Assembly: GCA_030619715.1 (NCBI GenBank)
Contig: JAUXAW010000003.1
Location: 1 to 50,619, forward strand
Direction of reading: 5' to 3'
DNA from: a candidate division WWE3 bacterium
GTDB lineage: Bacteria > Patescibacteriota > WWE3 > JAUXAW01
Length of the DNA: 50,619 bases
The notes beneath the pieces were generated by a model that saw only the letters and a program-made list of their open reading frames with translations, was not told where the DNA came from and did no database searches. How positions within the stretch are numbered: position 1 is the first letter of the stretch; each line of letters opens with the position of its first letter. The position numbers and the translations under genes were made by a program. This document shows, one piece after another, positions 1 through 50,619 of the stretch.

Positions 1-2063
1 GAAAAATTAAAGAATTCATCTTGGCGATGCAGATCGAGCGGCGTTACAGCAAAGATGAAATTTTGCAGATGTACCTCAACGAGGTTCCCTACGGTGGCCA
101 GGCCTGGGGAATTGAGGCGGCGGCGCAGATGTATTTTGGCAAAAAGACGGCTGAGTTAAGTTTGGCCGAAGGAACACTTCTTGCCGGTCTTCCTCAAGCC
201 CCAACGCGTTTTTCTCCTTACAACGACCCCGATGCGGCCAAATGGCGTCAGGAGCAGGTTCTAAGACGAATGGTTGAGGACGGCTATATCACCCAAGAAG
301 AGGCCGACCAGACCGCGGCCGAGGAGCTCGAATTCAAACCGCTGGGAGCCAACATCCGCGCCGCCCATTTTGTGATGTATGTCCGCCAACTTCTGGAGGA
401 AAGATACGGAACTAAATTGGTCGAGCAGGGCGGTCTTAAAGTGACCACGACCATTGACATTGAGATGCAGGAGCGGGCCGAGCGCATCGTCTACGATGAG
501 ATTAATAAAGCCAAAGGGCTTCTGGTGGGCAACGGGGCGCTGGTGGCGATGGACCCCAAGACCGGTCAGATTTTGGCGATGGTTGGCTCCAAAGATTATT
601 TTGACGTCTCAACCGATGGCAATGTCAACGTTACTTTACGTGAGCGCCAACCGGGTTCGTCGATTAAGCCGATTAATTATGTAACCGCCTTTAAGCAGGG
701 TTACACACCGGCGTCGGTGGTGATGGATGTCCAGACAACTTTTCCCGGTGGGGTCGGACTGCCGGATTATGTTCCCGTAAATTATGATGGGAAATTTAGG
801 GGCCCGTTGCAATTTAGATATACTCTGGGCAGCTCGATTAACCTCGCCGCGGTTAAGGTTCTAAAATTGGTGGGCGTTCCGGCGATGCTCGACACGGCCC
901 ACGCGATGGGAATCACAACTTTGAATGAGCCCGAGCGCTACGGTCTCTCGCTGACTTTGGGCGGGGGTGAGGTTAAACTTCTGGATATGGCGACGGTTTA
1001 TTCGACCTTTGCCACCGGTGGGGTGCGTCGCGATCCGGTCGCTATTCTCAAGGTCGAGGATAGAAACGGCAATGTTTTAGAGGAGTGGCAGTCAACCGAG
1101 GGACGGCGGGTTTTGAGTCAGGAGCACGCCTATCTTATTTCGGAAATTCTTGCGGACAACAACGCTCGGCTTTTGGCCTTTGGGGAGTGGTCGCCTTTGA
1201 GAATCGCCGGTTATCAGGTGGCGGTGAAGACGGGAACGACCGATGACAAGCGGGACAACTGGACGATTGGCTACACACCGTCATTGGTGATTGGGGTTTG
1301 GGTTGGCAACAATGACAACACGCCGATGCATCCGCGCTTGGCGTCGGGAATTACCGGGGCGGCTCCAATCTGGCATCGGGTGATGGAGGCTTTTTTGAAG
1401 GAAAGGCCGAAGGAATATTTTGTCAGACCCGGAGGAATTGTGACGGCAACGGTGGACAAGCTTTCCGGGCTTCTTCCTAGCGAGGGAACCGAGGAGACGC
1501 GGGAGGAAATTTTTGTCCGAGGAACGGTGCCGGCGGAGGAAGATAATATGCATCAGGTTTTGGAAATCTGCACCGCCGACGGAAAGCTGGCGACCGATGC
1601 CTGTGAGCGTGCCGGCCAGGTTGAGGAAAAAAGTTTCGTTGTTTTGAAGGCCCAGTTGCCGGAATGGCAGGAGTTTGTGGACAGGTGGGTTGATGAAGTT
1701 TACAAAGACGATCCTAAATATCATCCGCCGGAGGAAAAGTCAACGATTTATTTTGGTCCGAGCGGCGATCCCAGTTTGCGTGAGGAGCCGTTGGTTGAGA
1801 TTCATTCGCCGGGGAACGGTGATGATGTTGATTCTGATTTTGAGATTAAGGTCTCGGTTTGGACACCTTACGATGTGGTCAAGGTTGAATTTTACGTTGA
1901 TGGTTCGCTCGTTGGCTCGCCGTTAACTTCGCTTTTGGAGAGACCTTACAAAAAGACCCTCCATCTCTCGAGCGGAATGAGTGGTGAGCACAAGTTAAGG
2001 GTCCTCGGCTACGACTCCGCCGGCAACGTCGGCGAAAGTGAAATAAAAATCAACGTTAAATAG
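1..2063 (+). CDS. Class A penicillin-binding protein (GT51 transglycosylase + transpeptidase), 5' end truncated by window edge
   Basis: Frame stays open from nt 3 to the listed TTG at 21. GT51 motifs RYSKDEILQMYLNEVPYGG and GLPQAP. Transpeptidase motifs SSIKP (SxxK), SSIN (SxN), KTGTT (KTG). Extra beta-rich C-terminal tail. Confidence 0.9.
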   Translation, partial: KIKEFILAMQIERRYSKDEILQMYLNEVPYGGQAWGIEAAAQMYFGKKTAELSLAEGTLLAGLPQAPTRFSPYNDPDAAKWRQEQVLRRMVEDGYITQEEADQTAAEELEFKPLGANIRAAHFVMYVRQLLEERYGTKLVEQGGLKVTTTIDIEMQERAERIVYDEINKAKGLLVGNGALVAMDPKTGQILAMVGSKDYFDVSTDGNVNVTLRERQPGSSIKPINYVTAFKQGYTPASVVMDVQTTFPGGVGLPDYVPVNYDGKFRGPLQFRYTLGSSINLAAVKVLKLVGVPAMLDTAHAMGITTLNEPERYGLSLTLGGGEVKLLDMATVYSTFATGGVRRDPVAILKVEDRNGNVLEEWQSTEGRRVLSQEHAYLISEILADNNARLLAFGEWSPLRIAGYQVAVKTGTTDDKRDNWTIGYTPSLVIGVWVGNNDNTPMHPRLASGITGAAPIWHRVMEAFLKERPKEYFVRPGGIVTATVDKLSGLLPSEGTEETREEIFVRGTVPAEEDNMHQVLEICTADGKLATDACERAGQVEEKSFVVLKAQLPEWQEFVDRWVDEVYKDDPKYHPPEEKSTIYFGPSGDPSLREEPLVEIHSPGNGDDVDSDFEIKVSVWTPYDVVKVEFYVDGSLVGSPLTSLLERPYKKTLHLSSGMSGEHKLRVLGYDSAGNVGESEIKINVK

Positions 2064-2074
2064 AGCAGTGAGGG

Positions 2075-4099
2075 TCATTTTTGGCGGACCTTTGCTTTGA
2101 GGGATTTTTCGAGGGTATCTATAATCTTTTGGCGGATTTTTTGGACTTCGGCGTCGATTAGGGTTTTCTTGGCGTGTTGATAAGTTATCCTCAAAGTGAC
2201 ACTTCCCTTCTCCGGATAGATGTCAGTAACTTCGAGCTCCTTAACCAGCTTTGACTGCTCCTCAATCAGCGAAATAACGTCAGCAATAAAAGTTTTCGGC
2301 GGCAAAATAACCGAAAGGTCCTCGATGATTGGGGGGTACTCCGGGATTGGTTCGTAGGTTTTGAGGTCCGAGGCAAGCTCGGCGATGGTGTCAAAGTCAA
2401 GATCGAATACTACAACAGAATCCTCAATAATCTTAATGGTTCCGATTAGCGCTGATTGACAACGGATTAGCGCGGATCCGCCAGAGGCGGACTCAAATTT
2501 GACATTTTTAATACCCAGCTCTGCTAACAAACTCTCAACGATTCCTTTTACGACGTAAAAAAGCTGGGAGCTAAAGGGCTGAAGAGCTAAAGAGCTAACT
2601 ATTCCCGTCAGTCTAAAGTTTTCCCGTGGAAGTTCTTGACCTTCTTGGGGAATGTAAACGCGCTCGAGTTCGAAGAGTTTTATTTCGTCCGAGTGGTGTT
2701 GGTTTTCGGAGAGATTTTTCAGTAGTGACGGTAGCAACGAGGGCCGCATGTATTCTAAGTCTTTATTGAGCGGGTTTCGCACCTTTAAGGATTTAGAGGG
2801 ATCGAGGTTAGAATCAAGAAGGATTTGTTTGGATATAAAAGAATAGTTGTAGACTTCATAAAAGCCTTGATGCTTGAGAAAATCTTTGGCTTTGTCCTCC
2901 CAGTAAAATTTCTTTTCTCGAGGAACGGGAGGAATTACTCCTTCGGGCATTAGGTTCGGCAGGTTGTGGTAGCCGTAAAGCCGAGCAATTTCTTCGATCA
3001 AGTCTGCGGCGATTTCGATGTCTTTGTCTCGCCAGGAGGGAACCTTGGCGACGACGGTCGGGATTTGGAAGGCGGAGTTTTTAATGCGAATTCCGAAGCC
3101 CAACGACTTTAGAATTTCGACGACTTCTTCTTTTTCGATACGGACGCCGAGCAATTTTTCAACCTCGGGAATTTCCAGCTCGACCTCATGTGGCTGCCAA
3201 ACTTTGTTCTTGATATCCACAAGGCTTGAAGCGATGCGGGCGTTGGCATTCTCTTTTAACATCTCGATCGCTCGGTTCATCGCGGGGATAATTCCCTGAG
3301 GGTCGATCCCTTTTTCAAATCGGGCCGAGGCCTCGGTGCGCAGGCCCAAAGCTTGTGAGGTCTTGCGAATGCGGACCGGGTCATAGATTTGGATAAAAAG
3401 TAAAATGCGTTTGGTGTTTTCGCCAACTTCGGAATTTTTTCCACCCACAATGCCGCAGAGATCCACCAGCTTTCCGCCACTCTCAATGACAATTGCCCCC
3501 TTGGGTATTTCTCGCTCTACCCCATCAAGCGTCACCAATTTTTCACCCTTCCGACTTTCTCGTAGTACCATCTCTTTCTGTGCTTCCGTCCCCTTCTGCG
3601 TTTCTGTGTTTGCGAGTCTATCGAAGTCGAAGATATGCATCGGCTGGCCCAACTCCAACATCAGATAGTTGGAGACATCAACGATGTTATTCAATGCTCG
3701 AACACCAGACATTTCCAGCCGGTCGCGGATGAGTTTCGGTGAGGTTTTGATTTCGATGTTGTCTAAAACGATAGCAGTGAAACGTGGACAAAGTTCGGGG
3801 TCGGTGATGGTAACGTCCAAAAGATCTTTCTTTCCTTCGGCAGATTTGAGGTGGTCGGTGATTTCCGGAGGAGTAAGTTCGACTTTGGTGGTGGCGGCAA
3901 CTTCGCGGGCGATGCCAAGGACGCTTAAAGTGTCGTAGCGGTTGGGGGTAATTTCGATTTCGTAAACAGTATCATCCCCTTTCTTATGAAGCTTCTCGAC
4001 GGAAAGAGAACAAAGGGAAAGCTTGTCCGCAATGGTTTGTGGAGCAGCGTCAGTTTTGATAAAATCTCGGAGCCAAGAATCAGGAATCAATATATTCAT
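2075..4099 (-). CDS. pheT: Phenylalanine--tRNA ligase beta subunit, short form lacking the OB-fold tRNA-binding (B2) domain
   Basis: 674 aa. IEITPNRYDTLSVLGIAREVA (B3/B4 entry) follows the first ~45 aa directly. B5, catalytic-like and C-terminal FDX-ACB-like regions present. Immediately downstream of pheS. Confidence 0.92.
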   Translation of the reverse strand: MNILIPDSWLRDFIKTDAAPQTIADKLSLCSLSVEKLHKKGDDTVYEIEITPNRYDTLSVLGIAREVAATTKVELTPPEITDHLKSAEGKKDLLDVTITDPELCPRFTAIVLDNIEIKTSPKLIRDRLEMSGVRALNNIVDVSNYLMLELGQPMHIFDFDRLANTETQKGTEAQKEMVLRESRKGEKLVTLDGVEREIPKGAIVIESGGKLVDLCGIVGGKNSEVGENTKRILLFIQIYDPVRIRKTSQALGLRTEASARFEKGIDPQGIIPAMNRAIEMLKENANARIASSLVDIKNKVWQPHEVELEIPEVEKLLGVRIEKEEVVEILKSLGFGIRIKNSAFQIPTVVAKVPSWRDKDIEIAADLIEEIARLYGYHNLPNLMPEGVIPPVPREKKFYWEDKAKDFLKHQGFYEVYNYSFISKQILLDSNLDPSKSLKVRNPLNKDLEYMRPSLLPSLLKNLSENQHHSDEIKLFELERVYIPQEGQELPRENFRLTGIVSSLALQPFSSQLFYVVKGIVESLLAELGIKNVKFESASGGSALIRCQSALIGTIKIIEDSVVVFDLDFDTIAELASDLKTYEPIPEYPPIIEDLSVILPPKTFIADVISLIEEQSKLVKELEVTDIYPEKGSVTLRITYQHAKKTLIDAEVQKIRQKIIDTLEKSLKAKVRQK
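2568..2599. repeat. Tandem octamer GAGCTAAA GGGCTGAA GAGCTAAA GAGCTAAC inside pheT
   Basis: Read directly. On the coding (minus) strand it encodes SSLALQPFSS. Nt 2578-2598 are the exact reverse complement of 22838-22858 in ppsA. Confidence 0.85.
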
Positions 4100-4100
4100 A

Positions 4101-4128
4101 ATTTCTAATGTCTAATTTCTAATTTCTA
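4101..4128. repeat. Tandem heptamer ATTTCTA x4 (one variant ATGTCTA) in the pheS-pheT spacer
   Basis: Read directly. Starts 1 nt after the pheT start codon complement. Imperfect inverted partner at 4167-4190. Confidence 0.85.
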
Positions 4129-4166
4129 AATTTTTAAGATTGGACATTTCGTCATTTGACATTTTG

Positions 4167-4190
4167 TTAGAAATTAGTAATTAGTAATTT
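4167..4190. repeat. TTAGAAATTAG TAATTAG TAATTT, inverted-orientation partner of the 4101-4128 array
   Basis: Read directly. Together the two arms can form an imperfect ~20-bp stem within the 97-nt pheS-pheT spacer. Confidence 0.7.
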
Positions 4191-4196
4191 GGCATT

Positions 4197-5204
4197 TTAA
4201 AATTGTTTAAGGAATCGAATATCGTTCTTGTAAATTAACCGAATATCAGGTATGTTTACATTCGATTTCATAAGATAAGTACGTTCCACCCCCCACCCGA
4301 AAGCAAAGCCGGAGTACTCTTTAGGGTCAATTCCTCCGTTTTCTAAAACTTTCGGGTGGACCATACCGGCGCCGCCCAGTTCCGTCCAGCCGGATTCGCA
4401 AAAGCGGCATCCCTTGCCTTGACAGAGATGACAAATAACATCGATCTCAAAAGAGGGTTCGGTGAATCTGAAGTCATAGGGTCTTAATCTAATTTTTCGT
4501 TCCGGGCCAAAAAACTCTTGGGCGAAGTGGGTCAGGACGCCCTTTAAGTGTGAAATAGAAACGTTCTTATCAATCAGCAGGCCTTCGAATTCGTAGTGAA
4601 TTGGTACGTGGCTGATATCCGACTGTCGACGAGCGCAACGGGAGATGTTGATCATTCTGATTGGAAGTTGTCCCCGTTCCATTTCCCGCAGTTGACCGGA
4701 TGAGGTATGGGGAGTTAAAACGATGTTATCGGTGATAAAAAAGGTTTCCCACTCGTCGCGGGCGGGATGATTTTTGGGCATGTTCAATCCTTCGAAGGTG
4801 TACCAATCGGTCTCCACTTCCGGATAGCGGCGGCGGACAAAACCGATTCTTTCAAAAATTCCACTGATTTCGCGAATGGCCTGGGTGATAAGGTGGAGGT
4901 GCCCTTCGGGTGTTGGTATTCCCGGAGCAGTTATATCCAACCAGTCGAGCTGAGAGCTAGGTGCTGAGAGCTGAGAGCTTTTTTCCTCAAGCGCCTTTTC
5001 AACTTCAACCTTCGCTTGGTTTACAAGTTGACCAACTTCCCGGCGCTTTTCGGGTTCTAATTTTGGTAAGTCCTTAATAATTTTTGCCAGTTCCCCACTC
5101 TTCTTAGAAAAATACTTTCGCCGCAAACCTTCCAGCTCATCTAAATCTTTAGCGGCTGAAATTTCTTTAAGGGCAGATTTTTGGAGACTAACGATCTTTT
5201 CCAT
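4197..5204 (-). CDS. pheS: Phenylalanine--tRNA ligase alpha subunit
   Basis: Class II aaRS motifs (FRFTEPSFEID, GGAGMVHP, GFAFGWGVERT). Start moved to ATG 5204 (MEKIVSLQ...) because a TTGAAA/TATAAT promoter lies inside the longer ORF-track extension. Confidence 0.92.
   Translation of the reverse strand: MEKIVSLQKSALKEISAAKDLDELEGLRRKYFSKKSGELAKIIKDLPKLEPEKRREVGQLVNQAKVEVEKALEEKSSQLSAPSSQLDWLDITAPGIPTPEGHLHLITQAIREISGIFERIGFVRRRYPEVETDWYTFEGLNMPKNHPARDEWETFFITDNIVLTPHTSSGQLREMERGQLPIRMINISRCARRQSDISHVPIHYEFEGLLIDKNVSISHLKGVLTHFAQEFFGPERKIRLRPYDFRFTEPSFEIDVICHLCQGKGCRFCESGWTELGGAGMVHPKVLENGGIDPKEYSGFAFGWGVERTYLMKSNVNIPDIRLIYKNDIRFLKQF
4947..4979. repeat. Tandem heptamer GAGCTGA GAGCTAG GTGCTGA GAGCTGA GAGCT inside pheS
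   Basis: Read directly. Encodes SSQLSAPSSQL between the N-terminal coiled-coil region and the catalytic core. Confidence 0.85.
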
Positions 5205-5211
5205 TTCCCAA

Positions 5212-5239
5212 ATTATAACACGCAAGCGTGTCATTTCAA
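5212..5239 (-). promoter_or_regulatory. pheS promoter: -35 TTGAAA (5239-5234), 16-nt spacer, -10 TATAAT (5217-5212); ATG 7 nt after the -10
   Basis: Hexamers read on the minus strand. No room for a Shine-Dalgarno site, so a leaderless mRNA is predicted. Confidence 0.6.
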
Positions 5240-5275
5240 AACGGCAGGAAAATAACACGCAAGCGTGTCATTTCA
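5215..5275. repeat. Two direct copies (5215-5238, 5252-5275) of a 24-nt unit containing the palindrome ACACGC-AA-GCGTGT
   Basis: ATAACACGCAAGCGTGTCATTTCA occurs twice, identical, 37 nt apart. The proximal copy fills the pheS promoter spacer. Confidence 0.9.
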
Positions 5276-5415
5276 GAACGATGAGAAAATAGCACAACAC
5301 TGCCTTTAAAAGCAAAACTTGCAAGGGTGTGGTATAATTTAGCTTGAATCTTCCTACCCTTAAAAACATTGAAAACGAAAGGGGGGTACTGTAGGAGTTA
5401 CTAGAAAGGAGAGCG

Positions 5416-5703
5416 ATGTTGCTGAAAGAGAGGAGACAGAGGGCACAGCGGATAGTCAAGCGCATTGCAACAAGCCTCGAGAGCCCGAATGGACGGCTCA
5501 AGGGGGTGATACTGGACTTCCGCACTACTTTTCTGGAAGATGTAGGGAACGGTTGTGCGATGGAAGTCTGGGACAAGGTGTTTGAAACACCAGGTGGGAA
5601 GTGGCTTGTGAGGAATTATGTTCCTGCTCTAGTTCGTCGAGAGAAGGAGCATGTCTTTGTCCATTTCCTCGAAAGTCGCTTGGAAACTTGGAGAGCAAAC
5701 TAG
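5416..5703 (+). CDS. Hypothetical protein (95 aa), orphan
   Basis: AAAGGAGAG Shine-Dalgarno 5 nt before the ATG. TGgTATAAT extended -10 about 75 nt upstream. Followed by a strong hairpin terminator. No recognisable motif. Confidence 0.5.
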   Translation: MLLKERRQRAQRIVKRIATSLESPNGRLKGVILDFRTTFLEDVGNGCAMEVWDKVFETPGGKWLVRNYVPALVRREKEHVFVHFLESRLETWRAN

Positions 5704-5808
5704 GAGGCAAAAAGTGAATGTCAGCTCCACCCTGAAGGGCAGGAAGCGGCTAAAAGCGGGGCCGTTAGAGGTCGACACACCTCAACCGCTTTTCCGGACT
5801 TGTCTTTT

Positions 5809-5846
5809 GTCAGAGCTTTATTAGAGCTAAGCTCTGACATTTTTTT
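5809..5846 (+). terminator. Intrinsic terminator for the 5416-5703 ORF
   Basis: 10-bp perfect stem GTCAGAGCTT / AAGCTCTGAC (5809-5818 / 5829-5838), 10-nt loop, then a T7 run at 5840-5846. Confidence 0.7.
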
Positions 5847-5847
5847 G

Positions 5848-6039
5848 TTAACTTAGTATTGAGAAAATCAGAAGGGAAACGTAAATGGTAGTGGCGAAGA
5901 GGGCGGCGGAGAAAAGCATTTCTTTGGACAGAAGAAAGGCGGCAACTTTGAGGGGATCCTTATCACGCCGGTAGCGGAGGGTTCCAGTGATAAGCCAAAA
6001 AAGATCGAGGAAGATGAGGGTTTTTTGAGCGATTGTCAT
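5848..6039 (-). CDS. Hypothetical small membrane protein (63 aa)
   Basis: ATGA overlap with the rplT stop. Two hydrophobic segments. No recognisable family; could be a spurious ORF. Confidence 0.3.
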   Translation of the reverse strand: MTIAQKTLIFLDLFWLITGTLRYRRDKDPLKVAAFLLSKEMLFSAALFATTIYVSLLIFSILS

Positions 6040-6380
6040 TTGACTTCTTCAACAATCTTCTCGAAAGTTTGCGGATCATTGAGGGCGATTTCGGCTAAAC
6101 TTTTGCGGTCGAGTTCAATTTTGGCGTCTTTAAGTTTCTTGATGAATTTAGAGTAAGAAATATCAAAGGGCTTGAGGGCCGCGTTTATTTTCTGAATCCA
6201 CAATCGGCGAAAATCTCTCTTCCTCAATCTTCTTCCGGCAAAGGCATATTCGCCGGCATGCAGATAGGCCTCGTGTGCCGGACGAAAAAGCTTGGACCGG
6301 GTTCCGCGGTAACCCTTGGTTGCCTTCAATATTCTCTTGTGTTTCCTGCGGCCCTTGGGGCCACCCTTAACGCGAGGCAT
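6036..6380 (-). CDS. rplT: 50S ribosomal protein L20
   Basis: MPRVKGG...RKHKRILK...GYRG... is a typical L20 sequence. Canonical position after rpmI. Confidence 0.95.
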   Translation of the reverse strand: MPRVKGGPKGRRKHKRILKATKGYRGTRSKLFRPAHEAYLHAGEYAFAGRRLRKRDFRRLWIQKINAALKPFDISYSKFIKKLKDAKIELDRKSLAEIALNDPQTFEKIVEEVK

Positions 6381-6382
6381 AG

Positions 6383-6577
6383 CTATCTCCCGATCATCTT
6401 CTTAATCTTACTTCTATTCGACTTTGAAACGCGGGTGCTCCGACTCTTCCTCCGTTTCCTTGCCGCCGATTGCTTGGAACGCAAATGGGAAGTTCGGGCA
6501 TGGCGGCGGAGGATTTTGCCCTTTTTGGTTACTTTAAATCTTTTTACTGCTGTCTTTTTCGTTTTAAGTTTAGGCAT
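6383..6577 (-). CDS. rpmI: 50S ribosomal protein L35
   Basis: MPKLKTKKTAVKRFKVTKKGKI... is a typical L35. Lies between infC and rplT. Confidence 0.95.
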   Translation of the reverse strand: MPKLKTKKTAVKRFKVTKKGKILRRHARTSHLRSKQSAARKRRKSRSTRVSKSNRSKIKKMIGR

Positions 6578-6589
6578 AAATCATTAGAA

Positions 6590-7102
6590 CTATGTTTTTG
6601 GTCCTAGGATCGCGTGTATAAACTTCCCCTTTCTCCTCGGCTCCTGTTCGACTTGAGCAACGTCGGACAGAGCTTGGACCATCTTTCTGATTTTGTCAAA
6701 TCCAATTTCTGGATGGGTCACTTGTCGTCCCCGAAACTGGACGGTGATTTTGACTTTATTCCCTTCGTCTAAAAATTCCCGGGCTCGTTCGATTCGGATT
6801 TGCAAATCGTTGGGACCGATGTTCGGTCCAAACCGTAATTCTTTGATTCCTAAAGTTTTAGTTTTCTTCTTTGACGTCTGCTGTTGCCGCTTCTTGATGA
6901 ACTTGTACTTCTTGAAATCCAGGATTCGGACGACCGGTGGAGTAGCTTTGGAGGCAACTTCAACCAAATCCAGACCCTGCTCGTTGGCCTTTTTCAGCGC
7001 CTCGGGCAAAGCCAAAACGCCAATCTGCTTACCGTCTTGGTCAATGACACGAACTTCGGGAGCCTTAATTTGTAGATTGAGCCGGGGATGTCGCTTTTTT
7101 AT
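6590..7102 (-). CDS. infC: Translation initiation factor IF-3; start uncertain (candidate ATA at 7102; ORF open to ATG 7159)
   Basis: IKAPEVRVIDQDGKQIGV, the KELRF linker and the C-terminal domain are all IF-3-like. A TATAAT (7129-7124) and GGAGG (7117-7113) lie inside the longer ORF. Confidence 0.85.
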   Translation of the reverse strand: MKKRHPRLNLQIKAPEVRVIDQDGKQIGVLALPEALKKANEQGLDLVEVASKATPPVVRILDFKKYKFIKKRQQQTSKKKTKTLGIKELRFGPNIGPNDLQIRIERAREFLDEGNKVKITVQFRGRQVTHPEIGFDKIRKMVQALSDVAQVEQEPRRKGKFIHAILGPKT

Positions 7103-7172
7103 CTTTTTCAAACCTCCGAAGGTATTATACACCAAGCAAGGATGTGGTGACAACTTCAATAGTTGTTAGGGG

Positions 7173-8927
7173 TCAGTTAATAGTTTTCTCTTCGATTTCC
7201 TTCTTAATGTTTACAATAAACTCGTCAACTTTTATTTGGCCGTAGTCCTTTCCGGATCTCCCACGCTCCGAGACGGTTCCAGCTTTCATTTCTCTGTCAC
7301 CAACAATGAGCATATAAGGGATTTTTTGCAGCTGCGCATCTCTGATCTTCGCTTGCATCGTCTCATCTCTCTCGTCAAGATCAGCTCGTAGCGAGTAGCG
7401 AGTAGCGAGTAGCTTTTCGATCACACTCCTTGCATAGTCAACGTGTCGATCCGCAATCGGAATGACGACCACCTGCACCGGTGCCAGCCAAACGGGAAAA
7501 GCGCCGGCGTAGTGCTCAATCAAAATTCCAAGGAAGCGTTCGAGCGAGCCGTAAATGGTGCGATGAATCATCACCGGCTGTTCCTTGGTTCCTTCGGTGG
7601 TAACGTACTCAAGCTCAAAGTTTTCTGGTTGAGCAAAGTCTAGTTGGATGGTTCCACACTGCCAGGTGCGGCCAACGCTGTCCTTAAGGTAAAAGTCAAA
7701 CTTCGGTCCGTAGAAGGCCCCATCCCCCTCGTTGATTTGGTGAGGAACCCTTTTCTCTTTTAGAACTTCACGCATAACCGTTTCCGCCCTTTCCCAAATT
7801 TCGTCGGAGCCGATTGATTTTTCCGGTCGGGTGGAGAGTTCGATGCGATCGATTTCCAGGCCGAAGGTTTCGTAGATTTCAAAACAAAGATCGATCACCT
7901 TTTTAAGCTCCTCCTTGACTTGATCGGGAGTGCAGTAGATGTGGGCGTCGTCTTGAGTGAACTCTCGCGGTCTTAGGATTCCATGCAACTCGCCGGAGCT
8001 TTCGTAGCGGTGAACCATCCCCAACTCTCCCATTTTGAGAGGAAATTCTTTGTAGGAGCGGGGGCGGTTTTTGTAGATTAAGATGCCGCCATCGCAGCTC
8101 ATTGGTTTGATTGCCATATTCCATTCTTTGGCATCGGGAGTCAGGACTCTATACATCTTTTCGATAAAGAAAGTGGTGTGACCGCTTTGGTCCCAGATCT
8201 CGCGGGTCAAAATTTCTGGGGTGCGGACTTCGACATAGCCTTCACGATCGTGAATTCTTCGCCAATACTTGACCAGTTCCTTGAAGATGGTGTAACCCTT
8301 GGGGTGCCAGAAGACGTCGCCGGGGGCTTCGGGGTGGAAGGAGAAAAGATCCAACTCTTTACCGATCTTGCGGTGATCTCTTTTTTTGGCTTCTTCTTGG
8401 AGTTTGAGATAGTTGTCAAGCTTTTTTTGGGTCGGGAAGGCGGTGCCGTAGATGCGGGTCAGCATTGGGTTTTTCTCATCTCCGCGCCAATAAGCGCCGG
8501 CGAGGTGGGTCAGTTTAAAAGCTTTAATTTCAGAAGTGTTTTTAAGGTGGGGTCCTTTACAAAGATCAACAAAATCCCCCATTTTATAAACAGAGATTTG
8601 AGTTTTGAATTTTGAGTTTTGAGTTTTTTCCAGCTCGTCGATGAGCTGGAGTTTGTACGGTTGGTCTTTGAAAATCTTTCTCCCCTCCCCCACCGAAACT
8701 TCTTTTTTCACGAACGGAAATTTTTGGGCAATGATTTTTTCCATCCCCCTTTCGATTTTAGGAAGATCGGCGTCGGAGATGGGTTGGGGAAACTCAAAAT
8801 CGTAATAAAACCCATTCTCAATCGCCGGCCCAATCCCGAACTTAACGTTTGGATAAACTTTCTCCACCGCCGTTGCCAAAACGTGCGATGTACTATGTCT
8901 TAGAGTTTCAAGATTAGGAAATAACAT
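7173..8927 (-). CDS. thrS: Threonine--tRNA ligase lacking the N-terminal TGS domain
   Basis: Starts MLFPNLETLRHSTSHVLA (editing/SAD domain HxxxH). Class II core (RDHRKIGKELDLF, GAFYGPKFD) and anticodon-binding domain present. 584 aa from ATG 8927. Confidence 0.92.
   Translation of the reverse strand: MLFPNLETLRHSTSHVLATAVEKVYPNVKFGIGPAIENGFYYDFEFPQPISDADLPKIERGMEKIIAQKFPFVKKEVSVGEGRKIFKDQPYKLQLIDELEKTQNSKFKTQISVYKMGDFVDLCKGPHLKNTSEIKAFKLTHLAGAYWRGDEKNPMLTRIYGTAFPTQKKLDNYLKLQEEAKKRDHRKIGKELDLFSFHPEAPGDVFWHPKGYTIFKELVKYWRRIHDREGYVEVRTPEILTREIWDQSGHTTFFIEKMYRVLTPDAKEWNMAIKPMSCDGGILIYKNRPRSYKEFPLKMGELGMVHRYESSGELHGILRPREFTQDDAHIYCTPDQVKEELKKVIDLCFEIYETFGLEIDRIELSTRPEKSIGSDEIWERAETVMREVLKEKRVPHQINEGDGAFYGPKFDFYLKDSVGRTWQCGTIQLDFAQPENFELEYVTTEGTKEQPVMIHRTIYGSLERFLGILIEHYAGAFPVWLAPVQVVVIPIADRHVDYARSVIEKLLATRYSLRADLDERDETMQAKIRDAQLQKIPYMLIVGDREMKAGTVSERGRSGKDYGQIKVDEFIVNIKKEIEEKTIN
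7384..7413. repeat. Tandem heptamer GCTCGTA GCGAGTA GCGAGTA GCGAGTA GC inside thrS
   Basis: Read directly. Encodes LLATRYSLRADL in the anticodon-binding domain. A related string is at 33641-33665. Confidence 0.85.
8595..8629. repeat. Tandem heptamer GATTTGA GTTTTGA ATTTTGA GTTTTGA GTTTTTT inside thrS
   Basis: Read directly. Encodes KTQNSKFKTQ, which looks like a short insertion relative to the E. coli ThrRS region as recalled. Complement of the CAAATCT-type unit. Confidence 0.85.
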
Positions 8928-8973
8928 CTTTATGTGAACATACTTTATCAAAAAATGTCTCGACTTTCCACTA

Positions 8974-8982
8974 TGATAAAAT
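8974..8982 (+). promoter_or_regulatory. Extended -10 TGaTAAAAT; ATG 8990 lies 7 nt downstream (leaderless)
   Basis: Read directly in the 62-nt thrS / FemAB-like divergent spacer. No Shine-Dalgarno site. Confidence 0.5.
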
Positions 8983-8989
8983 AGGCTAG

Positions 8990-9865
8990 ATGGCACGGGA
9001 TTATCGTCAGTACATAGAATATAACAACTTCTTTGGGGAATTGGGTTGGATTGTAGAAAAAATCAACGGCACTTTCGTTCTCATTCGGCACCTTCCCCTC
9101 GTCGGTTCGGTCATAAAAATTCAACGGTGTGACCCCCAAATTCCCTTGCAAAAAATAGATGAGGTAGCAAAGAGACATCGCGCCCTTCTCATTAAGCTCG
9201 AACCAAACCTGACAACGGACGATCCACGCACACCAGCAATCTTAGAGCGCCTAAAAAATTTTGGCTATGAAGAATCCCGCTGGGCTCTTTGCCCCACCAG
9301 AACGATCCACATAAATTTAGGTTTAGATTTGGACAAACTCTTGGCCCAGACAAAGAAAGATGTAAGAAGATATCTTAGAAAAAACCGGGGGAAGGACTGT
9401 GAGTTCCACCGAGATAAGGATTTTGAGGATTTCTACCCCCTGCTCCAAAAAGCGGGAAAGGCCAAAGGTTACCCCGTCCCTAAGGTCGAAGAGCTGAAAT
9501 TGCGCTGGGAGGCCTTCGGTAGCGATTTGAAACTGCTTCTTGGGTATAAAGAGGGAAACCTTTTGGGAGGGTCCCTCACACTTTGTCGAGACGAGGCGGC
9601 GGTGGGTATCTATATGGCCACGAACAAAGAAGCTTTAGTCCAACATTTTTCTTATTCGCTGATGTGGGAGTCAATAAAACTTTCCCAGGAAGCGGGCTGC
9701 AGAATTTTGGATTTAGACGGAATTTACGATCCGCGGTACCGTGCCCGTACATCGTGGAAGGGATTAACCGAATTCAAAAAAAAGTTTGGGGGCAGGGAGG
9801 TTGAATTTGTCGGGTCTTTTACAAAATGCCCGTTAAAAATTATGGCCAGGTTTGGACTTATCTAA
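8990..9865 (+). CDS. FemAB-family peptidoglycan bridge-formation (aminoacyl-transferase) like protein
   Basis: GNAT-like fold signatures: KKDVRRYLRKN, LLGGSLTL...YMATNKEA, GLTEFKKKFGG. Assignment from recalled family features only. Confidence 0.55.
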   Translation: MARDYRQYIEYNNFFGELGWIVEKINGTFVLIRHLPLVGSVIKIQRCDPQIPLQKIDEVAKRHRALLIKLEPNLTTDDPRTPAILERLKNFGYEESRWALCPTRTIHINLGLDLDKLLAQTKKDVRRYLRKNRGKDCEFHRDKDFEDFYPLLQKAGKAKGYPVPKVEELKLRWEAFGSDLKLLLGYKEGNLLGGSLTLCRDEAAVGIYMATNKEALVQHFSYSLMWESIKLSQEAGCRILDLDGIYDPRYRARTSWKGLTEFKKKFGGREVEFVGSFTKCPLKIMARFGLI

Positions 9866-10654
9866 ATGATTTTTTCTAAAATCCTTTACGAAGGGACCTC
9901 GGAATACACCACTCTCCAGGTTCGCGAGAAACGAGGGGCAATCAGTCTAATTTCGGGAAACAAGCATGTCCAGTCATCTTACCGGCCGGGCAGAAGGCTC
10001 TTGGGGACAGTCTGGGATTATTTCTTGCTCGCTCCCCTTTTTGCCCCCAAACCCGACGAAGTGGAAGACGTCTGTATCCTAGGGTTGGGAGTCGGTGTGG
10101 CCGTTAAACTTTTAAACCGGGTCTATCAAATAGAAAGAATTGTTGGCGTTGAGGTTGACAAGGTAGTTGTTAGTTTGGGAAGAAGGTTTTTTAATTTGGA
10201 CGACAGTAATCTGGAAGTCTGTGTCCAGGACGCCGCCGAATATGTCAGGAAAACTCCAAGAAAATTTGACTTAATCTTAATCGATACCTTCAAAGACGAT
10301 GAGATTGATCCCAGATGTAGTTGTCTAGAGTTTTACCTCAACGTGATCAAGCTCCTCAAACCCGAGGGCATCGTCCTGGTCAACCGGGCAAACACCAAAA
10401 AGCAAGAGAAAACAAACAAAGAGTTCCTGCTCGAGTTCCCTCGTCTTTTTGCTCAATGCTACGCTCTCCGCGTCAAAAACAATATCTTTTATTTCGCTCA
10501 GCAGAAACCCCTCAAAAAACAAAAAATAGTGGAAAGAATAAAAAGCCTTGCGGCCCAAGGGGAGTTCACAAAGTTTCTTAAGGATTTTAACGAGAAAAAC
10601 CTGCGAGCTGTCCCCTCCCCCGCCCACCACCACCCCAACCCTAAAATCTGCTAA
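9866..10654 (+). CDS. Spermidine-synthase-like class I SAM-dependent methyltransferase-fold protein
   Basis: ILGLGVGVAVK (motif I), VGVEVD, DLILIDTF, LKPEGIVLVN. Start abuts the previous stop. Confidence 0.6.
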   Translation: MIFSKILYEGTSEYTTLQVREKRGAISLISGNKHVQSSYRPGRRLLGTVWDYFLLAPLFAPKPDEVEDVCILGLGVGVAVKLLNRVYQIERIVGVEVDKVVVSLGRRFFNLDDSNLEVCVQDAAEYVRKTPRKFDLILIDTFKDDEIDPRCSCLEFYLNVIKLLKPEGIVLVNRANTKKQEKTNKEFLLEFPRLFAQCYALRVKNNIFYFAQQKPLKKQKIVERIKSLAAQGEFTKFLKDFNEKNLRAVPSPAHHHPNPKIC

Positions 10655-10657
10655 AAT
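10649..10657 (+). promoter_or_regulatory. Extended -10 TGcTAAAAT; ATG 10664 lies 6 nt downstream (leaderless)
   Basis: Read directly, overlapping the end of the preceding ORF. Confidence 0.4.
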
Positions 10658-10663
10658 CGTAGT

Positions 10664-11167
10664 ATGAAAATCCTCGTTTTTACCGAAGGAACAATTCTGA
10701 TGCACACCTCTGCTGAGGGTTTAACTCGAGAGCAGAGAGTCCGACAATCAAAAGAGAGAGTAAGACCGCTTTCTGACCACTTTTTTGCCGAAGGAATCCC
10801 CAATGGTGATGCGGTGAAAAAATTGCAGATATGGAAGAATCAAGGGGCAGAGATTTTTTATCTCACCTCACGAACCAAACCGAAACAGGTTGCTAACATT
10901 AGGCATGTTCTTGAAAAATTTAACTTTCCAGATAATCATAATTTACTCTTTCGCAAGGAAGGAGAGCAATACAAAGATGTTGCCGAAAAACTAATGCCTG
11001 ATATTTTAGTTGAGGATGATTGCGAAAGCATCGGCGGAGAAAAAGAAATGACCTACACCCACATCAAACCAGAACTTAAAAAGAAGATTGAATCAGTTGT
11101 GATCAAGGAGTTCGGTGGTATTGACCATCTGCCTAACTCTTTAGAAGAATTAGAGAAGAAGGGATGA
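10664..11167 (+). CDS. Hypothetical protein (167 aa), possibly HAD-like fold but without the DxD nucleophile motif
   Basis: Clean ORF. N-terminus MKILVFTEGT resembles HAD motif I but has no Asp. No confident family. Confidence 0.45.
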   Translation: MKILVFTEGTILMHTSAEGLTREQRVRQSKERVRPLSDHFFAEGIPNGDAVKKLQIWKNQGAEIFYLTSRTKPKQVANIRHVLEKFNFPDNHNLLFRKEGEQYKDVAEKLMPDILVEDDCESIGGEKEMTYTHIKPELKKKIESVVIKEFGGIDHLPNSLEELEKKG

Positions 11168-11183
11168 AGATGAGAGGAGGAAA

Positions 11184-11660
11184 ATGAAAAAAGCTACTTT
11201 GTGTTTCCTTTTGCGGGAAACAGACGCCGGCCAAGAGGTACTCTTGGCAATGAAGAAAAGGGGTTTCGGCCAAGGAAAGTGGAACGGTGTTGGTGGAAAG
11301 GTCGATGACGAGTCCGTCGAGGAAGCGGCCAGAAGGGAGACTGCTGAGGAGATTGGTGTTAAGGTTATTGAGCTTGAGGAAGTTGCGGTTTTGACTTTCT
11401 ACTTTACCGCCGATCCAGAATCCCAAGATTGGAATCAAGAAGTCCACGTCTTTTTCGCCAAAAGCTGGAGAGGAGAACCGACCGAGTCGGAGGAGATGAA
11501 ACCACAGTGGTACATCTATGACGATGTGCCATACGACTCAATGTGGGCCGATGATGAGTTCTGGCTTCCGAGGGTGTTGGCGGGTGAAAGACTTAAAGCC
11601 GTTTTCACTTTCTCGGACAGCGAGACTATCATCAGCCACGAAATTACCCCGTGGGACTGA
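11184..11660 (+). CDS. NUDIX hydrolase (MutT-like)
   Basis: Nudix box GGKVDDESVEEAARRETAEEIGV (GX5EX7REUXEEXGU). GAGGAGG Shine-Dalgarno before the ATG. Confidence 0.85.
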   Translation: MKKATLCFLLRETDAGQEVLLAMKKRGFGQGKWNGVGGKVDDESVEEAARRETAEEIGVKVIELEEVAVLTFYFTADPESQDWNQEVHVFFAKSWRGEPTESEEMKPQWYIYDDVPYDSMWADDEFWLPRVLAGERLKAVFTFSDSETIISHEITPWD

Positions 11661-11680
11661 ATTGAGGTTTAGGCCTTGAA

Positions 11681-11710
11681 TTTTGCGAGTTCCCGCCAAT
11701 TTCCCCTAAC
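11681..11710. repeat. P1 element copy 1: TTTTGCGAGTTCCCGCCAATTTCCCCTAAC
   Basis: Degenerate copy of consensus TTTGCGAG-TT-CTCGCAAATTTCCCCTCTAC. Lies 21 nt after the NUDIX stop. Confidence 0.7.
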
Positions 11711-11749
11711 GGACAGCCGAGGCCTTATCTTTTATGTTAAACTTTAACT

Positions 11750-12598
11750 ATGACGAAAGTTCCCAATCTTCAAACGGTCACCATACCCGCCGGGGAATTC
11801 TTGATGGGAACCACCAAGAAACAGTTCGAGGAGCTTGTCCGGAAGTACCCAGAGACCGACCGCCGCTTGTTTGAAAGAGAGATCCCACAGCACAGCATCT
11901 TCCTTCCCAAATTCCAGATTTCCAAATATCCTGTTACTAGTGAACAATTTGCAGATTTTGTTAAAGCTGTTGGTTACGAAACTACCGCCGAAAGAGAGGG
12001 GTGGGGATTTCACTTCGCCGGAAGGATGGAAAAAGTCAAAGGGGCCGACTGGCAGCATCCTCACGGCCCAGAAAGCACCATTGAAGACAAAGGGAGCCAT
12101 CCGGTGGTAATGGTTTCTTGGGACGATGCTCGAGCCTTCTGCGCTTGGCTTTCAAAAGCGACTAGAGACAAATATCATTTGCCAACCGAGGCGGAGTGGG
12201 AGAAAGCGGCGCGGGGAACAGATGGCAGGATTTGGCCCTGGGGGAACGGGTGGGACGAAAGGCTCTGTAATTGCAAAAACATCGTTGGTGACACAGCACC
12301 GGTTGGGAAGTACTCACCGCAGGACGAGAGTCCCTACAGCTGCTCGGATATGATGGGTAATGTTTTGGAGTGGACCAGCACGACCATTGGAACGACGGAG
12401 CCTTGGCCCTCAAAGTTTAAATACCCGTATGATCCGAGTGACGGTCGAGAAGACCCCTCCCCAAGAACTCGAAGAGTGGGAAGGGGTGGAACCTTCCAGC
12501 GAGATGAAGGATTTGTCCGTTGCGCCTTTCGCTTCGCTGATATGCCTGAAGATCGTTATTCAAGTATGGGTTTCCGGGTAGCTCTCTCGGTTAGTTAG
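11750..12598 (+). CDS. Formylglycine-generating-enzyme (SUMF1/EgtB/PvdO, C-type-lectin-like fold) family protein
   Basis: IPAGEFLMGT, HPVVMVSWDDARAFCAWLS, YHLPTEAEWEKAARG, GNVLEWT, RGG..., GFRVA. TGtTAAACT lies 6 nt before the ATG (leaderless). Confidence 0.85.
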   Translation: MTKVPNLQTVTIPAGEFLMGTTKKQFEELVRKYPETDRRLFEREIPQHSIFLPKFQISKYPVTSEQFADFVKAVGYETTAEREGWGFHFAGRMEKVKGADWQHPHGPESTIEDKGSHPVVMVSWDDARAFCAWLSKATRDKYHLPTEAEWEKAARGTDGRIWPWGNGWDERLCNCKNIVGDTAPVGKYSPQDESPYSCSDMMGNVLEWTSTTIGTTEPWPSKFKYPYDPSDGREDPSPRTRRVGRGGTFQRDEGFVRCAFRFADMPEDRYSSMGFRVALSVS

Positions 12599-12612
12599 CA
12601 AACTGGCTAAAG

Positions 12613-12646
12613 TTGCCAGTTCTCGCAAATTTCCCCTCTTCTACCC
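12613..12646. repeat. P1 element copy 2: TTGCCAGTTCTCGCAAATTTCCCCTCTTCTACCC
   Basis: Read directly, 14 nt after the FGE-family stop. Confidence 0.75.
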
Positions 12647-12663
12647 AAAAAGCTTTTTGCCTG

Positions 12664-12692
12664 TTGACTTTCCGTTCAAGAGATTATAGTAT
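12664..12692 (+). promoter_or_regulatory. Promoter: -35 TTGACT (12664-12669), 17 nt, -10 TAGTAT (12687-12692; alternative TATAGT with a 15-nt spacer)
   Basis: Read directly. About 75-nt leader to ATG 12773 with AAGGAGGG Shine-Dalgarno. Confidence 0.6.
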
Positions 12693-12772
12693 CATCTATG
12701 TAGTACACCTACATCAACCACAATTGAGCGGTAGGTCAAGCTGCTCACACAGTCTAAGAAAAGGAGGGAAAG

Positions 12773-13279
12773 ATGTACGAGTCTCAAGCTGAAACCTTGG
12801 AAGAGGCGGTGAGGGAAGATTTGGGTTGTTGGATTCCCTGTCTTATCCACCCCAAACCAGCAGCACTCCTCTCTGATACGGAAGCTTACATCATCATTGA
12901 TGTGCCAGGATGTGATCTTCCGGTCACCGCCATTGAGTCTCGCTTTAGGGTCATTGATCTTGGGGAGGAGGCTGAAGAGGGCGACCTCTCCGGGAAGTTT
13001 AGAAAGGGATTGGTCAGAGTGGCAATCCTCTATCCAGATCCAGCAAAGGAAGAAGGGAGGGAGCTTTGCCAAGTCTGGGACTGCCAGGATCCCATTCGCT
13101 TCACTTACCCGGAAGAGAAGCTAATTTTCGGCAACTTTGAAGATCTCAAGTGGAAAAGAATCAAGGAGAGGAGAAGGAAAATTGAAGGGGAGGGTAAGAT
13201 TGTGGTGACACAGCAGCTCCCTCCGCCCCCAGACGCAGGATGGGATTTCGCACGGGGATGCTGGCTTTCCATAGAGTAA
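12773..13279 (+). CDS. Hypothetical protein (168 aa), acidic, Cys/Trp-containing, orphan
   Basis: Own promoter, leader and strong Shine-Dalgarno site. No recognisable motif. Confidence 0.55.
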   Translation: MYESQAETLEEAVREDLGCWIPCLIHPKPAALLSDTEAYIIIDVPGCDLPVTAIESRFRVIDLGEEAEEGDLSGKFRKGLVRVAILYPDPAKEEGRELCQVWDCQDPIRFTYPEEKLIFGNFEDLKWKRIKERRRKIEGEGKIVVTQQLPPPPDAGWDFARGCWLSIE

Positions 13280-13414
13280 TTCCTGCCAGGGCTGGCAGCT
13301 ATCGGGAGCGATCCTTGATGGCTTTCAGCCCTTTTCCTCTCTTATCCTACCTCAATCTATTTTGATTTATCCCCCTTCTCCTTCTTCGCCCCACTGGGGT
13401 GGAGAAGCCTTGGT

Positions 13415-14317
13415 TTGACGCCCAACACACATCTACATTATACTTTGAAATACCGGAGGGAAGTTTCATTTGTGGAAACAATTACTATTTCTTCTAAACT
13501 CAATTTTCCAGAGCATATAATAGTTGACGGTATCGTTTTCCACTGCGTTAAAAATCAGCAAGGAGAGCAGACTTTTGCGGCCTTAGAAAAAGGGAGGAAA
13601 ATAGACCAATCCCCTACCTACGTTCAGGCTTTGCTCAAAGGCGTAAGTTATCGCGACCTGCCATTGGAGATTCGGATTAACAATAAACCTTTCTCACGGA
13701 AAGTTGGAACCTACTATGTTCCTAAGTATGCAACGATTGACGAGCTGGCCCGATTTTTCGATAGTGTCGCTCCCATCTATCACAAGATTGTACTGACAGA
13801 AGCCACCAAAGCAATTATCTCTCTCTTATTGCGGGCTGTAATCCCTAAGGACGAGGACGCGGCAACAATTCTGGATTTTGGTGTGGGGGTGGGCCTGTCA
13901 ACCGAGGTGGTAAGGGAAGAATACTCGGCAAAATCAATACACTTATGTGGGGTTGATATCTCCAGCAAAATGGTCGCAATCTCTAAGCAAAAGGGTATCG
14001 AGGCACATAAAATAGACGGCTTTAACACCCCATTCCCTAATGATTATTTCGATGGCGTTTTTGCATCTTTCGTGGCCCATTACCTCCAGAGCTTTGAACC
14101 CTTTAGTGAGATGTGCCGTGTCTTGAAGTCTCGGGGCGTGCTTGCTTTCAATCTGCGCCGACCACCAGAAAATTGGCAGCAACACTATAAAAGCAAGTTA
14201 GAAGAGGTGGGTTTTTGTAACTTCTCTTGGTGCAGTGGAAGTATAAAACTTCAATCAGACGGAACCGTTTACCCCAAAGGTTACCCTTACACTATCGTAC
14301 AAGTCGAGAAACCTTAA
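13415..14317 (+). CDS. Class I SAM-dependent methyltransferase with an unassigned ~110-aa N-terminal domain
   Basis: ILDFGVGVGLST (motif I), LCGVDIS, DGVFASFVAHYL, LKSRGVLAF. TTG start with GGAGAAG 7 nt upstream. Confidence 0.75.
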   Translation: MTPNTHLHYTLKYRREVSFVETITISSKLNFPEHIIVDGIVFHCVKNQQGEQTFAALEKGRKIDQSPTYVQALLKGVSYRDLPLEIRINNKPFSRKVGTYYVPKYATIDELARFFDSVAPIYHKIVLTEATKAIISLLLRAVIPKDEDAATILDFGVGVGLSTEVVREEYSAKSIHLCGVDISSKMVAISKQKGIEAHKIDGFNTPFPNDYFDGVFASFVAHYLQSFEPFSEMCRVLKSRGVLAFNLRRPPENWQQHYKSKLEEVGFCNFSWCSGSIKLQSDGTVYPKGYPYTIVQVEKP

Positions 14318-14359
14318 AGCCGCCTGACGGATGAAACCCGCCGGCGGCTTTTTCATTTT
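14317..14359 (+). terminator. Intrinsic terminator after the methyltransferase gene
   Basis: 8-bp stem AAGCCGCC / GGCGGCTT (14317-14324 / 14343-14350) followed by TTTCATTTT. Confidence 0.6.
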
Positions 14360-14406
14360 GCGAGTCGCCTGCCCGCCTTTGGTGGGTCGCAAATTTCCCC
14401 TCTACT
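14356..14406. repeat. P1 element copy 3, with a 21-nt GC-rich insertion between the arms
   Basis: TTTTGCGAGTC [gcctgcccgcctttggtgg] GTCGCAAATTTCCCCTCTAC. The insertion itself can pair (CCCGCC / GGTGGG). Confidence 0.75.
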
Positions 14407-14421
14407 TAGTGAAGGTACTCC

Positions 14422-14450
14422 TTGACTTTTATAGGGCCAACTGTTAGACT
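14422..14450 (+). promoter_or_regulatory. Promoter: -35 TTGACT (14422-14427), 17 nt, -10 TAGACT (14445-14450)
   Basis: Read directly. About 60-nt leader to ATG 14516 with AAAGGAG Shine-Dalgarno. The leader resembles that of the 12773 ORF. Confidence 0.6.
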
Positions 14451-14515
14451 GCTTCTGCACCACTACAACAACCACGTGTCTTACACACTCTAGGTCAAGA
14501 AAGGAGATAGACAAC

Positions 14516-14947
14516 ATGAATGAAGCAAAAGGCGCATGTCCCTTTTGTGGTGGCATTCTCGAGCAAACCAGCAAAAAGAGGTACACGTGCAATGGGTGCG
14601 GAGAAAGCTTCAGCTCTCTGGGTAAGGGTTCGCTCCGTGCCATTGTAACCCTAAAAACACTCGAAATCACCCAAGAAAAGGGGCCTCTCTCAGGTTCAGA
14701 GCTAGCAAAGCTGCTGCTGGAGAAGTATGAAGATATGCTCGTTCCCCGGATGACCAGATATAGCAAAGCGCGCGGAAAAGAGGGGATGAGCGAGTCGATC
14801 AGGTCAGCTATAAGCGCCGCTTACTACGAAGGTTTGCTCGGGAAAATCCCACGACAACCGACAAAGTTCTGTGCGCCGGACTATCCCGATGCTGTCGTGA
14901 GAGCCACAAAACCGCCAGAGAAGGAAGCAGAGAACGATGCCGAGTGA
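14516..14947 (+). CDS. Hypothetical protein (143 aa): N-terminal zinc ribbon plus possible winged-helix region
   Basis: CPFCGG...CNGCGE (CxxC-x13-CxxC). The central PLSGSELAKLLLEKY segment is wHTH-like, by inference. Confidence 0.55.
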   Translation: MNEAKGACPFCGGILEQTSKKRYTCNGCGESFSSLGKGSLRAIVTLKTLEITQEKGPLSGSELAKLLLEKYEDMLVPRMTRYSKARGKEGMSESIRSAISAAYYEGLLGKIPRQPTKFCAPDYPDAVVRATKPPEKEAENDAE

Positions 14948-14968
14948 GCTTTCACGAGCTCAAGACCC

Positions 14969-15009
14969 GAGGGCAGCAAGGATACTTTCCTCGCTGTCCT
15001 CTTTTATTT
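14969..15009 (+). terminator. Intrinsic terminator after the 14516-14947 ORF
   Basis: Stem GAGGGCAGC / GCTGTCCTC (one G-T pair) followed by TTTTATTT. Confidence 0.6.
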
Positions 15010-15014
15010 CTCAC

Positions 15015-15047
15015 AATGCGAGTTCTCGCAAATTTTTACCCGTCTAC
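15015..15047. repeat. P1 element copy 4: AATGCGAGTTCTCGCAAATTTTTACCCGTCTAC
   Basis: Read directly. Lies after a separate canonical terminator, so it is not simply the terminator. Confidence 0.75.
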
Positions 15048-15102
15048 CTGCCTCTGGCTGGTGTCGGGTCCCCCAACCTCGCCCTCCCCAACCTCCAAAA
15101 TT

Positions 15103-15111
15103 TGGTAAAAT
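15103..15111 (+). promoter_or_regulatory. Extended -10 TGgTAAAAT; ATG 15121 lies 9 nt downstream (leaderless)
   Basis: Read directly. No Shine-Dalgarno site. Confidence 0.5.
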
Positions 15112-15120
15112 CAATTTAAC

Positions 15121-15522
15121 ATGAAAACTTTCGTTACCGTCCACGCCGTTGCGGTTAATAATGCTGGCGAGTATTTAGTCCTCCAAAGAGCCAATCACCG
15201 ATCGGATCCGGGTCTGTGGAATTTTGCCACCGGTTTTATTCAGGATAGAGAGTCCGCCGAAGAAGCCGCTTTAAGAGAGTTAAAAGAAGAAACCAATCTT
15301 GAAGGAGAAATCGTCAAAACTACCGAGCCCTTTTGGGTTGATATAAATAGAAAACGATGGGTAATCATCGCCTCCCTCATAAAAGTCAGTGGCACCTCTC
15401 AATTAAAGATTGACGAAAACGAATCAAAAGCATACAAGTGGATCAAACCCGACGATCCAATCGTCTCTCAGTCGAAAGGTCTTGAAGCTAGCTTCAAAGA
15501 ATTAGGGATGATCTTGAAATGA
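15121..15522 (+). CDS. NUDIX hydrolase
   Basis: Nudix box GFIQDRESAEEAALRELKEETNL. Confidence 0.85.
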   Translation: MKTFVTVHAVAVNNAGEYLVLQRANHRSDPGLWNFATGFIQDRESAEEAALRELKEETNLEGEIVKTTEPFWVDINRKRWVIIASLIKVSGTSQLKIDENESKAYKWIKPDDPIVSQSKGLEASFKELGMILK

Positions 15523-15594
15523 AAATTGGAAGCGCTACCTACAATCAAGCACGGTTACCGCGATTTGAAAAATTAAAATTATAGGAGAGTTGGA

Positions 15595-17028
15595 ATGTTG
15601 TTTTCCGAAAGATTTAGCATAAAGAGAGATGAGCGCGATTCGTGGTTTGATCCACTATTGGCCTTTGATACTAAACTTTTTATTGATCCCTTCTTGGTTT
15701 TTAAATACGGAACCCCTCCTTTTGATAACGCTCATGAAAAGCTTGTTAAATTCTTCAATATAGTTTTTAAGTTAATAGCATCATCAGGCGGGGAGCCTAC
15801 CAGATCAAATTATTTAAAAGCACTCGACCTTCTCTTATTTCCTGAGGTGGCTGAGCTGCGCCTGGGGTATACGAAAGGAGGTATAGAAGGTCTCGGATCC
15901 GCAAAAATTTTTGCGAAGTCAATGGCAGATGCAGTCTGGAACTCTATCGAAAGGGGTATAGAGAAAATCGAGCATTTTGAAGAACTTAGTATTTTTAGTG
16001 AGGGGATTGGAGCAGATAGGATCAGCGATATGGCTGCCAATATCTTAAAAAGCGAATTAATCTCATTTACTCAAGGCGTTTGTAAAAGGCATAACATTAC
16101 CCAAGTCCCCACAAGACTTAGGCATTCCTCGTTTAGCTTCAAATTTATTAAATGGCTCGATAGTGAAGTTTGTAAGCTGCCAATCAATCCTGACGATCAA
16201 AAACCGATACTACTTGTTCCTGAAAAGTTTTTAAATACGTTGCCAACAATTAACCCCCACGATTTTTGGGACTATATATTTGTTTGCGAAAACGAAAGGT
16301 TGCGACGCGAATTAAGCTGGGAAATTAAAAGAAGAGTTGACAAGAAAACAATTGTTAGCATTGCTAGACGGGCCCCGGATTTGGTTGAAAAATATATAGC
16401 TTGGGCGGAAGAGAAAAGAGGAACGCCGTATAATTTAACAAAAGATCCAAAGTTCTTACACAAGTGGTACCAATCAGGTGTGCGCTACGCAGAAGACAAT
16501 CCGCTAAAACTTGGTCCCCCTAAAAATCATAAAGAGTTTTTAGATCTCATTCAGAGAATAATTAAAGAGTACAGGTTATTTGTTGAGCTTAGAGGAGGGT
16601 GTAAGCTTCTCTGGAACGACGATGGAAGTAGTAGGGGGGAAACAGCAGGCCAATTGCTTCTCCTCGCAGTCGCTTCCCAATATGCCAGAGATAACAACTT
16701 TGATATATCAAAAGAAGTTAACATTGGTAGAGGTCCTGTTGACTTCAAGTTTTCTAACGGCTTCTTTAGGAAGGTTGTGATTGAAGTCAAGTTATCGAAA
16801 AGCTCCCGCTTTTGGCATGGTTTAGAAAAGCAGCTTCCTGAATACCTAAAGGCCGAGGATGTCCAAGATGGGATCTATCTTGTGATAGGGTTAAGAGACA
16901 TTGATTTCAAAAATAGAATTCCAAAAATTGAGAGAATCTTAAAAGAGGTGGAGGAAAAAACTAAAAAGAATATTCAATGCGTCGTTGTTGACGCCAGACC
17001 AAGCAAACCCCCTGCATCGAAGTTATAA
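15595..17028 (+). CDS. Hypothetical 477-aa protein with a C-terminal PD-(D/E)xK-like nuclease motif
   Basis: AGGAGAG Shine-Dalgarno site. C-terminus GETAGQ...GRGPVDFKFSNGFFRKVVIEVKL fits E...D-x13-E-x-K. Visibly more AT-rich than its neighbours. N-terminal ~370 aa unassigned. Confidence 0.6.
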   Translation: MLFSERFSIKRDERDSWFDPLLAFDTKLFIDPFLVFKYGTPPFDNAHEKLVKFFNIVFKLIASSGGEPTRSNYLKALDLLLFPEVAELRLGYTKGGIEGLGSAKIFAKSMADAVWNSIERGIEKIEHFEELSIFSEGIGADRISDMAANILKSELISFTQGVCKRHNITQVPTRLRHSSFSFKFIKWLDSEVCKLPINPDDQKPILLVPEKFLNTLPTINPHDFWDYIFVCENERLRRELSWEIKRRVDKKTIVSIARRAPDLVEKYIAWAEEKRGTPYNLTKDPKFLHKWYQSGVRYAEDNPLKLGPPKNHKEFLDLIQRIIKEYRLFVELRGGCKLLWNDDGSSRGETAGQLLLLAVASQYARDNNFDISKEVNIGRGPVDFKFSNGFFRKVVIEVKLSKSSRFWHGLEKQLPEYLKAEDVQDGIYLVIGLRDIDFKNRIPKIERILKEVEEKTKKNIQCVVVDARPSKPPASKL

Positions 17029-17082
17029 TTCCTCAGGTGTACCACAGTAATTGAAATATAGACTTCAGGATAAATAAGCGGT

Positions 17083-17107
17083 ATTTCGCCATTGGCGAAA
17101 TTCTCGG
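17083..17107. repeat. P1-like element copy 5: ATTTCGCCATTGGCGAAATTCTCGG
   Basis: Same layout (TTT-stem-stem-AAATT-C-rich tail), but the stem sequence changes in a compensatory way (CGCCA/TGGCG instead of GCGAG/CTCGC). Confidence 0.5.
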
Positions 17108-17163
17108 AAGGGCGAACAAAAAGGCCCGCCGCGGGCGGACCTAATCCTGAGCTTGTCGAAGGA

Positions 17164-17239
17164 TGGTGGGACCGGAGGGGCTCGAACCCTCAACTTCTGG
17201 CTTAAAAGGCCAGTACTCTGCCTATTGAGTTACAGTCCC
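17164..17239 (-). tRNA. tRNA-Lys (anticodon TTT), CCA encoded
   Basis: 76 nt: GGGACTG acceptor pairs with CGGTCCC; anticodon loop CTTTTAA; T-arm GAGGG TTCGAGC CCCTC. Followed on the minus strand by a GC hairpin + TTTTT (17116-17141). Confidence 0.93.
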
Positions 17240-17274
17240 AAAACCTCTGGTTGCGTCAAAGGCCAGTGCTCTTT

Positions 17275-17303
17275 ATCCTACCCCATTTCCCCCTCAAAGT
17301 CAA
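17275..17303 (-). promoter_or_regulatory. tRNA-Lys promoter: -35 TTGACT (17303-17298), 17 nt, -10 TAGGAT (17280-17275)
   Basis: Read on the minus strand, about 35 nt upstream of the mature 5' end. Confidence 0.55.
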
Positions 17304-17326
17304 CCTTGTGATATACTTAGATCGTT

Positions 17327-18481
17327 GTGAAGAAAAAAGTTTATCTTGATTATGCGGCGACGACTCCGGTTGAGCCCCAAGTTTTTGCGGCGATGGAGCC
17401 GTTTCTCAAGGAAAAGTTTGGCAACCCCTCATCGATTCATTCTTGGGGGCAGGAAGCAAGAGCCGCCATCGATCAATCCCGTGAGCAGGTTGCAAATTTT
17501 CTAAACTGCCAACCGCAGGAAATCATCTTTACTAGCTGTGCGACGGAATCAAATAATTTGGCGCTTAAAGGTGTCATCGAAGCCCAGAAATGCCATATTA
17601 TCGTTTCTTCGATCGAGCACCATGGCGTTTTGGATACGGCCAAGCATCTGGAAAGAACTGGGGCGGTGGAGGTAACCTGGCTTCCGGTTGACAAATATGG
17701 TCTTGTTGATCCCGAGGATGTTAAGAAAGCGATTAAAGATAATACTGCTTTGGTTTCCGTAGGATATATCAACAACGAGGTTGGCACGATCGAACCGATT
17801 GCGGAAATTGGCAAGCTCTTAAAATCAATCAATAATCGTGTTCTCTTTCACACCGACGCCGTCCAGGCAATTCAGTTTCTTGACTGCGATGTGCAAAAAC
17901 TAGGCGTTGACCTTCTGTCTTTATCCGCCCACAAGTTTTACGGTCCTAAAGGCGTCGGCGTTCTCTACATCAGAAAAGGAACGCCGATTATCCGCCAGCA
18001 GGACGGGGGCGGGCAGGAACACCGCATGCGGGCGGGGACGGAAAATGTGGCGGGAATTGTGGGACTTGGGGCGGCGATTCAGTCCTTCGCTTACGCTCAG
18101 GATAAACTTCCAGCGGAGAGGGTTAAAAAACTTCGAGATAAACTAATCGATGGGATCCTAGCGATTTCAGGAGTACAACTGACCGGGCATCCGGAAAAAA
18201 GAGCACCGCACATTGCCAGTTTTGTCGTCGACGGTGCTGAGGGGGAAGCGATGTTGTTGGGTTTGAATCGAGAAGGAATCGCGGCCTCCTCTGGATCAGC
18301 TTGCACCACGCCTCTTTCGAAACCATCCCATGTCTTGATAGCAATGGGTATTTCGCAGGAGCTGACTCACGGCTCTCTTCGGTTTTCCCTGGGAAAGCAG
18401 ACGACGGAGCAAGACATCGATTATGTGCTGGAAAAGCTGCCCCCGATTATTGAGCGCTTGAGGGAAATAGCACCGAAGTAA
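17327..18481 (+). CDS. nifS: Cysteine desulfurase (NifS/IscS type)
   Basis: YLDYAATTP; PLP-lysine motif SAHKFYGPKG; catalytic loop SSGSACT. GTG start 9 nt after TGTGATATACT. Confidence 0.9.
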   Translation: MKKKVYLDYAATTPVEPQVFAAMEPFLKEKFGNPSSIHSWGQEARAAIDQSREQVANFLNCQPQEIIFTSCATESNNLALKGVIEAQKCHIIVSSIEHHGVLDTAKHLERTGAVEVTWLPVDKYGLVDPEDVKKAIKDNTALVSVGYINNEVGTIEPIAEIGKLLKSINNRVLFHTDAVQAIQFLDCDVQKLGVDLLSLSAHKFYGPKGVGVLYIRKGTPIIRQQDGGGQEHRMRAGTENVAGIVGLGAAIQSFAYAQDKLPAERVKKLRDKLIDGILAISGVQLTGHPEKRAPHIASFVVDGAEGEAMLLGLNREGIAASSGSACTTPLSKPSHVLIAMGISQELTHGSLRFSLGKQTTEQDIDYVLEKLPPIIERLREIAPK

Positions 18482-18482
18482 G

Positions 18483-18881
18483 ATGAAGCAATTCTATTCC
18501 GACAAAGTTTTGGAACATTTTGAAAACCCTCGTAACATCGGGTCGCTTCCCGAGGGTCCGGATGTGGGTGTCGGCACCGTTGGTAATCCTATCTGTGGTG
18601 ACATCATGAAAATTTTTATCAAGGTTGGTAAGAAGGACGACGAAGAATATGTGGAAGATGTTAAAGTGCAAACTTTAGGTTGCGGAGCGGCGATTGCCAC
18701 TTCTTCGATGGCGACGGAGATGATTAAAGGTAAGCCGCTGGCCGAAGCCGAGGAACTTTCCAACCAGGCCGTCGTTGAGGCTTTGGACGGTCTACCGGAG
18801 GTCAAAAAGCACTGCTCGGTTTTAGCTGCCCAGGCGATTAAAGAGGCAATTGAAGATTATCGCCAAAAGAATGAAAATTGA
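18483..18881 (+). CDS. nifU: Fe-S cluster assembly scaffold (NifU N-terminal / IscU type)
   Basis: Three conserved Cys contexts: GNPICGD, LGCGAAIA, KKHCS. Directly after nifS. Confidence 0.9.
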   Translation: MKQFYSDKVLEHFENPRNIGSLPEGPDVGVGTVGNPICGDIMKIFIKVGKKDDEEYVEDVKVQTLGCGAAIATSSMATEMIKGKPLAEAEELSNQAVVEALDGLPEVKKHCSVLAAQAIKEAIEDYRQKNEN

Positions 18882-20292
18882 TCCTGCCATTTTTAGAGCT
18901 TACGATGTTAGAGGTAAAGTTGGCGAGAGTTTGACCCCCGAAGTTGTTGAGGCAATTGGTCAGGCCTTTGGGAGCCATATCAAGAGCGAAGGCGGTCAGC
19001 AGGTTTCCGTTTCCCGTGACAATCGCGAGTCCTCACGGCCTTTAGCCACAGATTTTATCCGCGGCGTCCTCTCGACAGGTGTTAATGTCATTGACCTCGG
19101 CTTGACCACGACCCCGATGCTTTATTTCTCGATTATCAAATTTGATTTCGATGGTGGGGCGATCATCACCGGAAGCCACGCCGCGGTGGAGTACAACGGA
19201 ATTAAACTTTGCAAAAAGCAGGTTCTTCACATTGCCGGTGATGAGCTTAAAGAAATTCAAAAGCTGGTCGAGGACGAAAATTTTATCTCCGGCCGCGGGC
19301 AGCTGACAAAGCAAGATATTTTTGACGAGTATGAGGCGGAGATTTTAAGACGAATCAAGCTGTCACGCTCCTTAAGGATTGCCGTTGATTGTGGTGATGG
19401 TGCTACAGGCAACTCCGCCCCGGATATCTTTGAGGCGCTAGGTTGCCAAGTTTTTCGCTACGCTTGTAAGCCTTTAGGTGAGTTCTTTCATGGTGGTTCC
19501 GATCCCTCTGTACCCGAGAACTTAGAAGATCTTGAGGAGATAGTTGTGCATCGGGACCACGATCTTGGAATCGGTTTCGATGCCGATGGCGACCGTCTTG
19601 GCGTTGTCGATGATGGGGGGAATTATGTTCCCGCCGAAAAAATTGCTGCGGTGATCGCTAGGGATATTTTGGGGGGTTTTCGTAAGTTTTTTTCGGAAAA
19701 GAAAAAATTTATTTGTGATGCCAAGTCTCTGTTGGTTTTCAAGACAGTGGTTGAAGATGCCGGCGGGCAGGTTGAGATATCTCCCGTTGGCCGCTCCTTT
19801 TTGCGCCAAAAACTTTTTGAGGATCCCGAGGTTCTCTTGGCGGTGGGGGCTGCAGGACATATTCACATCAACCATAATTTTTTTGGCTTCGACGACGCTA
19901 CTTTCGCCGCCGCCCGTTTGTTGGAAATTCTTTCAAAGTCCCGGAAAAGTTTATCTAAGCTTATTTCCGAGTTCCCTAGATCTTTTTACACGCCGGAGAT
20001 CCGCTTCCCCTACCCTGACGAGAAGAAGTTTGAGCTAGTTGAGGAAGTCTGTGATAGTTTTTCGAAAAAATATGATACGATAGAAGTTGACGGGGTACGG
20101 GCTAAACTTGACGAAAAAAGTTGGTTCTTGGTTCGGGCCAAAAACACCGGTCCCTATCTTTCGTTGAGATTCGAAGCCGACACTGAAGAAAAGGTTTTGG
20201 AAATGATTGGGATTGTGGCAGAGGAGTTGAAGAAGTATCCTGACCTCGATCAGAAGTGGATCAACGATGCTAAAACAAACATCAGCAGTTAA
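18871..20292 (+). CDS. Phosphohexomutase family protein (phosphomannomutase/phosphoglucomutase-like)
   Basis: IFRAYDVRG; phosphoserine loop variant TGSHAAVEYNGIK (normally T[AG]SHNP); metal loop GFDADGDR. Start taken at ATG 18871 (MKIDPAIF). Confidence 0.82.
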   Translation: MKIDPAIFRAYDVRGKVGESLTPEVVEAIGQAFGSHIKSEGGQQVSVSRDNRESSRPLATDFIRGVLSTGVNVIDLGLTTTPMLYFSIIKFDFDGGAIITGSHAAVEYNGIKLCKKQVLHIAGDELKEIQKLVEDENFISGRGQLTKQDIFDEYEAEILRRIKLSRSLRIAVDCGDGATGNSAPDIFEALGCQVFRYACKPLGEFFHGGSDPSVPENLEDLEEIVVHRDHDLGIGFDADGDRLGVVDDGGNYVPAEKIAAVIARDILGGFRKFFSEKKKFICDAKSLLVFKTVVEDAGGQVEISPVGRSFLRQKLFEDPEVLLAVGAAGHIHINHNFFGFDDATFAAARLLEILSKSRKSLSKLISEFPRSFYTPEIRFPYPDEKKFELVEEVCDSFSKKYDTIEVDGVRAKLDEKSWFLVRAKNTGPYLSLRFEADTEEKVLEMIGIVAEELKKYPDLDQKWINDAKTNISS

Positions 20293-20770
20293 AATTAGAA
20301 AGCTGGAGGATATGCGTGATGTGTTGATGGACCCCGAGGCCGAGGGTCCGGAAAGCGTTTATGTAATGATTCGGGGCAAGCCGAACATTACCGTTTTGGT
20401 TCCCGGAAAAATTGGGCGGGAGTTTACCAAGACCCACGGCCACTATCATAAAGACGATCGTTCGGAAACTTATAAAGTTCTTTTTGGTGGGGGCAAGATG
20501 CTGATTCAGAACCGTGATGTTAGTGATGTCAAGCTTTTAGACCTTGAGCTCGGTCAAAGTATTACTATTCCTTCAGGTTATGCTCATACGATGATTAACA
20601 CCGGCGACGGGCCGTTGGTTACAACTGACGACTGCCCACCGGACGCGGAAACCACCGTCAACGATTACGAGCCGATCAAAGAGAAGAAAGGTTTTGCGCA
20701 GTACGTTATCGAAGATGAGAACGGGGAGATTAAGACAGTCCCAAACCCAAACTATGTTCATAGCAACTAA
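20267..20770 (+). CDS. Cupin-type glucose-6-phosphate isomerase (cPGI)
   Basis: Matches my recollection of Thermococcales cPGI end to end: RKLEDM, GKIGREFTKTHGHYH, ETYKVLFGGGKMLIQ, IPSGYAHTMINTG, ENGEIKTVPNPNY. Confidence 0.78.
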   Translation: MLKQTSAVKIRKLEDMRDVLMDPEAEGPESVYVMIRGKPNITVLVPGKIGREFTKTHGHYHKDDRSETYKVLFGGGKMLIQNRDVSDVKLLDLELGQSITIPSGYAHTMINTGDGPLVTTDDCPPDAETTVNDYEPIKEKKGFAQYVIEDENGEIKTVPNPNYVHSN

Positions 20771-21506
20771 AGAACTTTTATCAAAGAACAAAGTCGTTCC
20801 TGCTTTCAATTTTTCTACCGCCGACGTCGCTCGGGCGATTGTTGAGGTGTGTGAGGATTTGGGACGGGACGTGATCCTCCAAACCTCGATGAGCGAGGCA
20901 AAGTTCCTCGGCCTCGATGTTGCCGTCGGGATTGCTAAGGCCTTAGGCCAGCGGTCAGAGATTTCCATTTCCCTCCACCTTGATCATGCTGACAATTTGG
21001 AGATTATCAAAGCCGCTCTTGACGCAGGATATGCCTCGTTTTTGGCTGGTGGCTCCAAGGTCAGTTTGGGGTTTGACGAAAGTGTTGAGTTCGTCAACGA
21101 AGCACAAAAGCTTGCCGGTGAAGACATTGTTGTTGAAGCGGTACTGACCGAGTTTGACCGCGCGGCGGAGTTTGTCGAAAAAACTAACCCTGATCTTTTG
21201 GCCCCTTTTAAAATTGTCAACTCTGAAGATGTCACCGAGATTGACAAAATAGAACAGGTCCACAAATTGGTCGATACTCCCTTGGTTCTCCATGATGGCT
21301 CCTCAAAGTCAGCCGAAGAGATTAAAGGGGCAGTCGCGGCCGGTGTGGTCAAAGTTAACTGGAACACCTGTTTGCGCGAGGCGTGGTCGAGTGCGTTGCG
21401 TCAAACATTAATTTCAAATCCTGAAGAGATTAAACCTTACAATATTTTGAAGCCAAGTGTCGAGGCGGTAAAGAAGGTTGTGGAGGAGAAAATTGAAAAA
21501 ATCTGA
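20754..21506 (+). CDS. fba: Class II fructose/tagatose-bisphosphate aldolase family protein
   Basis: VVPAFNF, DVILQTS, SLHLDHA, VLHDGSS. Start taken at ATG 20754 (MFIATKELL), overlapping the cPGI end. Confidence 0.78.
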   Translation: MFIATKELLSKNKVVPAFNFSTADVARAIVEVCEDLGRDVILQTSMSEAKFLGLDVAVGIAKALGQRSEISISLHLDHADNLEIIKAALDAGYASFLAGGSKVSLGFDESVEFVNEAQKLAGEDIVVEAVLTEFDRAAEFVEKTNPDLLAPFKIVNSEDVTEIDKIEQVHKLVDTPLVLHDGSSKSAEEIKGAVAAGVVKVNWNTCLREAWSSALRQTLISNPEEIKPYNILKPSVEAVKKVVEEKIEKI

Positions 21507-23763
21507 AAAAACAATTTTGTGGTTTGACGAAGTTTCTAGAAGAGATATTCCTCTGGTTGGAGGTAAGGGCGCTAATTTGGGCGAAATGCTTAAAGTGGGG
21601 ATTCCTGTTCCTCCGGGTTTTATCGTCTCGGCGAAGGCCTATTTTGACTTTGTCAAGAAATCAAGTTTGAAGGCCAAATTCAAAACCGAACTCAAGGACC
21701 TCGACGTTCATGATTCTAAAAAACTCAAACGGGCCTCACAAAGAATTCAGGCGGCGATTATTGCGGCTAAAATGCCGGCGGAAACCGCAAACGAAGTCAA
21801 AGAGGCCTACCAGAAACTTTCGGGAACTCACGATGAGCTGGTTGCCGTTCGCTCCTCGGCAACCGCCGAGGACCTCCCCGAGGCCTCTTTTGCCGGTCAG
21901 ATGAAAACTTTTCTCAATGTTGAAGGAGCAGAAAAACTCCTCAAAGCCGTTCAAGGTTGCTGGGCATCACTTTTTACCGCTCGGGCAATTTTCTACCGTG
22001 AAGAGAAGGGCTTTGACCATTACAAAATTGGCATCGCCGTTCCGGTGCAAAAGATGGTTGATTCTGAAGTTTCCGGAGTAGTTTTTACAGTTGATCCTTT
22101 AACCTCCAATCCCAACCGCATCGCCATCGAAGCGGCCTACGGTTTGGGTGAGGTCGTCGTTGCTGGTAAACTGACCCCCGACCAGTATCTGGTTGACAAG
22201 AAAACTTTGGAAATTGTGGACAAAAAAATCGTTCGCCAAGAGTTTCAGTTGATTCGTCAAGGCGAAAGGAAAGTTTCGCGCCGCAAGGGTAGCAAACAAA
22301 AGCTCCCTAACCAAAGAATTGTTGAATTAGCGGAAATCTGTAAGAAAATCGAAAAGCATTACAAGTTCCCCCAGGACATTGAATGGGGCTTTGCCCAAAA
22401 GAAGATTTGGATTGTGCAAACAAGGCCAGTAACGACTATTGAAGTGGGAATTGAGAAATGGGAGGTGCGAGAGGATGTCGTTGACGAGAAGGTTTTGTTG
22501 ACGGGAACCGGGGCCTCGCCGGGGGTGGCCAGCGGTCCGGTCAAGATAGTTCCGTCGGCGAAACAGATTGCCAAAGTTAAGAAAGGCGATGTTTTGGTCA
22601 CTTCGATGACCACCCCCGATTTTGTCCCGGCGATGAAAAGGGCGGTGGCGATTGTCACCGATAAAGGTGGACGAACTTCGCATGCGGCGATTGTCTCACG
22701 GGAGCTGGGAATCCCCTGTGCAATTGGGGCCCGTTACGCAACCTCGATGTTGAAATCGGGCGAAATTGTCACGGTTGATGGCTCTTCGGGTAAGGTTTAT
22801 CAGGGTCAAGTTTCGCCGGAGGAAATGAAACAGCTCCTTAGCTCTTTAGCTCTTCAGCAGTCAGCACGCAAGACCGCGACGAAGTTGTACGTTAATCTTT
22901 CCGAACCAGAGGCAGCAGCTAGGATTGCCGCGCAAAATGTTGACGGTGTGGGGTTGCTGCGCTCCGAATTTGTGATTGCCAAAATTGGTGTCCATCCGAG
23001 GAAGTTAATCGATGAAGGTAAGTCAAAGATTTTTGTCGATCAATTGGCTGAGGACGTGGCTAAATTCTGTCAGACCTTCTCACCTCGCCCCGTCGTCTAC
23101 CGAGCGACTGACCTTAAAACTTCCGAATACCGAAATCTCAAAGGCGGCAAAAAATATGAGGCCGAAGAGGCAAACCCGTTTATCGGTTTTCGTGGCGCGT
23201 TGCGCTACATTATTGATGATGATGTTTTTCGGCTGGAACTCAAAGCTCTCAAGCGCGTCAAAAACAAGATGGATTTCCGCAACCTGATTTTGATGGTTCC
23301 CTTCGTGCGGACGGTTGATGAGCTGCGGAAAGTCAAGGATATTATCGTTGAAGAAGGACTAAGGCGCTCGTCACGATTCAAGCTCTGGATGATGGTTGAA
23401 GTACCTTCAAATGTAGTCATCCTTGAAGATTTTGCCAAGGTGGGGATTGATGGGGTTTCGATTGGGAGCAATGATTTGACAATGTTGACTCTGGGGGTCG
23501 ATCGCGATAACGAGAAAATTGCTAAAGATTTTAACGAACTGGATCCGGCCGTTTTGTGGATGCTCGAACAAACGATCAAAAAATGCCGCAAACTGAAACT
23601 TACTTCCTCAATTTGCGGCCAGGCGCCGTCGGACTTTCCGGAACTGACCAAGAAGCTGGTCAAGTGGGGCATCACTTCTATCTCCATTAACCCCGACGTC
23701 ATCGCCCAAACCCGCCAGCTTATTTACGAGGCGGAGAAGGATTTGGTAGTAAAAAAGAAGTGA
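21493..23763 (+). CDS. ppsA: Phosphoenolpyruvate synthase (pyruvate, water dikinase)
   Basis: ILWFDEV...VGGKGANLGEM; phosphohistidine motif GGRTSHAAIVSRELGIP; C-terminal PEP-utilising domain with ICGQAPS. Start uncertain (TTG 21493 or TTG 21478). Confidence 0.92.
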   Translation: MKKSEKTILWFDEVSRRDIPLVGGKGANLGEMLKVGIPVPPGFIVSAKAYFDFVKKSSLKAKFKTELKDLDVHDSKKLKRASQRIQAAIIAAKMPAETANEVKEAYQKLSGTHDELVAVRSSATAEDLPEASFAGQMKTFLNVEGAEKLLKAVQGCWASLFTARAIFYREEKGFDHYKIGIAVPVQKMVDSEVSGVVFTVDPLTSNPNRIAIEAAYGLGEVVVAGKLTPDQYLVDKKTLEIVDKKIVRQEFQLIRQGERKVSRRKGSKQKLPNQRIVELAEICKKIEKHYKFPQDIEWGFAQKKIWIVQTRPVTTIEVGIEKWEVREDVVDEKVLLTGTGASPGVASGPVKIVPSAKQIAKVKKGDVLVTSMTTPDFVPAMKRAVAIVTDKGGRTSHAAIVSRELGIPCAIGARYATSMLKSGEIVTVDGSSGKVYQGQVSPEEMKQLLSSLALQQSARKTATKLYVNLSEPEAAARIAAQNVDGVGLLRSEFVIAKIGVHPRKLIDEGKSKIFVDQLAEDVAKFCQTFSPRPVVYRATDLKTSEYRNLKGGKKYEAEEANPFIGFRGALRYIIDDDVFRLELKALKRVKNKMDFRNLILMVPFVRTVDELRKVKDIIVEEGLRRSSRFKLWMMVEVPSNVVILEDFAKVGIDGVSIGSNDLTMLTLGVDRDNEKIAKDFNELDPAVLWMLEQTIKKCRKLKLTSSICGQAPSDFPELTKKLVKWGITSISINPDVIAQTRQLIYEAEKDLVVKKK
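22837..22868. repeat. Octamer-like array CCTTAGCT CTTTAGCT CTTCAGCA GTCAGCAC inside ppsA
   Basis: Read directly. Encodes LLSSLALQQSA in the linker before the PEP-utilising domain. Nt 22838-22858 are identical to the pheT coding strand at 2598-2578. Confidence 0.85.
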
Positions 23764-23771
23764 CAGCTTTC

Positions 23772-24179
23772 TTAGCTATTGCCGCTTTCTTTCAAAAACT
23801 TTTTGACCTCTTCAATAATCTGAGTAGGGGTGTAGGCGGCTTTGATCAGATACCCCGCGGCGCCGAGAGAGAAGCCCTCGCGGATGACGCTATCTTGGCC
23901 AAGGTTGGTCAGGAGAACAACGGGAATATCTTTGGTCTCGTCTTTTTCCTTCAAAGTCTTTAAAACATCCAACCCACTCATCTTCGGCAGCATAATATCC
24001 AGAAGAATAAGATCATATTTGCCTTCAACGGCTTTCAACAAGCCCCCCGGTCCGTCAACCGTAGTCTCGATCTCAAACCCCTCGCGACTCAACTCGCGGT
24101 CATAAAGGTCGCGAACGAAAAAATCGTCTTCGATGATCAGGATTTTTTTCTTTTCGGGATTTGTCTGTCCTTCTGTCAT
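23772..24179 (-). CDS. Single-domain response regulator (CheY-like receiver)
   Basis: KKILIIEDD, LILLDIMLP (phospho-acceptor Asp), LTN, GYLIKA. Start ATG 24179 (alternative GTG 24200). Confidence 0.85.
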   Translation of the reverse strand: MTEGQTNPEKKKILIIEDDFFVRDLYDRELSREGFEIETTVDGPGGLLKAVEGKYDLILLDIMLPKMSGLDVLKTLKEKDETKDIPVVLLTNLGQDSVIREGFSLGAAGYLIKAAYTPTQIIEEVKKFLKESGNS

Positions 24180-24200
24180 CCTACAAGGAGGATACCACAC

Positions 24201-25634
24201 CTACCTTTCACTTTCAAGCAGCTTCTCAACCCTCTCTTTTTCTTCTTTGATCTGAGTGAAGAGTTGGGCATTTTCCAAAGCTAAGGCGGCGGGGTCGGCA
24301 ACGGTTTGCAGGAGATTGAGTTCCTCAAGGGAATACAATTCTTCGGAAAGCTTTGGTCCTAAAGCCAAAACCCCCCGGAGTTTTTCCCGACTGCGGAGGG
24401 GAACAAAAAGTTCCAGGCCTTGTTGGTCTAGTTCTTCAAGAGGAATCTTTTTCTCCCTAAGGTCATAAACTAGCCGGACATCGTCTGATTGGTTAAGGAA
24501 CTGAGCCAGCGGCCTATCTGTGGTGAAGACAATTTGCTTGGCTTCTTCTTCTAATCCTTTGGAAAAAGCTAAGTGTAGGCGGTTGGTTCCTCTCTTGACA
24601 AGAAAGAGACCAGCCTTACCAACTTGCAGAGTTTCTAAAACAGAGTTAACCAGAGATTCGGTTAGCATCTTCAGATCCAAGGTTGAGGCGCAAGCCTCCG
24701 AAAGATGAGAAACAAATTTCTGGGGATCATATTTGCGGCGGAAGAAGACCTTATCGATAAACTTCTGGGTGGCGTTTTGTAGTGGTTGAAAGACTAAAGC
24801 CACAACCAGAGCGGTCGAAACAATCGCCGGTATCGAAATCGGTACTTCAGCTCTTTGGAAAATGAGTTGGAGAAGGAGGGAGAAGAAAAGATAGATTCCC
24901 GTCACCGCCGCTGTCAGAATCGAGTACAAGAGACCCTTGCGGATGATGACGGTGATATCCAAAAGTTGGTACTTAAGAATAGTGTAAGCAAAAAGGGTCA
25001 CACTTATACTCATCACCACCATGTCTACAGGGTAAGAGCGTAAGGGGGGAAGCAAGACTGCAATAAAACCGATTGGAATAAGTAGTATCCCCAAAAAGAG
25101 ATGTTTGTAGCGGTTCCGCTCAATCGCCGATTTTGAATAGCGGTACGCTCTTAAGAGGTTAAAAGCGGCGACAAAAAAAGGGAGAAGGAAAAAAGGGAGG
25201 GCACTTATGACTCCAGCCACATTCGGAACCATGAGGTAAAATTGGGCTGTTTCACTCCAAACAACATCTTTGATTAAAATTCCAGGCAGAAGGAAATTGA
25301 GAACAACAGAGGGAGCGTATAACAAAGCTGCTCCTCGAACCAGCCATTTAGGAACTTTCTTCTTTAAGAGCTTTTGGACGAAGGTGTAAAAAAGAAAAGG
25401 AGTGGGGAGAAGAAAGATGCCTGAGCGGTAGAGTAAAAGGGAAAGGTTGGGGTCGGGTCTCAGTACGATAGTACCCCCAGCAAGCTGAAGACCGAGCAAA
25501 GAAAGTAGGTAGAGGGCTAGAGAGCGGTTGAGCCAGCTTTTAGAATCTTTGCGAAGAATTAAAAAAATTAAGGTAGTATGGATGACTATAGAAAGAGCCG
25601 TAGTGGTAGTGGTAAGAATGTTAACAAAAGTCAT
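24201..25634 (-). CDS. Multi-pass membrane protein with a C-terminal GAF domain (no kinase domain)
   Basis: About 7 hydrophobic helices in the first ~290 aa. GAF-like region KAGLFLVK...FVPLRSREKLRGVLALG. ATGA overlap with the upstream kinase gene. Confidence 0.7.
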   Translation of the reverse strand: MTFVNILTTTTTALSIVIHTTLIFLILRKDSKSWLNRSLALYLLSLLGLQLAGGTIVLRPDPNLSLLLYRSGIFLLPTPFLFYTFVQKLLKKKVPKWLVRGAALLYAPSVVLNFLLPGILIKDVVWSETAQFYLMVPNVAGVISALPFFLLPFFVAAFNLLRAYRYSKSAIERNRYKHLFLGILLIPIGFIAVLLPPLRSYPVDMVVMSISVTLFAYTILKYQLLDITVIIRKGLLYSILTAAVTGIYLFFSLLLQLIFQRAEVPISIPAIVSTALVVALVFQPLQNATQKFIDKVFFRRKYDPQKFVSHLSEACASTLDLKMLTESLVNSVLETLQVGKAGLFLVKRGTNRLHLAFSKGLEEEAKQIVFTTDRPLAQFLNQSDDVRLVYDLREKKIPLEELDQQGLELFVPLRSREKLRGVLALGPKLSEELYSLEELNLLQTVADPAALALENAQLFTQIKEEKERVEKLLESER

Positions 25635-27262
25635 ATTGGTAAACTAAAGTAAAAAGTACTCCCCTTCCCCGCCTCTGATTCAACCCAAATTTTTCCTCCA
25701 TGTAATTCTACCAAAGATTTGGCAATGTAGAGACCGAGGCCGGTGCCCTCGGACTCTGTCATCGGCGCCTGACCAACACGGTAAAACTTGGTAAAAAGTT
25801 TCTCAATCGCTTCGGTAGGAATGCCAACACCGGTGTCAGCGACGGCAACGACGACCTCGGTTTTGGTTTTTTCGAAAGAAACAGCTACACCCCCCTCTTG
25901 GGTGAACTTAATCGCGTTACTCAAGAGGTTCTCTAGAACCTCCCGGATTCTCTCGCGGTCGGCACGGATTTTGGGCATCTCCTCGGCTGGTTCCAAAACT
26001 TTGAGCTCCAGACCTTTTTCTGCGGCCATTTTTGAAAAACCGGCGGCGGCCTCTTTGGCCAGCTCAACGAGGGAAAACTCAACCGGTGTCAGTTCAACCT
26101 TTCCTTTTTCAATTCGGGAGATATTTAGAAGCGATTCAATGATTTCCAACTGCCGTTCGTTGGAGGTGAAGGCCCGCTCAATATAGAGTTTTTGCTCCTC
26201 GGTCAGCCCGCCCGTTCGGCCTTCGAGAAGCGAAGAGAGGTAACCTTTAACAGCAGAAATTGGTGTTCTGAGTTGGTGGGAAACTAAGGAGACGAAATCA
26301 ACCTTCATCTCCTCGAGCCGGCTTCTTTCGGAAACATCCTTGAGAACGGAAACGGCGCCAATGATCACACCTCGCTGGTCCTTGATTGGAGAAGTCGTTT
26401 CGGAAAGTATCACCTCGCTGCCGTCTTTGCCGGAGGCCCTGAGGGGGCCTTGGGAGAAGACTCTTTCGGTGCGGAAACACTTTTGGGCCAGGCAGGTTGA
26501 GGCCTTGCTGCAGATAACCTCACCTTTTTGGTCCTTGAACTGAAAAATTTCCCGGCAGGTTTTGCCCATTACCTCTTTGGCTTTCCAACCGGTCAGTTTT
26601 TCGGCGGCTTTGTTAAAAAGAACGATCTTTAAATCTTTGTCCACGGCAAAAACACCATCACCAATAGAGCGGAGGATTGCTTCGTCCTGTTTCTTTCGAC
26701 GTGAAAGCTCGTCGGCTAGTTCCTCAATTTTTCTTCTTTCGGCCTCGCGACGGAAGAATTCAGCAGTACTTAAATAACAAAAGAGGGCGACCAAAACCAA
26801 GGCGCCTATATTGGTCAGGTAATGCCGGCGGTAGGAACTAAAGGAAAGGAGGTCGAGCTGAAAGAAGTAAGTTTCGAAGATTATAAAAGCGATTTCGACG
26901 CCGAGGATGATCAGAAAGGCTTCGGCCCCGAGCATCGTCACCGAAACCATCAGGGGGACAAAAAGCAGGGGAAAGAACACTCCGGTTAGGGAGCCGGAGA
27001 AGTGGACGGTGGCGGCAACAATCAGGGCGAAGGTGATAGTGGTTACCAAAGTCATGGCGGCACTCTCGAAGCGGGGAAAGAAGAGACGGTAGTAGACAAA
27101 GGTGAAAGCGGCGGTGGTGGCAATGAGGTTGGTAAGAATTACCTGGTTTTGGACAATAACCGGAATGGGGACAAAGCGGATGACGGCCGCGGTGATGATA
27201 ATCAACAACCAGATGGCAACCTCAACCTGCCGGCGGTAATGTTTTAGTCGTTCTATTTCCAT
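25631..27262 (-). CDS. Sensor histidine kinase (membrane region + PAS + HisKA + HATPase_c)
   Basis: H-box VSHQLRTP, N-box LLSNAIKF, G-boxes DTGVGI and GTGLGL. PAS-like region between the TM block and the H-box. Confidence 0.9.
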   Translation of the reverse strand: MEIERLKHYRRQVEVAIWLLIIITAAVIRFVPIPVIVQNQVILTNLIATTAAFTFVYYRLFFPRFESAAMTLVTTITFALIVAATVHFSGSLTGVFFPLLFVPLMVSVTMLGAEAFLIILGVEIAFIIFETYFFQLDLLSFSSYRRHYLTNIGALVLVALFCYLSTAEFFRREAERRKIEELADELSRRKKQDEAILRSIGDGVFAVDKDLKIVLFNKAAEKLTGWKAKEVMGKTCREIFQFKDQKGEVICSKASTCLAQKCFRTERVFSQGPLRASGKDGSEVILSETTSPIKDQRGVIIGAVSVLKDVSERSRLEEMKVDFVSLVSHQLRTPISAVKGYLSSLLEGRTGGLTEEQKLYIERAFTSNERQLEIIESLLNISRIEKGKVELTPVEFSLVELAKEAAAGFSKMAAEKGLELKVLEPAEEMPKIRADRERIREVLENLLSNAIKFTQEGGVAVSFEKTKTEVVVAVADTGVGIPTEAIEKLFTKFYRVGQAPMTESEGTGLGLYIAKSLVELHGGKIWVESEAGKGSTFYFSLPI

Positions 27263-27302
27263 GGGCAGAGTCCCTCTCTAATGTTAAGCTAATAGTTGGG
27301 AG

Positions 27303-27331
27303 TTGTCAACGCAGAGTGTGTGATGTAATAT
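27303..27331 (+). promoter_or_regulatory. eno promoter: -35 TTGTCA (27303-27308), 17 nt, -10 TAATAT (27326-27331); ATG 10 nt downstream
   Basis: Read directly. No Shine-Dalgarno site, so leaderless or near-leaderless. Confidence 0.55.
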
Positions 27332-27341
27332 TGTAATAGCG

Positions 27342-28457
27342 ATGATTAAAAAAGTTTCGGCAAAAAAGATTTTGGATTCTTTCGGCAACTGGACGGTAGA
27401 GTCTCGTGTCGAGCTTAAGGATGGTACAGTCGCTCGGGCCTCGGTCCCCTCCGGAGTTTCCGTTTCCGGCTTTGAAGCGAAGACTGTTTCTGCAGATAAA
27501 GCAGTTAAAAATATCCAAAAACCTATTAATAAAGCGCTACAAGGGTTAAACCCTTGCAACCAAGCAACCATCGATAAAACTCTGATTGAGCTTGATGGAA
27601 CTTTTGATAAGTCAAAGTTGGGTGCCAACAGCATGCTCTCAGTCTCGCTTGCGCTTTGTAGAGCTGCGGCAAGGGCATCCGATGTTCCTCTCTACGAATA
27701 TATAAATAAGGAATTAGGAATTAGAAATTTGAAATTAGAAATTCCAGAGCTTATGGTTTTACTTTTCGAGGGTGGGAAGCATGGAAGTGGAAAATTGGCG
27801 GCACAAGAGTTTATGGCGATTGCCGACGATGTTGGTCACGGTTTGAAGTTATACGAAACAGTTAGGAGCCACTTGAAGAAAATGGGGGCTTCGATTTCGG
27901 TCGGGCTCGAGGGCGGCTTCACTCCGGACATTGAAGACAAAGAAGCGGTCGAGATTCTCAACTACATTTTAAACGGCAACCCCCTCGCTCTGGATATTGC
28001 CTATGATTCCTGTGTTAACAAAAATTTAAACTATCAATATTTCATTGGCGAATGTAATACTACTTCAATTGAGGACCCTTTTGGTTCCGACGATTGGGAA
28101 AGTTGGGTAGAGTTTACCAGGGGCTGGGGTTCGCAGGTGCTGGTCGTCGCCGATGATTTGGTCGCGACCAATCCCGAGCGTTTGGAAAAAGCGATTGAGT
28201 TACGGGCGGCAAATGCGGTGATTATCAAACCGAACCAAATTGGAACTTTGACCGAGACTTTGGCGGTGGTCAAAATGGCCAAAAACGCTGGCTGGAAGGT
28301 TATTGTTTCCCATCGTGCTGATGAGACTAATGACAGTTTTATCGCCGACCTTGCCGTCGGCGTCGGTGCCGACTACGTTAAATTCGGCGGCTTCTCCCGC
28401 GGCGAACGCCTTGCCAAATACAACCGCCTCCTCGAAATTCAACGCGAACTGAAGTGA
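27342..28457 (+). CDS. eno: Enolase (phosphopyruvate hydratase), short 371-aa form
   Basis: SVPSG, QEFM, LEGGF, ALDIA, IEDPF, VADDL, IKPNQIGT, SHRADET, KFGG..RGERLAKYNRLLEI match the enolase catalytic and metal residues. Confidence 0.9.
   Translation: MIKKVSAKKILDSFGNWTVESRVELKDGTVARASVPSGVSVSGFEAKTVSADKAVKNIQKPINKALQGLNPCNQATIDKTLIELDGTFDKSKLGANSMLSVSLALCRAAARASDVPLYEYINKELGIRNLKLEIPELMVLLFEGGKHGSGKLAAQEFMAIADDVGHGLKLYETVRSHLKKMGASISVGLEGGFTPDIEDKEAVEILNYILNGNPLALDIAYDSCVNKNLNYQYFIGECNTTSIEDPFGSDDWESWVEFTRGWGSQVLVVADDLVATNPERLEKAIELRAANAVIIKPNQIGTLTETLAVVKMAKNAGWKVIVSHRADETNDSFIADLAVGVGADYVKFGGFSRGERLAKYNRLLEIQRELK
27710..27744. repeat. Tandem heptamer GGAATTA GGAATTA GAAATTT GAAATTA GAAATTC inside eno
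   Basis: Read directly. Encodes KELGIRNLKLEI. Contains ATTAGAAATT, also present in the pheS-pheT spacer repeat. Confidence 0.85.
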
Positions 28458-28493
28458 CGACTTTAGTCGTTATGGTAACAAACAAGTTTGTCA

Positions 28494-29186
28494 CTACGAT
28501 TTCGAAGGGATGAGATAAGAAGCGTAGTCTTGGCCGAGGGGGTTTTCGAGTTCTAACATTTGTTCGATAGAAAGATTTTCGAAGTGCATCCTAATCAAGC
28601 GCATTGTGTTGTTGGTGCAGGAGATGGCAACATTAATTTTTTCTTTTTTCATTCTCTCTTCCAAATTCTGACAAAACTTTTTGAGACGATTCTCCCAGAC
28701 CATTTTTAAGCTCTCCCCTCCCGGCGGAGGAAAATCCCACGAGCGGCGATACTGGAGACAAAGTTCGGGGTCTTTTTTGTTGAGTTCGGTTTTGCTCGTC
28801 CCGGTCAGCCTACCGTAATCTCTTTCGACCAAAAGCTTGGCGGCCTCTTTTTTGGTTCCGGGATAGTATTTTAAAACCTCTTCAAGAGTACGTTCGGCCC
28901 GATCGGATTTGCCCTCGGCGATGTCCGAAAAGACGGCCAGATCGATCTTTTTGTCCTTTAATTTTTCGGCTAGCACTTTTGCTTGTTCGATGCCTTCTGG
29001 CGTCAGTAGTGAGTTTCTCCGACCGGAAAAAATGCGGTTTTTGTTGTCCTCGGTTTCTCCGTGACGGAAGAGATAGAGAGTTGGTCCGCCAGAGGCGGAT
29101 TCGTCAGCTTTTGGCAAAGGTTTAGTCGCAAGGCCGGGATGAGCTAGAGACTTTTGGGCTGATTCTAAAGAGGCAACAGTTACCAT
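28494..29186 (-). CDS. Histidine phosphatase superfamily protein (phosphoglycerate-mutase-like)
   Basis: LYLFRHGETEDN (RHG motif). TGgTAAACT lies 9 nt upstream of the ATG (leaderless). Confidence 0.78.
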   Translation of the reverse strand: MVTVASLESAQKSLAHPGLATKPLPKADESASGGPTLYLFRHGETEDNKNRIFSGRRNSLLTPEGIEQAKVLAEKLKDKKIDLAVFSDIAEGKSDRAERTLEEVLKYYPGTKKEAAKLLVERDYGRLTGTSKTELNKKDPELCLQYRRSWDFPPPGGESLKMVWENRLKKFCQNLEERMKKEKINVAISCTNNTMRLIRMHFENLSIEQMLELENPLGQDYASYLIPSKS

Positions 29187-29227
29187 CTTGTTATCAGTTT
29201 ACCAGAATGGTAGACTAATGAAAATAA

Positions 29228-29255
29228 CAAATCTCAAGCACCAAATCTCAAACAA
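29228..29255. repeat. Heptamer array CAAATCT CAAGCAC CAAATCT CAAACAA upstream of the four-helix-bundle gene
   Basis: Read directly. Same unit family as 41624-41647, and the complement of 8595-8629. Confidence 0.8.
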
Positions 29256-29261
29256 TATCAA

Positions 29262-29627
29262 ATGACCGAAATTCAAAATTCCAAACGATACGATTTAGAG
29301 GAGCGAACATACAAGTTCGCGAGGCGATGTAGAGATTTCGTTAAGGGATTACCTAGAACAATCCCAAATATTGAGTATGGTAAACAACTTGTAAGATCAT
29401 CCGGCTCACAAGCCTCAAATTACATTGAAGCGAACGAATCGTTAAGCAAGAAAGATTTTATACACAGGGTTAAAATCTGTCGGAAAGAAGCTAAGGAGAG
29501 CCGTTTGTGGTTGAGGTTGTGTGATACCGGCGGTGATCAAGGGTTAATGACGGAGCAGAAAGAGCTTATTCAAGAAGCAATCGAACTAACAAAGATATTT
29601 AGCTCGATTTTGGAGAAAAGTAAGTAG
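29262..29627 (+). CDS. Four-helix-bundle protein (23S rRNA intervening-sequence protein / Avd-like family)
   Basis: YDLEERTYKFARRC..F...LP......GKQLVRSSGS...NY.EA......KDFIHR..I..KEAKES..WL is a typical family signature, as recalled. Confidence 0.82.
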   Translation: MTEIQNSKRYDLEERTYKFARRCRDFVKGLPRTIPNIEYGKQLVRSSGSQASNYIEANESLSKKDFIHRVKICRKEAKESRLWLRLCDTGGDQGLMTEQKELIQEAIELTKIFSSILEKSK

Positions 29628-29690
29628 TTTTGAATTTAAATATTTGAGTTTTGAATTTGTTTGTTATTTGGAATTTGTGATTTGAGATTT
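29628..29690. repeat. TTTGA/GATTT-rich repeat block (complement orientation of the CAAATCT family) downstream of the four-helix-bundle gene
   Basis: TTTTGAATTTAAATATTTGAGTTTTGAATTTGTTTGTTATTTGGAATTTGTGATTTGAGATTT. Contains inverted matches to 29221-29255. Confidence 0.75.
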
Positions 29691-29693
29691 ACT

Positions 29694-30632
29694 ATGTTTG
29701 ACATAGTTACAATCGGCGGAGCCGTCCAAGATTTATTTTTTGTCAGTCCCGATTATGAGGTTCGGGACGATGACCTCATTTTTACCTGGGGCGAAAAGTT
29801 CGTCGTTGATGATTTGGTTCAGGATGTGGGTGGTGGGGCCTGCAACAGTGCGGTCGGTTTCTCTCGATTGGGCTTAAACACGGCAATTTGGGCTCGGGTC
29901 GCCGATGATCCCGCCGGTGATTTTATCTTGCGAAGGTTGAAAAATGAAAAGGTTTCTTTGGATTTTGTTGACCTCGTTGAGGGTGGGACCACTTCCTTAT
30001 CAAGCATTTTTGTTGACGAAACTGGTGAGCGCTCGATCGTGATGTTTAGAAACGGAAACGATGAGCTTGACCCCGATTGCATCAATTTCGAAAAAATCTT
30101 TGATAGCCACTGGCTGTTTGTCGCCGAACTGACCGGCGATCCCACTCCGCTGATTACGCAGATTTCCAAAGAGGCGCAGAAGAAAAATGTCAAGTTGGCG
30201 TTTGTTCCCGGACTTGATCAGTTGGAGCAAGGAGTGGAGGTACTAAAAGAAATTTTGCAGAGAACCGAGGTTTTGATTTTTAATGACTACGAAGCCGGCA
30301 AACTCTTGGGCCGAGGGGAATCTTTAAGGTATTCGGAGGACGAAGTCAAAGAAATGTTGAGAGAGCTAAGTAGTTTCGGGGTCAAAATCGTAGTAATCAC
30401 CAAGGATGTGGATGGGGCTCAGGCCTTTGATGGTAAGATGTTTTACAACCACCCCGCGCCGCGGGTTGGAAAAATTGTTGACACGACCGGCGCCGGCGAT
30501 GCTTTTGCCGCCGGTTTTGTTGGTGCTTTAGTTAAGGATCAAAGTGTTGAAGAGGCGTTGGAGTTGGGGACAAAGAATGCGGGGAGTGTGATCCAGAAGT
30601 TTGGCGCCCAAACCGGTTTGATAACTGTCTAA
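29694..30632 (+). CDS. PfkB-family carbohydrate kinase (ribokinase-like)
   Basis: IVTIGGAVQD, GGGACNSA, DTTGAGDAFAAGF. Start taken at ATG 29694 (MFDIVTIGG). Confidence 0.85.
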   Translation: MFDIVTIGGAVQDLFFVSPDYEVRDDDLIFTWGEKFVVDDLVQDVGGGACNSAVGFSRLGLNTAIWARVADDPAGDFILRRLKNEKVSLDFVDLVEGGTTSLSSIFVDETGERSIVMFRNGNDELDPDCINFEKIFDSHWLFVAELTGDPTPLITQISKEAQKKNVKLAFVPGLDQLEQGVEVLKEILQRTEVLIFNDYEAGKLLGRGESLRYSEDEVKEMLRELSSFGVKIVVITKDVDGAQAFDGKMFYNHPAPRVGKIVDTTGAGDAFAAGFVGALVKDQSVEEALELGTKNAGSVIQKFGAQTGLITV

Positions 30633-32221
30633 TGAGCGAAATTATCAAAAAACCCCAATCCTACTTTAAACTTCCTCCCAATCTTCCCGACTACGCTGAC
30701 TTCTATCATTCCTTCCGTTGGTCTGATATCGATGAGGAAATTGAGTTTCCGGAGACCGACAAAACCGCTTTGTATTGGGAAGGAAAAAATGGCGAAAAGA
30801 AGCAGTTTACCTACAAGGAGTTGGGCGCGCTGGCGAACGGTTTTTCTAAATTCTTGACGGAAGAGTTGGGAATAGAAAAAGGCGATCGAGTTTTTTTCTT
30901 TCTCCCCCGTATTCCCGAACTTTATTACGGCGCGCTGGGAGCGGTTCGCGCTGGGGCGATTGTGGGTACCTTGTTTGCCGCCTTTGGAACCCAGGGTGCC
31001 TTTGAGCGGCTCAAAAACAGCGGTGCCAAAGTCTTGATTACCAATTCCGAACTTAGAGAGAGGATTAGAGGTGTAGAGAAGGATCTGCCGGAGTTAAAAG
31101 AGGTTGTTGAGATTGAGAATCTCGGTCTTGGGAGGGATAACCTCTCGCGAGGGGTTATCCCTCGAGGAAACGGTCCGGCGATAATGATGTATACCTCGGG
31201 GACGAGTGGGACACCGGTTCGGGGGATGGTGCTTCCCTACTCCGCTCTCGCCGTGCAAAAACTAACCGCCCAGTGGGTTTTGGATTTGCATCCTGAAGAT
31301 GTTTATTGGTGTAGCGCCGATCCGGGCTGGATTACCGGTATCGCCTACGGAATTTTTGGCGGTTGGTTGAACGGTGTTTCATCAGTAGTTTATGAGGGAC
31401 GGTTCAGCCCGGAAAAGTGGTATGAGATTTTGGAAAGGTACAAAGTCTCGGTTTGGTACACCGCGCCAACGGCGCTGCGGATGCTGCGGGGGGCCGGTGA
31501 TGAGTTGGCCAAAAAATTTGACTTTAGTCACTTGCGCCACATCTGCACCGTCGGTGAGGCGTTGGAACCGGAGTTGGTTTTCTGGAGTCAGAAAGTTTTT
31601 GGGATTCCGGCCCACGATACTTATTGGCAGACGGAGACGGGGGCGATGATGCTTTGCAACTTTATTTCCGAACCAATCAAACCTGGCTCGATGGGCAGGC
31701 CGGTGCCGGGGGTTGAGGCGGCTATTTTGGATGACGATGGCAAGGAGGTTGGGCCGAACGTTGAGGGGGACTTGGCTTTCAAATCTGGCTGGCCAAGTCA
31801 GATGATTGATGTTTGGAAAAACCCGAAGCGCTTTCAGAGCTACTTCAAGGGTGAGTGGTTTATCACCGGTGATTGCGCTTACAAGGATGAGGACGGCTAC
31901 TTTTGGTTCGTCGGTCGGGCCGATGATATGATCAAAACCGCCGGCGAGCGGGTCGGACCGTTTGAAGTGGAGTCAGCTTTAATTTCCCACCCGGACGTGG
32001 TTGAAGCGGCCGTAGTTGGCAAACCAGACCCTATCCGGGGTCAAATCATTAAGGCGTTCGTCGTTCCCGCAAGGCCTGGCCTTGCAAACCTTGAGGAGAC
32101 GCTAAAACAACACGTTAAAAAAACCCTCGCCGGGCATGCCTACCCAAGAGAGATTGAGTTTGTTCAAGAATTGCCAAAGACAAAAAGCGGTAAAATTATT
32201 AGGAGACTTCTGAAAACGTAA
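30632..32221 (+). CDS. AMP-forming acyl-CoA (acetyl-CoA-like) synthetase
   Basis: MMYTSGTSGTP, YWQTETG, GDCAYKDEDGYFWFVGRADDMIK, LPKTKSGKIIRR. Confidence 0.85.
   Translation: MSEIIKKPQSYFKLPPNLPDYADFYHSFRWSDIDEEIEFPETDKTALYWEGKNGEKKQFTYKELGALANGFSKFLTEELGIEKGDRVFFFLPRIPELYYGALGAVRAGAIVGTLFAAFGTQGAFERLKNSGAKVLITNSELRERIRGVEKDLPELKEVVEIENLGLGRDNLSRGVIPRGNGPAIMMYTSGTSGTPVRGMVLPYSALAVQKLTAQWVLDLHPEDVYWCSADPGWITGIAYGIFGGWLNGVSSVVYEGRFSPEKWYEILERYKVSVWYTAPTALRMLRGAGDELAKKFDFSHLRHICTVGEALEPELVFWSQKVFGIPAHDTYWQTETGAMMLCNFISEPIKPGSMGRPVPGVEAAILDDDGKEVGPNVEGDLAFKSGWPSQMIDVWKNPKRFQSYFKGEWFITGDCAYKDEDGYFWFVGRADDMIKTAGERVGPFEVESALISHPDVVEAAVVGKPDPIRGQIIKAFVVPARPGLANLEETLKQHVKKTLAGHAYPREIEFVQELPKTKSGKIIRRLLKT
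31132..31163. repeat. 32-bp near-perfect palindrome inside the acyl-CoA synthetase gene
   Basis: GAGGGATAACCTCTCG / CGAGGGGTTATCCCTC, one mismatch. Encodes GRDNLSRGVIPR just before the AMP-binding motif. Confidence 0.85.
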
Positions 32222-32862
32222 TGACACCTTTAAGTCAAGTTCTCGGAACCATAACTAGGTTTACTATCGATCTCGTTTCGACCCTCGGTTATCCGGGGAT
32301 TGTTTTGGCGATGGCGGCGGAAAATATTTTCCCCCCCATCCCCTCCGAGGCGATTATGCCCCTGGCCGGCTATCTGACAACGACCGGAAGGTTTAACCTT
32401 TTGTTAACCATTCTTTCTGGTGTTTTGGGGTCGTTGATTGGGGCGGTGGTTCTTTACTGCATTGGCGTCTGGGCGGGAAATTTGGCCTTTAGAAAATTCC
32501 TCGACCGCTACGGCCGCTTCTTGATGACGACTTCTAAAGACCTGGACGCGGCGGAAAAGTGGTTCGAGAGGCATGGCGAAAAGAGTGTCTTATTCGCACG
32601 AATGGTTCCAATCGTCCGCTCAATTATTTCCATCCCCGCCGGCTTCGTCAAAATGCCGCTCAAGAAGTTTATGATTTTTACCACTATTGGGACAACCGCC
32701 TGGACAACACTACTGGCAGTTGTTGGAGTTGTATTAGGGGAGAATTGGGAAAGAATAGGGCCGTGGATGAAGAAGTTCGATGTGGTGGTGATGGGAATAA
32801 TTTTGGTCTTGGTGGGGTATTATGTTTTTAGAAAGCTCAAGAATAGGAATTTTGGATTCTAA
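32221..32862 (+). CDS. DedA-family (SNARE-associated/VTT domain) membrane protein
   Basis: ENIFPPIPSE, FARMVPIVRSIISIPAG. Four to five TM segments. TAATG overlap with the previous gene. Confidence 0.85.
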   Translation: MTPLSQVLGTITRFTIDLVSTLGYPGIVLAMAAENIFPPIPSEAIMPLAGYLTTTGRFNLLLTILSGVLGSLIGAVVLYCIGVWAGNLAFRKFLDRYGRFLMTTSKDLDAAEKWFERHGEKSVLFARMVPIVRSIISIPAGFVKMPLKKFMIFTTIGTTAWTTLLAVVGVVLGENWERIGPWMKKFDVVVMGIILVLVGYYVFRKLKNRNFGF

Positions 32863-32866
32863 TTTT

Positions 32867-33484
32867 CTATTCAAACCTTCTAATTATCCCTCTCACCTTC
32901 CCCTGAATTGCAACTTTCGTCGCAAAAATTGGACTCATTGAGTCGTTGGCCGGTTCGAGGCGAATGCGGTGGCGCTCCTTGTAATACCTTTTGAGGGTCG
33001 CAAACCCGTTTCCCAGGAGAGCGACGACGATGTCCCCGTTGTTCGCTGTCTCCTGCTGCTCGACGACGACGTAATCCCCGTCATAAATTCCGTCTTTGAC
33101 CATCGAATTCCCTTTGACCTTAAGAACAAAGGCCCGTCGCTTGCCGGAGATTAAGCTGGGAGAAATTTTTAAGGTTTCCGTTGGGTCTTCGATGGCTTCG
33201 ATTGGTTTGCCGGCGGCGATGAAACCGACCAGCGGCAGCTCAATTCCTTCGAGGACTCCGGCCATTTTTTCATCAAGAATTTCGATTCCACGGACCGCGC
33301 CCTCGTATCTTTTGACCAAACCTTTTTTAATCAGAGCTTGGAGATGTTCGTGGACGGTGGCCAACGAAGAAAGCCCCATCGCATCGGCAATCTCTTGCAG
33401 CGTCGGCGAATAGCCGTTCTTAGAGATAAACTGTTTGAGGAACTCCAACAGCTCCCTTTGTCTTTTATAAAGTGTCACAGGCAT
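32867..33484 (-). CDS. lexA: LexA repressor (S24 peptidase)
   Basis: N-terminal wHTH (GYSPTLQEIADAMGLSS..TVHEHL), Ala-Gly cleavage site (FIAAGKP), GNSM Ser and LKRY Lys. Start ATG 33484. Confidence 0.9.
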   Translation of the reverse strand: MPVTLYKRQRELLEFLKQFISKNGYSPTLQEIADAMGLSSLATVHEHLQALIKKGLVKRYEGAVRGIEILDEKMAGVLEGIELPLVGFIAAGKPIEAIEDPTETLKISPSLISGKRRAFVLKVKGNSMVKDGIYDGDYVVVEQQETANNGDIVVALLGNGFATLKRYYKERHRIRLEPANDSMSPIFATKVAIQGKVRGIIRRFE

Positions 33485-33494
33485 GGTACTTCGT

Positions 33495-33523
33495 ATTTTA
33501 TACGGGTGGGTGGGTTTTGTCAA
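33495..33523 (-). promoter_or_regulatory. lexA promoter: -35 TTGACA (33523-33518), 17 nt, -10 TAAAAT (33500-33495); ATG 10 nt downstream
   Basis: Read on the minus strand. No Shine-Dalgarno site. Confidence 0.6.
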
Positions 33524-33558
33524 GAACCAGTTTGGGTTATGGTTGTGGGGTGTTGAGA

Positions 33559-33618
33559 GGAGCGGAGGCGGTTTTGAGTTTTGAGTGTAAAACTCTCGAC
33601 TCTAACCGCTCCCGCTCC
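33559..33618. other. Long imperfect hairpin (13-nt GC-rich arms enclosing a GAGTTTT..AAAACTC inner hairpin)
   Basis: GGAGCGGAGGCGG (33559-33571) pairs with CCGCTCCCGCTCC (33606-33618). Followed by low-complexity TTGCC TTGCG TTGCG. Confidence 0.6.
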
Positions 33619-33655
33619 CCTTGCCTTGCGTTGCGTTGTAGCTCGTGAGTAGTGC

Positions 33656-33883
33656 TTAGCGAGCTTCGGTGGATTCCAGCGATTGTTCGGCCCTGGAGTT
33701 GGGGATGAGATGCAAACTCTCGCCTGCAAACAGGCCGTCCAAAATCTCATAAATGTTGCTTGCTTCGGGATCACATGGATCTCCCTCCGAGCCTTTGCGC
33801 TTGAGCACTACCTTCGTACCCTCTGGTACCAGCTTGCCAGTTTTGTAAACCTTGAGCGGGCGAGTTAAGGTGTATTGGGACAT
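33656..33883 (-). CDS. Hypothetical protein (75 aa), orphan
   Basis: GAGAGGAGGAG Shine-Dalgarno before ATG 33883 and a consensus promoter upstream. No motif recognised. Confidence 0.5.
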   Translation of the reverse strand: MSQYTLTRPLKVYKTGKLVPEGTKVVLKRKGSEGDPCDPEASNIYEILDGLFAGESLHLIPNSRAEQSLESTEAR

Positions 33884-33939
33884 CTGGTCTCCTCCTCTCT
33901 GGAACATGGATTCAAGCGCAGGATTGCGCTGTGATTTTG

Positions 33940-33968
33940 ATGCTACCACAATTTATAGGATTTGTCAA
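33940..33968 (-). promoter_or_regulatory. Promoter: -35 TTGACA (33968-33963), 17 nt, TGg-TAGCAT (33945-33940)
   Basis: Read on the minus strand. About 50-nt leader to ATG 33883. Confidence 0.6.
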
Positions 33969-33998
33969 ATGCTAGGGGGTGGGGGTAACAAATAAAGT

Positions 33999-34018
33999 CC
34001 TGCCTGCCGGCAGGCAGG
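33999..34018 (-). terminator. Perfect 20-bp GC-rich palindrome CCTGCCTGCCGGCAGGCAGG, probable terminator of the transglutaminase-like gene
   Basis: Starts 3 nt after the stop (minus strand) and is followed by ACTTTATTTGTT. Confidence 0.6.
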
Positions 34019-34020
34019 TG

Positions 34021-35961
34021 TCACTTCTTTAGGCGCGAAGTGAGCTTCGCTACTATATCCTGTTTGGCAACCACAAGGGTCGCAGCTATAACGAGGATTA
34101 ATCCAACAAAAATATGAATTGGAGAAAGGGGGAGGTTGAAGAAGGGGTAGATGGAGATGGGGTGTTCGAAGTCAGTAGATTGAACCTCGCCGTCGAAGTT
34201 TGTGTAGGTTAGGGTCAACTTCAAAACATCATCCGCCCTCACATTAAAACGCGGGGCGTGGAGCGAGACGCGGAATTCTTTTTCTTGTCCCGGCAAAATA
34301 TCGCCAAGATCATTTTCCTTTCCTACCTTGGCTGCAAGAACTTCGCCCTTAATATCTGCCCTGACGCCGAAGGCGGTTCGGCTCCCAGTATTTTTAACCT
34401 TAATTTTCCCCGTCAGCGGTAATCCGGCAATATTTGTTTGACCAACTTCAAAAATCACTTCCAAATCGGCTGTGTGCTGATCGCTAAGTGCTGAGGAGCT
34501 GGCGAAGCCGACCTGAACATCGCCGTCGGTATCCGAATCCAATTTATATGCTCCGGCCGGTAGAGGTTCTTCACTCGAGAGCCCTTTAATCGCAAAAACA
34601 AAATGGTTGGTGTCGAGTTTGGAAAAATAATCAAGCCCGTTGGTCGTTGAGCCCCAAGTGGGGTCGATGGCGACCCAACCAAAATGAGGGTCGTAAAATT
34701 CGGGCCAGGCGTGCAAAACATCGGTGCCCCGAAATTCAATCGAAAGCGGCTTCAGGACATTATCAGAGGTGTAGGCGTAGCCATCAAGCTCGCGGGCGGG
34801 AATTCCGGCGGCGCGAGCTAAGGAAATGAAAAGGTCGGTGAAGCCCATGCAAACCACACTTTGTGGTTCGTTGAGGGCTTTGACCGCCCCAACCCGGTCG
34901 GCGTAGCTGGCTCCCGCCTCTTTGTCATAAGTTAATCTTTGGGAAACAAAATCATAAATCGCCCAGGCGTTTTCGGCGACGGTCTTGCGGCGGTCGATGA
35001 TCGACTTGGCTTGGTTCTGAATTTGCGGATGGTCAACTTCCCAAAACAGCTGCTGCTTGGTGTATTTTTCGACCAGTGGAGTTGGGATTTTGGCGAACGC
35101 CCCCCCATCTTTGGGAACAATCGGCTGGTTAAAAATTCGAGCCAGGCCTCTAAACTCAATGTCAAGCTTTTGCCCGCCGGAAAGTTTGTAGTCAGCGAGA
35201 TAATTGCTATCTTCATCTTGGTAAATTTTTTGCGGTTCCGGTTCCAAACTTTCAAAAATAATTTCCTGCCGACCGGGAATGTCCGGCGGCAGAGCAATGG
35301 TCGCAATTCCGGAGAGGGTTTTGGGGTTTTTGAGGTGGTACTTCAAGGTGAAAGAAAAGAGTTGAAATTCTCCAAATGCTGCTGATGCTCCTCCGATTTC
35401 AATCTGTTCCTTGTTAAACGTGAATTGTTGATTGTCGATTGTCGATTGTTGATTGATCGGTTGTGGGGAAATATACATTAATGGTCCGAAACCGGTTGGA
35501 ACCTTCAATGTCACATTGTAGGACTCAATCTCCGCTCGGGGCGAGAGCCGCGGAATGTTTACTTCCCACACCAACCCGCTTTTGACGGCGGTATCCAAAG
35601 TTTTGTACTTTAGGGTCCAGCGGAGAGTTTTTCCCAAACCGACGACCTGGTCATTAAAGACAACATCAATTTGGGTGCTGTCCTCTCGGCTCTCAATGGT
35701 GGTCTTCAAAGGTCCCTTGGAGTCCGAGGCTTCGATGTTCGTTACGCGAGGTGAGCCGATGATCAGAGTGTATTCCGAAGCAAAATAGTCTTTCGTTCGG
35801 TTGGTTAAAGAAACGTTTTGCGTGACTTGTGTTTCGCCGGTCTCCGAAACTTCGTAGGTGACGTCGTAAGAAGTTGAGAATTCTCCCTCCGCGTTGGCAA
35901 CTCCGATTGTCAGAAAACAAGAAAACAAGAAAACATAAAAACAAGAAAACAATTTCTTCAT
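34021..35961 (-). CDS. Transglutaminase-like domain protein, secreted with a C-terminal membrane anchor
   Basis: Signal peptide. Core Cys-His-Asp context VCMGFTDLFISLARAAGIPAR...HAWPEFY...WVAIDPTWG. C-terminal TM helix. Confidence 0.8.
   Translation of the reverse strand: MKKLFSCFYVFLFSCFLTIGVANAEGEFSTSYDVTYEVSETGETQVTQNVSLTNRTKDYFASEYTLIIGSPRVTNIEASDSKGPLKTTIESREDSTQIDVVFNDQVVGLGKTLRWTLKYKTLDTAVKSGLVWEVNIPRLSPRAEIESYNVTLKVPTGFGPLMYISPQPINQQSTIDNQQFTFNKEQIEIGGASAAFGEFQLFSFTLKYHLKNPKTLSGIATIALPPDIPGRQEIIFESLEPEPQKIYQDEDSNYLADYKLSGGQKLDIEFRGLARIFNQPIVPKDGGAFAKIPTPLVEKYTKQQLFWEVDHPQIQNQAKSIIDRRKTVAENAWAIYDFVSQRLTYDKEAGASYADRVGAVKALNEPQSVVCMGFTDLFISLARAAGIPARELDGYAYTSDNVLKPLSIEFRGTDVLHAWPEFYDPHFGWVAIDPTWGSTTNGLDYFSKLDTNHFVFAIKGLSSEEPLPAGAYKLDSDTDGDVQVGFASSSALSDQHTADLEVIFEVGQTNIAGLPLTGKIKVKNTGSRTAFGVRADIKGEVLAAKVGKENDLGDILPGQEKEFRVSLHAPRFNVRADDVLKLTLTYTNFDGEVQSTDFEHPISIYPFFNLPLSPIHIFVGLILVIAATLVVAKQDIVAKLTSRLKK
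35422..35463. repeat. Tandem heptamer GAATTGT TGATTGT CGATTGT CGATTGT TGATTGA TCGGTTG inside the transglutaminase-like gene
   Basis: Read directly (42 nt, 6 units). Encodes QPINQQSTIDNQQF on the minus strand. Confidence 0.85.
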
Positions 35962-36005
35962 CTTTGACTTGATTTTACCATATGGGTGTGGTAAATTTTC
36001 TCTGT

Positions 36006-36407
36006 ATGAAATCCTTGCTGCGGGGTATTCTCCTTAATACAGCGGTGATTTTCTTTGCCGCTTTGATTCTTCCCGGACTTTCCTATTCCAACAATTTTCA
36101 GGTTTTAACTTTGGCGGCGGTGGTATTGGGGTTGGTCAATCTCGTCGTCCGCCCGATTGTCAAGTTGATCACTCTACCGATTAATTTGTTGACCTTGGGA
36201 ATTTTCTCCTGGCTGACAAATGTTTTACTGCTCTACCTTGTCACCCGACTAATACCCGGGTTTGAAGTCTCGGCCTTTTATTTTCCCGGCTCGACCTATC
36301 AAGGATTTATTGTGCCGGCGATGGAAATCTCGTTGTTCTCATCCTACATTTTATCCTCTTTTCTTATCAGTTTGCTGACTTCTGTACTGGGGTGGTTGTT
36401 TGATTAA
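36006..36407 (+). CDS. Holin-4_2 / YvlD-like (DUF360) membrane protein
   Basis: Four TM segments, VVRPIVKLITLPINLLTLGIF. Start ATG 36006 lies 8 nt after TGTGGTAAATT (leaderless), so the 35982 start is unlikely. Confidence 0.65.
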   Translation: MKSLLRGILLNTAVIFFAALILPGLSYSNNFQVLTLAAVVLGLVNLVVRPIVKLITLPINLLTLGIFSWLTNVLLLYLVTRLIPGFEVSAFYFPGSTYQGFIVPAMEISLFSSYILSSFLISLLTSVLGWLFD

Positions 36408-36410
36408 AAA

Positions 36411-36629
36411 ATGACTAAAATTTTACCGGTTCTCCAGATCATAACTTCTCTCTCTCTAATTGTAGTGATCCTCCTTCAAGCTCAGGGAACAGGGTTGGGA
36501 GGGATTTTTGGTGGTGGGGGCGAAGAGTACCGGTCGAAGAGAGGGTTGGAGAAGATGTTGTTCTATGCGACGATTGTTCTGTCTGTAGTGTTTCTTGGCC
36601 TTTCATTGTTAGGGGTAGCCATCAGGTAA
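36411..36629 (+). CDS. secG: Preprotein translocase subunit SecG
   Basis: 72 aa, two TM helices, ILLQAQGTGLGGIFGGGG signature. Confidence 0.8.
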   Translation: MTKILPVLQIITSLSLIVVILLQAQGTGLGGIFGGGGEEYRSKRGLEKMLFYATIVLSVVFLGLSLLGVAIR

Positions 36630-38026
36630 TGTTGGACATATTGAAGGCCGCTCTGATTTCAGTATCTACTTTCATTAGTGCACTCTTACCACAACCTGCT
36701 TATATTGAGGGTGTGGTTGGTCAGCCGTTGGAGTTTAATCCCCTGGTTAAATCAGCCAACGAAATTGATGAGACGATTGAGAGTTTAATTTTTGGAAATC
36801 TTCCCGATCATCTCTCCGAATCTTTTGAAATTTCCGAGGACGGCAAAGAATATATTTTTTACCTCAAGCCGAACTTAAAATTTCACAATGGTCAAGCGTT
36901 GACCACCGACGATGTGGCCTATACGCTGCGTCAGTTAGAGGAGTTTCAGAGCCTCGCTCTGGAAGTTGTTGATAAATCAACGATTCGGTTTGTGCTTGAA
37001 GAACCGTTTGCGCCGTTTTTAGGGCTTTTGCGGGTTGGTATTGTTCCTCGAGGATTTCCCAAAGATTATTCGGGTTTGACTCCAATTGGTTCGGGGCCGT
37101 TTCGGATTATCGAAATCAAAAAGGGCAACCGAGTTTATGAAGTTGAGCTCGGAGCGGTTGACCAAAGTTACCAGATCAAACGACTTTGTTTTAAATTCTA
37201 CCTGACGCATAGAGATCTGGTCGAAGCGATTAAACTTGGTGATGTCCTGGCCTATGGCGGACCGAAAATTCTTAAATGGCCGACGTTTAATTATTTTGAG
37301 CAGCCGCTGACCGGTCGCTACTACGGACTCTTTTTTAATCTCAACGGCCCGGAGATTCTTTCCGACCGTGAGTTTCGCCGCAACCTGGCCCGAGCGTTGA
37401 ACAAAGAGGTTCTTGTTGAACAGGCCTTGGGAGGTGAGGGAGTGATTATCGACTCGCCGATCGTAGGATCCTGGGCGGAGACTGACGACATCAGCGTCCA
37501 CGGATATCAAGAAATTCCCAGTGTTGCCTACAATAACAAACTGACCCTGACGGTGCCAGCGACTCTGGCTCATCTTAAGGCGGCGGATGTAATTAAGGAA
37601 TATTGGAGTTGGTTGGGGGTAGCTCTTGATATCCGGCCGGTAGCGCCGGCGGAGATTTTGGAAAAAGTGATTAAGCCCAAAGACTTTGAAATTTTACTTT
37701 TTGGACAAGAAGTTGGTCGTGATCCTGACCGCTACGTCTATTGGCACTCGACCCAGGAGGATTATCCGGGCCTAAATTTCACCGGCTACAGTCAGATGCG
37801 GGTTGATAAGGCCTTGGAGGAGGGACGGAAAACTTTAGACCAGGAGAAAAGAAAGGAGCATTACACCAACTTTCAAAGAATTTTAACCGCCGACGTTCCG
37901 GTTATCTGGCTTTATCAGCCGCTTTATACTTTCGGGGTTTCCAAAAAAATAAGCGGAGTTTCTCTCGATGGTCTCCTTCATCCGAAGGACAGATTTGCTA
38001 ATTTGAAGGAGTGGGGGTTTGAGTAG
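36629..38026 (+). CDS. ABC-transporter family-5 (peptide/nickel type) substrate-binding protein, no cognate permease or ATPase nearby
   Basis: FHNGQALTTDDVAYTL, GSGPFRI, DPDRYVYWHS are typical SBP_bac_5 segments. N-terminal anchor. Confidence 0.72.
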   Translation: MLDILKAALISVSTFISALLPQPAYIEGVVGQPLEFNPLVKSANEIDETIESLIFGNLPDHLSESFEISEDGKEYIFYLKPNLKFHNGQALTTDDVAYTLRQLEEFQSLALEVVDKSTIRFVLEEPFAPFLGLLRVGIVPRGFPKDYSGLTPIGSGPFRIIEIKKGNRVYEVELGAVDQSYQIKRLCFKFYLTHRDLVEAIKLGDVLAYGGPKILKWPTFNYFEQPLTGRYYGLFFNLNGPEILSDREFRRNLARALNKEVLVEQALGGEGVIIDSPIVGSWAETDDISVHGYQEIPSVAYNNKLTLTVPATLAHLKAADVIKEYWSWLGVALDIRPVAPAEILEKVIKPKDFEILLFGQEVGRDPDRYVYWHSTQEDYPGLNFTGYSQMRVDKALEEGRKTLDQEKRKEHYTNFQRILTADVPVIWLYQPLYTFGVSKKISGVSLDGLLHPKDRFANLKEWGFE

Positions 38027-38737
38027 ATGGACGCCTGCGGCTTGCCGCACACGATAGATGAGGTTTCTCTTTGGGTTATCACCTGCGCCGGTTTGGTTGA
38101 TGCGATTAATCCCTGTGCGATTGCTGTTCTTTTAATCTTGCTCGGCGGTTTGTTGGTCTTTAAAGAACAGAGCAAGAAGCGGGTTTTGCTTTCCGGTTTT
38201 AGCTTTATTTCTGCTCTCTATCTGGCCTACTTTTTGCTGGGTCTGGGGCTGATTTCTTTCTTTAAACTTTTGGGATTGGCGACTATCTTCCACCGCCTCA
38301 TTGGCGGTTTGGCGATTATCGTTGGCCTTTTGAATCTTAAGGACTTTTTCTGGTACGGAGGCGGTGGGTTTGTGATGGAGATTCCTCGCTCCTGGCGGCC
38401 GACGATGCAAAAGGTTTTGTTGAAAGTTAGCAGCCCGGTCGGGGCTTTTTTGGCCGGTTTGCTGGTGACTTTGTTTGAGCTTCCTTGCACCGGCGGGCCC
38501 TATCTTTTTGTCTTGGGGTTCTTGTCCCACAGTCTTTCACGAATTGAGATTATTCCCCTACTCCTCTATTACAACCTAATTTTTGTTTCTCCTTTAATTC
38601 TTTTGACCGTTTTAATTTACCTCGGCTACGCTTCGATCGAAAAAGCAATTGATTGGAAAGAAAGAAACCTTCGCCTTCTCCATCTCGTTGCCGGACTCCT
38701 AATGCTGGGGTTGGGGGTTTGGGTTTTTTGGAGTTGA
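38027..38737 (+). CDS. DsbD/CcdA-like thiol-disulfide transmembrane protein
   Basis: Six TM segments with Cys in DAINPCAIAVL and FELPCTGGPY. Confidence 0.6.
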   Translation: MDACGLPHTIDEVSLWVITCAGLVDAINPCAIAVLLILLGGLLVFKEQSKKRVLLSGFSFISALYLAYFLLGLGLISFFKLLGLATIFHRLIGGLAIIVGLLNLKDFFWYGGGGFVMEIPRSWRPTMQKVLLKVSSPVGAFLAGLLVTLFELPCTGGPYLFVLGFLSHSLSRIEIIPLLLYYNLIFVSPLILLTVLIYLGYASIEKAIDWKERNLRLLHLVAGLLMLGLGVWVFWS

Positions 38738-38740
38738 GGG

Positions 38741-38817
<77 letters not shown>

Positions 38818-39432
38818 TTATTTCTTCTTCGTCTTCCCCTCGGTATTGACCACCTTGTCAATTATGCCATATTCTTTGGCCTCGGCGGCGGTCATGTAGA
38901 AATCGCGGTCGATGTCCTTCAAAACTTTTTTGAGCGGCTGGCCGGTGTGGTTGGCCAAAGTCTGCGCATAAAGTTTCTTCAGCCGCAAAATTTCCTTGGC
39001 GTCAATCTCGATGTCCGAGGCCTGACCTCCCAATTGCCCCATCGGTTGATGGATGTGAACGACCGAGTGCGGCAGACTGTAGCGCTTGCCTTTGGTTCCG
39101 GCGGCGAGCAACAAGGTGGCCGCCGAGGCCGCGGTCCCCACCGCAATTGTGCTGACGTCGGGCTTCATGTGGCGAATCGTGTCATAAATTGCCATTCCGG
39201 CGTAAGCCGAACCGCCGGGGCTGTTGATGTATATACTGATATCTTTTTTGTCGTCGGCGCTTTGTAAATAAAGGAGCTGGGCGATGACGGCGTTGGCCAT
39301 CATGTCATGAATCGGCCCGCCGACGAAAACGATTCGCTCCTCCAGAAGTTTGGAGAAGATATCAAACATCCGGTCGCCGCGAGGAGACTTTTCGACGATG
39401 ATTGGAATGTATTGCAAATTTACTTTATTCAT
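38818..39432 (-). CDS. clpP: ATP-dependent Clp protease proteolytic subunit
   Basis: RIVFVGGPI, INSPGGS, GTAASAA (Ser), IHQP (His), DIDRD (Asp). Confidence 0.95.
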   Translation of the reverse strand: MNKVNLQYIPIIVEKSPRGDRMFDIFSKLLEERIVFVGGPIHDMMANAVIAQLLYLQSADDKKDISIYINSPGGSAYAGMAIYDTIRHMKPDVSTIAVGTAASAATLLLAAGTKGKRYSLPHSVVHIHQPMGQLGGQASDIEIDAKEILRLKKLYAQTLANHTGQPLKKVLKDIDRDFYMTAAEAKEYGIIDKVVNTEGKTKKK

Positions 39433-40304
39433 TTTGCTAATTCAACAAGCTTTTGAATGGTCTTGTTGCGCTTCAATATGGACCTAATATACCATTTATT
39501 TTCTTCTTTTTCAAACTGCTCACGCGCTTTGGGGTCGGGGTTGGCTTTGACGGCATCGTTGATTTCTTTTTCCGTCACCTCAATTTTTTCTACCTGGGCC
39601 AGCTCGTCGAGGACAAGTTCGGCTTTTAAAGTTTCCTCAGCTTGCTGAGCGTATTCGGTGCGCAATTGTTCAGCGCTTTTGTTTTGCGATTGAAGGTACT
39701 GTTCGACGGTCAGACCGAGGCGAGCAGTTTGATCCACCAATCGTGAAAGCATTCGAGTAACTTCGTTCTCGGTGAGAATTTCCGGGATTTCGATCTCGGT
39801 GGTTTTTAGAACCGCCTGAAGAACGTCGGCGATCGTCGGACCAGAGGTTTCAGAAGGAGGTTTGATGGGCTTTCCATCTGGACCAATAATTCCTTCTGCC
39901 GGTTTTTGCACTTTGAGTTTGGCTAGTTCTTTTTTGTAATCCCCCAACTTAACCTCCGGCCGCTCCGCCGTTGTTGCCTTGAAAACGAAGTCCTTGTTAG
40001 CTTCTGGTTCAAATTGGATAATTTCAATCTGTGGGTTAACAACCGGCTTGAGAAGATGCTCTTTGACGGCGGCGTTGTAGCCTTCGGCCGCCAAGCGGTT
40101 GACTACTTCCCCATAGGCCTTTGGTGTATCAATTTTTTCCCGGACTAAATTTTTGGGAGCGTAACCTTTTCTAAAACCTTCAATTTCGATGTCCTTGCTT
40201 GCCGCGTCGAGAATTTTTTCAAGCTCCTCCCCTACCCTACTGTGAGGGACTGTAATCTTAATTTCCAACTGGGATTTTCCAACTTTTTTTACTTCAGATT
40301 TCAT
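39429..40304 (-). CDS. tig: Trigger factor lacking the PPIase (FKBP) domain
   Basis: N-terminal ribosome-binding signature EGFRKGYAPKNLV. A short Pro/Gly linker replaces the PPIase domain. C-terminal arm domain present. 291 aa. ATGA overlap with clpP. Confidence 0.85.
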   Translation of the reverse strand: MKSEVKKVGKSQLEIKITVPHSRVGEELEKILDAASKDIEIEGFRKGYAPKNLVREKIDTPKAYGEVVNRLAAEGYNAAVKEHLLKPVVNPQIEIIQFEPEANKDFVFKATTAERPEVKLGDYKKELAKLKVQKPAEGIIGPDGKPIKPPSETSGPTIADVLQAVLKTTEIEIPEILTENEVTRMLSRLVDQTARLGLTVEQYLQSQNKSAEQLRTEYAQQAEETLKAELVLDELAQVEKIEVTEKEINDAVKANPDPKAREQFEKEENKWYIRSILKRNKTIQKLVELAK

Positions 40305-40467
40305 TTTCCAGATCCTTGGCTAAGTCCTCGTCCAATTTTTCATTGGGATTACTTTCGTCCTTGGGCCCATCTATTTCGTTCTCTCTTCGCAGAAGCAGGG
40401 TCTCACAACTGGGACAGCTTCCGGAACCATCTGATTCAAACCCACAATCGGGGCAAACGTACTTCAT
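40294..40467 (-). CDS. Zinc-ribbon miniprotein (57 aa) with an acidic tail
   Basis: MKYVCPDCGF...CPSCE. GGGGGTGA Shine-Dalgarno site. Overlaps the tig start by 11 nt. Confidence 0.5.
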   Translation of the reverse strand: MKYVCPDCGFESDGSGSCPSCETLLLRRENEIDGPKDESNPNEKLDEDLAKDLENEI

Positions 40468-40543
40468 GCTTATCACCCCCAATCAAGGTGACCTACCAAT
40501 CTTAGCGTATTTTAGAAGGATTTTTCAACAAATGTCAAGTGGG

Positions 40544-40594
40544 AAATGAAAATCAGGGTAGTGGAGGAGGATTAAGTCCTCGCGCTACCCTGAT
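40544..40594 (-). terminator. Intrinsic terminator after the 40618-40776 ORF
   Basis: 10-bp stem ATCAGGGTAG / CTACCCTGAT with an inner GAGGA/TCCTC helix, then TTTTCATTT on the minus strand. Confidence 0.6.
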
Positions 40595-40617
40595 CTAGGT
40601 GTGAGCCCTGTCTCGTG

Positions 40618-40776
40618 CTATTTATGAAGCTCGTCGTATAAGAGCACTGCAACGCCCACAAGTAGCCCAAAAACCGCACCGAACGCTGTGTCCTCGCCAA
40701 ACGAGACCGTCAAGAACGCCCCTGCGGCGGTGGTGGCGGCGAGGAACCTGGTGGCTCCTTTCAGGTTCAGCCCCAC
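40618..40776 (-). CDS. Hypothetical small membrane protein (52 aa)
   Basis: GTG 40776 preceded by AGGAAAGGAGAAG. Gly/Ala-rich hydrophobic segments. Own promoter and terminator. Confidence 0.45.
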   Translation of the reverse strand: MGLNLKGATRFLAATTAAGAFLTVSFGEDTAFGAVFGLLVGVAVLLYDELHK

Positions 40777-40865
40777 TGTTCTTCTCCTTTCCTGATTGGC
40801 CTCAGAATGAGGCAACTGTAAGTAGAGCAAGCTTTGCAACTACGTTTGTGCTAATGTACGGGAAC

Positions 40866-40894
40866 AGCTTAGCACGGGGCCTATAAAATGTCAA
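40866..40894 (-). promoter_or_regulatory. Promoter: -35 TTGACA (40894-40889), 17 nt, -10 TAAGCT (40871-40866)
   Basis: Read on the minus strand. The -35 overlaps the DUF72 stop codon. Confidence 0.55.
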
Positions 40895-41610
40895 ATCGAT
40901 AGGAGGGTTTTTAGTTCTTTGGCATTTGTGACCGCGTGGGCGTGGGCGTCGTTGTCGAAGTAGATGTAGACGTCGCGGTCGTCGGCGAGCCAAGCCTTAA
41001 TCTTTTCAGCCCAACCTTTGAGTTCGGGTTTTGAATATTTGGAAGTGTAGAGAACTTCATGGCCGTGCAATCGGACATAAACAAAATCGGCGGTTACTTT
41101 TTCCACCAGTGGATACTTCGGTGTGTCCGAGATTGTCAAAGCAAGATTATTCTCCTTTAGCAAATTGTAAACCTCCTCGCAGAACCAACTTTCGTGGCGG
41201 AATTCAAAAGTGAAGCGTTGGTCCGTGGGGAGAATTTTGGCGAACTTTTCTAATCTCTCAAAATCAAGTTTGAAGTTGGGGGGGAGTTGGAAAAGAACTG
41301 GGCCAAGTTTTGGGCCAAGACCCGAAGCGTTGTCAAGAAGGTTTTGTAAAGGCTCGCGTCCATTGTTTAATTTGAGAATATGCGAAATAAAACGACTGCC
41401 TTTGACGGAGAAGACAAAGTCTTCTGGGGTTCTTTTCCTCCAATTCTCAAAAGTTTTTAATTTCGGCAAATGGTAAAAGGAGCTGTTGAGTTCAACGCTG
41501 TCAAAACTTTGGGTGTAATATTCCAACCACTCCTCTTTCGAAAGTTCTTCAGGGTAGAAAAGCCCTTTCCAGTGATTGTAAGACCAGCCGGAGGTGCCAA
41601 TATGTAGCAC
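40891..41610 (-). CDS. DUF72 (YecE-like) family protein
   Basis: HIGTSGWSYNHWKGLFYP, NSSFYHLP, FEFRHESW, YVRLHG, YIYFDND. GTG start. Confidence 0.85.
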   Translation of the reverse strand: MLHIGTSGWSYNHWKGLFYPEELSKEEWLEYYTQSFDSVELNSSFYHLPKLKTFENWRKRTPEDFVFSVKGSRFISHILKLNNGREPLQNLLDNASGLGPKLGPVLFQLPPNFKLDFERLEKFAKILPTDQRFTFEFRHESWFCEEVYNLLKENNLALTISDTPKYPLVEKVTADFVYVRLHGHEVLYTSKYSKPELKGWAEKIKAWLADDRDVYIYFDNDAHAHAVTNAKELKTLLSI

Positions 41611-41623
41611 GTTGATTAATTTT

Positions 41624-41730
41624 CAAATCCCAAATCTCAAATCCCAATGAAGCTCCAATGTATCAATTTTCAAACGTTTGAAAATTTGGTCATTGAGATT
41701 TCATTGAAAATTGGAGCTTGAAAATTGAAA
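41624..41730. repeat. Composite element: CAAATCC CAAATCT CAAATCC array, then a large imperfect hairpin centred on the palindrome TTTTCAAACGTTTGAAAA, then TTGAAAA repeats
   Basis: AAGCTCCAAT (41650-41659) pairs with ATTGGAGCTT (41710-41719). Central 18-bp palindrome at 41667-41684. Fills the spacer between the M50 and DUF72 genes. Confidence 0.8.
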
Positions 41731-41733
41731 ATT

Positions 41734-42303
41734 TTAGTCTATGACAAATGAGAACACGAAGGCCGTGATTATCATCGCTCCATAAACACCCTTATTCCAC
41801 CTCCAAATCTTCGGTCCGTCGAAGTTGCCGAAGGGTAAAAGGTTGAAGAAGGCCCACCAGGAGTTGATGGCGAACCCCTGAGATAGAATCGAAAAGGATT
41901 GACGAGTGGGATTAAGAAGGATGGAGAGAATCAGGAGGAATGAGGCGAGGAGAAGGCTGGCGCCGGGGCCGGCGGCGGAGATTTTGCCGTTTTCTTCGTT
42001 CGTCGGTAGGCCAGCGATAAAGACCGCTCCGGGAGCAACGAAGACAAAGCCGGTAAAGGAGAGGAGGATGGCGAGGACGAGCATTGTGTCAAAAGCACGG
42101 AATTCAGCCGGAAAACCGAAACGTTGGGCGACGAACTTGTGTCCTATTTCGTGGACGAGGAAGCCAACACCGACGGTTAGAGCGGAAAGGGCCAGCAGCC
42201 GTGGACTAAACGGAGAGCCATTGCGGCTGGCAATGGCAAAAGCGAGGGAGATGGCCGCCCAGGCCTTCAATAATTCCTTGATTTCGGTGTCAGAAAAAAA
42301 CAT
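41734..42303 (-). CDS. Site-2 protease family (peptidase M50) membrane metalloprotease
   Basis: HEIGH zinc motif and NLLPFGNFDG second motif. Multiple TM helices. Confidence 0.8.
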   Translation of the reverse strand: MFFSDTEIKELLKAWAAISLAFAIASRNGSPFSPRLLALSALTVGVGFLVHEIGHKFVAQRFGFPAEFRAFDTMLVLAILLSFTGFVFVAPGAVFIAGLPTNEENGKISAAGPGASLLLASFLLILSILLNPTRQSFSILSQGFAINSWWAFFNLLPFGNFDGPKIWRWNKGVYGAMIITAFVFSFVID

Positions 42304-42512
42304 CAGACTTCATTAAAATTCGCCCTTCGATAACTTTGGTCGGCGGGATTAAAAATATAAATCCGTCCGCACTTGCAGGTTACCTTCTCGGTACCGTCGT
42401 CGCGGCTAACACGGTCGGCTTTGCTCAATGGCATTCCGCAGGCGACACACATCCCGCGCTTTAAGAATTGCATCTGAATCGGTCTAATGAGGGCTTTAAT
42501 CGCTTCTTTCAC
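42303..42512 (-). CDS. Zinc-ribbon miniprotein (about 69 aa; start uncertain)
   Basis: CVACG...CKCG. GTG 42512 preceded by GGTGAGG. Stop overlaps the M50 start (TGATG). Confidence 0.4.
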   Translation of the reverse strand: MKEAIKALIRPIQMQFLKRGMCVACGMPLSKADRVSRDDGTEKVTCKCGRIYIFNPADQSYRRANFNEV

Positions 42513-42543
42513 TCTGACCTCACCACCTCTCACGACCGCAACC

Positions 42544-43677
42544 CTAAGGGTTGCGAATTTCCAACTTTCGTAGCGCTTCACGCCCCAAATTTACCATCGC
42601 TCCAACGGCGGCAAATATACTCAGAATGCGGACAAAGGTCCCAACGACGGGAACGGCGAAAACCAACTGTAGTAATAGCAAACCAACGGTCATCATCGCG
42701 TAGCGATTCTCCTTGAAGTTCGCTAGGTCAAAAACCTTTTGGCCAACAAACAGGCCGGTAAAAAGCGAACTCAGCGAAATCATCAGGGCGTAGACCACGC
42801 CTAAAATTGCTGCCAGCGGGACGCCGATGATGGTAATCGCCAAGATGATGATGACGATTGGGGTTAGAATGATACTCAGGAACCCTAGGCCCAAACTCCT
42901 CCACGGCTGCTCACCGATCAGTTTGCTGACGGCACTGACCTGCCGCGGTGCGATCTTCAGTAGCACTAAGCCGGTAAGAAGCATGCTTAGGTAGGAAAGT
43001 AGACGGAATCTTAAGAATACTCCTCTTGCTTTTTTGGGTACCACCCGGGTTAGAGCTTTTCCGACCGCCGCCCTCTGGACGGTGCCGGCAATTTTCGCCT
43101 GGGCCGAAACCGAGGCCTCCTTGTCAGAGGTGTAGGCGAGATTGCCATCAAGGATCGCCGTTTTCGTGACGGTGATCGTCTGCGCGGTGGCGTTAATGTT
43201 CCCACCGACTCTTCCGGCTAAGGTTGCTTCGTCGGCATAAGCTAAAGCATTGCCATCGATGTTTCCTAAGTGGACAATAGTTCTTCCACCGGTGACAATA
43301 TCTCCGTCAACATTGGCGTCGCTGCCGAAGGTGATTGTTCCCCCGAGAGCGGTGACATTTTTGCCGACTTTGCCGTCGATGGTCACTATTCCCCCGGCGG
43401 CGCGGACATCGTCGGAGACCTTACCTTTGATCGTGACCACTCCCCCACCGACGATCAGATCGCCGTTGATGGTGCCGTCGATGGTGACGAAGGAACCAAA
43501 AAGGTAGGCGTCGCCGTTGATGGTGCCGCTAACGGTGACATTGTTTCCGGCGTTGAGGTAGGGACCTTCGATCACTTCGTCTTTGCTAACGGTGACATCT
43601 TTTGCCAACGCTTCCCCTTTGAGGACAAACGCAAGGGTTAGAAGTATTAAACTTACGGACAGGACTTTTTTCAACAA
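42544..43677 (-). CDS. Membrane protein with bactofilin-like (polymer-forming, beta-helix) repeats and a C-terminal 4-TM region
   Basis: Repeated G.v.i.G.v.GD units (TIDGTINGDLIVGGGVVTIKGKV...). Signal peptide. TTG 43677 after GAGGTGA. The longer ORF-track model runs into tRNA-Leu. Confidence 0.55.
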   Translation of the reverse strand: MLKKVLSVSLILLTLAFVLKGEALAKDVTVSKDEVIEGPYLNAGNNVTVSGTINGDAYLFGSFVTIDGTINGDLIVGGGVVTIKGKVSDDVRAAGGIVTIDGKVGKNVTALGGTITFGSDANVDGDIVTGGRTIVHLGNIDGNALAYADEATLAGRVGGNINATAQTITVTKTAILDGNLAYTSDKEASVSAQAKIAGTVQRAAVGKALTRVVPKKARGVFLRFRLLSYLSMLLTGLVLLKIAPRQVSAVSKLIGEQPWRSLGLGFLSIILTPIVIIILAITIIGVPLAAILGVVYALMISLSSLFTGLFVGQKVFDLANFKENRYAMMTVGLLLLQLVFAVPVVGTFVRILSIFAAVGAMVNLGREALRKLEIRNP

Positions 43678-43701
43678 TATTCTCACCTCTTTTCGTTGAT
43701 T

Positions 43702-43790
43702 TGGTGTCGCGGGGGAGGGTCGAACTCCCACGGGCTTTCACGCCCACATGGTCCTAAGCCATGCGCGTCTGCCAATTCCGCCACCGCGAC
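43702..43790 (-). tRNA. tRNA-Leu (anticodon TAG), long variable arm, CCA encoded
   Basis: GTCGCGG/CCGCGAC acceptor, anticodon loop CTTAGGA, variable arm TGGGCGTGAAAGCCCGT. Confidence 0.92.
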
Positions 43791-43828
43791 TCGTTTGATG
43801 AAATCTTAGCATAAATGGTGTCAGTGAG

Positions 43829-44371
43829 TCAATAATTTATTTCCTCCATAAATCCCTCGACGGCCGCGATCCAGCGGAGGTAGTTGGGAGGACAATAGGA
43901 AGGGCCGATTTCGGCGGGAGTGTCAATACCGAGCTTGATGCAGCGCTCGTAGAGCTCGTAGGCGACGGTCCGAATTCCCTCATCGAAAGATTCAAAGTAA
44001 ACGTATCCCCCACCCCAGCCAAAGGGGTTGTAGGAACCATCGAGCTGAGCTCGACCGAAGTTGGATTCGATTCCGGCGACCGCCGGCAGGAAGCGGTAGT
44101 CCAGACCGTATTCGTCGGCGACCTCAACAAAGGTTTCGGCAGAATCGGCCAGAGGTGAATTTTTGGACTTGAGGTAGGCCTCAAGAATTTCCACCCGTCG
44201 GTCTTTCTCAATCTTGACCTCGGCGGTTAAAGTGTTGACAACGGGCTCAGCGCCGGCAGCGAGTGCGGTGTTTTTGGTTTGATATTGAAGTTTTAGATTG
44301 ACCGCCGGTAGTACTAATGCCAGCAGGACCAGACCTAAAACTACTCCTCGGGCAAAATTTTTGGTAAACAT
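43829..44371 (-). CDS. Membrane-anchored lysozyme-like / transglycosylase-like protein (paralogue of 44490-45104)
   Basis: N-terminal TM. AVAGIESNFG...SYNPFGWGG...YCPPN. Start ATG 44371, because the promoter -10 (44457-44452) lies inside the longer model. Confidence 0.6.
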   Translation of the reverse strand: MFTKNFARGVVLGLVLLALVLPAVNLKLQYQTKNTALAAGAEPVVNTLTAEVKIEKDRRVEILEAYLKSKNSPLADSAETFVEVADEYGLDYRFLPAVAGIESNFGRAQLDGSYNPFGWGGGYVYFESFDEGIRTVAYELYERCIKLGIDTPAEIGPSYCPPNYLRWIAAVEGFMEEINY

Positions 44372-44451
44372 AGTTAACCTCTGAGTTTTCTGATCCTCCG
44401 AACGAGAAAGGCCTAGAAACCGTTCCGTAGAGCCGTCTCTAGGCTGACAAT

Positions 44452-44480
44452 ATTTTACCACAGGTTCGTCAACTTGTCAA
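44452..44480 (-). promoter_or_regulatory. Promoter: -35 TTGACA (44480-44475), 17 nt, TGg-TAAAAT (44457-44452)
   Basis: Read on the minus strand. About 75-nt leader containing a CCTAGAG...CTAGG hairpin. Confidence 0.6.
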
Positions 44481-44489
44481 GTTCTGTAG

Positions 44490-45104
44490 TTAGAAGTTTT
44501 CAAGTTCCCACATGAAGTACTGGATAGCTTTGGCCCAGCTGCCGCCTTTGGCAATACTCAGCGGGCAGTAGCGGGTCATAATTTGTTCGGGAGTGACGAG
44601 GCCGCGGTCGATGTAATCGGTTTTTAAGCCCTTGGTAACCGTTTCGATCGCCTTCTCCCAAGTCTCAAAATATTTGGTGTAGGTTGAGTGAATCGCCCAG
44701 CCCCAGGCGTTGTACGAATCGGCGGGAATGCTCTTGCCGCAGTTTGATTCGGCCATACAGATCGCGGTTGTCAGCCGCCAGTCAAGCCCGTATTTTTCTG
44801 CCTCGTCAACGACTTTTTGGGCGTAGGGAGCGAGGGGCGAGTGCTGTCGAGCTAAATACTGCTGGATGATGGCGGCTTTGCCGTCGGCGCCGGTAATCTG
44901 GGCGTCAGATGTGCCCAAAACGGGTGGTTGGGAGTTAAAGATGGAATAGACCGGTCTTTCGAGTTTTTCTTTGATGCTCCGGGCGGTTTGGGGGTGGGAC
45001 AAAAGGTAGAACGATGAGCCAAGGACAACGAAAACGGTCAAGCCGAAGAACAGAAGGGGCAGTGCAAAGAGTGTGAGGGACGTAATTAAGGCAGGCTTCT
45101 TCAT
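44490..45104 (-). CDS. Membrane-anchored lysozyme-like / transglycosylase-like protein (paralogue of 43829-44371)
   Basis: N-terminal TM. AICMAESNCG...SYNAWGWAI...YCPLS. Same domain order as the downstream paralogue. Confidence 0.6.
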   Translation of the reverse strand: MKKPALITSLTLFALPLLFFGLTVFVVLGSSFYLLSHPQTARSIKEKLERPVYSIFNSQPPVLGTSDAQITGADGKAAIIQQYLARQHSPLAPYAQKVVDEAEKYGLDWRLTTAICMAESNCGKSIPADSYNAWGWAIHSTYTKYFETWEKAIETVTKGLKTDYIDRGLVTPEQIMTRYCPLSIAKGGSWAKAIQYFMWELENF

Positions 45105-45113
45105 CCAAGGGTA

Positions 45114-45143
45114 AGTCTAGAACATAGAACGACCACTTGTCAA
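45114..45143 (-). promoter_or_regulatory. Promoter: -35 TTGACA (45143-45138), 18 nt, -10 TAGACT (45119-45114); ATG 45104 lies 9 nt downstream
   Basis: Read on the minus strand. Its -35 overlaps the -35 of the divergent tRNA-array promoter. Confidence 0.5.
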
Positions 45144-45165
45144 ATCGGAAATTGTGTGGTAAGAT
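45137..45165 (+). promoter_or_regulatory. tRNA-array promoter: -35 TTGTCA (45137-45142), 17 nt, TGTGG-TAAGAT (45160-45165)
   Basis: Read directly, 14 nt upstream of the first tRNA. Confidence 0.6.
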
Positions 45166-45179
45166 AAGGCAGGATGCGG

Positions 45180-45266
45180 GCGGATGTGGCGGAACTGGCA
45201 GACGCGCAGCGTTCAGAACGCTGTGCTCGAAAGAGCGTGTGAGTTCAAGTCTCACCATCCGCACCA
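45180..45266 (+). tRNA. tRNA-Leu (anticodon CAG), CCA encoded
   Basis: GCGGATG/CATCCGC acceptor, anticodon loop TTCAGAA, long variable arm. Confidence 0.92.
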
Positions 45267-45275
45267 TAAAGACTG

Positions 45276-45364
45276 GCGGACGTGGTGGAATTGGTAGACA
45301 CGCAGCCTTGAGGTGGCTGTGCCCGTGAAAGGGCGTGAAGGTTCAAATCCTTTCGTCCGCACCA
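45276..45364 (+). tRNA. tRNA-Leu (anticodon GAG), CCA encoded
   Basis: GCGGACG/CGTCCGC acceptor, anticodon loop TTGAGGT, long variable arm. Confidence 0.92.
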
Positions 45365-45365
45365 T

Positions 45366-45441
45366 GGTCGGATAGCTCAGCTGGAAGAGCGTCTGGTTTA
45401 CATCCAGGAGGTCAGAGGTTCGAGCCCTCTTCCGACCACCA
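45366..45441 (+). tRNA. tRNA-Val (anticodon TAC), CCA encoded
   Basis: GGTCGGA/TCCGACC acceptor, anticodon loop TTTACAT. Confidence 0.92.
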
Positions 45442-45450
45442 TTTCAATAA

Positions 45451-45526
45451 GCTGAGGTAGCAAAGTTGGTCAATGCACCGCTCTGAAAAAGCGGCCATGT
45501 CGGTTCGATTCCGACCCTCAGCACCA
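45451..45526 (+). tRNA. tRNA-Phe (anticodon GAA), CCA encoded
   Basis: GCTGAGG/CCTCAGC acceptor, anticodon loop CTGAAAA. Confidence 0.92.
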
Positions 45527-45527
45527 C

Positions 45528-45602
45528 GCGAGGGTAGTTCAGAGGTAGAACGTCTCGTTGCCAACGAGAAGGTCGCGGGTTCAAGTCCCGTCCCTCGCTC
45601 CA
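45528..45602 (+). tRNA. tRNA-Gly (anticodon GCC), CCA encoded
   Basis: GCGAGGG/CCCTCGC acceptor, anticodon loop TTGCCAA. Confidence 0.92.
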
Positions 45603-45625
45603 ATACTACAAGACCTAAATTAGCA

Positions 45626-45681
45626 GAACGGTCCGATGCCCATCGGACGGGTCGTGGGTTTGAGTCCCATCGCCCGCTCCA
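45626..45681 (+). pseudogene. 5'-truncated tRNA-Gly-like fragment (CCC in an 8-nt anticodon loop)
   Basis: From the D-stem 3' strand to CCA it parallels the adjacent tRNA-Gly (GGTCGTGGGTTTGAGTCCCATCGCCCGCTCCA). No GCGGGCG 5' acceptor strand or D-arm 5' half upstream. Confidence 0.6.
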
Positions 45682-45690
45682 TGGGTTTTT
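45666..45690 (+). terminator. Possible terminator of the tRNA array, built from the tRNA fragment
   Basis: CCCAT (45666-45670) pairs with ATGGG (45681-45685), followed by TTTTT. The stem is short. Confidence 0.35.
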
Positions 45691-45714
45691 GGGGGAAATT
45701 GGTTAATTTTCTTC

Positions 45715-45742
45715 ATTTACCATAAACTGGATTATGGTAATC
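45715..45742. repeat. P2 site a (dif-like 11-6-11): ATTTACCATAA ACTGGA TTATGGTAATC
   Basis: Read directly. Overlaps the stop codon of the TrpR/YerC-like gene. Confidence 0.85.
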
Positions 45743-46046
45743 AAAGGTTAAGAATTCTCTTTTTGAAAGAGGTACCATACCTTCTTAGAGTGTTTTGAGC
45801 GCGGGCGATTGTGGTAGAACCAACCTTCAACTCATCTTTAATATCTTGATACGGCTTTTTCTCGATAACCTTCTTAAAAACTTCCAATCTCTTAGCCAGA
45901 ATTAAAACTTCGGAGGAGGTTAGAAACTTTCCCCAAAATTCTCGAGCCGCAGCAGAAGAACTAAAAGAAGACAATGCTCTCCATAAATTTCTTTTCAATC
46001 TATTCTCCACCTTTATGTCAACTGTAAAGCGGTTTATCTTTCCCAT
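45741..46046 (-). CDS. TrpR-related YerC/YecD-family DNA-binding protein
   Basis: 101 aa. FLTSSEVLILAKRLEVFK...YQDIKDELKVGSTTIARAQN is the typical family HTH region, as recalled. Confidence 0.7.
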   Translation of the reverse strand: MGKINRFTVDIKVENRLKRNLWRALSSFSSSAAAREFWGKFLTSSEVLILAKRLEVFKKVIEKKPYQDIKDELKVGSTTIARAQNTLRRYGTSFKKRILNL

Positions 46047-46069
46047 AATTTTCCCTACCCTATTTTATT

Positions 46070-46097
46070 AGTTACCATAAACTGGATTATGGTAGTT
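46070..46097. repeat. P2 site b: AGTTACCATAA ACTGGA TTATGGTAGTT
   Basis: Read directly. Lies between the YerC-like start and the hydrolase stop. Confidence 0.85.
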
Positions 46098-46103
46098 GAA
46101 GTA

Positions 46104-46661
46104 TTATTCTTCGGTTTCTTCGATAATTTTCAAAAGCGTTGGGAATTGGGCATATTGAGCGCCAACCTCCAGATTAAAATGGCCTTGGCCTTCCTTAACA
46201 ATTAGTTCGGCGGTAAGTTTTTCGGCAATAAACTCGGCGTGGTCGAGAGGAACATAGGGATCGTTGTCTGAGTGGAGAAGAATAATTTTTCTCGCCTGCT
46301 TTTTAATCTTTTCCCAGTTGAAAGGCTCGGAAAAAAGATCTTTAAGGTTTGGCCAACCGAGATCTCCTTTGAAAACGGAGACTAAGAAGGCCCGATCAAC
46401 GACGGTGTCCTCGGGTAGATTTTGCAAGAGATAAAGAATTAAAACCGCACCAGAGCTGTGACCGATGATCAACGAATCCTTATCGAACTCCCAATTGTCA
46501 AGGACATATTTGGCATTCACTTTGGAGCTGGGATACATCGAGTTGGGCAGATCGGGGACCCAAACTTTGTAGCCTTTTTCTTCTAACTCTTGTTTTATCC
46601 ACTGGAACCAGTTTGAGCTTGAGTCGGCTCCGGTGCCGTGAAGAATGAGTGCGTTTTTCAT
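46104..46661 (-). CDS. Alpha/beta hydrolase, RBBP9/YdeN-like serine hydrolase
   Basis: LILHG, nucleophile elbow GHSSG, LLHSDNDPYVP, GHF. TGgTAGGAT lies 9 nt before the ATG (leaderless). Confidence 0.78.
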   Translation of the reverse strand: MKNALILHGTGADSSSNWFQWIKQELEEKGYKVWVPDLPNSMYPSSKVNAKYVLDNWEFDKDSLIIGHSSGAVLILYLLQNLPEDTVVDRAFLVSVFKGDLGWPNLKDLFSEPFNWEKIKKQARKIILLHSDNDPYVPLDHAEFIAEKLTAELIVKEGQGHFNLEVGAQYAQFPTLLKIIEETEE

Positions 46662-46705
46662 TTCAACTTAATCCTACCATAAAGCTACTACCAACGGTCT
46701 GCTTT

Positions 46706-46733
46706 TATTACCATAAACCGGATTATGGTAGTT
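46706..46733. repeat. P2 site c: TATTACCATAA ACCGGA TTATGGTAGTT
   Basis: Read directly. Lies between the hydrolase start and the HExxH-protein stop. A lone half-site CCTACCATAA is at 46673-46682. Confidence 0.85.
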
Positions 46734-46766
46734 AAAATGAGAAACGCCCTAGTGACGCTGGTGCCG

Positions 46767-47204
46767 TCATAGGGCGTTAGTGGTCGGATCTCGACCTTGG
46801 TGGGCTAGTTCCCAGTACTCTTGGATACACCAAGAGTCAATCATAAAATTCGGGAGCGAGGCCCACAAGAGTCCTCCCGCTACAGCCAAGGCAAGAATCG
46901 GGTTTAGGCACCACGCTGTTTTGGAAATAACCAGAATGGTGACGATTGTCCCGATTGGTCCTGCGGCGGTAGCGATTGTCCCTCGGGCTGGTGTCAGTCC
47001 CTTCGGAATAGCCACAAAACCTGCCGGCAGAAACTTTTTTTGCCAAGGAGCTATGCAGGAGAACCACGGTCTGTCTTCACGAGGGAGTATAGGCGCCAGG
47101 CCTATCCCCCACGATGGTGGTCTCGATCCAACCAGCAGGTAGCCAGTAAGGTGCGATCCCTCATGAATGGCTACCCACACCCACAGTAAGATATTTTTTA
47201 TCAT
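46767..47204 (-). CDS. Small membrane protein with an HExxH motif (putative zinc metallopeptidase-like)
   Basis: IHEGSHL near the N-terminus, 3-4 hydrophobic segments. GGAGGAGG Shine-Dalgarno site. Family not assignable. Confidence 0.5.
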   Translation of the reverse strand: MIKNILLWVWVAIHEGSHLTGYLLVGSRPPSWGIGLAPILPREDRPWFSCIAPWQKKFLPAGFVAIPKGLTPARGTIATAAGPIGTIVTILVISKTAWCLNPILALAVAGGLLWASLPNFMIDSWCIQEYWELAHQGRDPTTNAL

Positions 47205-47371
47205 CAGCCTCCTCCTTTCCGTTGTGTTGTGTGAAAGACTTACCTTACCAGACCATCCAGAAACCGGATTTTCCGAGCAAACCGGTGAGGTTAGTTTTGT
47301 TTGTTAAGGTACAAAGAAACGCCTTGGAGAGGCGCTATTACACCCTCTCCAGTATTTTGATTTCTGGTCGT

Positions 47372-47412
47372 ATTTTACCACAAACTCATAGTTTTGTCAA
47401 GGGTGGGTTGAG
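47372..47412 (-). promoter_or_regulatory. Promoter (-35 TTGACA 47400-47395, 17 nt, TGTGG-TAAAAT 47377-47372), copy 1 of a duplicated 37-nt promoter block
   Basis: 47376-47412 matches 48168-48204 at 35 of 37 positions. About 160-nt leader to ATG 47204. Confidence 0.65.
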
Positions 47413-47448
47413 AAGTTTTGGGCAGGCAAGTCGCAAGGTTTTTCGGAG

Positions 47449-47488
47449 ACAAAAATAAGAACGGGGAGAGCTTGATGAGCTTCCCCCC
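47449..47488 (-). terminator. Intrinsic terminator after the macro-domain gene
   Basis: Minus strand: GGGGGAAGCT CATCA AGCTCTCCCC followed by GTTCTTATTTTTG. Confidence 0.55.
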
Positions 47489-47509
47489 GCCCAGGGTGAG
47501 ACGGTAATG

Positions 47510-48055
47510 TTACACGCTGCCGGGCAGGCGCCTCATTGCCTCCGCCAACATAGCCTCTGCCAACATACGCTGTGTGCCTGCGTTGCTATACACGACGAAA
47601 TACACAACTATATCAAGGTTGTGATTCTCCGTGTAGAAATCGTGCGTAGCTTTCGCAATGGCCTGCACAGTCGTCCGAGCATCGGGCTCGTCGGGGTGGA
47701 CACCCAGCGTCACGCCTGTGCGTATAGCCGGGAAAGCCAACCTTTTGTACCCGTGCTCTTTGGCTGCCTCTAGTGCACTCTTGACCAGCGGGCCCACAGG
47801 ACCCTCCAGATCGTCGACGACGAAGATGACGTCGTCAAACTCCCCTAGATGCAGCTCGTGGTCGCCTTTTGCCACAACGACCTGCTGGTTCCTCAAGGGC
47901 GTCATAGCCCCCGCCTGCCGATGATAACGATTACCGGCGACTGAGTTGATTGCCCTGTCTACACCACCGGACCACATGCCTTCGGAGTTGATGAGGGTCA
48001 CGATGGCGTCGACGGGAATGGTGGTGATGTCCCCTGATCGTACCTGTACTTGCAT
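47510..48055 (-). CDS. Macro-domain protein (ADP-ribose binding/hydrolase-like)
   Basis: MQVQVRSGDITTIPVDAIVTLINSEG...GGVDRAI... Start ATG 48055 after AAGGAGG. Visibly GC-richer than most of the window. Confidence 0.75.
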   Translation of the reverse strand: MQVQVRSGDITTIPVDAIVTLINSEGMWSGGVDRAINSVAGNRYHRQAGAMTPLRNQQVVVAKGDHELHLGEFDDVIFVVDDLEGPVGPLVKSALEAAKEHGYKRLAFPAIRTGVTLGVHPDEPDARTTVQAIAKATHDFYTENHNLDIVVYFVVYSNAGTQRMLAEAMLAEAMRRLPGSV

Positions 48056-48163
48056 CTCTCTGCCTCCTTTGCAGATTTGGCCTCGCTGTTTTGGCAAGGC
48101 ACTAGAATGGTGAATAAAAGGTTTTAACTGTCCCTCTCTTCGGTGCTCCAGTCTTTTGAGACA

Positions 48164-48204
48164 GTTATACCACAAACTCATAGTTTTGTCAAGAATGGGT
48201 TGAG
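48164..48204 (-). promoter_or_regulatory. Promoter (-35 TTGACA 48192-48187, 17 nt, TGTGG-TATAAC 48169-48164), copy 2 of the duplicated promoter block
   Basis: See 47372-47412. About 100-nt leader to ATG 48055. Confidence 0.65.
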
Positions 48205-48216
48205 GGGGTTCGCCAA

Positions 48217-48972
48217 TTAGCTTTCTTCTTTACCGATTAGTTTTCTGTATTCACAATATTCGCAACCCTCGCCGGAGGGCGGGATTTCGTTGGAGTCGAG
48301 ACATTTTTTGATTTCAAAAATGGTCGGCTCGACCCAGGAGTCGTCGCCCTCATGGGAGATAATCTGAACCTCAAACTCCAACCGACCGTCGAAGACCCGC
48401 CCGCCCCTTAGTCCGTTGGCGAAGACAAAATAGGCCGTGTCCGAAACGTCAAATCCCTCTTGCCGAAAGATCCACTGATAAATCTCCGCCTGCTTTTTGT
48501 AACTCTGCTTGTATTCGTCGTCCAAGGAGATTTTCTTGGAAGTGCTGGTCGCTTTGTAGTCGACGATGTGTAGTTGATTATTGGGATTGACCCAAATGTC
48601 GTCAATGATTCCGCAGATTTCCAAATTAGTGGGCTTGTGCAAGGTAGCGGCGCCTTTATATGTGTAATGATCGTTTCTCCACTCAGGCAAGTCCGGGTGT
48701 TTAAAGGGCACGACATTGATTCCGCATCTTTTCATTAAGGCGTGCCGCTTGCCGTCCTTGCGCAAAAGGTCGAATTCGTTTTTGAGAAGATGATCGACGG
48801 CGCTATTGAGCGCCCAACCGGGCATGCTTGGCCTCCCCAACCCCAGTCGTCGGTCCAGATAAAAACATCTTGGACACTTCAAAAACAAATCAATCTTGCT
48901 CCGACTGATTCGGAAAGGAATTTTGGAGCTTGAATTATAAATATTACCCTGCCTCTTGCGATATTTGTTCAT
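48217..48972 (-). CDS. PD-(D/E)xK nuclease, Cas4/RecB-like with Cys cluster
   Basis: N-terminal CPRCFY; GIIDD...LHIVDYKAT (D...D-x-K); QAEIYQW (QxxxY); C-terminal CEYCEY. Solitary, with no other cas genes. Confidence 0.72.
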   Translation of the reverse strand: MNKYRKRQGNIYNSSSKIPFRISRSKIDLFLKCPRCFYLDRRLGLGRPSMPGWALNSAVDHLLKNEFDLLRKDGKRHALMKRCGINVVPFKHPDLPEWRNDHYTYKGAATLHKPTNLEICGIIDDIWVNPNNQLHIVDYKATSTSKKISLDDEYKQSYKKQAEIYQWIFRQEGFDVSDTAYFVFANGLRGGRVFDGRLEFEVQIISHEGDDSWVEPTIFEIKKCLDSNEIPPSGEGCEYCEYRKLIGKEES

Positions 48973-48980
48973 TTGAGACT

Positions 48981-48986
48981 AGTCTA
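48981..48986 (-). promoter_or_regulatory. -10 TAGACT (TGt-extended); ATG 48972 lies 8 nt downstream (leaderless)
   Basis: Read on the minus strand, within the palindrome AGACTAGTCT. Confidence 0.45.
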
Positions 48987-49016
48987 ACACAAAAGAAGAA
49001 CATAGAGCGCCTGTTC

Positions 49017-49045
49017 TTGACAGCATCTTATTATTGCGTTATAGT
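49017..49045 (+). promoter_or_regulatory. Promoter: -35 TTGACA (49017-49022), 17 nt, -10 TATAGT (49040-49045)
   Basis: Read directly. About 60-nt leader with GGAAGGAGGTG Shine-Dalgarno. Confidence 0.65.
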
Positions 49046-49111
49046 GATTACAACACGTCAAAACGTTGAAAGAAGAGCAAATAAGAATTCTAGAGGAAGG
49101 AGGTGAGAGCG

Positions 49112-49342
49112 GTGCCTATTTTCGGAGGAGACTGCTCGGTTTGCGACGGTACTGGAGATTGTCCGGAGTGCAAAGGGGGTGGGTACGGAGGTCTTCTCGA
49201 CCAGTTCATTGCCGGTAATGTAGCCCCACTGTTCGGGGCGAGCAAAGAAGACGTGGAAGAGATGGAGCAGTGTGATAGATGCCACGGTTCCACCAAGTGC
49301 GACCACTGTGGTGGGACAGGCGAAGAACCGGACGAAGACTAG
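49112..49342 (+). CDS. DnaJ-type zinc-finger miniprotein (four CxxCxGxG-like motifs)
   Basis: CSVCDGTG, CPECKGGG, CDRCHGST, CDHCGGTG. GTG 49112 lies 6 nt after GGAGGTG (the ORF-track start at 49103 sits inside the Shine-Dalgarno site). Confidence 0.6.
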   Translation: MPIFGGDCSVCDGTGDCPECKGGGYGGLLDQFIAGNVAPLFGASKEDVEEMEQCDRCHGSTKCDHCGGTGEEPDED

Positions 49343-49423
49343 TCCCGGCGCCTCAAACCACTTGAGGACACCTTTAGCGCAAGATGCTATAAGTGTCCTC
49401 ACTTTTATTTATCTATTTATCTC

Positions 49424-49451
49424 ACTTACCATACACTGGATTATGGTGAGT
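49424..49451. repeat. P2 site d: ACTTACCATAC ACTGGA TTATGGTGAGT
   Basis: Read directly. Lies between convergent gene ends (49342 and 49510). Confidence 0.8.
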
Positions 49452-49509
49452 AAAGTGGGAGGGGGTAGTTGGAATTTTGGCGGGCGGGCAGTTCGGGGGG
49501 TTTTTGGTG

Positions 49510-50523
49510 TTACTTAGGCATAGGTTTTCGCGTTCTCTTTTTCTTCGGCTTCTGCGAAGGCAAGCTGGGAAAGTTATCTAAGTCAATCTCATTCTCTCCA
49601 ACCTTGAGATTTTTCTTGGTTACCCAGACAAATCCTTTTTCGGGAGTAATCACCGCGACATCAACCGGACCCCCAACTCCGGGGATAGCTCCGGGACTCG
49701 CTTTGATACCATCAGAAAAACGTTGGATGGCTGAAGTTGTTTGAATCATCAAAACACAGAAATCGACGGCGTCCTGAAGAGTCATCGTCCCCCACTGAAT
49801 AGAGTATTCAAGATTGCGGAGTTGTTTATTCACTTCCTCCTGACTATATTTTTGCACTGCCTCTTTGACAAACTTTACATTACTAATCCGCCCATCCCAA
49901 CCCAGAACAATTCTGGAAACAACATCCATCTGACCGATCCAAGAGGCACCATATTCCTTACCCCGCTCTTGGCTATCCCGCTTCTTCTCAACTTTACCGG
50001 GGATTCGGATGGTGTAAACCTTATGGGAACCGTCTTCGTCGTACCCACCAACAAGGATATTAATACTGTCCACTCCCGCCCGCCCTTGCTGCTCTTTGCC
50101 GTTTTTATCTTTAAACGTGAATTCAATAAAGTGCCCTTTCTTTTCTATCTTTAATATTTCAAGCCCCTGTCGCTTTAGATCGGCTTCGACTTTCTTTGGT
50201 AGACTCTCCAACCTTTTTTCCCAATCGTATTTCTTGCTAAACAGGTTATGTAGGCCGTTTGCCACCTCCAGAACACCGAGGTTTTCAACACCGCTCTTTT
50301 GCCCAAATTCGCTGAGAAACTTACTGATATTTTTCAGAACACCGTCTTCAGACAAAAATGCCATACCAGTTACCGCCGCACCGATCCGGCGGTTGATCTC
50401 AAAAACTTTAAAGGCATTGTCTGACCCAATCCGGGCCATCCCCTTACGGTTACGATAGGACTGCCGCGAATCTGCAGCTAAAACAATTCCTTCTGGTGTT
50501 GTAGTATTAATTGCTAGGCTCAT
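49510..50523 (-). CDS. Proteasome-beta-like Ntn hydrolase, divergent, with internal insertions and a basic C-terminal tail
   Basis: MSLAINTTTPEGIVLAADSR (Thr run + Asp17-like), NAFKVF (Lys33-like), LVGGYDEDG..VY, GASWIG, VGGPVDVAVITPEKG. Tail KPKKKRTRKPMPK. TAGGAGG Shine-Dalgarno site. Confidence 0.65.
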   Translation of the reverse strand: MSLAINTTTPEGIVLAADSRQSYRNRKGMARIGSDNAFKVFEINRRIGAAVTGMAFLSEDGVLKNISKFLSEFGQKSGVENLGVLEVANGLHNLFSKKYDWEKRLESLPKKVEADLKRQGLEILKIEKKGHFIEFTFKDKNGKEQQGRAGVDSINILVGGYDEDGSHKVYTIRIPGKVEKKRDSQERGKEYGASWIGQMDVVSRIVLGWDGRISNVKFVKEAVQKYSQEEVNKQLRNLEYSIQWGTMTLQDAVDFCVLMIQTTSAIQRFSDGIKASPGAIPGVGGPVDVAVITPEKGFVWVTKKNLKVGENEIDLDNFPSLPSQKPKKKRTRKPMPK

Positions 50524-50619
50524 ACTGACCTCCTATGAAGTTGAATCGACACTATTCATCTCTTGGTAAAATTTGCACGTCTTTCCTAAACAAACATCTC
50601 CTGTGAACGGGTATTGAGC

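Follow-up and report, generated by a model that had tools for sequence, protein, structure and literature searches.

Dif-like sites delimit interchangeable gene units at a single locus of a candidate division WWE3 bacterium

In Acinetobacter, pdif modules, most of them on plasmids, have XerC/D and XerD/C sites in inverse orientation at their ends. They are small and often single-gene, lie between 28-bp Xer sites of 11-6-11 layout and occur in varied combinations (PMC7399989, PMC11705084). IMEX arrays, among them CTXphi, TLCphi and VGJphi in Vibrio cholerae and the gonococcal genetic island, comprise integrase-less foreign DNA stacked in tandem at chromosomal dif, with co-oriented dif-like flanks and a terminus location; TLCphi encodes a small helix-turn-helix factor, XafT, that acts on Xer (PMC6744903, PMC9226527). 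Single-recombinase Xer systems (XerS/difSL, XerH/difH and archaeal XerA/dif) have near-symmetric arms and one dif per chromosome, and dif beside the xer gene is their hallmark (PMC5357621). The dif layout of P. abyssi and the conserved AT-rich flanks of Thermococcales dif have also been described (PMC2958812). Integrons, with their integrase IntI, string together compact units of varied origin, mostly one gene each, and have at every junction a palindromic site, the attC hairpin of 57–141 bp, which is conserved in structure only. Finally, YerC is HisR, and such TrpR-family factors bind 20-bp 7-N6-7 palindromes (cacTTTA-N6-TAAAgtg) and autoregulate (PMC9413887).

The window, which is the whole 50,619-nt contig analysed here, contains four co-oriented 28-bp palindromic sites, TTACCATAA-ACYGGA-TTATGGTA, all located where the original prediction had placed them (Table 1) and with the arm-6-arm layout and inner CATAA/TTATG of Xer core sites that it had described. 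The centre was likewise confirmed as asymmetric and pointing in the same direction in 4/4 sites (ACTGGA in sites 1, 2 and 4, ACCGGA in site 3), and the start-to-start spacings of 355, 636 and 2718 bp agree with the predicted units of 355 bp, 636 bp and 2.7 kb, as does their gene content (TrpR/YerC-like; Ser_hydrolase; HExxH, Macro, Cas4-like and Zn-ribbon). Scanning with TTACCATAA-N6-TTATGGTA and up to three mismatches returned matches at these four places only, compared with a mean of 0.02 in shuffles, none of which reached eight strand-hits. With a PWM made from 16 related sites, the four scored 39.7–44.1 bits (shuffle maximum, 14.3), and no other position of the 50,619 bases exceeded 8 bits. 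The other 46.9 kb of the contig thus hold no site copies, and this confinement to one locus is unlike the behaviour of REPs.

Table 1. Coordinates of the sites, units and flanking genes in the window.
Feature	Coordinates	Strand	Sequence or match	Remarks
Five tRNA genes, then tRNA-like 3' fragment	45180..45682	+		
Site 1	45715..45742		ATTTACCATAA-ACTGGA-TTATGGTAATC	
TrpR/YerC-family helix-turn-helix gene	45741..46046	-	Pfam Trp_repressor 1.4e-11	101 aa
Site 2	46070..46097			23 nt upstream of TrpR-like start codon, 6 nt past hydrolase stop codon
Alpha/beta serine hydrolase	46104..46661	-	Pfam Ser_hydrolase 5e-16	185 aa; single-gene unit
Site 3	46706..46733		Centre ACCGGA	44 nt upstream of hydrolase start codon
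HExxH membrane protein	46767..47204	-		145 aa; GC 0.53
Possible decayed fifth site	47252..47279		Centre ACCGGA	Part of left arm kept; orientation same as others
Macro-domain protein	47510..48058	-		GC 0.574
PD-(D/E)XK, Cas4-like nuclease	48217..48972	-	Pfam PDDEXK_1 8e-13; weak cas4 match	
Small CxxC Zn-ribbon protein	49103..49342	+		GC 0.571
Site 4	49424..49451		ACTTACCATAC-ACTGGA-TTATGGTGAGT	
Resident proteasome-like gene	49510..50523	-		

The arms are dyad-symmetric about the 6-bp centre at eight contiguous inner positions and at 9/11 overall, resembling the near-symmetric arms of single-recombinase systems, and the right arm TTATGGTAA is similar to the XerD arm of E. coli dif, TTATGTTAA. 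The repeat itself exceeds the 28-bp site and reaches ~40 nt through a conserved A-rich stretch to one side, which recalls the flanks of Thermococcales dif. Site 1 shares bases with the TrpR-like stop codon and looks towards the 3' end of the tRNA array, and site 4 occupies the gap between the Zn-ribbon and proteasome-like genes, whose 3' ends converge. The GC content of the units is mosaic, ranging from 0.38 (TrpR-like unit) to 0.57 versus 0.48 ± 0.03 for housekeeping genes. The HExxH gene has its own promoter (47372–47400) and terminator (46743–46759), as does the Zn-ribbon gene (TTGACA-17-TATAGT and an inverted-repeat terminator hairpin), and a promoter consensus scan of the hydrolase and TrpR-like units found none.

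Compared with the systems outlined above, the locus resembles IMEX arrays in the nature, stacking, co-oriented flanks and apparent terminus location of its insertions, but its units are of 0.36–2.7 kb, mostly single genes, and carry no replication, phage or transfer functions, so the predicted analogy with classical IMEX did not hold. Furthermore, arm symmetry implies a single recombinase, the two flanking sites are both intact, and the helix-turn-helix protein is of the TrpR rather than the DUF3653 family. The likeness to pdif modules resides in small, often single-gene modules in varying combinations between 28-bp 11-6-11 sites; this analogy too was abandoned, given that all sites here are direct, the arms symmetric and the context chromosomal. 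The host, moreover, comes from an uncultured lineage, and its Xer clusters with Patescibacteria. Integrons are matched in array structure, in hydrolase and TrpR-like units for which the consensus scan detected no promoter and in content that varies among close relatives, whereas the 28-bp core sites here are duplex-type and conserved in sequence, gene orientation is mixed, IntI is absent, and no attI or Pc was identified. Two to four site copies with genes between them also set the locus apart from single-recombinase systems with their one dif.

The locus was compared across ten related contigs, all of which are short metagenome assemblies, with the TrpR-like gene found in L124–L134. This gene forms the one constant unit, with a site on both sides in 10/10 contigs and the 3' copy following the stop codon whatever neighbour comes next; its portrayal in the original prediction as an ordinary passenger was therefore discarded, the more so as its family binds palindromes. 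The adjacent unit is a hydrolase in the window, NUDIX in L124, an unknown 230-aa gene in L125 and Ham1 in L126, which also has a different nuclease-like gene. Between L124 and L125, homology covers the TspO gene, breaks off where the first site ends and resumes at the start of the second, enclosing NUDIX (reverse strand) in one and the unrelated 230-aa gene in the other. Similarly, the window aligns with L124 at 93% identity over a stretch that begins at site 2, takes in the TrpR-like gene and extends 20 nt beyond site 1, while the hydrolase and NUDIX units are unrelated; and at site 4, 42 nt match (93%) the site that follows the TrpR-like gene in L126. Modules are thus replaced with breakpoints at the sites, as had been anticipated for related genomes. 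Against a crossover reading counts a YbaK-like gene that sets L129 and L131 apart and is not site-bounded.

No tyrosine recombinase is encoded in the whole 50.6-kb contig. In L127 and L133, an Xer-family gene converges on the TrpR-like gene and has the site at its 3' end, scoring 240 bits to XerD and 215 to XerA, nearly at the cut-off of 220; the neighbouring recombinase reaches 119 bits against 265 for the integron-integrase model. This recalls the dif beside xer of XerS and XerH systems, with the difference that dif lies upstream of the gene there. The adjacency occurs in one lineage only, and the L129 genome carries its Xer orthologue on a contig other than that of the sites. The proposed search for an Xer enzyme was rewarded in relatives and not in the window. 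The analysis saw no excision, no circle or deletion junctions and no recombination product. Since direct sites with near-identical centres flank the TrpR-like gene in every lineage, active Xer should excise it, so that activity must be low or gated, a point against the crossover reading.

Top-strand GC skew is +0.079 over 1–45 kb, positive in 9/9 5-kb bins, and turns to -0.15 beyond site 4, with -0.21 in the proteasome-like gene and -0.072 in a close relative's continuation. When minus-strand genes alone were considered, values of +0.056 to the left and -0.08 to the right of the locus were obtained. Evidence to the right of the switch is short, amounting to 1.2 kb in the window and 6.7 kb in the relative, and homology of the proteasome-like gene flank to the close relative L135 ends at 49541. 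The switch from plus to minus supports a terminus-like position.

Taken together, the data support a cassette array at dif-like sites, and we favour, with about an even chance of being right, a reading in which the sites are crossover points and the TrpR-like protein probably binds them too. The idea of Xer-mobilised modules is supported by the site layout, the single locus, the replacement in relatives, the Xer-family gene at a site in one related lineage and the skew switch, and the recombinase is missing from the window. The four sites would be core sites of an Xer-type tyrosine recombinase, at or beside the chromosome dimer-resolution locus, and a small cassette array would have its junctions at them. 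A unit would arrive as a one-site circle and recombine with a resident site inside the 6-bp centre, and would then have a co-oriented site on either side; units would be replaced when this reaction runs backwards or when arrays exchange. The dimeric TrpR/YerC-family protein of the constant unit would most likely bind the same palindrome, repress its own promoter, which would overlap or abut the 5' site, and perhaps occlude or gate the sites, and such gating would account for the stable retention of sites in direct repeat. Site-delimited units that vary between close relatives point to a simple gene-capture platform.

A strong rival that had not been anticipated, to which we accord a low probability, holds that the palindromes are operators only, bound by a TrpR/YerC-like repressor dimer that controls its own gene and neighbouring accessory genes as a local regulon, with the 3' copy serving looping or a roadblock and nearby gene turnover reflecting ordinary island flux. 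The protein has a TrpR fold (AF2 pLDDT 83.6), its closest PDB entries are the YerC-type structures 3G1C, 3FRW and 3KOR, and the conserved core ACCATAA-N6-TTATGGT has the 7-6-7 layout of HisR-type palindromes with a lineage-specific consensus; on the strength of this predicted fold and its relatives' palindromes, it is a plausible site binder, and the palindrome may be, or may also be, its operator. Autoregulation would be expected from YerC/HisR (PMC9413887), and a site lies ~20–60 nt upstream of the start codon in 10/10 TrpR-like genes, running through its right arm into an extended -10 in L129 and L131 (TGGTATAAT, TGGTAGAAT) and abutting a TTGACA-17-TAAAAT promoter in L127. Several lineages have perfect palindromes including the centre (the L130 sites, the L134 5' site and the L129 3' site); these lose polarity and fit a recombination site less well than a symmetric repressor. 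In L130, changes in one arm are compensated in the other, and the paired sites are stably kept. However, there is no promoter to serve between convergent 3' ends, and at least five sites are found in such places (sites 1 and 4 of the window, the first of these conserved in L124 together with 20 nt of flank; site 1 of L124; and the 3' copies in L127/L133 and in L130). The second copy is always 3' of the gene. Non-homologous genes in either orientation swap exactly between intact sites, and operators alone do not explain the gain of flanking copies by each new gene. The symmetry extends beyond the 7 bp of HisR-type arms, the consensus is ACCATAA rather than cacTTTA, and there are no histidine or tryptophan genes near the locus. 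Arms are conserved across lineages; centres differ by lineage (TCCAGT, ACCAGT, GATATG, TCTAGA) yet are the same or nearly so within one genome, differing at 2/6 positions in L134, and in the window lineage they are co-oriented and identical in all copies despite being asymmetric. Under operators alone, both the Xer adjacency and the skew switch would be coincidence.

We regard as distinctly unlikely that the sites belong to another recombinase, as attachment or resolution sites, or are relics of successive tRNA-adjacent integrative elements, with the Xer neighbour of L127 incidental. Four lineages (window, L124, L129 and L130) have tRNA genes next to the TrpR locus, the tRNA-like 3' fragment lies 33 nt from site 1, L129 has a large serine recombinase gene beside tRNA-Leu, and the absence of a recombinase from the window would fit as well. 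Nevertheless, sites and tRNA genes have no sequence in common, the units are single genes without integrases, the serine recombinase occurs in one lineage only, and the arm-6-arm layout with inner CATAA/TTATG is of Xer type, serine-recombinase att sites being built differently. It is highly improbable that the sites work as hairpins that terminate or stabilise transcripts, or as a dispersed repeat of REP type, and they were rejected as terminators, promoters or REPs: every site is intergenic and can fold an 8–9-bp hairpin, but such stems have little stability (-8.5 to -12.5 kcal/mol, z -1.1 to -3.7), AU-rich and, as predicted, without a U-tract on either strand, canonical GC-rich terminators with U-tracts exist in the region (one ~9 nt from site 3), the loop is conserved as much as the stem, and ~45 other gene ends of the contig have no copies.

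Within the 2718-bp unit, a stretch below the PWM threshold might, with low confidence, be a decayed fifth site, judging from a 13/14 match of CCAGAAACCGGATT to CCATAAACCGGATT. A solitary arm, CTACCATAA, is found at 46672–46680.

The evidence gathered here makes it about an even bet that the four 28-bp dif-like palindromes mark crossover points of Xer type in a cassette array located at dif or next to it, and that they are also bound by the TrpR-like protein which the constant cassette encodes. The positions of the four sites in the original prediction proved exact on a sequence check. Their centres all point in the same direction (ACTGGA, once ACCGGA), and the claimed unit lengths and gene contents agree with the measured spacings of 355, 636 and 2718 bp and with the gene annotation of the window. 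In each site, inverted arms identical at 9 of 11 positions enclose a 6-bp centre, and the true repeat is ~40 nt long, with a T-rich extension on the plus-strand side. The proposed likeness to the Xer core was read directly in the sequence as CATAA-N6-TTATGGTAA, and the sites carry the dif-type arm features (inner CATAA and TTATG, and TTATGnTAA) by comparison with the E. coli dif and its XerD arm. The sites were also compared with the P. abyssi dif, ATTGGATATAA-TCGGCC-TTATATCTAAA (PMC2958812).

A search of the window for TTACCATAA-N6-TTATGGTA with at most three mismatches matched solely the four sites, for a chance expectation of 0.02, and a looser search of the core returned nothing credible beyond them. 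With a PWM built from 16 related sites, the four scored 39.7–44.1 bits and the rest of the contig no more than 8. The other 45 kb of the window hold housekeeping genes (PheS, enolase, ClpP, trigger factor, LexA and others) with a GC content of 0.48 ± 0.03, in contrast to the mosaic of the units (TrpR-like 0.38, hydrolase 0.44, Macro 0.57 and Zn-ribbon 0.57); no recombinase gene was found within the site-flanked units of the window. The window is an entire NCBI contig of 50,619 bp. It is matched at 100% identity by two Logan contigs from SRR14872668, and exact-protein look-ups of its proteins found the same genome in SRR14872668 alone, again at 100% identity, so these matches supply no strain variants. 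Coordinates are collected in the table.

Positions of the sites, genes and minor elements in the window and on other contigs
Feature	Contig	Position	Strand	Remark
Site 1	window	45715 (start)		
Site 2	window	46070 (start)		
Site 3	window	46706 (start)		
Site 4	window	49424 (start)		
TrpR/YerC-family gene	window	45741–46046	minus	Pfam Trp_repressor; sites 1–2
Serine hydrolase gene	window	46104–46661	minus	sites 2–3
HExxH membrane protein gene	window			sites 3–4
Macro-domain protein gene	window			sites 3–4
PD-(D/E)XK Cas4-like nuclease gene	window			sites 3–4
Zn-ribbon protein gene	window			sites 3–4
Five-tRNA array	window			left flank
Proteasome-like gene	window			right flank
Canonical terminator	window	46743–46759	minus	~9 nt from site 3
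Similar terminator	window	47318–47336		
Solitary arm CTACCATAA	window	46672–46680		between site 3 and hydrolase start codon
40-nt repeat, two copies	window	47373–47412; 48165–48204		canonical minus-strand promoter
tRNA-Leu	window	45276–45364		
tRNA-Leu	L124	1131–1168		
tRNA-like stretch	window	45603–45682		33 nt from site 1
40-nt GC-rich element	window	14361–14400		
40-nt GC-rich element	L135	6610–6649		contig end
Similar GC-rich stretch	window	49470–49500		
Xer-family gene	L127	2046–3038	minus	
Large serine recombinase gene	L129	6302–7930	minus	
Genes past window right end	L135	795–5222		close relative
Genes past window right end	L136	81–4508		close relative
Palindrome	L002	6281–6302		Caldilineaceae
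Palindrome	L013	2950–2971		

The TrpR-like subfamily is tiny, comprising 13 clusters among 5.8 billion proteins and only two representatives at E<1e-30 among 1.84 billion. Ten contigs carrying the gene were read (L124–L127 and L129–L134, short metagenome contigs from few projects), and in all ten a palindrome flanks it on both sides, ~20–60 nt ahead of the start codon and 0–30 nt past the stop codon. The arm-6-arm layout is common to all lineages; the arms ACCATAA/TTATGGT are conserved, and L130 has ATCATAG/CTATGAT, with compensating changes in both. The centre varies among lineages and is the same or nearly so inside one genome, namely TCCAGT in the window and L124–L126, ACCAGT in L127 and L133, GATATG or GATATC in L129 and L131, ACTAGT and GCCAGT in L134, and TCTAGA in L130. 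Among the contigs read, the TrpR unit recurs with differing neighbours and every other unit was seen once. One relative MAG is labelled Cloacimonadota at NCBI, and the nearest named homologues of its Xer are from CPR3, WWE3 and Microgenomates. Four contigs (L125, L131, L132 and L134) have right ends that fall inside the site following the TrpR-like gene or at most 6 nt past it, which may reflect assembly-graph branching, i.e. population heterogeneity at that point.

The comparison of related genomes suggested in the original prediction revealed, by blastn on short contigs, that unrelated genes have been exchanged with breakpoints at the sites. The homology of L124 with L125 spans a TspO gene and runs to the final base of the first site (L124 2–147); it resumes at the first base of the second site, from L124 position 694 onward. 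Between the two sites lies a NUDIX gene on the reverse strand in L124 and an unrelated 230-aa gene in L125. The window and L124 share 93% identity over a segment that starts at site 2, includes the TrpR-like gene and extends 20 nt past site 1, and the unit to the left of this segment holds the hydrolase in the window and NUDIX in L124. Since the homology ends 20 nt beyond site 1, the rearrangement there occurred beside the site and not in it. L126 carries Ham1 at one flank and a different nuclease-like gene at the opposite flank, and its second site matches window site 4 across 42 nt despite the different neighbours. A YbaK-like gene, present in L129 and absent from L131, represents a difference without site boundaries. 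Next to the TrpR locus, the tRNA-Leu gene runs in the same direction as the TrpR-like gene in L124 and L129 and is inverted in the window.

The Xer-type recombinase sought on the strength of the original prediction is not encoded in the 50.6-kb contig, which holds no tyrosine recombinase gene. Such a gene is found in L127 and its relative L133, convergent with the TrpR-like gene and with its 3′ end at the downstream site. The L127 protein scored 240 bits as XerD, 236 as XerC and 215 as XerA (cut-off 220), and 119 bits against the integron-integrase model TIGR02249 (cut-off 265). Among solved structures it is closest to E. coli XerD and P. abyssi XerA, and its homologues number thousands, in CPR3, WWE3, Roizmanbacteria and Microgenomates. 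For single-recombinase systems, a dif adjacent to xer is a described hallmark (PMC5357621).

Between 1 and 45 kb, each of the nine 5-kb bins has a positive GC skew (mean +0.079). The value drops to only +0.013 at 45–50 kb, and it is -0.15 in the short stretch past site 4 and -0.072 on the contig of a close relative that runs beyond the window end. When only minus-strand genes are counted, the top-strand skew amounts to +0.056 left of the locus and -0.08 right of it. A switch from positive to negative GC skew is a signature of the terminus, and the locus lies at such a switch, with a short right-hand side; the switch is also seen in L127 and is absent in L129. On L135, a contig of the close relative whose proteasome-like protein is at least 90% identical, the sequence stops 116 nt past that gene, short of any site position.

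The strongest competing explanation, that the sites are operators only, of the TrpR/YerC-like protein, is unlikely, although several observations speak for it. A TrpR-family regulator gene adjoins the sites, its product is closest to the YerC-type structures 3G1C, 3FRW and 3KOR, and its AF2 model (pLDDT 83.6) matches TrpR folds. TrpR-family factors, which include YerC (= HisR), bind 20-bp 7-N6-7 palindromes, cacTTTA-N6-TAAAgtg, and regulate their own gene (PMC9413887). The site core ACCATAA-N6-TTATGGT shares the 7-N6-7 layout of the HisR operator, with agreement to the consensus at just 3 of 7 positions. In every lineage the site 5′ of the TrpR-like gene lies in a promoter region, and in several it overlaps or abuts the gene's promoter; site 3 (hydrolase), L125 site 1 and L126 site 2 lie in promoter regions as well. 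Further, the sites of three lineages are full palindromes, which fit a symmetric dimer and leave a recombinase without polarity, and a tandem pair of active dif sites would be expected to be unstable, yet the pair is kept everywhere. Operators alone, however, leave three observations unexplained: all 10 genes have a copy past the stop codon, some copies lie where two 3′ ends converge, and unrelated genes, whichever their orientation, replace each other exactly between sites that stay intact. They also reduce the Xer adjacency and the skew switch to coincidences. Window sites 1 and 4 lie outside promoter regions, in line with the promoter-free placement noted originally for two sites, as do L124 site 1 and the 3′ sites of L127/L133 and L130. 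That the sites belong to another recombination system is improbable.

The proposed array works most like IMEX stacking at dif and pdif modules, and its cassette size is integron-like. As with IMEX elements, the units are flanked by co-oriented dif-like sites and have no integrase of their own; however, they encode only hydrolase, TrpR-like, Macro, PD-(D/E)XK, membrane and Zn-ribbon proteins, and as they lack replication, transfer or phage genes they are not IMEX elements, the analogy drawn originally. Modules of the pdif type are bounded by inversely oriented XerC/D and XerD/C sites. The symmetric arms at this locus do not allow the C and D sides to be assigned, and because the four window centres point one way rather than alternating and the context is chromosomal, the units are not pdif modules either. 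Integron attC sites are imperfect hairpins of 57–141 bp conserved in structure and not in sequence, whereas the window sites are 28 bp (~40 with flank) and conserved in sequence, and the L127 recombinase, the sole neighbouring one, does not match IntI with its family-specific extra domain; with neither IntI nor attC, the array is not an integron. Full-text literature searches retrieved no described cassette array of this kind and no account of a TrpR-family gene lying between dif-like sites.

An RNA or REP role is barely conceivable, since the AU-rich hairpins of the sites are weak (-8.5 to -12.5 kcal/mol, without a U-tract on either strand, as had been pointed out), none of the canonical sigma-70 promoters (TTGACA-17-TAAAAT) and GC-rich U-tailed terminators of the region coincides with a site, no promoter consensus match overlaps any window site, and neither the ~45 other gene ends checked for the REP-like behaviour raised earlier nor a PWM scan of the contig beyond the locus yielded a copy, so that terminator, promoter and REP/BIME readings were rejected. 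An Rfam scan of the region returned tRNAs only. Visual inspection shows the right arm continuing into an extended -10 in the L129/L131 lineage alone. Upstream of the hydrolase gene, a solitary arm that reads TATGGTAGGAT on the minus strand looks like an extended -10, 13 nt ahead of the ATG; it is similar to the elements TGGTATAAT and TGGTAGAAT to which the right arm gives rise in L129 and L131.

Returning to the proposed Xer-type cassette array, its parts differ in strength. The candidate sites are probably crossover points, although no product of recombination was encountered; that Xer is the enzyme acting on them is evenly balanced, and binding by the TrpR-like protein is a prediction that we favour slightly. 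Recombination by itself fails on the universal TrpR link, the stability of the pair and the perfect palindromes; the combined model covers all observations. A more speculative and rather doubtful extension makes the array a minimal integron analogue without a dedicated integrase. Cassettes of a single gene would be taken up, stacked and exchanged at the chromosomal dif by the lone housekeeping Xer of a Patescibacteria-like lineage, and the TrpR-family protein encoded in the constant cassette would gate recombination by binding to these 28-bp sites. Such gating would be comparable to LexA gating IntI or XafT acting on XerD, and would account for the persistence of tandem dif copies.

Routes of gene gain in uncultured bacteria with reduced genomes are poorly known. 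If the array is as proposed, the platform would need just a 28-bp site and the dimer-resolution recombinase of the cell, making it the simplest gene-capture system described; it would join Xer/dif biology, pdif/IMEX elements and integrons, and raise the question of how a cell tolerates several dif copies at its terminus. With its TrpR-like gene, the constant cassette offers a handle on whether one palindrome serves both repressor and recombinase. Were the sites operators only, the result would be smaller, i.e. a new, very rare YerC/HisR branch with an unusual two-operator arrangement around its own gene.

In public collections, the exact motif had no match among genome species representatives. 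Relaxing the centre gave at least 120 singletons across unrelated phyla, mostly within ORFs and thus chance matches, with no enrichment of CPR genomes; only 3 of the 120 singleton loci (L013, L002 and L040) contained a recombinase match as well. The L002 and L013 palindromes, the former with 13-bp inverted arms, have tyrosine recombinase genes 0.5–1.3 kb away and may be genuine recombinase sites in unrelated phyla. The one match in JGI metagenomes lies on a possibly eukaryotic contig without prokaryote-like gene structure and looks like chance, and in viral contigs variants of the motif matched coding sequence by chance only. No TrpR-like relative was found in viral contigs or, by tblastn, in plasmid and phage collections.

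Several minor features were recorded. Relative to E. coli XerD and P. abyssi XerA, the L127 recombinase has an insertion of ~25–30 aa (residues ~218–250), presumably roughly where integron integrases carry their extra domain. The serine recombinase of L129 (Resolvase, Recombinase, Zn_ribbon_recom) adjoins the tRNA-Leu after the TrpR locus and is probably part of an integrated element. In the close relative, the genes past the window's right end encode a RadC-like protein, a 1143-aa MmeI-type restriction-modification enzyme and a LexA-like HTH protein, which is defence-island content, and the proteasome-like protein has ~105 extra C-terminal residues, the window homology ending at 49541. The two copies of the 40-nt repeat, 93% identical, bear the promoter TTGACA-17-TAAAAT, with TATAAC in the other copy, and precede adjacent genes differing in GC (HExxH membrane and Macro), each followed by a similar terminator (AGCG..GGCGTT-TCT); the pair look like two expression units made from the same parts. 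The 80-nt stretch after tRNA-Gly, called by neither ARAGORN nor Rfam, resembles in its 3′ half a tRNA T-arm and acceptor end with CCA (GGGTTTGAGTCCCATCGCCCGCTCCA) and may represent a fragment of a tRNA or an unusual tRNA-like RNA. Finally, the GC-rich element CCCGACTTGCCTGCCCGCC..., 92.5% shared between unrelated places in the window and L135, may belong to a dispersed repeat or terminator family of the lineage.
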